Positions 1 through 32,000 of a stretch of DNA of 32,000 nucleotides are shown piece after piece. The notes under the pieces are model-generated. The model was not told the origin of the DNA. It searched no databases and worked only from the letters and a program-made list of their open reading frames with translations. The position numbers were made by a program, and so were the translations under genes. The stretch is from Candidatus Thorarchaeota archaeon (GTDB taxonomy: Archaea > Asgardarchaeota > Thorarchaeia > Thorarchaeales > Thorarchaeaceae): positions 636,890 to 668,889 of the forward strand of contig SHMX01000001.1 in assembly GCA_008080745.1 (NCBI GenBank), in the 5' to 3' direction. Position 1 is the stretch's first letter. Every line of letters starts with the position of its first letter.

Positions 1-3000
1 TCTCAGTTATGGATATGCTAATACCAGAGGTGGGATTCACCACTTCAACCGTTGCATTCTCAAGACCATTTTCATTAAAATCACTATAAGATACTAGAAC
101 AGATAACTCATCTGATACACCAATTGTTGAACTTGATGTGTTTAAAGTAAGGAGAGTTGGAATCTCCGAACCACGTAATGTAAAGGTGACACTTCGTGAA
201 ATGTGATTTGATGCATTTGCACTAATCACTATTGTGAAAGTTTCAACATAAGTAGGAGTTAAGAGAATTGAATAATACCCCTCTTCAGATTCACTAAAAG
301 TCGTGTATACAAGTCCAGCTGTAGGAGATACATCAGAAATAACAAGAGTAGCACCAGATATGCCATAATTCGTACTATTGGCATACCGCAATACCAAACG
401 ATATTCTTCGTCAACTTGGGATATATCTGATGTGCCATTGACAAGTTCAAGAGTTGAACCAATAGGATCAATTATCAGTGAGAAAGAAGCGTAGCTTGTT
501 TGATAATTGTCAAGACTTGCTGAGAATTTCAAGAGATAAGTTCCCTCTGTGTCGGATGAAATGAGTAGCGTGTAATTACCATCAGTATTATCAGAAATCT
601 CAATCGAAACCTCAGAAGGTTGGTCGATTACTCCTATTGCAGCACCTGCAAGGCCATTGAAGTATAAGTCTGAAAACGATGCCTGAACGGATAGAGTATC
701 AGTTATACCTACGGACACACTAGATACGTTCAAACCAAATGTTGTGGGTATTGCTGTAGCGGCCAACACAAATGTTGTCGTTTGAGATTCGTGATTTGTT
801 AGATTAGCCTTGAATACGATAGTATATGTTTGAGCCAACGACGGTGTCAGTTCAATTGAATAGACGCCATCACCTTCATCAACAAAGACATCATAGGATA
901 AGCCCAAGTCAGGTGAAACCGAAGTGATTTGAATATTGGCACTGGATAGTCCGAATCCCGTTATGTTTTCGAACTGTACAGCTAAATGATAGGACTGCCC
1001 AGTTTCAATAAAATCGGATGTCCCATTCAAACATGAAAAAGCAGTCTGTGCAGAGCTAACTATCAAAGTAAATGATTCTTGGGATGTTTCAAAATAGCTC
1101 TTTGCACCAGATAATGTTACTGTGTAAGTTCCAGTTTCCAAACTAGAGAAATCAATAGAGTAGTTTCCATCGCCATTATCAACGGTCCCAATAGTAACAA
1201 GCCCATTAGTAGGACCGGAAAAACTCATACCAATGTCAGCTCCAGCAATTCCAGTACCGTTTTCAAAGGTGTATGTTAGATTGAAAAGTTCCGTTAGTCC
1301 ATAATGAGATTCTACTGGTGTGTCCGATACTTCCTCGATATTAAATATCGTTGGATAGAAGATTTCAATCGCAAATTGGCACGAAGCATCATCAAAGTAA
1401 GGCCTTGAAGCATTTACTATCACTGTGAAATAGCCGTTCTGTACTAAGGAGGTATCAAAGTCGCCCTCCCACCAATTACGTACAAGATTAGGAGAAAACG
1501 ATACTGATCCACCAGTCCAACTACCATCAATAGATGCAGATTCATCCATTAGATATTGTCCGGTATCTGTATCAATATACTGTAACATACTCGTAACCAC
1601 AAGACCTGCTTCGGTTTCGATTAGACTATGGATGGGAGTAAGAATAGTGGAATGGTGCAAAGCGAACTGGGAGGAGTCAAAAGCAACTTCTGTTCCATTA
1701 TTCCAGAAACACTCCACACGCCATTGTCCAGCAGTAGTATTCAAACCACTAAATGTCCAAGATGTCGTATTGATGCTATTTCCAAGCGTGTTGAATACAG
1801 AATCCTGAGCCCAAACAGTTCCATTTGGAAGTATAACTGAAACATTGATGGCATTCTCCAGAGTGGGCATAGTTATAGTGGTTCCAATTTCAATAGAGGA
1901 CCTAGATATATTTCCACACCTGAAAGTTGTTGCATCGAACCAAGTTGTGCTACTTGAATTGTACTTTTGAACACTGATAGATTTAGCATAATTTGGCGAT
2001 TCTGCAAGCATATTCCACCAACCAAGACGGTCGAGTAGAGAGGTGGGTATGATAGTTAATCCCATTTCTATTGTGCATTGGGAACTGACATCATTCAGGA
2101 ATGGATCGAAAATGGTTATGTTATCCCAATCAGCAGGGTACTCCAATAACATGGTATGATTGACATATTCGCTAGAGGCACCTAGATAGATAAATCCGCT
2201 AAGAGAACTACTCGTTCCCTCTTCTATACTATAGGCTATCCCTTTCTTTGTGGGGTCGGTGGTCCAAGACGAGTTTGAGAAATGATGAGTAAGTAAGCGT
2301 ACTTCGTACTCAAAAGAAACACTGACATTCGCTATAGTTTCAATGGTGAGTGTGGGGGCAGTCCAATAATCAGCATTATTGATTATTGCTGAACCATTGC
2401 CGGAGGTGCCTATCACAGGAACGGTAAAGGATCCAGCATGAAACTGAAAGTCAACTTCTTCAAAACTGGGAATGAATTCACCTTCAACTGTGAAATCATC
2501 AAATAACACACTAAAGGATCTGGTTCCCTCGGTCCCATCAATATAACCATCATTATCATAGTCTGCTCCAGGATTAATGGTGAATTCGGTTTCAACGTAA
2601 ATACCAATTCCAATCTCAAAACAGACGGAGCATTATCGAAATCGAAATCAAGATTGCCGGAAGACAACCAAACACCTTGTTCAGTGATGTCATGTACTAG
2701 ACTCATACCATCCCAAGTCCAGAAACTATTATTCGCATAGATAACAATCCATACGTTATCCAAGGAGCTAATCTCATGTCCACCTGGCAGGTCAATAACT
2801 CCCGCCTCATATAGATAATTAAAACTAATCGTGAAATTAGTTGTATATGGCGTGTTACTAAATGTCTGGTTCCACATTACATAGCTTCCTGCATAGTATG
2901 TATAATCAACATTGGGAGAGCCTTCTTCACCACTGATAGAAGTACGAACCCAATTCGATTCATTATCATAACTTACACTCATAGACTGGTCTCCCCCCGA

Positions 3001-3462
3001 ACTCTCATAATAATCAACGTCCCATCCGTAAGGATACCCATCAAGACTGCCTGGAAGTGTTGTTGTTCCTCCAACCCCCTCATCAAAAGTACCATTCATC
3101 GCATATTGGCGTTTTAGGTTCCAAACATCAAGCTCAGCTTGGCTTCCCACCCAATTACGAGAGGCATCAATTGGAAGATTCTTTGATGTGTTTAGACCAT
3201 TATCGGTTCTTGCATGAGTGTAATCAGATACGTAGGTAGCCCTTTGTTCAAGATCAATTGGATTTAGTGTACCTTCTCGTATTGATGATGCTATGGAAAA
3301 AGTAGTATCCTCTTCTAAGAATGGAAAATCTGGTTCCTGGTTCATATCTGGTTCCAGTTGAGGAGAGAATATTGTCAGATTTGAAGTTGTACTGAGTTGT
3401 ACTAGGAGCAAAACAGTAGCAAGCACACCTAATTGAATCTTCCAACGAACCATCAAGTTCAA
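1..3462 (-). CDS. Large secreted/surface glycoprotein with tandem Ig-like domains (>1150 aa, runs off the window); apparent 1-nt frameshift at 2618-2621
   Basis: N-terminal signal-like segment (RWKIQLGVLATVLLLVQL). The track ORF 2413-3462 turns to implausible sequence after APSV. The adjacent frame is open from 2617 to base 2 (EIGIGIYVETEFTINPGADYDNDGYIDG...VNPTSGISISITE), with repeated D/NxGDGxY motifs and many N-x-S/T sequons. Confidence 0.85.
2..1300 (-). repeat. Protein-level tandem Ig-like repeats, two-domain period of 588 nt (196 aa)
   Basis: NGTSD occurs at 1013-1027 and 425-439. Paired segments: SVSPDLGLSY/DVSPTAGLVY, ELTP/LLTP, ANLTNHES/ANASNHIS, IPTTFGLNVSS/IPTLLTLNTSS, SFSDLYFNGL/SYSDFNENGL. 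Confidence 0.75.
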
Positions 3463-3643
3463 CTCGCATAATGAAGGTATGAAGCATCAGATTTAGTTAA
3501 CGAACATTACATACTGTAATCTGAAGACACATCCTCAATATTAGATGATATATTCGAATATCATCGTTTTGTGGATGGACTCATTTGAAAAATAGACAAT
3601 TGTAACAAGACTATGATAGGAAAATGAGTTCATAACAAGATAA

Positions 3644-4066
3644 TCAATCAAATTGAAACACTTCGACAAGATTTCCTTCGGGATCTAGAAACTGGAAAAA
3701 GGTGTATTTCACACTGAAATAGACCATCATAATGTCTGTCATCTCTGAAGGAGATGCAGTTTCACGAATGTGGAGATATGCTGCCTTAATATCATCTGTT
3801 TCAAAAACAATGACTACTTTGGCTTTATTCTCATGCTGCCAACTAGTCAGAAAATTCAGGTAAGCTTGATCAACGTGTGTTTTGAATTCATCTTGATCCA
3901 TTCGATCGAAGTCATATTCTAGATTCATTATGCCAAACGAGTCAAATTCAGCCCATCTGGTTTCATATCCCCTAGAAACCTCTTTGCTTAGTATTTTATC
4001 ATAGAACTGAACAAGTCGCTCCATATTGGTTGTGTTGATGTAAATCCCACTGTAGACAATCTTCAT
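3644..4066 (-). CDS. VOC (glyoxalase/bleomycin resistance) family protein
   Basis: N-terminal 'MERLVQFYDKIL' and C-terminal 'FFQFLDPEGNLVEVFQ' are VOC signatures. Confidence 0.85.
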   Translation of the reverse strand: MKIVYSGIYINTTNMERLVQFYDKILSKEVSRGYETRWAEFDSFGIMNLEYDFDRMDQDEFKTHVDQAYLNFLTSWQHENKAKVVIVFETDDIKAAYLHIRETASPSEMTDIMMVYFSVKYTFFQFLDPEGNLVEVFQFD

Positions 4067-4158
4067 GGAAATTCACTACTACGACGTGACACTTACTAAA
4101 ACAAATATCGCTCATCAATTATGAATCATTATTACAAGACTCGTATCATACTACAAAC

Positions 4159-4215
4159 ATTGTCAATAATATTTGATAATTAGAATCCGATATTGTCAAA
4201 AGAATTAGTGACAAT
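4159..4215. promoter_or_regulatory. Paired inverted-repeat operator candidates (ATTGTCA half-sites) in a divergent promoter
   Basis: ATTGTCAA-N6-TTGATAAT at 4159-4180 and ATTGTCA-N10-TGACAAT at 4192-4215, between the VOC gene and the wHTH regulator. Confidence 0.5.
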
Positions 4216-4256
4216 TTGTTAAATATCTAGTTGAGAAGTGTATTATGTGAAAAAGT

Positions 4257-5054
4257 ATGAAATCGGATTCTGAAGATGTGTTGAAAGCGCTAACAAATTC
4301 AACACGAAGAGCAATAATGCGGCAGATTGCCCGAAAAGGTTCCGCTAGTTATTCTGAGATGATGAAAGTGTTAGGGCTGGATCCATATCTAATGAGTGGA
4401 AAATTCAATTATCATCTCAAAGAGCTTACTGAAGTGGGGCTAATTGAGAAAGTAGATGATGAATATAGAATATCTGAGCTTGGAAAGAAAGCAATGATTC
4501 TGCTAGACCAGGTACAAGAAGATAGGAAGATTGACAAATATGGAGTTCTATCAGCAGTCTTATCCCTGAGTTCAAAACAAGAAGTCAGCCTCTTTATGAA
4601 TCAAATGGGATTAGTCTTTGGGCTAATGGGAACAATCTTCAGCATCATCTTTATGGGAATTTCAATAGACGAAGGCATATTTGGATGGCAAGTCGCATCG
4701 GTTTTTGCATTAATCTCTATTCTCACATTGGGAAGATCGATGATAAAAGTGGGAAGCATGATTAGAAATTTGAAAGTTGGCCTTTCAGCCATACTATTTT
4801 TTCAAACCGATTGGTTTCTAATAAGATCTCCAAATAGAAACAACTTCCTTGCTGTGATTATATCCTCAATAACTGGCCTAGTTCTTACAATTCTCGTTAT
4901 AGCTCTATCTTACTCAGGCCCACTTGTTATTCCCTCGTTGGAAGCAATAATAATGATGGTGAGTGGATTTGTATCTCTTGCAGTAGCTGTAATCTACATC
5001 AGGAGAGCATATAGACATGCAGAATTATTGGAGGAAAATATGTATGAAAAGTGA
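4257..5054 (+). CDS. ArsR-like winged-helix transcription regulator fused to a C-terminal membrane domain (~4 TM)
   Basis: 'VLKALTNSTRRAIM...FNYHLKELTEVGLIEKVDDEYRISELGKKA' wHTH followed by hydrophobic helices. Confidence 0.85.
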   Translation: MKSDSEDVLKALTNSTRRAIMRQIARKGSASYSEMMKVLGLDPYLMSGKFNYHLKELTEVGLIEKVDDEYRISELGKKAMILLDQVQEDRKIDKYGVLSAVLSLSSKQEVSLFMNQMGLVFGLMGTIFSIIFMGISIDEGIFGWQVASVFALISILTLGRSMIKVGSMIRNLKVGLSAILFFQTDWFLIRSPNRNNFLAVIISSITGLVLTILVIALSYSGPLVIPSLEAIIMMVSGFVSLAVAVIYIRRAYRHAELLEENMYEK

Positions 5055-5184
5055 GAGGAATGAAGAAAAGACAGAGAAAGTATTGGAATTGCTAACAGAT
5101 CCCTTAACTAGAAAAATTCTAGTCACATTGATGGGGTTGGATCCCAACATAATAGCAGAAACCAAGGTATCTGAAAAGTCATAA
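5044..5184 (+). CDS. 46-aa small ORF resembling the ArsR-like N-terminus (MKSERNEEKTEKVLELLTDPLTRKILVTLMGLDPNIIAETKVSEKS)
   Basis: Manual translation. GGAGG lies upstream, the ATG overlaps the end of the previous gene, and the peptide resembles that gene's N-terminus (MKS...VLxxLT...TRxxI...GLDP). Confidence 0.6.
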   Translation: MKSERNEEKTEKVLELLTDPLTRKILVTLMGLDPNIIAETKVSEKS

Positions 5185-5208
5185 TTCAGAAATGGAGTAT
5201 TCTGGGAG

Positions 5209-5614
5209 CTAGTTCACTTTTGTGTGGCAGGAGGGACATCTCGCACGAGTTCTCGAACCCCATTCAACGTCATCTCGCTTTAGAAGACGGTCACAATTAG
5301 GGCATCGTTTTGAACTCCAATGCAAAACTCCTTTTTTATCATCTTTCTTGGAACTCCGGGGTTTTTTTTGATCTGGATCGTGAAGATGAGGAACGGGATT
5401 TGCCGGAGTAAGATGATGATGAGGACGAGATTTTTCCTGCTGCAACTCCAATTGAGCCAAAGAATGTGATTAACGCAATTCCAAATGGAATTACAGCCAT
5501 TGTCAAATCGGATGCTTGATAGAACTGATAGCCAATATATCCTGCACCTATTGCTACTATCAAGAGTACACAGGCAAGAGCATAATTCCCAGAGGTTTTC
5601 TTTCGCGATGGCAT
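5209..5614 (-). CDS. 2-TM protein with Ser/Arg/Lys-rich linker and C-terminal Zn ribbon (CPNC...CPSC); frameshift at the A8 run
   Basis: Track ORFs 5339-5614 and 5209-5460 join into one coherent protein if one base is removed from the T8 run at 5362-5369 (...SRSRSKK-PRSSKKDDKK...CPNC...CPSC). Confidence 0.7.
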
Positions 5615-5682
5615 GGCAAATTCAACTCTTAATGAGGTTAATTTTGACTAGAGCTTTAATTATAATAATTATTTTAAAGAAG

Positions 5683-6993
5683 ATGGATGCACAGCACGAT
5701 TTATCTGAGCACCTCACCTCGTTTAAACCGGTGATTGCCGTGGAAGTCAAACATCTCACCATTGAAGTCGCTATTCAGCCTGAAATTTCGCATATTCGTG
5801 TAACAGGAAAAATAACAATGACGGATATTGAAGATGAGGTGAAGTTCCTACTCAATCCATGCCTTGAGATTAATGAGATACATCTAATATCAAATAATGA
5901 GAGGATACCAGTTGAAAAAGTAGAAACAAGACCAGAACAAGACATCTTTATCCCATCAACTTGCTACGAGATAAAAATACCTGAAGAGTTTCAGGGGGAA
6001 CAAGAATATGAATTTGAGGTAGACTACGAGGGGAAAATCTATCGGTATTCTTTTCAAACTAGTAGGATACGTTCGGACTATGTGGAATTGGCCATCTATG
6101 CAATATGGTATCCCATGGTTTCCTTTGCTGATAGACCCACCTTCTCCATAACACTTCAGACTCCAAAAGATTGGATATGGATTATGAATACATCCAGGGT
6201 TTCAGAAGATCCCCTGAGTTGGGAGGCAGGAACTCCACGAACAGACCTCACTTTGCATGGAAGGCCTAAATCCAACGCGATAAGAAATGAGGATAGCACC
6301 CTTTTCTGGGGAGAACCCCGTAATTTGGAGTTACTCAAACCTCTTGAGAAAGACTTCTACGAATATCAAGAGCTTATGAAGTCCTGGTTCGGTGAAGCTA
6401 GTTCAGAGAGTCTAAAGATTATTCTTGTTCCTCGAGATTTTGGAGGAGGATATGCAAGAAATGGATTGATTGTGATGCAGGACGATGTATCAGAAGAATA
6501 CATTCGAGATAAAAAGGATAATCTACTGAGATTCTGGGCTCACGAACTAGCACATTCATGGTTCTGCAAGGCAACTGTTGAAGATTATCATAACTGGATT
6601 GATGAGGCATGTGCAGAATATACCTCATACCTAGCATCAGAGGAAATATTGGGACAGGAATGGTTTTCAGCAATATTGGATAGGGCAAGAAAACGACTAA
6701 AGGAACATGATGGTTTATCATCTATCAAATCAATACTTAGGTCTCATCCGCATGCGCAAATTCTCTACTATCTCTATGGAGCATTGATACTTCATGAGAT
6801 AAGAGAGAAAATTGGTCGTGATACGTTCATCCAAGTATTAGAGAGATATGCTCAGACATGTCTGAAGAAGACTCGAACTACGACAGAAGATTTTGTCAAA
6901 GCGTTAGAGGATGTAACAGAATACAAGTTGGGAGGTCTTCTTGACAAGAGGCTTTCAAATCCTCCAACGGAGGAAATACTCGAACCTAGTTAG
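5683..6993 (+). CDS. M1-family (gluzincin) zinc aminopeptidase-like protein
   Basis: HELAH plus downstream E (WIDEACAEY), GGGYA in place of GAMEN, and YLYG. Start moved to ATG 5683 because the track extension overlaps the opposite-strand gene. Confidence 0.85.
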   Translation: MDAQHDLSEHLTSFKPVIAVEVKHLTIEVAIQPEISHIRVTGKITMTDIEDEVKFLLNPCLEINEIHLISNNERIPVEKVETRPEQDIFIPSTCYEIKIPEEFQGEQEYEFEVDYEGKIYRYSFQTSRIRSDYVELAIYAIWYPMVSFADRPTFSITLQTPKDWIWIMNTSRVSEDPLSWEAGTPRTDLTLHGRPKSNAIRNEDSTLFWGEPRNLELLKPLEKDFYEYQELMKSWFGEASSESLKIILVPRDFGGGYARNGLIVMQDDVSEEYIRDKKDNLLRFWAHELAHSWFCKATVEDYHNWIDEACAEYTSYLASEEILGQEWFSAILDRARKRLKEHDGLSSIKSILRSHPHAQILYYLYGALILHEIREKIGRDTFIQVLERYAQTCLKKTRTTTEDFVKALEDVTEYKLGGLLDKRLSNPPTEEILEPS

Positions 6994-7207
6994 TTCCAAT
7001 TCATTAGGGGAATACAAAGGACGGAAGTAAGATTCAAAGAAAAGATGACCGGAGAATTCAATTCTGAAATATTGACTATCTGGTGAGGATTCTCTCAGGC
7101 ACCTCCAACAATCATCCGAAGAGAGTAGTGAAATATGAAAAAGATCTGGTTTTTCTAAAAAAAGGAAAGACACAAGTATTACTCAGTAAACTCAGGTGTC
7201 GATTACA

Positions 7208-8644
7208 ATGGGCACGACCGGTACATTGATCGAGGAGAAAATTCCTACTAAAAGTGCAGTAGCGGTATCTATGGCAGATGCAAGTGTTGCACTCCTCCAG
7301 GGATTGATAGGTGCAGGACTGGCAATATACTTCACTACTGTCAGAGGACTCTCTGTTGAACTCAATTTTGCAGCATGGATGCTATTTCTAGTATGGAATA
7401 GCGTTAATGATCCATTGATTGGGTATATAGCAGACAAAACAAAGCATGAATTAGGTAGGCGAATACCATATATCAGATATGGGATTCCAATACTTGTAAT
7501 CGGATATATCATGTGTTGGGCTCCCATTCCGGGGCTAGAAGGAGATCAGCTAGCACTTTTCATTCAGCTGCTTCTTGCATTATTCATCTACGATACTATG
7601 TATACAGCAGTGGCAACAGCACTGTACATCATGCCCTATGAGATGGCAGTGTCGAATAAAGAAAGAACAAGAGTTTTTGTTTGGAAGACTCTATTTAGTG
7701 TGGTCGCCATTGCAGGACCTATAATTATTCTTCCAATTATTCAACCAGGTCCAACAGACCCGGTCATGCCATACTTTACATTTCACCTTGTTGTGGCAGT
7801 GTTAGTAGGCTTTATCGTGTTTGTGTCTAGTTTCTTCTATAAAGAGAACAAGTATACCCAACACGAGGAACAGACCCCATTTGTTAAAGCATTGAAGCTT
7901 ACATTCAAGAATCGTTCCTTCATCGCATTCGAATTTATCAGTTTCACGAGTATCTATCTTGTGACTGCTTTGCCAATGGGCCTGATATATTATGTTGAAC
8001 TGGTCTTAGACTCGATGAATGATTTCTTCCTGCAAATAATTGGGCTTATTACAGGTGTTATCATTGGTTTCTATTTCTTCATAACACAAAACGAAAAGTT
8101 TGGTACCAAGAAAAGCATGCTATATCTTATCGCACCATTCGCAATTGGATGTCTCATCATCCTGCTCTTTGGGCTGTTTGTCATTCCTACCATGATAGGG
8201 ATGGTTTTTGTGGGCATAGGATTCTCAGGCTCATTCATCATGATTCCCCTGATGAATGGCGATGTGATAGATTATGACGAAAGTGTGACGGGGTTGAGAA
8301 GAGAGGGTATGTATGCAGGTGTCAATAGCTTCGTAACAAAACCAGGCATCAGTATTGCGGAGGGATTAGTACCACTTCTTCTTGTTTCATTTGGATACAT
8401 GCCCAATGTAGAGGCGGGTTTGCAGCCAGCTTCGGTAGAGATTGGAGTTTTGATATCGTGGATGGTAATTCCGGTCATACTTCTGAGCATCTCGTTCTTG
8501 GTAATATGGAAGTTCTATAATCTGGAAGGTCCCGAGTGGAGAGCCAAAAAAGAACAGCTGGCAAAGATTCATGCAGAAAAAGAGAGAGAACTATTAGCCA
8601 GCCTTGGTTACGCCTATACAGACGAAGAACCAGTAGAAGAATAG
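7208..8644 (+). CDS. MFS transporter, GPH (MelB-like glycoside/pentoside/hexuronide:cation symporter) family
   Basis: 'WNSVNDPLIGYIADKT..LGRRIPYI' and 'DVIDYDE..TGLRREGMY' motifs, ~12 TM. ATG 7208 has GGTG upstream; GTG 7196 is an alternative start. Confidence 0.9.
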   Translation: MGTTGTLIEEKIPTKSAVAVSMADASVALLQGLIGAGLAIYFTTVRGLSVELNFAAWMLFLVWNSVNDPLIGYIADKTKHELGRRIPYIRYGIPILVIGYIMCWAPIPGLEGDQLALFIQLLLALFIYDTMYTAVATALYIMPYEMAVSNKERTRVFVWKTLFSVVAIAGPIIILPIIQPGPTDPVMPYFTFHLVVAVLVGFIVFVSSFFYKENKYTQHEEQTPFVKALKLTFKNRSFIAFEFISFTSIYLVTALPMGLIYYVELVLDSMNDFFLQIIGLITGVIIGFYFFITQNEKFGTKKSMLYLIAPFAIGCLIILLFGLFVIPTMIGMVFVGIGFSGSFIMIPLMNGDVIDYDESVTGLRREGMYAGVNSFVTKPGISIAEGLVPLLLVSFGYMPNVEAGLQPASVEIGVLISWMVIPVILLSISFLVIWKFYNLEGPEWRAKKEQLAKIHAEKERELLASLGYAYTDEEPVEE

Positions 8645-8652
8645 AGATGGTT

Positions 8653-8678
8653 TGCGTAGCAGCTCGAGCTGCTACGCA
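8653..8678. terminator. Perfect 26-bp palindrome between convergent genes (likely bidirectional hairpin)
   Basis: TGCGTAGCAGCTCGAGCTGCTACGCA; it contains the TAG stop of the hydrolase gene. Confidence 0.65.
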
Positions 8679-9463
8679 TAGTAATTTTTCACAAAATCTA
8701 CAATTAGATTGCTTAGTTTTTCGGGGACTTCAATATCTGGACTGTGTCCACATTTAGCGATGATTTCTAGTCGAGACCCTGGGATTGCTTCATGGAGTAA
8801 TTTCCCATCCTCTGGGATGATGAGCTGGTCAAATTCCCCATGAATAACTAGAACAGGAATCTTTACGAACCTGAGTTTTTCTACCGCATCAAAGGTTGCA
8901 AATCCGATTGAAGAGAGGACATTTGCTTCATTTTCGCTGTTGAGGAATTTGTTTAGCAAATAGTTCAGAGTATCAGGATTATTCTCGATAAATTCTGGTG
9001 TGAGTGTATCCTTTGTAGCAGTCCACCAATATGCTTTATCTCCTTCATCAACCTGAGCTTCACGCCAAGCATATACCATATCAACTAGCCTTTCAGTTAC
9101 TCGTGGTGTTGTATCTATTAGTACAGCAGAAGAGAACAAATCAGGGCGATCTATAATCATTTGTTGAACGACCATTCCTCCCAACGAAGTACCTATAACG
9201 GGAACAGGGGTAATTTCAAGATGCTCAACGAGTTGTATCATATCATCAGCAAAGGCCTCTGGAGGTGGAGTACCCTCTGTACAACCGGAGGTGCCATGGC
9301 ATCTGAGATCAGGTAGTACTAATTCAAAATGTTTGGATAGAAACGGCTCTGTGAATTCCCAGGAAGTATTATCGCCCCCAAGCCCATGTACCAGAAGAAG
9401 TGGTGAGCCGCTACCACTCATCCGGTAGGTAATATGATGATTTTCAAGTTGCAAAGTAGGCAT
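8672..9463 (-). CDS. Alpha/beta-fold hydrolase (3-oxoadipate enol-lactonase-like)
   Basis: LLVHGLGG, DLRCHG, GTSLGG nucleophile elbow, HGEFD, GHSP. Confidence 0.9.
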   Translation of the reverse strand: MPTLQLENHHITYRMSGSGSPLLLVHGLGGDNTSWEFTEPFLSKHFELVLPDLRCHGTSGCTEGTPPPEAFADDMIQLVEHLEITPVPVIGTSLGGMVVQQMIIDRPDLFSSAVLIDTTPRVTERLVDMVYAWREAQVDEGDKAYWWTATKDTLTPEFIENNPDTLNYLLNKFLNSENEANVLSSIGFATFDAVEKLRFVKIPVLVIHGEFDQLIIPEDGKLLHEAIPGSRLEIIAKCGHSPDIEVPEKLSNLIVDFVKNYYA

Positions 9464-9534
9464 ACAATCACTATAAGATGAAGCGTATATATTATCTACC
9501 GTTCAAACCTAAGTGTGTGAAAAGATATTGGTTG

Positions 9535-11199
9535 TTACTCGATTATTTTTGTCACTGTGCCGATTGCACGGGTGTTTCCTTCCCGAAGGACAATCTTGTC
9601 TCCAACGGATATAGCCTCGGGATATGACATGAATTCTAATTGAACGGTTGCAAAGTCACCAACAGAGAGAAACTCTGCATCATGAATCTTCTTCATGATC
9701 ACGCTTTGCTGTATTGTCTGACATTGTAATACTGGAGTATAGCCAACGGATATTCTAGTAGGATGCCTTGTGACCACGATATCTGCTTCAAAGATACGAC
9801 TTGATAGATTTTCATAATCTGGATCAATTACAACTTGTCCCCGTCGGATACGAAACTTGTCAACATCCTTTATGTCAAAGCCAAACATATCTCCAGCCTT
9901 GACGGTGCCTACTCGTTTCTTAAAGACCTCAATAGATGCCACGCGTCCCTCTTGGTATTGACCCTTCTCATCAGGACCGATAAGAACGGGTTGACCCTTT
10001 TTGAAGACGCCCGAACGAACATTTCCTGTAACAACTACATTTGTTCCTGGAATCCCTCGATATACCTTGTCTACATATGAAATAGCAGGCCCTGTTACAT
10101 CCGAATTTTTCAGGTCGGTTGGCAGAGATTGAAGTAGTTTCGTGAGCAGTGTTAGGGATTCAGCGATTGTGGCGGATGCTTCAATAATTGGTACTACCAC
10201 ACCATGGCGAATCTCTTTCATAATTGGAACAATATCATCCTCAGTTTTGACACTCACTGGGATTCGACCTATCTCCTTCAGAGTCTGACGTGTAACTGTA
10301 TTTACAAACTCAAGGTCTTCAGAATTAGCTTTATCGACTTTGGAAAGAGCTATCATGAATGGAACATCACGACCGGATATTAGGATAAGATGCTCACGAG
10401 TAATATCATCCAATCTCCGCTTACCCGTCTTCATCTCGGTTGAACGGATCAGATTTGCTTCTTCTTGTATGGGGATGAGGACCAATCCGTAATCTGCGTC
10501 TCCACCAAGTATACTCCTAATCATTGTCTTAGAAAATTCCTTGTGACCGGGAGCATCGAAGAACATGAGTATCTTAGCAGAACGATCGAGTACACGGGCC
10601 CATTCAGCTTTGCTCAATGGGTTACTGAGATGAATTGGCTCTTGGTCTCTACTAAATCCCATAAAGGCCATATGTATGTCAGCAGTCTGCCCGCGGGTTA
10701 TCTCCTGAGGATGTGTTAAGAGAAACGATCTAGCTCGCCCCTGTCCATCATCTGGAACTCCAGTCACTAGAGCACCAACAAGAGTAGATTTTCCAGAGTT
10801 AACACGACCAGCCACATTGATAGAACAGGTTTCACGAACGTCTGCGTCTGCGACACGCTTCAACAAATAGATACCAACCAAACCCTTGGTGGTTTCCACA
10901 CGGGTCTCTTCGATGATTTCTACATCGGCCGCATCACATATCGTAGAAAGAACCTTTTCAGATAGTTTCAGAGCTGACTCGCTAAGTCCAAAGATTTGCC
11001 ATTCTTCTCCATTTAGATCTTCAACACCAATCAAAAAAGTACCTTCAAAGGGTCTTTCGTGTGTCATATAGCGTATTCTGGAGATTAGCTTCTCTTTTCG
11101 TTTCTTTTTAAGGTCCGCTTTTGTCAGCTTCTGTTTGAACTCGGTAGTATCATTCTCGCCAATTCTGAGAATGCTTCGGAGTTCATCAATTGTGGCCAT
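9535..11199 (-). CDS. Archaeal GTPBP1-like translational GTPase with N-terminal AlbA/Schlafen-like domain
   Basis: ENDTTEFKQKL/GTFLIGVED N-domain; GRVNSGKST, DDGQGRARSF, EITRGQTAD, DAPGH, SKVD; EF-Tu-like domains II/III. Confidence 0.9.
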   Translation of the reverse strand: MATIDELRSILRIGENDTTEFKQKLTKADLKKKRKEKLISRIRYMTHERPFEGTFLIGVEDLNGEEWQIFGLSESALKLSEKVLSTICDAADVEIIEETRVETTKGLVGIYLLKRVADADVRETCSINVAGRVNSGKSTLVGALVTGVPDDGQGRARSFLLTHPQEITRGQTADIHMAFMGFSRDQEPIHLSNPLSKAEWARVLDRSAKILMFFDAPGHKEFSKTMIRSILGGDADYGLVLIPIQEEANLIRSTEMKTGKRRLDDITREHLILISGRDVPFMIALSKVDKANSEDLEFVNTVTRQTLKEIGRIPVSVKTEDDIVPIMKEIRHGVVVPIIEASATIAESLTLLTKLLQSLPTDLKNSDVTGPAISYVDKVYRGIPGTNVVVTGNVRSGVFKKGQPVLIGPDEKGQYQEGRVASIEVFKKRVGTVKAGDMFGFDIKDVDKFRIRRGQVVIDPDYENLSSRIFEADIVVTRHPTRISVGYTPVLQCQTIQQSVIMKKIHDAEFLSVGDFATVQLEFMSYPEAISVGDKIVLREGNTRAIGTVTKIIE

Positions 11200-11279
11200 G
11201 CGTTAGTTTCCCCAAATTACATTGAGGTGATACTGACAGGATATAAATTAAGATACCTCTGCAATAAAACGACTGCATT

Positions 11280-11299
11280 TTTAGAACACGTGTTCTAAA
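11280..11299. promoter_or_regulatory. Perfect 20-bp palindrome in a divergent promoter (candidate operator)
   Basis: TTTAGAACACGTGTTCTAAA between GTPBP1 and the M20 peptidase. Confidence 0.55.
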
Positions 11300-11360
11300 T
11301 ATTTCGTCTCGGTCTAAAGATATTAAATAGGGGCAATATTATCTCCAAAACTGAAATTTC

Positions 11361-12701
11361 ATGACTTTGCTTGACGAAGCTATAAAGCTATTACAAGAAT
11401 TGGTTCAGAACTCTTGTGTGAATCCACCTGGAAATGAGATGAAATCTATCCAGTCAATTGCAAGATACCTGGATACCCATGAGATCAGATATGAAATATT
11501 CGAATCAGCACCAAATAGAGGAAATCTATTTGCAGAGATAGAAGGTTCGGAAAAGGGTCCAAGTCTAATGCTAGGACCTGGACATGTTGATGTAGTACCT
11601 GTAGAGGATCCTTCAATATGGGCTGTACCCCCTTTTTCTGGTGAGATTAAAGATGACTATATCTGGGGGAGAGGTACAGTTGACATGCTCTTTATGGTAG
11701 TAAGTCAAGTGATAGCTTTTACCCATCTGTGGAAAGAAGGATTCAGACCGAAGGGTGATGTAAAACTCCTTATCGTTGCTGATGAAGAAGCCGCTGGTAA
11801 GTATGGTACAAAATGGATGATTGAAAACTATCCAGATCGTATCAAGAGCGACTATGTCGTTTCGGAGATGGGAGGATTCAGAATGGGAGAGGGACTATTT
11901 TTGTATCAATATGGCGAGAAGGGGGGAAGCTGGTTGAGATTGACCGCAAAAGGAACTGAACAACATGGTTCAATGCCGTATCAAGCAAATAATGCAGTTG
12001 AAAAGATAGGCAATGCAATTGTGAAACTTAGCCAATATGATGCACCTGTTGATACAACATACGTGAAACTCCTAGTTGAAGGTCTCCCGATTCAAGGGGT
12101 TCAGAAAAGATTGATATCAAGTAATTTGACCGTCAATAAAGCAATCGAAATTATGGCAAAGAGCAATCTTGAACAGGCAAAATTGATACATGCACTTACA
12201 AGAATGACAATCTCTCCAAACTTGGTGTCGGGAGGCACGAAGGTAAATGTGGTAGCTGGAGAAGCACATGTCGATATCGATGTGAGAAGCCTTCCTGGGC
12301 AAGACAGAGAGTACATCCATAATTTGCTTCAAGATGCATTAGGAGACCTAGCAGAGGACATTGACATTGGACCAGTTCCAGAAGATGCTGGTTCCGAACC
12401 ATCTTATGGAAATGCAAGCGAGATTGACACACCATTGGTTACCGTCATGGGAGATGTTCTAAAGGAACTTGTTGGAAACGATGCCACCCTTGTACCACTA
12501 CTATCTCCGGGTGTTACAGATTGCAGATTTTTCAGACTGAAGTGGAATTCACAGGCGTATGGATTTTCTATATTTGATGATAGACTTCCTATGGGTGAGG
12601 TCATGGCGATGATTCATGGCCCCAATGAGCGTATATCAATTGGTTCGTTGGATCTCACACTGAGAGGTTACAAAAGAATTGTTGAGCAGTTTTGTAGCTA
12701 A
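11361..12701 (+). CDS. M20/M25/M40 family metallo-hydrolase (ArgE/DapE-like)
   Basis: GHVDVVP, WGRGTVDM, ADEEAAG, HGSMP, HGPNE. Confidence 0.92.
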   Translation: MTLLDEAIKLLQELVQNSCVNPPGNEMKSIQSIARYLDTHEIRYEIFESAPNRGNLFAEIEGSEKGPSLMLGPGHVDVVPVEDPSIWAVPPFSGEIKDDYIWGRGTVDMLFMVVSQVIAFTHLWKEGFRPKGDVKLLIVADEEAAGKYGTKWMIENYPDRIKSDYVVSEMGGFRMGEGLFLYQYGEKGGSWLRLTAKGTEQHGSMPYQANNAVEKIGNAIVKLSQYDAPVDTTYVKLLVEGLPIQGVQKRLISSNLTVNKAIEIMAKSNLEQAKLIHALTRMTISPNLVSGGTKVNVVAGEAHVDIDVRSLPGQDREYIHNLLQDALGDLAEDIDIGPVPEDAGSEPSYGNASEIDTPLVTVMGDVLKELVGNDATLVPLLSPGVTDCRFFRLKWNSQAYGFSIFDDRLPMGEVMAMIHGPNERISIGSLDLTLRGYKRIVEQFCS

Positions 12702-13243
12702 GACTCTAATGCACGTTTAATGACCTGCTTGAACTTGAGATCAAGCTGTTCTAATCCAACACCCGTTTTGGCAGAAATCAAAGCGGATTCGGTGTTGTAT
12801 TTCTCACAAAACGAGTCCATCTCAGACTCAACTTCAGAAAAATCATCTCCAAGAAGGTCAATTTTATTACCAACCAGAATAAATCTCCAACCATCTCCAC
12901 CCGTCATATCCCACCCTCCATGATCCTGTACAAGTGGAACCCAATAATTGTATAGGCTATCAAGACTAGGAAGATAGGAAGCATCGAAAAAAAGCACACC
13001 GGCTTTTGCACCATCAACCATTTGTTTTAGGGTTTCGATAAACCGTTTTTGTCCCCCAAAATCCCATACGGATAGTGTCACATTCATCCCATTAGTCAAT
13101 TCGGTTCTAATGGTATCAAATGAAACCCCTACTGTAGTTCGCAGAAGAGCAGGATCTGGAAATGTACCCTTTGTCCAACGCTCTGAAAACGAAGTTTTTC
13201 CAACCTCGGAGTCTCCAAGTATTGCTACCTTTATTATCGTCAT
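12698..13243 (-). CDS. Ras/Rab-like small GTPase
   Basis: G1 GDSEVGKTS, G2 TTVGVSF, G3 WDFGGQ, G4 NKID, G5 SAK; no CAAX tail. Confidence 0.92.
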   Translation of the reverse strand: MTIIKVAILGDSEVGKTSFSERWTKGTFPDPALLRTTVGVSFDTIRTELTNGMNVTLSVWDFGGQKRFIETLKQMVDGAKAGVLFFDASYLPSLDSLYNYWVPLVQDHGGWDMTGGDGWRFILVGNKIDLLGDDFSEVESEMDSFCEKYNTESALISAKTGVGLEQLDLKFKQVIKRALES

Positions 13244-13255
13244 TATGATACCCCT

Positions 13256-14674
13256 CTAATTATCTGATGTTGACTCCTTGGAGGATACAAATCGAAACAA
13301 CATATCTATTGTGCGTGGGGTACCAAGAATAAGTAATATGATGATTCCGATGATTGAAAATGTCAGTATGCGAATTGGAAAGAGTTCTATGAACATGGCA
13401 ACGATAGCAAAGCCAAATGATGCAAACATAAACGTCATAAAATGTACTGCTGCCTGAGGTGCACCAGCGCGAATGAGTTTTCTTGCAACTCCAAAGAAGA
13501 CAAAAAATGCAGCAAATATCAAGAAAAATAGAAGTAGGAACAGAGTATCCCACTCAAAAACAGTAATTAGCGTATCTTCGTACTGAACCAACCGGACAAA
13601 GGGGAAACCGAGAGTGAATAATACCGCAGCATAAGCTATCAATGACTCTCTTACCAAGATCTGTGCTCTTTTTGAGAATCCCACAGAGGCTGCAGCTAAA
13701 AAGAAAGTACATGCTGAAGACACACCAAGAATCCATTCGAAATAGAGTAGCCCTTCATCAAAATTTCCCAAATAGCTCAGATAGAATGAATAATTCATTG
13801 TGTGAGCAATGGAGATAATTGCAACAAATACAAGTGTGATTGAGATGTATCTCGGGGTCTTGGCTTTGCTCTCAGAGACTTGCCCGAGGAAGAAGTCTAG
13901 AGGTATGAGAATAAATGTTGTTGCAATGGTAAGTAACAGCATCGTTTGAAAAATTAGAATATTGCCATCTACAAAGGCAGGAATCATTATTCCCAATCCA
14001 ATGGTATAGGTGAAAAACAGAATACCTAGTAAAACCATATATCTCCACGGTCGGAGGAGAGACGCCAAAATAGCCGCACCAATTACAAATGGAAGTACCT
14101 GTAGGAAGAAATACTTTGGATTAAGATACAGAATGAAAATTGGAAATCCACCCAACTCTGAAACTGCAAATAGAAAACCTGCAATGATGTATGAAAATAC
14201 AAGCAATAAACCGGATACACTGAATGGGGAAAAGGATTCTTTTACCAGATAAAGAGATAGTAGTAGACTGATAATCATTAGGATTGGGAGTCCGATTGAC
14301 AAAAAGAAAGGTGGCACTGATATTGTCACACGAAGAAATGACTCGATAGTCATCAAGCCCACTATTGTAGATATCGCGCCGAGAGATATCTTCATTTTTT
14401 TACTGTCATCAATGACCAGCTGAAGGAATGAGGCGATTAAGGTGCCAAACATCAGAGAAATAGCACTCACCGCAATAACCTGGGCATGTTGAAGAAAGGT
14501 TGCTACTAAAGCTAAGAAGAACAAGGAGAGAGCAAACAACTGAAGAGAGTTGGCTGTAGCTTGGGTAATGTTTGGTAATATTTTACGAAGCCTTACAAGA
14601 TAGATGCCAAACGAGATAAACAAAAGCAATGCTGAGAAGATGGTTGAAACGGTCAAACTTAGTACAAAATCCAT
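13256..14674 (-). CDS. Uncharacterised polytopic membrane protein (~14-15 TM)
   Basis: 472-aa ORF made almost entirely of hydrophobic helices with short loops; SD GGAGG 5' of the start. Confidence 0.8.
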   Translation of the reverse strand: MDFVLSLTVSTIFSALLLFISFGIYLVRLRKILPNITQATANSLQLFALSLFFLALVATFLQHAQVIAVSAISLMFGTLIASFLQLVIDDSKKMKISLGAISTIVGLMTIESFLRVTISVPPFFLSIGLPILMIISLLLSLYLVKESFSPFSVSGLLLVFSYIIAGFLFAVSELGGFPIFILYLNPKYFFLQVLPFVIGAAILASLLRPWRYMVLLGILFFTYTIGLGIMIPAFVDGNILIFQTMLLLTIATTFILIPLDFFLGQVSESKAKTPRYISITLVFVAIISIAHTMNYSFYLSYLGNFDEGLLYFEWILGVSSACTFFLAAASVGFSKRAQILVRESLIAYAAVLFTLGFPFVRLVQYEDTLITVFEWDTLFLLLFFLIFAAFFVFFGVARKLIRAGAPQAAVHFMTFMFASFGFAIVAMFIELFPIRILTFSIIGIIILLILGTPRTIDMLFRFVSSKESTSDN

Positions 14675-14678
14675 TATG

Positions 14679-15053
14679 CTACCTCCATAAATCTCCTATT
14701 TCTTTTCCTCTGTCATGGACGACCTTTGAAAGTTTTGAGCCTAGTTCCTTTGGAGAGGCACCGGGATTATCAAGAACTGCCTGTATTGCATCGGTAGCCG
14801 CTTCCTCAGAATCCCCCTCACATATGATAACATAGTCACCCTGTTTGCAATATCCAATCACACCATCGTCTGATTTCATGAATCTCAAAGTGGGCCCGTC
14901 ATCAGAATCGGTGGACTTGACTAAAGCAGCTGAAACCAGTTGAATAATTCCCGCCAGCATAGCAACTCGTTCTTCACTCTCATCATCATGAGGATACAAA
15001 ATTGTGGAATGGAGATCATTTGGTCGCACTCTGGCAACAAGTCGGACAGTCAT
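14679..15053 (-). CDS. Putative longin-fold (longin/roadblock-like) protein
   Basis: Predicted beta-beta-alpha-beta-beta-beta-alpha-alpha order (VRLVARV, STILYP, EERVAMLAGIIQLVSAAL, LRFMKS, VIGYCK, YVIICEG, two helices); ATGA overlap with the upstream gene. Confidence 0.6.
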   Translation of the reverse strand: MTVRLVARVRPNDLHSTILYPHDDESEERVAMLAGIIQLVSAALVKSTDSDDGPTLRFMKSDDGVIGYCKQGDYVIICEGDSEEAATDAIQAVLDNPGASPKELGSKLSKVVHDRGKEIGDLWR

Positions 15054-15331
15054 TTTCTCTTACCTCCAAAAACACCCGTAACCCAATCCATTTCATCTGA
15101 TTCTTCATCATCTGAGGGAGGGTTCAACGGTACTCGAATATCGCGGACAGCTAGTGAATCATTTCTAAAATATAATGTCACAAGTAGGCTGTGATTCGTG
15201 GCGCATCGGGCAATCAATGTTGGAGACCTTCCTTCTGTTAGAATTATTTGCTTTATTCGTTCAACCTCAGTATCAGGTAAGTCAAGTATAGCCTCTGAAG
15301 AACACTCAGGGCATGTAAATGTTAGAATCAT
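15050..15331 (-). CDS. Small Zn-binding protein (CPEC...CxxxH) with acidic C-terminal tail
   Basis: FTCPEC, ARCATNH, SDDEESDEMDW; first gene of the coupled operon. Confidence 0.75.
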   Translation of the reverse strand: MILTFTCPECSSEAILDLPDTEVERIKQIILTEGRSPTLIARCATNHSLLVTLYFRNDSLAVRDIRVPLNPPSDDEESDEMDWVTGVFGGKRK

Positions 15332-15510
15332 ATATTGTCCCCAATGCCTATTTCATAGATTATCAGACGAATTAATTCACCACACACAGGAATACATATA
15401 GTAATTATTAGTGCAGAGTTGAGGATTAGCAATCACTTCAATCACACCCATACCAACTTATTTATAATTAACAATAGTTATTAGCAAGCTGGATTGATTG
15501 GTGAACTAAC

Positions 15511-16509
15511 ATGAGATATAGAAAGGTTGGAAAGAGTGGATTAAAGATAAGCGAAATTTCACTTGGTTCCTGGCTAACCTATGGTGGAACAGTGGATGAC
15601 AAGATTGCAAAGAATTGTATGAGAACAGCAATTGAACAGGGAATAAACTTCATTGATTCTGCAGAAGTTTATGCAAAGGGGCAAGCTGAAAAGGTAATAG
15701 GGGAATGGTTGAAAGAAGAAACCGTGGAAAGGAAAAAACTTGTTTTATCGAGTAAAGTTTTCTGGCCTACAAGTGACGCCATCACTGACTGGGGAAATAC
15801 CAGAAAAAACATCATGAACGCCATCCAGGGAACTCTTGAACGGTTAGGTACAGATCACATAGATATCTACTATTTACACAGGTATGACTATACTACACCG
15901 CTGAAAGAAACTGTAGAGGTGTTAGACGATCTCATCAGAGCAGGAAAAATCCACTACTGGGGTACATCCGTATGGACAGCAGCCCAACTTGAACGTGCTA
16001 ATGCGGTGGCAAAAGCTCTCAATCTTAGACCGCCCATAGTGGAACAACCAATGTATAACATGTTCTTCAGACACATTGAATACGAGATAATGCCAGTAGC
16101 AAAAACCCATGGGATGGGCTTTACTGTTTGGAGTCCATTGTATCAGGGATTGCTCACAGGGAAGTACAACGATGGTATTCCAGAGGGTTCTCGTGGAAGC
16201 CGATCCGAGTCTCTCAAAGAGAAGCTTACAGAAGAGAATCTAGAAAAACTGAGAAGACTAGGAGAGCTTGCTGATTCATTGGACATCTCAATGAGCCAGA
16301 TGGCTCTAGCATGGATTCTAAGACGACCAGAGATATCCGCTGCAATAACTGGTGCCACAAAACCTGAACACGTAATCGAAAATGCCCAGGCTTCTGATAT
16401 AACATTATCATCAACCACTCTTGAAGAGATTGAAGATATTATGGACAACGAACCAGAATGGCCAGAAACCTACGGTCCAAATATCTACCACAAAGATAAG
16501 ATGAGATAG
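15511..16509 (+). CDS. Aldo/keto reductase, Kv-beta-like family
   Basis: GKSGLKISEISLGSWLTYG, IDSAEVY, SSK, IYYLHR, EQPMYN, WSPLYQGLLTGKY. Confidence 0.93.
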   Translation: MRYRKVGKSGLKISEISLGSWLTYGGTVDDKIAKNCMRTAIEQGINFIDSAEVYAKGQAEKVIGEWLKEETVERKKLVLSSKVFWPTSDAITDWGNTRKNIMNAIQGTLERLGTDHIDIYYLHRYDYTTPLKETVEVLDDLIRAGKIHYWGTSVWTAAQLERANAVAKALNLRPPIVEQPMYNMFFRHIEYEIMPVAKTHGMGFTVWSPLYQGLLTGKYNDGIPEGSRGSRSESLKEKLTEENLEKLRRLGELADSLDISMSQMALAWILRRPEISAAITGATKPEHVIENAQASDITLSSTTLEEIEDIMDNEPEWPETYGPNIYHKDKMR

Positions 16510-16630
16510 AAACCAAATAGTAGGGATTTCAACCCCAATCACTCCAATTTGAGATGGTAATTTCATACTCTACTAGCCGGAAATCTAAATTGGAAGTAAA
16601 ACAATAGTATATGGTTGTGTAGGTGAGAAA

Positions 16631-17206
16631 GTGAATCGGGAAAAACTACGTGATATGATGTTTAAACTGGTCTTGATAGGTGATGCAGCAGTAGGTAAGA
16701 CAAGCATAAGGCGTAGGTACATGGGCACCGGATTTGTTGCTCAACACCTTGCGACGATAGGGGTAGACTTTGCGCAAAAATATGTAAATTATGAGGAGCA
16801 GACAGTGCGTTTGGTCATTTGGGACCTTGCAGGGCAAGAGGCATATGAGAGAATTAGAAGTTATTATTACCAGGGCTGCAGTGCGGTTGTCCTGGTATAT
16901 TCAGTTGTTGATAGAAGATCCTTCGATAATGCCAGTAAATGGTTGGTTGAGGCACACAAATACATTGGTGGCCTTCCACCATCATTAGTACTAGGAAACA
17001 AGATAGACCTCCGAGAACAACGGAGGAAACATGAGATAGTCACGAGGGAAGAAGGACAAGAATTTGCCCAAATATTCAGTGAAAGAATGGAAGTTCCAGT
17101 TTTATTCAGGGAAACCTCTGCATTAACAGGAGAGAATATCAACACGGCATTTCAAGAACTTACCGAATTGATGATTGAAATTTATAGAAAGAGAAAACAC
17201 GAATGA
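16631..17206 (+). CDS. Rab-like small GTPase
   Basis: GDAAVGKTS, TIGVDF, IWDLAGQE, YYQG, GNKIDL, ETSAL; SD AGGTGA before the GTG start. Confidence 0.93.
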   Translation: MNREKLRDMMFKLVLIGDAAVGKTSIRRRYMGTGFVAQHLATIGVDFAQKYVNYEEQTVRLVIWDLAGQEAYERIRSYYYQGCSAVVLVYSVVDRRSFDNASKWLVEAHKYIGGLPPSLVLGNKIDLREQRRKHEIVTREEGQEFAQIFSERMEVPVLFRETSALTGENINTAFQELTELMIEIYRKRKHE

Positions 17207-17219
17207 CAATAGAAAAATT

Positions 17220-17239
17220 CAGGAGGCTATAACCTCCTG
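17220..17239. terminator. Hairpin between convergent genes
   Basis: CAGGAGG-CTATAA-CCTCCTG with an A-run before and a T-run after. Confidence 0.55.
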
Positions 17240-17266
17240 TTTAGATATTACTTTGAAAATATAGTG

Positions 17267-18115
17267 TTATTTCATGATATCATCTATTGTGACTTTTTCC
17301 TCAGAGGATAACGATCTCATTTTGAATACGATGATTACCATTATTGCAAACCCGATATTGACAAGAAGGGTGTACACTGCAGGAATGGTAAATCCAGCAT
17401 CATATATCAGGAAGCCAACAGTATTAGTTATTGCATGATATAGTGTCACGGTAATCAGGTTCCCGTTAGTTGAATTGTATATCCAAGTGTATAGGATAGT
17501 TACAATAATTGTATGTAGGGAGAAAATGAGAAAATTGCCGTAGATCTCAATTTGCGCACTTGAGGGAATCACGAAATATTGCCAATGCCAAAGGGACCAA
17601 ACAATTCCCAGAGCCAGACTCGCAACCAAGGCATTTTGCGTCTTCTGTAAAGCAGGGAGTGCAAAGCCTCTCCAACCTATTTCTTCCCAGATATTCATCA
17701 AAAAATTGCTCAAAAGAATAGGGATGAATACTGCAAAGTTTGCATTTAGAAATTCAAAAGTTGAACCCATTAGAACCATCATACCGATGGCAGTATAAAA
17801 GGTCACAAAGGGAAGAATGATTGCCACCATAATCATTGGTCTATTAGATATCGACCGAGTGAGTCCAGAGAAGACATTTTTTGCGCCATCACTACCAAAT
17901 GCCAAAGCAGCCGTTATGACCGCGGCTATCGTAGGTGAACCGCCCCCAAGCAGGACAAACGGTGTAACCAATGTGGTGGGGAATAATCCATATTCTGATA
18001 GAACCAGTGGTAGGTATCCAATAAAACCGATTATCAGAGCCAGCAAAGAAAATACAAAGAAGGCATACTTTAGAATGAAACTATGATTAGATGATGTCGA
18101 TTCTGTATCATTCAT
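17267..18115 (-). CDS. CPBP (Abi/Rce1-like) intramembrane glutamic endopeptidase
   Basis: EEIGWRG, WSLWH, HAITN motifs; multi-TM. Confidence 0.92.
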   Translation of the reverse strand: MNDTESTSSNHSFILKYAFFVFSLLALIIGFIGYLPLVLSEYGLFPTTLVTPFVLLGGGSPTIAAVITAALAFGSDGAKNVFSGLTRSISNRPMIMVAIILPFVTFYTAIGMMVLMGSTFEFLNANFAVFIPILLSNFLMNIWEEIGWRGFALPALQKTQNALVASLALGIVWSLWHWQYFVIPSSAQIEIYGNFLIFSLHTIIVTILYTWIYNSTNGNLITVTLYHAITNTVGFLIYDAGFTIPAVYTLLVNIGFAIMVIIVFKMRSLSSEEKVTIDDIMK

Positions 18116-18171
18116 CGTGAATCTACACTCCGGAATATTCTATTGGAATTAATAAAAGTAGAGATGGATAA

Positions 18172-18894
18172 TCAAATCTTTCGGGACCTGATGCAGATGA
18201 AGCTAGGCCATTTACTTGACTCTTCATAGGTTGCAGGATCGTGAAGTTTACATATCTCAATAGGTTTTGGTTCTAGAAGTTCCTCGATATGAAAACCAGC
18301 ATCAAATAACGCACTCATCATATCGGATAATGGCCTATGAAAATATTGCATCGTGACAGGGTTGCCAAACCCCCTCCAACGATATTCCATTCGCTTTATA
18401 CTGAAGTACTCTCTTTCAGATTTTATGAATGCTTTATCAAAAGGATGTCCTGCTGAAAAAATCAGGACGCCTTTTTCTTTTAGGATTTCAGAAAACCGCC
18501 TGAATAATGTGTGCCAATCTTGAACATAATCAAGTACCAAAGGACATAATATAAGGTCAAAATAATTAGAAATCAAAAACGGTAGATTATCTTCTATATC
18601 CGCTTGAATAAAGTTTGATTGCTCACATAGTCTTTTTCGTGCCAGTCGTAGCATAGTAGGACTGATATCTAGGCTGACGACTCTAGCACCATTAGATATG
18701 AGATATTCCGCATATCTGCCCGGGCCTGAACCTATATCCAGAACCATAAGACCGTCTAGTTCGGGAAGTAAAGAGGTAACCGCAGGCCAATCAATATACG
18801 CATTGTGTGCTTTTGTATCAACTCTAGCTGCATAACTCTCAGCAATCTCTTCATAAACATCAAGAGCGATAGGACGATCATGTGAATCAGGCAT
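18172..18894 (-). CDS. Class I SAM-dependent methyltransferase
   Basis: VLDIGSGPG motif I, LDISPTML, FDLILC. Confidence 0.9.
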   Translation of the reverse strand: MPDSHDRPIALDVYEEIAESYAARVDTKAHNAYIDWPAVTSLLPELDGLMVLDIGSGPGRYAEYLISNGARVVSLDISPTMLRLARKRLCEQSNFIQADIEDNLPFLISNYFDLILCPLVLDYVQDWHTLFRRFSEILKEKGVLIFSAGHPFDKAFIKSEREYFSIKRMEYRWRGFGNPVTMQYFHRPLSDMMSALFDAGFHIEELLEPKPIEICKLHDPATYEESSKWPSFICIRSRKI

Positions 18895-19158
18895 CGATTT
18901 GAAACTCCTTTATTGTGTGAAAAGACAATGTGATTAAAATTCAGCTTGTCTGGATTATCAGAGGTCTAATCGAGGTATAAAGGAAATCTATTTTGTTGTG
19001 AAGTGTGTCTAAATGTCTAAATACCGTTTCTTATGTGCATTAAAATGGGCAGCAAGAAGCCCTTTTACTCCATAAACATTCGAGCCGAGTAAATGTAACA
19101 TTGTACTCTTGCAGAATATGTACCACTCCATCATCGAGAATCTTCTCCCATGAGGACT

Positions 19159-21876
19159 TCAATCAGTTCTGAATCTGGGAACACGTTTGGAAATGGTTTT
19201 CCAAACCTGCCCAATGATGAGAGGTGCCAAGCTCAATAGGATGATAATACCCCATCCCAAAAGACCTGGATCTACTAGACTAAGAAGAGTTGATAATCCA
19301 GGCAGATATACCGGGACTATTAGCAGAGGCACACAGAGTGCAATTGCAACCCAGACATAGGGGTTTGTTGTGACCTCATTGTTGAGAATATCAGACTCGG
19401 AGGACCTCATGTTGAACACATGCCAGAGTTGCGAGAAAGCCAGAGTCAGAAATACCATAGTTCCTACAACAGCCACACCTAGATTAAGGATGGAAGAGGA
19501 TACCATCGCAGTTACCAAAACAGCAGTGGTAATGATGGATCCATAACTTCCTATCGATAGCCAATGATTTTTAGTAATAATTGGCTCATCGGAACCTCGT
19601 GGTGGGCGATTCATAACGGTAGGATCACCTTCACCAACACCCAATGCTAAGGCAGGAAACACATCAGTAACTACATTCAGAAACAATATCTGCAGGGGCG
19701 TGATGGGTAATGGACCTGGTAGCAAGGAAAAGAGAGCAATCACTATAATTTCGCTCATGTTACATGATAGTAAATAGAGGACAAATCGCCGGATATTGTT
19801 AAAAATGACACGTCCTTCTTCGATAGCGTACACAATGGTTGAGAATCGATCATCTCTCAGGACTATATCCGCGGCTTCCTGGGCAACCTGGGTCCCTCTC
19901 ATACCCATTGCTACACCTATATCCGCTTTCTTCAGGGCCGGTGCATCATTTACTCCATCTCCTGTCATAGCAACAACACGGTTCTCGCGCTGATGCAGTT
20001 CCACCAAATCCAATTTCTGTTCAGGTGATACTCTCGCCATTACATTGGCGTTCAGAAGATTGGAACGTTCATCATCCGACAGGTGGTCTATATCTTCCAG
20101 TTCCTCTCCAAGAACCACTCTCGTTTCAGTATCAACTAGGCCAACCTCTTTCGCAATCTTCTCAGCAGTTTCAGGATGATCACCTGTCACCATCACAACC
20201 TGAATGCCTGCATTCTTACAAGAGCGGATGGAATCCTCAACCTCCGCCCGAGCAGGATCAAGAAGTCCTGCAAGTCCGAGGAAAGTCAAGTCTGAATAAG
20301 GATTAATCTCTTCATCATCGACACTCTTCTGTGCAAATCCAATGACTCGAAGACCATCACTTGCCAGCTCTTTGTTTCTTTTTCTCCATTCATCTCGTAC
20401 TGTATCATCTAATTCCTTCACGCCACTGCGGGTTAGAATGCTTGATGATACCTCCAACACTTCTTCAGGAGCTCCCTTTACAGAAACCATCAATTCGTCA
20501 TCATTACGGTTAAAACATGCCATCATTTTCAATTCGGGATCAAAGGCAATCTTCTTGACTCGTGGGAACTCGTCTAACAGTTCTTCAGGATCGAATCCTG
20601 CCTTCACACCCGCAACCAGTATTGCAATCTCCAAGGGTTCACCTATACTCTGCCCATCCTCTTTCAATTGCTCAGGCTCTGTAGATGCCTCATTAGCGAA
20701 CAATCCAACTTTGAGCAACTCCTGTATTATCTCATCTCTCTTGGGATCTATTGTTTTGTCATCTCTATGAAATTCACCCTTGAGGGCCATTCCGGTTCCC
20801 GTAACATTTGTGATACCAGACGCATCCCAAATCGTAGTCACGGTCATACGGCTCTCCGTGAGAGTGCCTGTCTTATCAGTACAGATAACACTAGTCGTCC
20901 CTAGAGTTTCCACAGAGGAGAGTCTATCAACAATGGCATTCCGTCGTGCCATCCTCCACATTCCTCTAGCTAATCCAAGAGTGGCAACCAGGGGCAGACC
21001 TTCGGGAACAGTAGCGATGGCAAGGGCAATGCCTGTTTCAATCATCAAAATTAATTCTCGACCTGCAAGAACTCCCATTAGAGTGACCAAAACACCAATA
21101 GAAAGAGTGACATAGACCAGATTGTGGCTCAGCTGATTGAGACGTTTCTCAAGGGGCGTCACAGCCTCCTCAGCTTTTTGAGTTAGGGAGGAGATTGTGC
21201 CAATCTCGGTCTGCATTCCAGTTCTCACGACGACACCCAGTCCAGAACCCCTTGTGACCGATGTACCCTTGTAAGCAATACAGGAACGATCAGCTGCTCT
21301 GGTATCAGGTTCATCTGGGTCCGTACTTTTGCTAACAGGGACCGATTCACCTGTTAGAGCTGATTCATCCATCTGCATTTTCGAGGTCTCTATCAATCGA
21401 AGATCAGCCACTACAAGGTCGCCACTCTCAATTCTGACGATATCGCCAGGTACGACTGTTTTTGCATCGACCTCTTTCAAGTCTCCATTACGTCGAACAG
21501 TGGCACTAACACTCTCTAGCTCTTGAAAAGCTTCCATCGATCTGATGGCTCGGTATTCTGTACCAAATCCAATTGTTGCATTGATTAGAATGACTACAAA
21601 AATGGCGAAAGCTTCCGCAGCATCACCAAGAAAAAAAGCTAGAAGGGATGCAAAGAAAAGAATACCAATCATAATGCTCTTGAACTGTTCTAGGAGGATA
21701 TCCCAGACACTTCTTTTGGCGACCTCTCGTAATCTATTATCACCATATTCTTCTCGTCGTTGTTTTGCATCATCGATATCCAAACCTTGCTCCGGATCAA
21801 CCTCCAAAGTTTCAAGTACGGTTTCCACCGATTTGCTCCAAGGTTTTTCTATTGCAATCTTCTTTTGAGTCATCAT
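19159..21876 (-). CDS. P-type ATPase, type II (Ca2+-transporting-like)
   Basis: TGES, PEGL, DKTGTLT, KGAPE, TGDGVNDAPALKKADIGVAMG. M5 SCNMSE and M6 NVVTD resemble SERCA Ca2+ ligands. Confidence 0.95.
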   Translation of the reverse strand: MMTQKKIAIEKPWSKSVETVLETLEVDPEQGLDIDDAKQRREEYGDNRLREVAKRSVWDILLEQFKSIMIGILFFASLLAFFLGDAAEAFAIFVVILINATIGFGTEYRAIRSMEAFQELESVSATVRRNGDLKEVDAKTVVPGDIVRIESGDLVVADLRLIETSKMQMDESALTGESVPVSKSTDPDEPDTRAADRSCIAYKGTSVTRGSGLGVVVRTGMQTEIGTISSLTQKAEEAVTPLEKRLNQLSHNLVYVTLSIGVLVTLMGVLAGRELILMIETGIALAIATVPEGLPLVATLGLARGMWRMARRNAIVDRLSSVETLGTTSVICTDKTGTLTESRMTVTTIWDASGITNVTGTGMALKGEFHRDDKTIDPKRDEIIQELLKVGLFANEASTEPEQLKEDGQSIGEPLEIAILVAGVKAGFDPEELLDEFPRVKKIAFDPELKMMACFNRNDDELMVSVKGAPEEVLEVSSSILTRSGVKELDDTVRDEWRKRNKELASDGLRVIGFAQKSVDDEEINPYSDLTFLGLAGLLDPARAEVEDSIRSCKNAGIQVVMVTGDHPETAEKIAKEVGLVDTETRVVLGEELEDIDHLSDDERSNLLNANVMARVSPEQKLDLVELHQRENRVVAMTGDGVNDAPALKKADIGVAMGMRGTQVAQEAADIVLRDDRFSTIVYAIEEGRVIFNNIRRFVLYLLSCNMSEIIVIALFSLLPGPLPITPLQILFLNVVTDVFPALALGVGEGDPTVMNRPPRGSDEPIITKNHWLSIGSYGSIITTAVLVTAMVSSSILNLGVAVVGTMVFLTLAFSQLWHVFNMRSSESDILNNEVTTNPYVWVAIALCVPLLIVPVYLPGLSTLLSLVDPGLLGWGIIILLSLAPLIIGQVWKTISKRVPRFRTD

Positions 21877-22048
21877 GAGAGACCTACTTCTGTAATCAGG
21901 AACCGATGGGAGAACATCTCCCAGTGTGATAATCCATCAGGCAAAACTAGGAGTATCTTTGGTAATCTTGTGCAATATCCTAGTAGTAAATTAACTATAA
22001 TATACTCATATTTAATATCTGTTCTAAGACAAAGGAAGAGTGAAATGT

Positions 22049-22816
22049 TCAAACGATATCAATGAGAGGATGCCACCGGGCAGGTAGTCCAAGATACATT
22101 CGAATATTGTAGATATGCTCACGTTCATGTTCCAAAAATCTACGAAGAACTTTTCGAGCAGTCCATCTCTCTTGAGGAAACTGTGTATATTCCGTTCGTG
22201 TGAAAATTGTATTTCCACAAGCGGGTACAATTTCTCTCAAAGTTAGAATACTGGCGGTTCTCACTTCATCAAGCCTTTCAATTATTGGGAGTTTGTCTAC
22301 ATCTGAATGAGGGATACTGAGGTGTTTCTCATATAGCCAATCCGTCTTGGGACCAAATCGAGAGAGGTAAAATTCTTCTGCGTTACAGATGTGATGTAGG
22401 ATATCGAGGATATTGCGTTTTTTTCCCTCAGGAATATCAAGAAGAGTTGATTCGGGAACGGTTCTGATCAAATCTAATAAATCTTGGCGATTATATCCCA
22501 TATTGCGGATGATTATATCTAATTCTGAATTGGAAACGGATTCCAAATCGAAAATAAAAAGTGCAACTTCTCCTCCCGAATCGCCCAGTTCTGATACTCC
22601 TTCAATAATTTCTGCTGGTTGTAATGCTCCATCATTCTGAGATTGTGTCAGAGAGGTATGAGATTCTAACCACCAGATCTGGAAGTCCAGCTCTTGTTGA
22701 AGACGTGCCATCAGCTCATGAAAGCTATTCCCTCTTGCATGAGTTCCAATCAATTCGATTATTCTTCCATACCACAAACCAGTCATACCAGTTTCTATTG
22801 CAGCAGAATAATTCAT
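22049..22816 (-). CDS. HicB-like N-terminal domain fused to a DinB-superfamily domain
   Basis: N-terminus 'WYGRIIELIGTHARGNSFHELMARL'; C-terminus 'ILHHICNAEEFY' and 'WTARKVLRRFLEHEREH'. Confidence 0.7.
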   Translation of the reverse strand: MNYSAAIETGMTGLWYGRIIELIGTHARGNSFHELMARLQQELDFQIWWLESHTSLTQSQNDGALQPAEIIEGVSELGDSGGEVALFIFDLESVSNSELDIIIRNMGYNRQDLLDLIRTVPESTLLDIPEGKKRNILDILHHICNAEEFYLSRFGPKTDWLYEKHLSIPHSDVDKLPIIERLDEVRTASILTLREIVPACGNTIFTRTEYTQFPQERWTARKVLRRFLEHEREHIYNIRMYLGLPARWHPLIDIV

Positions 22817-22911
22817 GTTTCTCAGAGAATCGGGTGCATGATTGTCAAGATATAAGGTTTTACAGAGTAAGGAAGGAGAAGAATGAAGTTCACAAGTAGT
22901 TAGAATTCAGA

Positions 22912-22955
22912 TAAAAAGAGAAACGAGTGCTCAGGTTGCTTCCAACGCGAGCACT
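22912..22955 (-). terminator. Intrinsic-type hairpin plus U-tract closing the micro-ORF cassette
   Basis: Minus strand: AGTGCTC-GC-GTTG-GAAG-CAAC-CT-GAGCACT followed by CGTTTCTCTTTTT. Confidence 0.65.
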
Positions 22956-23035
22956 TCACTGAGAGTGAGTTCACCGCTCTTGCTAGAGTCTTGGTGTTTT
23001 GGAGTCGATTGCTTATCTTGAACGCTTGAGTTCAT
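22931..23035 (-). CDS. Micro-ORF 3, 34 aa (MNSSVQDKQSTPKHQDSSKSGELTLSEVLALEAT)
   Basis: ATG 5 nt after the ORF2 stop with AGGAG upstream; its stop lies inside the terminator stem. Confidence 0.4.
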   Translation of the reverse strand: MNSSVQDKQSTPKHQDSSKSGELTLSEVLALEAT

Positions 23036-23040
23036 TGAGA

Positions 23041-23124
23041 TTATCTCCTGAAGTAAGCGTGGGTGATAGCCTTGGTTGAGGGGGACTTGGTGTCCTTGAT
23101 GATCTTGGTTTTAGAAACTGCCAT
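23041..23124 (-). CDS. Micro-ORF 2, 27-aa basic peptide (MAVSKTKIIKDTKSPSTKAITHAYFRR)
   Basis: SD GGAGGT embedded in the end of ORF1, ATG 6 nt after its stop; paralogous C-terminus; C-ending codon bias. Confidence 0.65.
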   Translation of the reverse strand: MAVSKTKIIKDTKSPSTKAITHAYFRR

Positions 23125-23130
23125 TGAGTT

Positions 23131-23235
23131 CTACCTCCGGTAGGTGTAAGCGTAGGACAGAGCCTTGGTGCTCTGGGTCTTACGGGTGTTGTTCTTTTTC
23201 TCGGATTCAGTTCGGGAGTTCTTTGCAAACGCCAT
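23131..23235 (-). CDS. Micro-ORF 1, 34-aa basic peptide (MAFAKNSRTESEKKNNTRKTQSTKALSYAYTYRR)
   Basis: Manual translation; GTGA-type SD spacing like other genes in the window; paralogous to ORF2. Confidence 0.65.
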   Translation of the reverse strand: MAFAKNSRTESEKKNNTRKTQSTKALSYAYTYRR

Positions 23236-23266
23236 GATTGTTCACAACATATACTCCTCCAAGTTA

Positions 23267-23274
23267 GTATATAA
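23267..23274. promoter_or_regulatory. TATA-box-like element in the divergent region (direction ambiguous)
   Basis: GTATATAA / TTATATAC about 30 nt upstream of micro-ORF 1; it could instead serve the + strand gene at 23391. Confidence 0.3.
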
Positions 23275-23390
23275 TGGAAAGCCACGATTATAGGACACAC
23301 AATGTAGTCACAATTTGTGACCATGAAAACCAAGTGCCATAACCTAAGAAGTAATCAATCAAATAATGAAGAGATAAACAGTGAGTTGGA

Positions 23391-23837
23391 TTGAGTCTAG
23401 AGAATGAAATTAAAACCTGGTTCTGGGTGCCCAAATTCTGGGTACCATTGTACTTGTTAGGATTGGTATTAGCTATTCTTTCACCAAGTTTAGTTATGTT
23501 GTCATGGGCTATTCCCATCATTATAGTTGTAGCAGCTGCCCCAATCATATACAAAAATCTTGTAGGCGGAGGTTGTAGTCTCAGATTTCAAATTTGTGCC
23601 TTAGTTAAAGGAATGGTAGCAGGTATATTGTTTGGAGGTCTATCACTATTAGCCGATATGATACTTCAAAATACTATATCATTGACGACTATGTCAATTG
23701 TCCTTGGTTTAGAAGGGGTATATTTGACTTGGTTTTTTGCAGGAGTAATTGGAGGTATCGGTGCTAGAATCATTGAGGTTCAACAGTACTCAACTGTTGG
23801 TACAATTCGTCCCATCGTAGAAACCAAAGATCACTAG
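23391..23837 (+). CDS. Hypothetical membrane protein (~4 TM)
   Basis: 148-aa hydrophobic ORF with TTG start. Confidence 0.7.
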   Translation: MSLENEIKTWFWVPKFWVPLYLLGLVLAILSPSLVMLSWAIPIIIVVAAAPIIYKNLVGGGCSLRFQICALVKGMVAGILFGGLSLLADMILQNTISLTTMSIVLGLEGVYLTWFFAGVIGGIGARIIEVQQYSTVGTIRPIVETKDH

Positions 23838-23893
23838 TCTACACAGTATGATTCATTCACAAGTACTATTCTAAAGAAAATGAATTGAAGATT

Positions 23894-25183
23894 ATGAGTG
23901 ATAATTCAGAGGTATCAAGTACTGGAGTCAATATTGGAAGAATTGTAGCATTATTTGGCGGTGTGATTCTTATCACTAGCGGTGTAAGATTCACCTATTT
24001 TGGATTATTACTTGCAACGATTATGCCAGTGACGGGAGTAATACTTGCAATAGTAGGTATGTTATCTGGAGTAGGAGTCCTACTTGGTATTCTTACCTAT
24101 CCTCGTTGGAACGTCACATCTATCGTTTTAATCATAATATCATCGATTTGGGGGATTTTTGTAAGCACAGGAATATTTCTAGGGCCAATATTAGGGGTGG
24201 GTGGTGGAATAATCTTATTGCTGTCCAAACGAATGTCTATTGGAAAGAGGAAACTTATCACATTGTTCCTAACCATATTGATTCTGATTCTACCGCTTCT
24301 AGGAATTATACGTTCCCAGTCTGAAGATTTTCAGTATATTATGGTAGGAGACACCAAAAGGCAATACCTGATTCATATCCCTGAGAGCTATAACGGTTCA
24401 GATGCAGTACCACTATTACTAGCCCTTCATGGTGGCGGTGGAAGTGCAAAAAGTATGCGAAATGCCAATGGTTTTGACGCAGTTGCGGACAAATATAATT
24501 TCATTCTTGTATATCCTGATGGAACAGGGGACATGTCATATCAGTTTCATACATGGAATTCCGGATATATTGATGCATATGCTTTCAAGAACAACATTGA
24601 CGATGTATTGTTCTTATCAACGCTCATTGATGAACTTCTTGACACCTATAACGTAAACAAGTCAAGAGTATACATGACTGGTCACTCTAATGGTGCTATG
24701 ATGACATATAGATTTGGAGCGGAGCATCCAGATTCTTTAGCTGCAATCGCTCCTGTGTCAGGTAGTATAGGAGGTAGGATGTCAGAAGAAAGTAATCTCT
24801 ATGTCATTCCTAGCCCTTCAGAACCACTCTCTGTAATCCATATCCATGGAAGATTAGATGAACAGGTCTTATATGAGGGGGGAAAAGGTGAGAAGGGATT
24901 CCTAACCGATCGAGTTGACCTATCAGTAAATGATTCAATACAATTTTGGATTAATCACAACAACTGTTCAAACAGCCCATCACTTGAAAAGAGTGATAAT
25001 GAACGTATCGAACTTGCTCGATTTGGTTCAGGTGAGAAAAATACTGAGGTTGCATTGATTACACTACTCTATGGAAGTCATGCATGGTCGAATATGAGTG
25101 CCGAGATTGCGCTTGAAGAATTCTATGCCACAAGCCTAGCCGAGTTGATATGGATTCAAGTTTCTCAATACAGTAGGGTATGA
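23894..25183 (+). CDS. LpqC/PHB-depolymerase-like esterase with N-terminal membrane domain
   Basis: LLALHGGGGS, YPDG, DDVLFL, RVYMTGHSNG, HGRLD, GSHAW; about 5 TM segments at the N-terminus. Confidence 0.88.
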   Translation: MSDNSEVSSTGVNIGRIVALFGGVILITSGVRFTYFGLLLATIMPVTGVILAIVGMLSGVGVLLGILTYPRWNVTSIVLIIISSIWGIFVSTGIFLGPILGVGGGIILLLSKRMSIGKRKLITLFLTILILILPLLGIIRSQSEDFQYIMVGDTKRQYLIHIPESYNGSDAVPLLLALHGGGGSAKSMRNANGFDAVADKYNFILVYPDGTGDMSYQFHTWNSGYIDAYAFKNNIDDVLFLSTLIDELLDTYNVNKSRVYMTGHSNGAMMTYRFGAEHPDSLAAIAPVSGSIGGRMSEESNLYVIPSPSEPLSVIHIHGRLDEQVLYEGGKGEKGFLTDRVDLSVNDSIQFWINHNNCSNSPSLEKSDNERIELARFGSGEKNTEVALITLLYGSHAWSNMSAEIALEEFYATSLAELIWIQVSQYSRV

Positions 25184-25261
25184 AAAACACTGAGAATCAT
25201 ATGCATGAGAAAAAAGACTGATTAGGTTGAAGGAATGAGAGAATCATAGGACTGATTACTT

Positions 25262-26374
25262 ATGGCTGATCAGAGCAAAGGAAAAATGCGATTCTTTGTA
25301 CCCGCTGTTGCAGTTGTTGCGGGGGCATCTATACTATCCATAGTACAGGTTATATTAATCGTAATTGACGGAGTAGTACCCTTTCTTTCAGAAGAAGGGA
25401 TAATACGATCACTTCAAGTTACATTAGTGGGACAATTAGTGGGAGCTATCATCGTTGCACTAATCTTCATCCCCATGTTTGGTCTAAGAGATGTGAAAAC
25501 AGAATCTCTTAGTTCTGAGGGCTTTAAACGTACCTTTCTCACAGTACCCATAATACTCACATTTGCATTTTTAGTAAATCTGTTAATACTGCTTCTCTTT
25601 TCACTGCTTGGTTGGACCTCTGAGAGTGGATATACGGGAGTCCTATATCTTGAATTAGAACATTTAGCGAATCCATGGAATATCGTGGTGTTTTTCGCAG
25701 TGGGTTGTTTGGGTGCACCCCTCTATGAAGAATTACTCTATAGGAGAACAGCAATACCCTTGATGGAAAAAAGAGGAATGAACGAGGGTGAAGCGATTCT
25801 AGGGTCGACCACACTATTTGCTCTGGCTCATGTACCTCTAGATCTAATGAATGGGAATGTACCAGGTGCAATCCAACACTTCATTGGTGTCTTTGTTATT
25901 GGTTTATTCATTGGTATCGTCTATGTAATGACGAGAAATGTGGTTTATCCCATAATCATTCATGCCATTGTGAATGGACTATCATTTATCGCATACATAG
26001 GAACTGTAGATGCTTCTTTGATTTCTTTCGCTTTATTTGTAGGGGTACTATACTTGATTATGCTCCCCATCGGAGCATATATGGCTTACAAAAAGCTTGG
26101 TGGATGGATTGCAAAAGTAACCGAGAATCTTGATAATGTCAAGTCTCTATCTTTTGTTGTCATGGTGATCATCTATCTGATAGGCATCTCGATATTCCCA
26201 TTTCTGCAAGCTATAGCAGCCCTCATTCTTGGAGATGCTGTTCTGACACCCGAAGGATTTACCATCTACCTTTCAATTCTTCTTATCAGTTACCTATTGA
26301 TTGGTGTAATTCTTTTTATTGTGGCTCTAGTCAAATCTGGAAACGAATCCCCCTATCAAGAAGAGGGAAATTGA
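25262..26374 (+). CDS. CPBP intramembrane glutamic endopeptidase
   Basis: EELLYR, FALAH, HAIVN. Confidence 0.9.
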   Translation: MADQSKGKMRFFVPAVAVVAGASILSIVQVILIVIDGVVPFLSEEGIIRSLQVTLVGQLVGAIIVALIFIPMFGLRDVKTESLSSEGFKRTFLTVPIILTFAFLVNLLILLLFSLLGWTSESGYTGVLYLELEHLANPWNIVVFFAVGCLGAPLYEELLYRRTAIPLMEKRGMNEGEAILGSTTLFALAHVPLDLMNGNVPGAIQHFIGVFVIGLFIGIVYVMTRNVVYPIIIHAIVNGLSFIAYIGTVDASLISFALFVGVLYLIMLPIGAYMAYKKLGGWIAKVTENLDNVKSLSFVVMVIIYLIGISIFPFLQAIAALILGDAVLTPEGFTIYLSILLISYLLIGVILFIVALVKSGNESPYQEEGN

Positions 26375-26387
26375 ATCCCCATTGCTT

Positions 26388-26417
26388 AGTCCGACGAGGT
26401 TAATATCTTGTCGGGCT
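26388..26417 (+). terminator. RNA hairpin downstream of the CPBP gene
   Basis: AGTCCGACGAG-N8-CTTGTCGGGCT: 11 pairs including two G-U wobbles that only work on the + strand. Confidence 0.55.
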
Positions 26418-26443
26418 ATGGCACTCTATCCTAGGTGTTTGTA

Positions 26444-27229
26444 ATGGGTTGCCATGTTGAGCTTGATATAGACCAACCACTAATAAGATCACAACTCATT
26501 AGATTGGTAAGTTTCATTCATATTGGTAAAGCAATGGTATTCATTACACTCTATGCAATCGTGCCAGAGTTATTCATCCTCATTACTGGAATAATCCTCC
26601 TTGAAGTACTAGTTGCCCGCTGGTTTTGGAGTATGAAGATAGAAGCATGGGGAATTACTCTTGGTTTCGCCTTATTGCATATCATCTTTCCAGTCACTTT
26701 TTCAGTATCACCAGCGGTATGGTTTCTTCTCGTAAGTTCTAGTCTAATAGAGATTCCAATTCTCTGGAAAATAAGGTCTAATGGATATTACAGTTTCATT
26801 ACCATGGCAATCCTTGATAAAGAAACTAAACGCACCGCAGGTGCTCTTCAGAAAATGATGTTCAATCTTACATTTCTCGCTCAGATTCTCAAAACAGTGT
26901 TTATTTGGATAGGGATAGGAATCGTATCTACTCAAATCGGAATTCTTGACTCAATTCCATGGCTTGGTATCATACCACAAATCCCCTTTGCTGCATTATT
27001 TGGATTCATTGATATTCTCACGACGATTGCATTCAAGAGGAGTAAAGACTGGGGATTCCATTTATTGACAACAATGTCTGTCTTGGGATTTGTAGAATAT
27101 ATGGTCACAGGATCGTTTCCGGTATTACTATTATCAATTTGGATAATCATGTTACTTACACCTTGTTGGGTCAAGGATGGCTTTTATCCCAATCTGCTCA
27201 CACAAGTAAAACAAGAAACTGGAGTATAA
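26444..27229 (+). CDS. Hypothetical polytopic membrane protein
   Basis: Hydrophobic ORF, ~8 TM; ATG with GGTG upstream (GTG 26435 alternative). Confidence 0.7.
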   Translation: MGCHVELDIDQPLIRSQLIRLVSFIHIGKAMVFITLYAIVPELFILITGIILLEVLVARWFWSMKIEAWGITLGFALLHIIFPVTFSVSPAVWFLLVSSSLIEIPILWKIRSNGYYSFITMAILDKETKRTAGALQKMMFNLTFLAQILKTVFIWIGIGIVSTQIGILDSIPWLGIIPQIPFAALFGFIDILTTIAFKRSKDWGFHLLTTMSVLGFVEYMVTGSFPVLLLSIWIIMLLTPCWVKDGFYPNLLTQVKQETGV

Positions 27230-27281
27230 TAAAACAGAGTAGATGTGATGCGTCCATTTCGGAAGCATCACAAACAGAAAT

Positions 27282-28235
27282 CTAATATTTCAAACCAAGG
27301 CGTTTGGACAATGTTTCAAGCATGTCCTTGGTCATGGCTGCTAAATCGTAATCTGGATTCCAACCCCATTCTTCACGAGCAGCACTGTCGTCAAGTGAAC
27401 GTGGCCATGACTCTGCAATCTTTTGTCGGAAATCCGGTTCATAATGAATCTCAAAGTCAGGAATATGTTTCTTGATTTCTGCAGCAATATCTGCAGGGGT
27501 GAAACTCATTGCAGTTACATTGAAGCTTCGATGTTCTAGGTTATCTTCTTTTGCTTCAATCAAATCAATTGTGGATTTGATACAATCGGGCATATACATC
27601 ATAGGAAGCATAGCATCCTCAGCAAGGAAACAAGTGTATTCTTTATTCTTCAGAGCTTCGTAGAAAATCTCGACGGCATAATCAGTAGTTCCTCCACCAG
27701 GAAGTGTTTCAGAACTGATTATTCCAGGGTATCTGAGAGAACGGAAATCAACTCCATATCGCTCTACGTAATATTCTCCCCACAATTCGATGAACACTTT
27801 GCTAACTCCATAAGCAGTTGTCGGACGCATAATCACATCATTAGGGGTGTTTTCTTTTGGTGTGCTAGGACCAAAAGCCGCAATAGAACTGGGAATCATG
27901 ACCTGATCCATTTTTAGAATCCTTGCAGCCTCAAGGACATTATAGGCACCCTCTACATTAGTACGATATGCTAGCTGAGGGTTTTTCTCACCCACCGCAG
28001 AAAGCACAGAGGCATTATGAATGATAATATCAATATCATAGTCAACAAGCATGTTGTGAAGATGATCATTGTCTAAAACATCAAGTCGATAGTATGGGCC
28101 ATCTTTCCGGAGAATTTCAGGAGGTTTTTTCCGTCCTGTAGCAATGACATTCTCTCCGCCATATCTCGCTCTTAATTCTTCAATTAGTTCTGTGCCAATC
28201 TGGCCGTAGCTGCCTGTCACTAGTATCCTTGTCAT
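27282..28235 (-). CDS. tdh: L-threonine 3-dehydrogenase, extended-SDR (NAD-dependent epimerase/dehydratase) type
   Basis: GSYGQIG, LSAVGEKNPQLAY, YGVSK, GGGTTDYAVEIF, SWPRSLDDSAAR. Confidence 0.85.
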   Translation of the reverse strand: MTRILVTGSYGQIGTELIEELRARYGGENVIATGRKKPPEILRKDGPYYRLDVLDNDHLHNMLVDYDIDIIIHNASVLSAVGEKNPQLAYRTNVEGAYNVLEAARILKMDQVMIPSSIAAFGPSTPKENTPNDVIMRPTTAYGVSKVFIELWGEYYVERYGVDFRSLRYPGIISSETLPGGGTTDYAVEIFYEALKNKEYTCFLAEDAMLPMMYMPDCIKSTIDLIEAKEDNLEHRSFNVTAMSFTPADIAAEIKKHIPDFEIHYEPDFRQKIAESWPRSLDDSAAREEWGWNPDYDLAAMTKDMLETLSKRLGLKY

Positions 28236-28322
28236 ATAGACCACTAAGCAAGGGCGATAAGCTACCCGTTAATAGCCTTACGCAATGTGAAGAGGAATTC
28301 TAATGATGGAAGGAGGCGTCCA

Positions 28323-28589
28323 TTACTCAGCCCATTGAGTGTTAGAGAATTCGACCGCTTCTAACACAGTGATACCTTTTTGCTTAAAGTATTCAGTTTC
28401 ACCTTCAAAAGAATACATTACAAAACCGTCGAAAGCGAAAAAGTGAATCCTTCCAACATTGTAGATAATATCGGGTTTTGCAATCTCGATTAGTTCCAAG
28501 AATTCTCTGCGTTTGAATTTTACACGATATGAACTTGTATGCATGGCTGCAGCAGTAGCACCACCTGCAGCACCGCCGGCAAATACCAT
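28323..28589 (-). CDS. Hypothetical small protein with Gly/Ala-rich N-terminus
   Basis: SD GAGGTG; MVFAGGAAGGATAAAM followed by a globular region. Confidence 0.7.
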   Translation of the reverse strand: MVFAGGAAGGATAAAMHTSSYRVKFKRREFLELIEIAKPDIIYNVGRIHFFAFDGFVMYSFEGETEYFKQKGITVLEAVEFSNTQWAE

Positions 28590-28676
28590 ATTGATCTTGC
28601 ACCTCTGGGAGATATATCACTGAACAGGTATATGACACTATGTGTCGATGCGACTAGTTGCATGCAACTAATGGTT

Positions 28677-28973
28677 CTACTCTTCTGGACGAAATTCGCC
28701 CTCTCTTCGAAGCTCAAAAACAACCACATTATGAGGATCAGGGCAAGCAATGTAGGCTTTCTCAGAATCCGGCTCCCAAGGTAAGTTCCCACCGAATTCC
28801 ATCACCGTTAGAAAAGGAAACATAGAGTTGAATGCCCAACGACATATTTTAGCTCTTTCTTCCGGTTTAGATAAATCGAACTCGTCACCAACATCATAGA
28901 GTTTACAGGGACCTCTTCCTGATTCTTCACGCAATTCATGAACCTTTGCAATAATTCGGTAGACTTTTGGCAT
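28677..28973 (-). CDS. TIGR04076-family Cys-rich small protein
   Basis: GPC..Y.VGDEF, ICRWAFNSMFPF, ACPDP..VVVFELRR; SD GGTGA before ATG 28973. Confidence 0.8.
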   Translation of the reverse strand: MPKVYRIIAKVHELREESGRGPCKLYDVGDEFDLSKPEERAKICRWAFNSMFPFLTVMEFGGNLPWEPDSEKAYIACPDPHNVVVFELRREGEFRPEE

Positions 28974-29002
28974 ATGCTTCACCATCATGAATTAATGAGC
29001 CA

Positions 29003-29668
29003 ATGGTTAATCAAACATTCTACATAGGAAGAACGATTGGTTTTGAAGTGAGTGTGAAGGAATTGTGGTTTGAAATATTTCTTCTTGGAATGGTTTTAAT
29101 GGTTCCAATTCATTATGCATCAATAAAACACGAGGCATTAAAGAAGCGATTTGGTGAAAAAAAGGGAGAAAGAATTGGCGAAGTTCTTGGAATGATATCT
29201 GGATGGGGTTTCTTTGGTTTTTGGTTTGGCATATGGTTAGCACCTCAACCACTTTTCTATTTGAACATTGGACCGCTTATTGTGATGATTAGGATCTTCG
29301 AGTATCAGATTATTTTGCATCATCTATTGATAGGCCTTGTATTTATAATCCCAGGTGCATATCTTGGCATTGCGGGAGTTAGGACTATGGGAATAAAAGC
29401 TGCAGAAACTCATCACCCAGAAGAGGTGATATCAACAGGAATATACTCTCGAGTTAGACATCCTCAATACCTAGGCGGAATTCTATCACATGTAGGGATT
29501 GTTTTTCTCCTTCAGGCAGGTTCTGCTTTTAATGCAACTATCATTATTATAATTCTAAATGCGCTTCTTTGTTGGCTAGAAGAAAGAGAATTGCTTAGGG
29601 AGTTTGGGGATGAATATAAAGAGTATAAAGAAGAGGTTCCCATGCTTATCCCAAGGCTGAGAACATGA
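29003..29668 (+). CDS. Isoprenylcysteine carboxylmethyltransferase (ICMT/PEMT-like) membrane methyltransferase
   Basis: GIYSRVRHPQYLG, EERELLREFGDEY..Y...VPMLIP. The true start may be a downstream GTG. Confidence 0.88.
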   Translation: MVNQTFYIGRTIGFEVSVKELWFEIFLLGMVLMVPIHYASIKHEALKKRFGEKKGERIGEVLGMISGWGFFGFWFGIWLAPQPLFYLNIGPLIVMIRIFEYQIILHHLLIGLVFIIPGAYLGIAGVRTMGIKAAETHHPEEVISTGIYSRVRHPQYLGGILSHVGIVFLLQAGSAFNATIIIIILNALLCWLEERELLREFGDEYKEYKEEVPMLIPRLRT

Positions 29669-30438
29669 ATATACCTACAGATAGATGGTATGATGCGATA
29701 TTTCTTCGGTTCTCCCAAAGGAAGTATTCCGGAGAAAAAGTAGAACAAGAAAAGCTTGATGATTTGGAAAAAGTCTGTCAAGAGTTTAGACCGTTTCCTG
29801 GTGCAAGGATTGAACTGGTTAGAGAGCCAGACATGTATCCATTCAAAGGACTAATTGGGCCAATAATGAAAGTCAAAGATGCACCACACTACATTAAGTT
29901 TATAGTCAACAAGGAGGTGCAGAATCATCAAGCCGCAATTGGATACATAGGCGAAGCAGTCATTCTAGAAGCTACTTCACTTGGACTGAATACATGCTGG
30001 GTTACTGGATTCTTTCATTCAGATAAGACGAACAAAACCACGGAACTAACAACCGGAGAGAAGGTTATTGGCGTATCACCAATTGGTTTCGCTGATAAAG
30101 AGAAAGACCGCATTGGAAAAGAGGTGGATTATAAGAGAAAATCCCTGGATGATATAACACTTGATGAAGTATCGAAAATTCCAGAATGGCAGCAGAAAGC
30201 CATTGAAGCTGCAAGAGTAGCACCCTCAGCTACCAATCGACAGCCATGGAGATTCACAGTTACGAATAAGTCGATTTTAGTCTCATGTACTGGAAGATTC
30301 GATCTAAGTTTCTCGAAAAGACTTGATTGTGGAATTGCCATGCTTCACATAGAACTGGGAGCAAAATCATCCGGAAAGCATGGTTCATGGATATTTGAAG
30401 AATCACCCAAGGTTGCCACTTATACCTTGGACAGATAA
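29665..30438 (+). CDS. Nitroreductase family protein
   Basis: RFSQRKY, GLNTCWV, APSATNRQPWRF, DCGIAMLH; ATGA overlap with the ICMT-like gene. Confidence 0.88.
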   Translation: MNIPTDRWYDAIFLRFSQRKYSGEKVEQEKLDDLEKVCQEFRPFPGARIELVREPDMYPFKGLIGPIMKVKDAPHYIKFIVNKEVQNHQAAIGYIGEAVILEATSLGLNTCWVTGFFHSDKTNKTTELTTGEKVIGVSPIGFADKEKDRIGKEVDYKRKSLDDITLDEVSKIPEWQQKAIEAARVAPSATNRQPWRFTVTNKSILVSCTGRFDLSFSKRLDCGIAMLHIELGAKSSGKHGSWIFEESPKVATYTLDR

Positions 30439-30466
30439 AAAGAAAGTGTGGCGGAAGAATTCCGCC
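30434..30466 (-). terminator. Hairpin plus U-tract between convergent genes
   Basis: GGCGGAA-GAA-TTCCGCC at 30450-30466; the minus strand continues CACACTTTCTTTTTATC. Confidence 0.6.
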
Positions 30467-30477
30467 GTTTCATATGA

Positions 30478-31281
30478 TCAGTCTCGCACTAGATAATAAT
30501 CCACAAATCCCTTCTTACGAATGAAGGGCAATAGAAGTATGAGTAGAACAATCAGCACAACCGCCGTAATTGCAGTTCCAAAGATTATTGGAATTGTCAT
30601 TTGTTTCATTGCTATTCCAAACCCAGCCCATACCACAACCAGAGCAAAGGCAACATCGTGGCGCAAGTAGAGCATGAGTATAGTAATCAGAAGTGCTATG
30701 ATAATGACCGCTGCTGTCCAGAGGTGTTGAACATCAGCTGGAATGCCAGGAATTAACACATTTAATGCGGATGCGATGTTTGCGATTGTTGCTAGTGAAA
30801 TCCATCCCGCATAGACACTAACTGGCAAGTGAACCGCCAACTTCTTCTTAAGAGGCACTCCTTTCAAACCAATTTCGAGCTGAACATAAGTTAGTAAGAG
30901 AATAACCAATAGAAGCGCAATCGGAATCACTGACCAGAGGAATAGGCCAGGGTTCCCGTATGAATAGTGAAAAACTATCAGCCAGCTAATGTTCGCAATT
31001 GCATTGAATACATAGAGAAGACCAATCTTCTGCAAATATGGTTCGTCTACTTGGTTAGGTCGAACCTGATACACTGCAAATGTGATCAATAGAATGTAGA
31101 TCACACCCCAAATTGAGAATACCCAACCAGGAGGGGTGAAGAAATTAGGATAAGAGTTCGCAACATCGCCTGTGTATACCCCATTCAGAGGTATTACATT
31201 CACAAGGATGTTAAACCCAATCGTAGCGATGATTGCTATAAGATTGAGTATCTGTAGTATCTTAGAATTGATTGATATCAT
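30478..31281 (-). CDS. TspO/MBR-like tryptophan-rich sensory membrane protein
   Basis: TGDVANSYPNFFTPPGWVFSIWGVIY, SVYAGWISLATIAN. ATG 31281 preferred; 31317 alternative. Confidence 0.8.
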   Translation of the reverse strand: MISINSKILQILNLIAIIATIGFNILVNVIPLNGVYTGDVANSYPNFFTPPGWVFSIWGVIYILLITFAVYQVRPNQVDEPYLQKIGLLYVFNAIANISWLIVFHYSYGNPGLFLWSVIPIALLLVILLLTYVQLEIGLKGVPLKKKLAVHLPVSVYAGWISLATIANIASALNVLIPGIPADVQHLWTAAVIIIALLITILMLYLRHDVAFALVVVWAGFGIAMKQMTIPIIFGTAITAVVLIVLLILLLPFIRKKGFVDYYLVRD

Positions 31282-31409
31282 ATCCAAACCACCGTATAAT
31301 TTAACTACCATTAACAATAGTTAATAGTTTATAAGATTTTGCTTTTTGGTTTCAGATATATGGTTAGTGAAAGATAGGAAGAGAAAATTCTCTTCCTAAA
31401 TAAGAATCA

Positions 31410-31946
31410 TCAGGCCTTTATAGGCGCACCACAATAGGGACAGAATCTATCGGTGTCTTTGAGGGCAAATCCACAATACACACAACCAATTTGTCCCCCT
31501 GACGGCGTAACTACACTTGTAGGAGAGGAGGTGCGACTTCCTGTATTAGGATCGAACCAGATGTCAGACTCTCCTCGACGTTTTTCATCAACTATAACAC
31601 GTCTAGCATGCTCTTCTGGCACTCCTGCTCTATCAGCAATCTCGGGAACTGATTGGCCAGCCCCATGTCTTAGTTCCTCACGTACCTCGGAGGAGGTATG
31701 GATTCTTTTTATAATATCACCAATCAACGATGCAAGTAATACAAAAAGAGGAATGAGAAAAATCCAAGAAGTGGTAGTCAGAAATAACCAACCAACTATT
31801 ACAATAGGAATGAATGTTCCACATGTAATACCGCCCTCTTTTTGCTTCTTTCGATCGTATATTGGTTTCTGAGTTGTCCGTTCTCTACGAGGGCTAGAAG
31901 GAACTACAACTTCACCAGGAGCCACCGTTGATTGTTTTATGGACAA
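31410..31946 (-). CDS. 2-TM protein with winged-helix (PCI-like) segment and C-terminal Zn ribbon
   Basis: TM pair, SVPEIADRAGVPEEHARRVI...IWFDPNTG, CVYC...CPYC. Start uncertain (TTG; an ATG at 31956 is one base out of frame). Confidence 0.75.
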   Translation of the reverse strand: MSIKQSTVAPGEVVVPSSPRRERTTQKPIYDRKKQKEGGITCGTFIPIVIVGWLFLTTTSWIFLIPLFVLLASLIGDIIKRIHTSSEVREELRHGAGQSVPEIADRAGVPEEHARRVIVDEKRRGESDIWFDPNTGSRTSSPTSVVTPSGGQIGCVYCGFALKDTDRFCPYCGAPIKA

Positions 31947-32000
31947 ACTTGGACATGCCTAAGTAGTCCGTCCAGCAACGGTACTGGACTGATAGACGTC

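Follow-up and report, generated by a model that had tools for sequence, protein, structure and literature searches.

Four neighbouring genes in the genome of a Thorarchaeota archaeon form a tightly coupled operon that keeps its composition, gene order and spacing in related genomes. They encode a predicted zinc-ribbon protein of 93 residues (Zn93), a 124-residue protein modelled as a stand-alone longin (R124), a polytopic membrane protein of 472 residues (TM472) and a Rab-like GTPase of 181 residues (GTP181). We give a somewhat better than even chance to the reading that these proteins form a membrane G-protein module, conservon-like and specific to the lineage of the Thorarchaeia, which would have been inherited and duplicated as one unit. 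A literature search found no description of this four-gene cassette.

Small GTPases number in the dozens in Asgard genomes (the present one has 32 Ras-family matches), longin and roadblock proteins are also many, and their pairing is largely unassigned. GTPase genes are generally not found in operons with their regulators, as Tran et al. described for MK-D1, and pairs are therefore hard to predict (PMC10933270). The cassette offers a rare cognate set of a GTPase, a longin, an accessory and a membrane partner, open to direct expression and assay. It exposes a Thorarchaeota longin family missed by sequence annotation and provides a prokaryotic genetic link between a G protein and a membrane protein modelled as GPCR-like 7TM. 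The system thus bears on the origin of 7TM/G-protein signalling and on how GTPases without a lipid anchor were recruited to membranes before eukaryotic prenylation. That it is confined to one order speaks for caution about any ancestry to eukaryotic systems.

All four genes lie on the minus strand of the window, by which we mean the whole 32,000-nucleotide stretch of DNA that was analysed. The Zn93 gene (15331..15050) and the R124 gene (15053..14679) meet in an ATGA, where the R124 start codon (15053-15051) overlaps the Zn93 TGA (15052-15050), and R124 is predicted from this overlap to be translationally coupled to Zn93. The TM472 gene (14674..13256) follows after a gap of 4 nt counted from the TAG of R124 (14678-14675), and the GTP181 gene (13243..12698) after 12 nt counted from the TAG of TM472 (13255-13244). 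Purine-rich, GGAGG-like sites are located 7–14 nt 5' of all four ATGs: GGGGA (15342-15338) for Zn93, GGAGGT (15067-15062) for R124, GGAGG (14686-14682) for TM472 and GAGGGGT (13256-13250) for GTP181, all read on the minus strand. Open reading frames and sequence confirm the overlap, gaps and Shine-Dalgarno sites that a first-pass annotation had reported for these genes. None of the internal gaps contains a promoter-sized spacer. Upstream, an AT-rich region of 179 bp (15332..15510, not assigned to a strand) is shared with a divergent aldo/keto-reductase-like gene and is presumed to be the putative promoter region of the operon. An Rfam scan of the window returned no RNA family match. Two marine-sediment DNA runs contain the stretch and may be its source; no RNA run is listed.

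How widely is this arrangement kept? We find the order zinc ribbon, longin, membrane protein (in one or two copies) and GTPase in 23 cassettes, which come from 14 or more genera of a single family and have intergenic junctions between -11 and +18 nt. In a synteny search with the longin as the only query, hits came from 17 of 24 genomes in this family. The TM472 family is present in 39 of 85 genomes of the family and in the one genome of its sister family, and in 0 of 313 other Asgard genomes sampled. This restriction to one archaeal order counts against a core or ancestral role. All named cassette records are Thorarchaeota MAGs, some of them labelled Promethearchaeota or archaeon, which supports the Asgard origin implied by the first-pass annotation. 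Flanking genes, including a second Rab-like GTPase, were considered as further members and rejected, as their conservation stops at a genome of the same genus; since the flanks are kept only within the genus, we take the set of four genes as the unit.

Two metagenomic versions, very distant in sequence, retain the order of a zinc protein, a 129-residue protein, a TM protein and a Ras-type GTPase. Their zinc proteins are 32% and their GTPases 41% identical to those of the cassette, the membrane protein is recovered by profile (E 2.6e-16), and the longin is beyond BLAST detection, found by profile only at 49% probability. Within one genome, whole-cassette paralogues are as diverged as cassettes of different genera, and the four proteins show correlated pairwise identities (longin-TM r=0.81, longin-GTPase r=0.64), to which shared ancestry contributes. 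In many cassettes one GTPase is accompanied by two paralogous membrane proteins, and one locus, L025, contains adjacent duplicated cassettes, one of them without the GTPase. Fused forms of the longin or of Zn93 were sought among longer proteins and none was found, which is weak evidence. The first-pass annotation had named conservation of the gene order as a point to check; with the same order in 23 related cassettes and in the two very distant versions, it is strongly kept, far beyond chance.

The second protein, R124, has no significant sequence or profile match in Pfam, NCBIfam or PDB. The best roadblock or longin hit of its family in Pfam is Robl_LC7 (E 0.077, in 2 of 19 members), there is no match to a longin model, and the relatives listed, 120 of 174, are all hypothetical proteins or unnamed. 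Its AF2 model, built from 19 sequences, is of moderate confidence (pLDDT 79, pTM 0.72) and places strands at residues 3-10 and 15-20, a helix at 27-46, strands at 56-61, 64-71 and 74-80, and helices at 83-94 and 101-122. This order, bb-a-bbb-aa with no N-terminal helix, is that of longins. VIA-align ranks the DENND1A longin best (Z 10.4 over 112 residues, 3.4 A), and further longins are those of VAMP7 (Z 9.9), zeta-COP (9.3), sedlin (9.0), Nyv1 (8.8) and Mon1-Ccz1 (8.5), and a Lokiarchaeal longin (8yqg, 7.7); SRX domains are also matched (7.0-7.9). Solved longins match over the full length, and most roadblock alignments end at about residues 82-100. The top Foldseek matches in PDB and Swiss-Prot are the longins of AP sigma, Sec22b and VAMP7. 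Feature neighbours in ESM are Asgard clusters automatically named 'first longin domain of FUZ/MON1/HPS1' (0.88-0.89); we treat this as no more than a lead. An earlier longin call, made from the predicted order of secondary structures, is thereby borne out, and the models confirm R124 as a stand-alone longin at the level of the fold.

What might such a longin do? Longin/roadblock proteins serve as platforms for small GTPases (PMC10933270), and longins are more typically GEFs (PMC12290439, PMC10933270). In the GAP longins FLCN, NPRL2, SMCR8 and C9orf72, a GP motif ends the loop before strand 2, beside the arginine finger (PMC12290439). This motif is absent from all 19 members of the R124 family; the loop reads PNDL in R124 and xLDxM in the family consensus. 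For lack of the GP motif, a GEF-type or platform longin appears more likely than a GAP. What counts against the reading is that other longins are GAPs or effectors (SRX with SR-beta), or have functions that involve no GTPase.

Zn93 combines a predicted zinc beta-ribbon core of the Brz type with a charged linker that varies among members and, at its very C-terminus, a conserved DW...FGG tail. In an alignment of 14 orthologues C7, C10, C43 and H47 are invariant, as is a GRSPT motif, and the four residues are the predicted metal ligands of what appears to be a zinc-ribbon protein. Thirteen of the 14 members match Zn_ribbon_Brz (PF23454) at E<=0.01, the best at 6.3e-7; the protein of the window itself scores 18 bits, under the cut-off of 27.9. 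Its ESM Atlas model is weak (pLDDT 0.60), and the nearest shapes are CPXCG zinc ribbons with TM<0.5. Pfam shows no similarity to DUF742/CvnC.

GTP181 belongs to the Ras superfamily: it carries G1 GDSEVGKT, a switch-I TTVG, G3 WDFGGQ, G4 NKID and G5 SAK, and Pfam identifies Ras at 1.4e-20 (74 bits, cut-off 21.6) and Roc at 2e-18. The catalytic Gln is retained. Compared with the neighbouring GTPase, an insertion of about eight residues with a conserved GDG.RF motif precedes G4. The best sequence matches in PDB are Rabs, namely Rab28 (4e-15), Rab12 and Rab7/Ypt7, with E-values of 1e-15 to 1e-11. Since the matches reach only this range and the C-terminal tail lacks a Cys in the window protein and in 12 aligned orthologues, we use the term Rab-like and do not call it a Rab. 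GTP181, the 22nd of the 32 Ras-family matches in its genome, is a Rab-like switch with all its parts and no motif for a lipid anchor, and the missing CAAX tail pointed out previously extends to a C-terminus free of Cys in all 13 cassette GTPases.

The membrane protein belongs to an orphan family with 65 representatives among 1.84 billion proteins. The AF2 model of TM472 (pLDDT 89.1, pTM 0.87) contains the 15 transmembrane helices already counted in the first-pass annotation: a first 7TM bundle (residues 1-212), a linker helix TM8 (210-236) and a second 7TM bundle (about 237-452), followed by a C-terminal amphipathic helix (453-469). The predicted topology is N-out and C-in, with 18 interfacial K+R inside versus 4 outside. 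Columns conserved to at least 70% amount to 23 of 116 in cytoplasmic segments, 11 of 125 in outer ones and 18 of 231 in the TM core, which shows that conserved motifs are enriched on the cytoplasmic side.

Both modelled halves of TM472 resemble GPCRs in fold. The N-half aligns to a designed GPCR-like fold (Z 15.3), GABA-B (14.6), ADGRL3 (14.2) and the 7TM domain of LYCHOS (12.8), and the C-half to ADGRV1 (12.3) and a TAS2R (11.4), scores that are near the Z of up to about 13-14 common among helical bundles. In three structure searches nearly all top matches are 7TM receptor domains; one of the searches also returned two microbial rhodopsins and one transporter. In shape, the neighbours in the ESM Atlas are 7TM sensor modules of bacteria whose fused outputs are GGDEF domains or histidine kinases. 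At the sequence level there is no homology to any 7TM family and no GPCR motif, no Pfam family, GPCR or prokaryotic 7TMR included, matches two or more of the 24 members at E<=0.1, and the seventh helices have no conserved Lys. LYCHOS, the best PDB match in Foldseek (E-value 0.01, TM 0.29), was rejected as a match to the whole protein, as on re-alignment just its GPCR-like domain could be fitted to the N-half. A tandem internal duplication is likewise unsupported by sequence (hhalign of N-half against C-half profile, 4% probability), the two bundles being visible in models only. DUF2339, the automatic name of the sole AlphaFold-DB cluster relative, was not reproduced by Pfam in 24 members. TM472 is thus modelled as two GPCR-like 7TM bundles, at fold level only and near the helical-bundle background.

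Possible interfaces among the four proteins, a GEF or GAP activity of the longin, an adaptor role for Zn93 and a TM472 that would take the place of a lipid anchor are inferred from the operon structure and by analogy. In the module that we favour, the double-7TM protein would serve as membrane sensor or scaffold and would, with its conserved cytoplasmic loops (SPSPF, RPWR, PLDFF..ET.ARTP.YIS and R.G...AA.RF), keep the soluble partners at the membrane. There the nucleotide state of the GTPase would be set on a platform formed by the longin, probably as a dimer or jointly with Zn93, and Zn93 would be a co-regulator or adaptor that docks by its C-terminal DW...FGG tail. A bolder version, for which we see a rather low chance, makes TM472 a true receptor: conserved loops on its cytoplasmic side, and the platform of longin and Zn93, would couple it directly to the nucleotide state of a dedicated Rab-like GTPase. 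If this is true, Asgard archaea would possess 7TM-receptor/G-protein signalling of an archaeal kind, which could have arisen independently of eukaryotic GPCR-G-alpha and LYCHOS/Rag-type signalling or be related to them.

The same four proteins could also be wired as in conservons or with MglB, the longin being a GAP or an effector of the GTP state, as SRX is for SR-beta, and Zn93 the exchange factor (cf. CvnC/MfpC). We hold this to be unlikely. In actinobacterial G-protein systems the roadblock protein is likely the GAP and the small accessory protein the GEF (PMC13621833, PMC11343762), SRX domains are among the structural matches of R124, and Arg29 at the start of helix 1 is invariant in its family. 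Against these points stand the missing GAP-specific GP motif, the GEF activity more typical of longins (PMC12290439, PMC10933270) and the dissimilarity of Zn93 to DUF742/CvnC; the catalytic Gln of GTP181 neither supports nor excludes a GAP.

Another view, quite improbable in our judgement, sees TM472 as the functional core, a transporter or a lipid-handling or membrane-shaping protein gated or assembled by the GTPase, longin and zinc protein, with a GPCR resemblance due to generic packing of seven helices. Eukaryotic transporters that act on small GTPases exist, such as SLC38A9 with Rag. The Z scores near background and the lack of a GPCR sequence motif would fit, as would the frequent pairs of paralogous membrane proteins per GTPase, expected of a hetero-oligomeric membrane machine. 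However, the top structural matches are nearly all receptor domains and not transporter folds, the ESM Atlas neighbours are bacterial sensors, and conservation is concentrated in cytoplasmic loops and not in the helix core. It is very improbable, finally, that the genes are only co-located and co-transcribed and their products share no complex or pathway: order, composition and near-zero spacing outlast the detectability of the longin by BLAST, cassettes are duplicated as a whole, and the flanks are not conserved. A complex prediction for TM472 with GTP181 (ipSAE 0.00, without controls) gives no verdict on binding in either direction, and none on this explanation.

How does the favoured module compare with known systems? 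With MglA/MglB it shares a prokaryotic small GTPase gene that adjoins the gene of a roadblock-superfamily regulator, but there the regulator, MglB, is a GAP of the roadblock fold, the Ras-type catalytic Gln is missing from MglA, and the operon has no dedicated membrane protein. At the lysosome, the system of LYCHOS (GPR155), GATOR1 and Rag, with Ragulator, combines a GPCR-like 7TM multi-helix protein with longin/roadblock regulators of GTPases. It provides an analogy only: just the GPCR-like domain of LYCHOS aligns, its transporter-like domain has no equivalent here, GTP181 is not of the Rag type, and R124 is without the GAP-type GP motif. According to a 2026 preprint, certain Asgard proteins group with eukaryotic GPCRs by structure, one of the clusters being of class C. 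The longin-platform Rab GEFs Mon1-Ccz1, DENN, TRAPP, BLOC-3 and CPLANE offer the longin fold, matched over its full length at Z 7-10.4, and a Rab-like partner; unlike these eukaryotic platforms, R124 is a single protein of 124 residues with no DENN or added longin domains and no detectable sequence homology.

Among Asgard archaea, a roadblock/longin protein is genetically linked to a small GTPase in the operon of LAMTOR1-like, Rab-like and DENN genes (Liu et al., 10.1101/2020.10.19.343400), and regulator and GTPase are joined in longin/roadblock-GTPase fusions (Tran et al., PMC10933270). The present cassette differs in having no DENN or LAMTOR1-like gene, in its integral protein modelled as double-7TM and its predicted zinc ribbon, and in its confinement to Thorarchaeia; the longin homologues given by Tran et al. 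are those of Loki and Odin, and not of Thor (PMC10933270). The conservons (CvnA-D; MfpB-D) and related G-protein systems (PMC13621833, PMC13343842, PMC4316618) provide the precedent of a four-gene operon in which a sensor in the membrane and a Ras-like GTPase are encoded together with a regulator of the roadblock/longin superfamily and a small accessory protein. They too are multiplied in genomes, with adjacent duplicates of which one has lost its GTPase (PMC4316618), as at L025 here. In the present cassette, in contrast, the putative sensor is modelled as a double 7TM without a histidine-kinase domain, the regulator is a longin and not a roadblock, the accessory protein a predicted zinc ribbon and not DUF742, and the GTPase Rab-like with DxxGQ and not of the MglA type, in a different gene order and an Asgard host. 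Pfam found no histidine-kinase, DUF742 or roadblock match in the cassette proteins. The comparison points to a cassette that is conservon-like in its presumed working, and not a member of the conservons.

Four minus-strand open reading frames follow one another closely in the window and encode a 93-residue zinc-ribbon protein (Zn93, 15331..15050), a 124-residue protein (R124, 15053..14679), a 472-residue membrane protein (TM472, 14674..13256) and a 181-residue Rab-like GTPase (13243..12698). The ORF listing places them exactly where the first-pass annotation had put them, and the sequence agrees with the junctions described there: Zn93 and R124 share an ATGA start/stop overlap at 15053-15050, gaps of 4 nt and 12 nt separate R124 from TM472 and TM472 from the GTPase, and a GGAGG-like site is found 7-14 nt upstream of every ATG in the operon. 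The operon has clean boundaries, since its neighbour on the start side, an aldo/keto-reductase-like ORF from 15511, is divergent and the gene past the GTPase is convergent. A search for RNA data covering this stretch found none. Elsewhere in the window, a 554-residue EF-Tu-family GTPase (9535-11199, minus strand; GTP_EFTU, D2, D3) begins with some 120 additional N-terminal residues, which give a weak AlbA_2/Schlafen-like match (E 0.022), and a 282-residue polytopic membrane protein (17267-18115, minus strand) contains an EEIGWRG-type motif, which we take to be reminiscent of CPBP/Abi intramembrane proteases.

How far does this arrangement extend beyond a single genome? In a search of 41 related genomes, R124 was present in 17 of the 24 others from the same family and in none of the 16 from other families. 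A scan of species-representative genomes gave 38 loci, 37 of them in archaeal metagenome-assembled genomes labelled Thorarchaeota, Promethearchaeota or archaeon; the exception is a weak, partial match (E 3e-4) in an actinobacterial one. Wider stretches were fetched around 20 matches and searched by tblastn with all four window proteins. The gene order is conserved: every sufficiently long locus contains Zn93, R124, one or two TM472 paralogues and the GTPase, with junction lengths of -11 to +18 nt across all cassettes. A TM472 profile finds the membrane protein in 39 of 85 genomes of the family, in the single genome of a sister family of the same order, and in none of 313 genomes from about 30 other Asgard families. 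The genes flanking the operon in the window were found again only in a same-genus genome, so it is the four genes that form the conserved unit: a translationally coupled set of a zinc ribbon, a longin fold, a double 7TM-like protein and a Rab-like switch.

Pairwise identities among 17 complete cassettes are correlated (r=0.81 for R124 and TM472, 0.64 for R124 and the GTPase, 0.57 for TM472 and the GTPase), which is no evidence of binding because shared ancestry alone can yield such values. Paralogous cassettes within one genome diverge as much as cassettes of different genera. These comparisons of sequence fit a cassette that was inherited and duplicated as a unit. Tandem duplications of the whole cassette occur at four loci (L014, L023, L029, L025), and in the pair at L025:4898-9574 (G001:C121) the first cassette consists of the zinc, longin and membrane protein genes without a GTPase of its own. 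Many cassettes combine two tandem membrane-protein paralogues with one GTPase, which suggests hetero-oligomeric membrane partners; diverged pairs, with about 25-33% identity to the window protein, were seen at L017, L018, L020-L022, L024, L026, L028 and L029.

The most remote versions come from two metagenome contigs, whose TM472 relatives (profile E 2.6e-16 and 2.8e-9) both lie inside the same cassette, with the gene order of the window (L070:4311-6906 and L072:2425-5841). Genes for proteins of 96 and 98 residues and of 129 and 128 residues are followed by one or two membrane proteins; L070 also has a Ras-family gene, and the L072 contig ends after its second membrane-protein gene. The zinc protein of L070 is 32% identical to Zn93, including the C-terminal DW..FG, and its GTPase 41% identical. 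Its 129-residue protein gives no BLAST match to R124; against the R124 profile, 102 columns can be aligned (probability 49%), and its C-terminus is again SLWG. Both contigs may stem from the sister family that is weakly matched in genome G025.

Pfam, NCBIfam and PDB profile searches returned nothing significant for R124 and do not place it in the longin or roadblock families by sequence. Databases hold 174 relatives, and the 120 listed are 'hypothetical protein' or unnamed, without a Pfam domain. An AlphaFold2 model built on a 19-sequence alignment reached moderate confidence (pLDDT 79, pTM 0.72) and consists of two strands, a helix, three further strands and a final pair of helices, lacking a helix at the N-terminus, an order that distinguishes longin from roadblock domains (PMC10933270). 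In an exhaustive structural comparison with 48,161 PDB representatives, longin domains came out on top over the whole length: DENND1A (Z 10.4), VAMP7 (9.9), zeta-COP (9.3), CPLANE (9.1), sedlin (9.0), Mon1-Ccz1 (8.5), FLCN/FNIP (8.1), SRX (7.9) and a Lokiarchaeal longin (7.7). Most roadblock proteins align to the core alone, from residue 1 to about 82-100. The longin match is seen again with Foldseek, both in the PDB and among Swiss-Prot models, and language-model neighbours, useful as a lead only, are Asgard clusters auto-named for the first longin domain of FUZ/MON1/HPS1 (0.88-0.89). The longin call, originally made from predicted secondary-structure order, is thus borne out at the level of the fold.

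Which kind of longin might this be? The GAP-type longins FLCN, NPRL2, SMCR8 and C9orf72 are marked by a GP motif, and a GEF or platform role is called more typical for longins (PMC12290439). None of the 19 aligned R124 family members has this motif in the loop that precedes strand 2, so that our reading leans towards a GEF or platform longin.

TM472 belongs to a tiny family and matches no Pfam family. Searching 1.84 billion representatives with its profile yields 65 proteins, and about 40 membrane-protein representatives of full length are on record. With 24 sequences as input, AlphaFold2 gave a confident model (pLDDT 89, pTM 0.87), which shows 15 membrane helices followed by a C-terminal amphipathic helix. 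Structural matches of residues 1-212 are almost all 7TM receptor domains, namely a designed GPCR-like fold (Z 15.3), GABA-B (14.6), ADGRL3 (14.2) and mGlu5 (13.6), over about 200 residues at 3.5-4.4 Å, and the C-terminal half (residues about 234-470) again finds 7TM receptor domains (ADGRV1, Z 12.3; TAS2R, 11.4); these scores are to be read knowing that Z values of about 13-14 are common among helical bundles. Neighbours by shape in the ESM Atlas are bacterial 7TM sensor modules joined to GGDEF or histidine-kinase outputs. The modelled architecture is 7TM, linker helix, 7TM. With the linker helix between them, both predicted bundles share an N-out, C-in orientation, which is supported by the charge distribution (K+R 18 inside, 4 outside). 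Because the Z scores lie near the bundle background, the best Foldseek E-value is only 0.01 and the two halves have no detectable sequence similarity to each other, we describe TM472 as having a predicted GPCR/7TM-receptor-like fold and claim no homology. Conservation favours the cytoplasmic side, with 23/116 conserved columns there, 11/125 on the outside and 18/231 within the core. These columns make up recognisable motifs in the inner loops (SPSPF, RPWR, PLDFF..ARTP.YIS and R.G...AA.RF), an enrichment to be expected should the soluble operon partners dock there.

In the alignment of Zn93, C7, C10, C43 and H47 are invariant and a GRSPT motif is present; a charged, variable linker connects this core to a conserved DW...FGG at the C-terminus. 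The Brz zinc beta-ribbon model is matched by 13 of the 14 members of the family (best E 6.3e-7), the window protein itself falling below the cut-off. Brz, the Pfam model nearest to the Zn93 ribbon, regulates bacteriorhodopsin, which is a 7TM protein too; this may be a coincidence. R124 also ends in a conserved Trp motif, ..LW[RG], and the Trp-containing C-termini of both proteins are candidate docking or membrane-interface tails.

The GTPase passes the cut-off for Pfam Ras (74 bits), has all G motifs, DxxGQ among them, and a conserved insertion before G4; its closest solved relatives by sequence are Rabs. It is among the more divergent of the 32 Ras-family genes in its genome. Residues 10-17 form the P-loop GD[ST]E[VC]GKT of the cassette GTPases, with a conserved Glu at the position of Ras Gly13, where the neighbouring Rab-like gene has Ala. 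The proposed absence of a lipid-anchor tail holds throughout the alignment, no orthologue having a C-terminal Cys. On the opposite strand, at a distance of 1.3 kb from the operon, there is a second, far more canonical Rab-like GTPase (16631-17206, plus strand; Pfam Ras 1.2e-44), in a position kept in the same-genus genome only.

We infer that the four products form a membrane-associated G-protein module, in which TM472 would act as sensor or scaffold, the nucleotide state of the GTPase would be set by the longin R124, either by itself or jointly with Zn93, and Zn93 would serve as adaptor or co-regulator. Of the membrane-anchored switch envisaged in the first-pass annotation, the longin fold, the gene order and the GTPase without lipid anchor stand.

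The cassette is a real, conserved, previously unannotated and Thorarchaeia-specific module. Asgard archaea are known to have an operon of LAMTOR1-like, Rab-like and DENN genes as well as fusions of GTPases with longin or roadblock domains (10.1101/2020.10.19.343400; PMC10933270); the literature searched contains no description of a cassette in which a zinc ribbon and a polytopic 7TM x2 protein occur together, and a database search among longer proteins found no fused forms of R124 or the zinc protein. Its GPCR-like double-7TM partner is unusual, which makes the cassette a good starting point for experiments. Among described systems, the actinobacterial conservon comes closest in its logic; there a Ras-like GTPase and a small accessory protein accompany a sensor kinase and a roadblock protein (PMC4316618, PMC13621833, PMC13343842, PMC11343762). 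Conservons, too, are multiplied in genomes, at times in neighbouring copies of which one is without its GTPase, and the GTPase-less copy at L025 resembles duplicated conservons in which one of the mglA-type genes has disappeared (PMC4316618). By sequence, the components other than the GTPase all fall outside the conservon families, and the cassette is therefore said to work like a conservon, not to be one; its best class is that of prokaryotic systems combining a membrane sensor, a roadblock or longin protein and a small GTPase.

Follow-up and report, generated by a model that had tools for sequence, protein, structure and literature searches.

A dispersed mini-operon for three putative micro-proteins in a family of Thorarchaeota

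Background

Genes that encode fewer than 40 amino acids are routinely overlooked and, to our knowledge, almost nothing is known of such tiny proteins in Asgard archaea, which are not yet routinely cultured. We analysed a window of 32,000 nucleotides from a Candidatus Thorarchaeota archaeon (contig SHMX01000001.1, positions 636,890 to 668,889 of the forward strand), in which a preliminary description had drawn attention to a short stretch of the minus strand read as a tandem of paralogous peptide genes with its own terminator. Is this stretch a genuine operon, and if it is one, what could its products do? The comparative evidence presented below indicates that it is a real, unannotated mini-operon of Thorarchaeota with three micro-proteins of 34, 27 and 34 amino acids; the function of these products can be narrowed down with much less confidence.

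Results

Three reading frames and the junctions between them

The two head-to-tail open reading frames (ORFs) of the preliminary description, and the third one of 34 residues behind them, hold on the minus strand at 23131-23235 (ORF1, 34 amino acids), 23041-23124 (ORF2, 27 amino acids) and 22931-23035 (ORF3, 34 amino acids). ORF1 has a net charge of about +7 and the pattern MA[LF][AT]xN...EKKN...QST[KD]AL.YAY...R, and ORF2 has a net charge of about +6 and the pattern MA[LV][AS]K...ST[KE]A[IL]..xYFRR. ORF3 is acidic, with a variable N-terminal part and the conserved C-terminus L[TS]xxEVLALEAT. The signs of common descent reported for ORF1 and ORF2 were all found again: the shared C-terminus STKA[LI]..AY..RR, a serine encoded by AGC in one ORF and by TCA in the other, synonymous arginine codons (CGG AGG versus AGG AGA) and stops (TAG versus TAA), and a 3-nt indel, ORF1 having one extra codon. 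That this is more than chance is confirmed by a profile comparison with hhalign (probability 97%, E 9e-11), and by this measure ORF1 and ORF2 are paralogues. The same kind of comparison makes ORF3 no paralogue of either: it is unrelated in sequence, and its inclusion in the paralogous tandem had to be given up. So had the variable N-terminus ascribed to the family, as the MA[LF][AT]xN of ORF1 is conserved.

A semi-conserved N-terminal part precedes the short core S-T-x-A-[LI]-x-[YF]-A-[YF], which is invariant, and in all three ORFs conservation is densest in the last 12 or so residues beside the stop codon. ORF1-type peptides are 33-36 residues long and have no cysteine, and no cleavage motif could be recognised in them; in ORF2 the Tyr/His position is free to vary. 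ORF3 is conserved in 20 of 25 elements when an ATG start is scanned for, and in one more with a TTG start. AlphaFold2 gives ORF1 a helix at residues 23-32 (pLDDT about 80) and leaves the remainder disordered; this suggests for the products of ORF1 and ORF2 a disordered, Lys/Thr/Ser-rich front followed by a short, Tyr-rich amphipathic helix at the C-terminus. All three peptides are hydrophilic, without signal peptide or membrane segment. A complex prediction for ORF1, ORF2 and ORF3 together yielded a score of 0.03 and no usable model.

Each junction carries a Shine-Dalgarno sequence, as described earlier: GGAGGT (23133-23138, minus strand) inside the last codons and the stop of ORF1, 8 nt before the ATG of ORF2, and AGGAG (23045-23049, minus strand) inside the last codons of ORF2, 9 nt before the ATG of ORF3. 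The 16S rRNA of this genome ends in ...GGATCACCTCCT, the CCUCC of which is complementary to GGAGGT, and a junction of the GGAGGTAG type recurs, as had been noticed, in an ordinary operon at 14681-14674. At the first junction all genera keep GAGGTGA/GGAGGTA, and the spacer of 5-6 nt is free to vary; at the second, AGGAG[AG]TA is conserved across genera. Shine-Dalgarno sequences that are complementary to the 16S rRNA, that lie in the end of the upstream ORF and that are conserved at the junctions are those of a translationally coupled operon. It had been feared that the terminal RR is merely fixed by the embedded signal. The final AGG of ORF1 does lie inside the conserved GAGGTGA; against this, a one-ORF cassette in genome G005, which has no downstream ORF, still ends in YRR, and ORF2 of G014, where no ORF3 was found, ends in FRK.

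Selection acts in the proposed frames

Between the copies of two species, dN/dS is 0.42 for ORF1, 0.12 for ORF2 and 0.27 for ORF3, while shifted frames give 0.8-3.1 (1.8-2.8 in those of ORF1). Variable sites fall on the first, second and third codon positions in the proportions 7/9/18 for ORF1, 2/4/16 for ORF2 and 7/7/14 for ORF3, that is 16/20/48 when summed (chi-square p = 2e-5). Indels inside the ORFs come in threes (6 nt in ORF1, 3 nt in ORF3), and 1-nt indels occur only in the leader and at the stop and spacer of ORF1. A serine codon changes from TCC to AGT in one copy, and stops interchange among TAG, TAA and TGA.

The preliminary description had named the overlapping PRL[CS]PTLT frame as the competitor of the proposed ones. 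Selection is seen only in the proposed frames; in the PRL[CS]PTLT frame dN/dS exceeds 1, and a 1-nt indel in the spacer between ORF1 and ORF2 interrupts it. An overlapping ORF of 106 amino acids (23013-23333) was likewise discarded, being broken by a 1-nt indel and having dN/dS above 1 in its frames. From the comparative evidence as a whole we hold it to be nearly certain that positions 22913-23321 of the minus strand form a coding micro-operon.

Copies and distribution

The complete unit, which we call the cassette, spans about 410 bp (22913-23321, minus strand) and comprises an operator, a promoter, the three ORFs and a hairpin. The core of the stretch that had been delimited stands, and its upper limit of 23275 does not: the functional unit reaches 23321, about 45 bp further upstream. 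In this genome (G000) there are five near-identical dispersed copies, 88-98% identical to each other, with sharp common boundaries. There is additionally one variant ahead of a transporter of the MFS type, as well as one diverged copy, which retains all three ORFs, both junctions and a hairpin spanning the stop and brings the three-ORF copies to six. The five copies have unrelated housekeeping genes as neighbours, and in four cases the downstream gene is convergent with the cassette. Copy C8 has an FtsX-type gene beside it, in convergent orientation, which is not a recurrent neighbour. In other genomes, the ORF that follows the cassette runs in the same direction in 12 of 19 cases and is convergent with it in 7; these following genes show no relation to one another.

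The related genome G001 has four copies, 81-85% identical to those of G000 and syntenic with four of them, the flanks being 75-80% identical. Copies at syntenic sites in the two species thus cluster by genome, and this indicates gene conversion between dispersed copies, in other words concerted evolution.

Of 43 sampled genomes from one Thorarchaeota family, 37 are matched by a profile HMM of ORF1, the relatives having 1-9 ORF1-type matches each; of 158 genomes from 26 other Asgard families, none is matched. When 185,579 species genomes were scanned with a pattern, the only matches were in metagenome-assembled genomes titled Thorarchaeota, uncultured archaeon or Promethearchaeota, and all those that could be placed belong to the same Thorarchaeota family. 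The check proposed at the outset, conservation of the ORFs in relatives, came out positively, all three being kept across most genera of this family.

No match for the three peptides was found in Pfam, NCBIfam or PADLOC, even at E = 10, and a search of the protein Atlas returned no usable one; on these searches, the peptides appear to match no curated protein-family model. The few copies present in databases are named "hypothetical protein" at most. Rfam gave no match in the cassette and only chance-level ones outside it, IMG/VR viral contigs gave no cassette match, and in the literature on small proteins and smORFs of Thorarchaeota and Asgard archaea we found nothing on this family. A likeness to thymosin/WH2 and to histone tails was set aside, the order of motifs being wrong and only 4-5 residues matching.

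Promoter, presumed operator and presumed transcript end

The TATA-like element mentioned in the preliminary description is ATTATATAC at 23267-23275 (minus strand), preceded by a conserved GTGGCTTTCC. Its sequence is the same in 24 of 25 elements, and the distance from its end to the ATG of ORF1 is a constant 30-31 nt. An initiator-like motif, TTGTGAA (23241-23247, minus strand), is conserved across genera. The usual archaeal spacing between TATA box and start site would place the start of transcription at about 23242-23243; with the start so placed, the 5' leader would be only about 7-9 nt long and would have no Shine-Dalgarno sequence. Two other features, GGAGG at 23260-23256 and an ATG-TTG-TGA mini-ORF that goes with this GGAGG (23260-23242), are not conserved in relatives.

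At the 5' edge of the cassette lies a perfect 15-bp palindrome, GTCACAAATTGTGAC (23307-23321, minus strand), which we presume to be an operator, with further half-sites resembling GTGAC or GTGGC downstream of it, down to 23281 on the same strand. The palindrome is conserved in all genera examined. Sites combining it with a TATA box number only seven in the 3.16-Mb genome: the five cassettes, the MFS-linked variant and a locus with a wHTH and a bactofilin-like gene. These sites likely make up a regulon, and its switch is probably a regulator binding the palindrome. In the loci of 11 of 14 relatives, the palindrome immediately follows the stop of an HTH_45 winged-helix gene that is itself conserved and that in this genome lies at G000:C3:523367-523687. 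Judged by gene adjacency alone, the 107-residue product of this gene is the candidate regulator.

At the other end, a hairpin and a U-tract had been announced. An inverted-repeat search finds a 13-bp hairpin with one mismatch and a GAAG loop (22926-22955, minus strand), which contains the stop codon of ORF3 and is followed by a T-rich tract, the presumed end of the transcript (22911-22923, minus strand). Over 20 sequences, 89.6% of the cells are paired, with compensatory changes in two pairs; among 500 shuffles, 20 attain the covariation score observed. In genome G020 and in the diverged copy of G000, hairpins of other sequence stand at the same place, and in G020 a related C-terminus of ORF3 is kept alongside. 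The tract is T-rich in all five G000 copies although the identity between copies stops at the hairpin. A scan with sigma-70 and terminator consensuses, which are uninformative for archaea, left the hairpin unflagged owing to its one mismatch. We take it that hairpin and T-tract together would terminate the transcript.

Codon usage

The strong codon bias is real. In the cassette, 26 of 31 Tyr, Asn, His, Asp, Phe, Lys and Ile codons end in C or G (index 0.84), compared with a genome mean of 0.34, and none of the 1,813 long ORFs on the Thorarchaeota contigs C1-C12 reaches the value of the cassette. The genes that come highest on this index are those for acetyl-CoA synthetase (0.65), actin (0.63), the thermosome (0.62) and EF-1alpha (0.58). 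For acs and lokiactin, high expression has been reported from Thorarchaeota transcripts (bioRxiv 10.1101/374165). Codon bias and gene dosage together make high expression of the cassette quite probable. Frame selection, ORF conservation, codon bias and the conserved hairpin all speak for the dedicated, self-terminated and probably highly expressed unit for small Lys/Thr/Ser-rich peptides that had been proposed.

Variants linked to a transporter

In the genomes G004, G006, G015 and G002, the palindrome promoter and one or two ORF1-type genes stand directly upstream of MFS orthologues and in the same orientation. Diverged forms of this arrangement are present in G011, G008, one metagenome contig and G000 itself, where the operon lies at G000:C4:63943-65712. 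A conserved inverted-repeat element is found between the peptide gene and the MFS start, and an element GTGGTCAC...GTGACCAG lies upstream of the MFS. These variants have neither ORF2 nor ORF3, and the window's own copy is not associated with an MFS gene. For the transporter itself, comparison by sequence with the PDB gave no relative, and NCBIfam gave no name. At the level of clades, the co-occurrence of peptide and MFS comes from related genomes, which are not independent. A functional link of the peptides to export by the MFS appears possible and is held here only tentatively.

Discussion

The account that we prefer runs as follows. A conserved promoter (palindromic operator, GTGAC half-sites, TATA box and initiator) would drive an almost leaderless mRNA of about 330 nt. 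ORF1 would be translated from the 5' end of this message, and ORF2 and ORF3 by way of the Shine-Dalgarno sequences in the last codons of the preceding ORF; such coupling would deliver three products in roughly fixed proportions. The message would end in the hairpin holding the ORF3 stop, followed by the T-tract. Its products would be two paralogous cationic micro-proteins and one unrelated acidic micro-protein with the tail EVLALEAT, and a regulator, for which the winged-helix protein is the candidate, would bind the palindrome and switch the cassettes. Gene dosage, gene conversion and extreme codon bias suggest peptides that are made in bulk and act in trans. The peptides, or a product made from them, may be exported by the MFS or act at it, as a signal, an antimicrobial or a precursor, ORF3 being an intracellular acidic partner. 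We prefer this role because the same promoter and ORF1-type genes directly precede a lineage-specific MFS in several genera. Taken as a whole, anatomy, bulk trans-acting products and MFS function together, this statement seems to us to fall somewhat short of an even chance. MFS transporters normally carry small molecules and not peptides of 3-4 kDa, and several observations speak against export: the peptides have no export signal or membrane segment and are far more hydrophilic than typical membrane-active peptides, and it is variants lacking ORF2 and ORF3, and not the window's copy, that stand beside the transporter. The neighbourhood of each of the five copies, out to about 6 kb, contains no immunity gene, no maturase and no ABC exporter. 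A bolder form of the same idea, an Asgard-specific peptide export system in which bulk cationic micro-peptides, unmodified or lightly processed, are kept harmless inside the cell by ORF3 and leave through the MFS that bears the palindrome, all under one winged-helix switch, is in our opinion unlikely.

It could be objected that the peptides never leave the cell. They would then be abundant micro-proteins coating or binding nucleic acids, ribosomes or some other large partner under a particular condition, with ORF3 as a counter-ion or chaperone and the MFS merely sharing the regulon, in loose analogy with small acid-soluble spore proteins (SASPs) or protamine-like peptides. The net charge of +6 to +7, the disordered front rich in Lys, Arg, Thr and Ser before a Tyr-rich helix, the missing export signal and the bulk-production signatures all suit this reading, as do the promoter held in common with a cytoskeleton-like gene (bactofilin domain) and the coupled synthesis of an acidic partner, which fits a neutralising role. 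The alpha/beta-type SASPs of Bacillus, encoded by ssp genes, are very abundant small proteins from dispersed, monocistronic genes, separately promoted and terminated and under one regulator, and the cassette too belongs to a dispersed family of small-protein genes with their own promoter and terminator. SASPs, however, are folded DNA binders of 60-75 residues under a sigma factor, whereas the cassette has peptides of 27-36 residues in a coupled three-gene operon and no homology to them. Neither a known nucleic-acid-binding motif nor a family match came to light, the repeated operons of ORF1-type genes with MFS are left unexplained, and restriction to one Thorarchaeota family would be odd for a core function in chromatin or ribosomes; we regard such binding as rather unlikely. 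A different use of bulk synthesis would be precursors consumed one molecule per product, be it a modified peptide, a peptide-derived small molecule or a cofactor, with maturases elsewhere and the MFS exporting the product. Dispersed multicopy genes with high-expression signatures fit stoichiometric consumption, and so do the invariant core behind a semi-conserved N-terminal part and the MFS adjoining variant copies. Precursors such as PqqA and prochlorosin ProcA come from very small genes, sometimes multicopy and away from the processing enzymes, that have strong promoters and are followed by a hairpin; the cassette differs in having no linkable maturase, no Cys or Glu-x3-Tyr type of core, and copies that are kept identical and homogenised, not diversified. 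No modifying enzyme lies near any copy. This genome does have one orphan RRE-radical-SAM-SPASM enzyme, which we rejected as the RiPP enzyme of the cassette for want of a clean co-occurrence: complete genomes that bear the cassette, G013 (97% complete) among them, lack its orthologues, and families without the cassette have homologues of about 35% identity. With peptides that have no Cys and a Tyr/His position free to vary in ORF2, a precursor role looks decidedly improbable.

The position of the variants before a transporter gene raises yet another possibility, namely that ORF1-type peptides are cis-acting leader or arrest peptides which sense a metabolite and control the downstream MFS, the three-ORF cassettes being derived copies whose role, at the RNA level or as decoys, is a related one. 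Bacteria offer familiar cases of leader peptides ahead of transporter operons; in SpeFL-speF-potE, TnaC-tnaAB and MdtU-mdtJI, ORFs of about 24-34 codons whose C-terminal part is conserved stand directly before a transporter gene. The conservation next to the stop in all three ORFs, a length of 33-36 residues that fits the ribosomal exit tunnel, and the arrangement with MFS and inverted repeat kept in several genera are in keeping with this, and it is only the MFS-linked members that resemble those systems. The window's cassette, by contrast, has no downstream target gene, is multicopy and codon-optimised and has two further coupled ORFs. Together with its four siblings it ends in hairpin and T-tract, four of the five facing a convergent gene, and the genes that follow it in other genomes show no relationship among themselves. 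A purely cis-acting sensor would have no use for multiple copies, gene conversion and extreme codon bias, N-terminal residues are conserved as well, and we consider such a sensor very improbable. There is finally the reading that nothing is translated, the cassette being a structured RNA or the end of a mobile element of the MITE kind with short ORFs by chance. Dispersed repeats with sharp boundaries, a predicted transcript that folds somewhat better than shuffles (z = -2.5) and a 3' hairpin highly conserved in its nucleotides would agree with it. It is largely refuted already, and hardly credible to us, by the three-periodic substitutions and low dN/dS in the proposed frames only, the in-frame indels, and the lack of matches in Rfam and IMG/VR. 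The ends form no inverted repeats, no transposase or integrase is found nearby, and the four copies at syntenic sites in two species have not been mobile recently.

Among known systems, the leaderless bacteriocins of Firmicutes (aureocin A70, garvicin KS, enterocin L50) also have three or four unmodified, partly paralogous cationic peptides of about 30-34 residues in one small operon, and in this tandem of tiny, partly paralogous genes the cassette is like them. They are hydrophobic or amphipathic, rich in Trp and Gly, and lie beside ABC exporter and immunity genes; the cassette peptides are strongly hydrophilic, the third one acidic, and stand-alone copies have no exporter or immunity neighbour. 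The cassette is moreover archaeal and multicopy with gene conversion, and the likeness is without sequence similarity. A type I toxin-antitoxin system is not indicated either, all peptides being hydrophilic and no conserved antisense promoter appearing in a sigma-70-type scan, which has limited value for archaea. Also comparable are sP26 and sP36 of Methanosarcina mazei, archaeal proteins under 65 residues that annotation had missed and one of which acts on a transporter; these are single-copy regulators with defined partners, unlike the cassette with its bulk-production signatures and three coupled peptides.

Conclusions

The cassette family probably belongs to the most highly expressed products of Thorarchaeota, and the comparative support for it, with selection in three separate frames, is unusually strong for micro-proteins. 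Its copies would be a clean case of concerted evolution in dispersed protein-coding repeats of an archaeon, and its presumed operator appears also to serve a cytoskeleton-like gene and a family of transporters. Targets that can be synthesised are at hand in three peptides of 27-34 residues, one DNA site of 15 bp and one regulator of 107 residues, and they may give an opening for first experiments on regulation and small-protein biology in Thorarchaeota.

Layout of the cassette

Comparison among copies and genomes indicates that the segment 22913-23321 of the minus strand, a unit of about 410 bp with sharp repeat boundaries, is a conserved micro-operon of three coupled genes under selection, with its own promoter and 3' hairpin, present in several copies subject to gene conversion and confined to one family of Thorarchaeota. 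Its three ORFs, ORF1 (23235-23131, 34 aa), ORF2 (23124-23041, 27 aa) and ORF3 (23035-22931, 34 aa), match the preliminary description exactly. The TATA-like element and the hairpin with T-rich tract announced there were found as well: the TATA box ATTATATAC lies upstream of ORF1 (23275-23267), while at the downstream end a 13-bp hairpin (22955-22926) spans the ORF3 stop and precedes the T-rich tract, all on the minus strand. On this strand too, the last codons of ORF1 and of ORF2 contain the expected Shine-Dalgarno sequences, GGAGGT (23138-23133) and AGGAG (23049-23045), each 8-9 nt before the next ATG; the 3' end of the 16S rRNA of this genome is GGATCACCTCCT, and the GGAGGTAG junction of the cassette is indeed also used by an ordinary operon of the window (14681-14674).

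The unit starts with a perfect 15-bp palindrome, GTCACAAATTGTGAC (23321-23307, minus strand), a presumed operator, which is followed in order by GTGAC/GTGGC-like half-sites, GTGGCTTTCC, the TATA box and the conserved motif TTGTGAA. In 24 of 25 elements the TATA box stands at a constant 30-31 nt from the ATG. With the usual archaeal spacing, transcription would start near 23242-23243 and the leader would be only 7-9 nt long, without a Shine-Dalgarno sequence. A GGAGG at 23260-23256 and an ATG-TTG-TGA mini-ORF were discarded as functional signals, as they are not conserved.

The three peptides

ORF1 (consensus MAL[AT]xNxR..EKKN..QST[KD]AL.YAY...R) and ORF2 (MALAK...ST[KE]A[IL]..xYFRR) are paralogues (hhalign probability 97%, E 9e-11), and we recovered every sign of this relationship described from the sequence: the common C-terminal motif, the differing serine codons, the synonymous arginine and stop changes, and the length difference of one codon. 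ORF3 is an unrelated, acidic peptide, variable in its front part and ending in a tail that almost never changes, L[TS]xxEVLALEAT. ORF1 is predicted (AlphaFold2, 42 sequences) to be disordered outside residues 23-32, which would form a C-terminal helix (pLDDT about 80); by our own reading of a helical wheel, a face of Leu, Ala and the three Tyr lies opposite one of Thr, Lys and Ser.

It had been cautioned that the terminal RR may be fixed by the embedded Shine-Dalgarno sequence. The last arginine of ORF1 does lie within a conserved GAGGTGA; however, the one-ORF cassette of genome G005, which has a hairpin, still ends with YRR, and ORF2 of G014, where ORF1 and ORF2 but no ORF3 were found, ends with FRK, so that a basic end seems to be wanted in the peptide as well. 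We also rejected the idea that the ORF3 tail merely reflects the hairpin: most of its codon variation falls on third positions, and the three-ORF cassette of G020, whose hairpin has a different sequence, keeps the related tail IAEVLAWEVT. Across 20 sequences the pairing of the hairpin reaches 89.6%, and two of its base pairs are compensatory.

Evidence for coding

Coding was examined on nine copies, from the genome of the window (G000) and its congener G001. The variable sites at the first, second and third codon positions number 7/9/18 in ORF1, 2/4/16 in ORF2 and 7/7/14 in ORF3, or 16/20/48 when summed (chi-square p = 2e-5). Indels within the ORFs are of 6 and 3 nt; those of 1 nt are confined to the short leader and to the stop or spacer of ORF1, and the spacer indel makes the relative frame of ORF1 and ORF2 differ among copies. 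Between G000 and G001, dN/dS in the proposed frames is 0.42 for ORF1, 0.12 for ORF2 and 0.27 for ORF3; the two shifted frames give 0.8-3.1. One copy has replaced the serine codon TCC by AGT, and the stops TAG, TAA and TGA interchange. The spacers of 5-6 nt are near saturation (9 of 11 sites changed); the 86-bp promoter, with 18 variable sites, changes at a rate well under that of third codon positions.

An overlapping 106-aa ORF with a TTG start (23013-23333, minus strand), which covers the promoter, ORF1 and ORF2, is spurious: the 1-nt spacer indel breaks it in other copies, and its dN/dS exceeds 1. In the copies on contigs C8 and C12, false ORFs of this sort are likewise extended by gene callers.

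Copies, neighbours and gene conversion

A nucleotide search of its own assembly gave five copies on four contigs of G000, 88-98% identical, with common sharp ends and unrelated flanks. Four copies of G001 are syntenic with four of these, their flanks being 75-80% identical, and yet the cassettes group by genome (88-98% identity within, 81-85% between the two genomes), which argues for an old origin of the dispersed copies, with gene conversion keeping them similar. An HMM scan of the six-frame translation found a sixth copy (G000:C2:49545-49864, minus strand), far more diverged, which has evidently escaped this process. It retains all three ORFs, both junctions and the stop-spanning hairpin; ORF1 starts with TTG and ends with YHAYVYRR, ORF2 ends with STKAIGYSYQYR and ORF3 with DEVLRLECT, and the promoter is different, with another inverted repeat (AAACCATT...AATGGTTT).

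The five copies adjoin unrelated housekeeping genes (DinB-family, PolX, luciferase-like oxidoreductase, EF-1alpha/GNAT/DsbD, FtsX, Tsr3/DsrE/Cbf5), and a convergent gene faces four of the five in G000. Of 19 cassettes elsewhere in the sampled genomes, outside G000, 12 are followed by a co-directional and 7 by a convergent ORF, and the proteins of these ORFs are unrelated. Such varied neighbours argue that the cassette is a stand-alone unit and not the leader of a fixed downstream gene. In the window, an unassigned 148-aa membrane protein (23391-23837) is divergent from the cassette promoter, and two Rce1-like membrane proteins of the CAAX-protease family (17267-18115 and 25262-26374), less than 9 kb apart, flank the cassette.

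Distribution

Within the taxonomic family, blastn detects the cassette in 61 of 86 genomes, which represent 13 of 16 genera; the genera seemingly without it carry diverged versions, as in G005, G014 and G020. A profile of ORF1 matches 37 of 43 sampled genomes of the family and has no match among 158 genomes of 26 other Asgard families. The pattern of the ORF3 end, scanned over 185,579 species (one genome each), matched 22 contigs, all from MAGs titled Candidatus Thorarchaeota, "uncultured archaeon" or Promethearchaeota, several of which correspond to G001, G002, G007, G017 and G022 of the same family; it had no match in IMG/VR. In JGI metagenomes the promoter pattern was found on nine contigs, seven of them with ORF1-type and ORF2-type genes at a fixed distance. 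Among 1.84 billion representative proteins a profile search gave 26 matches, mostly of 32-38 residues, and the eight looked up named nothing beyond "hypothetical protein".

Pfam, NCBIfam, PADLOC, Rfam and Atlas returned nothing for the cassette or its peptides, and no described family appears to match the three peptides. Unannotated small-protein genes and multicopy peptide genes are familiar; for the combination of three coupled micro-ORFs, homogenised dispersed copies, a dedicated operator common with a transporter family, and confinement to one Asgard lineage, we found no description in the literature.

The palindrome and the transporter

G000 has only seven sites at which a TATA box follows the palindrome, and five of them are the cassettes. 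The sixth (C4:63943) precedes two other small ORFs and an MFS transporter. The seventh (C3:523720) separates a gene for an HTH_45 winged-helix protein of 107 aa from one for a protein of 414 aa that contains a bactofilin-type repeat domain (G000:C3:523367-525044, L034 5368-7045), where the promoter is similar. This pairing recurs across the family and probably belongs to the same regulon. The winged-helix protein is itself conserved across the family (63-99% identity), the palindrome (at most 2 mismatches) standing just past its stop in 11 of 14 loci of relatives; by adjacency, it is the obvious candidate, and probably the regulator, of the palindrome promoters, through which the cassette would be controlled.

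Orthologues of the MFS transporter are present in 13 of 15 genomes of the family against 0 of 10 others (E below 1e-60). In G002, G004, G006 and G015 one or two ORF1-type genes lie upstream of them in the same orientation, as does, where the contig reaches, the palindrome promoter; diverged versions of this arrangement exist in G000, G008, G011 and one metagenome contig. In six genomes a conserved element of about 48 nt (G000:C4 about 64200-64260, locus L059; also L060-L063 and L067) lies after the ORF1-type gene and before the start of the MFS gene; it is made of GTGGTCAC, a conserved loop (TTTSNCCCAYCARCAGCATAT) and GTGACCAG, and may be an RNA hairpin of riboswitch type or a further operator of the same GTGAC half-sites. 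A second MFS paralogue (G000:C1:631801-633192, 3.7 kb before window position 1) is without a peptide ORF, and its start is directly preceded by a degenerate palindrome and the same TTGTGGCT...ATTATATAC type of promoter.

Expression and possible function

The strong codon bias claimed for the cassette is real: C or G ends 26 of its 31 codons for Tyr, Asn, His, Asp, Phe, Lys and Ile (0.84), the genome mean being 0.34, and none of 1,813 long ORFs on Thorarchaeota contigs attains this value. The highest real genes are those of acetyl-CoA synthetase (0.65), actin (0.63), thermosome (0.62) and EF-1alpha (0.58). Since acs and lokiactin are reported to be among the highly expressed Thorarchaeota transcripts (preprint, 10.1101/374165), we take this index to track expression; the cassette would then be very highly expressed, with products acting in trans. 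Genome-wide codon statistics are distorted unless contigs C14, C15, C17, C18 and C19 are left out; these are short, have 62-65% G+C (39-43% in the remaining assembly) and bacterial-looking genes, and are probably contaminants of the MAG.

Tentatively, we prefer to tie the function of the peptides to the MFS transporter, the sole recurrent gene association found beside the common promoter. That they are intracellular bulk binders of nucleic acids or ribosomes seems to us rather doubtful. It is improbable that they are precursors consumed in making a modified product, as the only RRE-rSAM in the G000 genome does not co-occur cleanly with the cassette. Cis-acting leader or arrest peptides, which would suit the members linked to the MFS gene but not the multicopy cassettes that stand alone, are slightly less probable again, and a non-coding RNA or a mobile element is highly improbable. 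If the link to the transporter is the right one, the peptides, or a product made from them, would be exported by the MFS protein or would act at it, and ORF3 would be the acidic partner of the ORF1 and ORF2 peptides.
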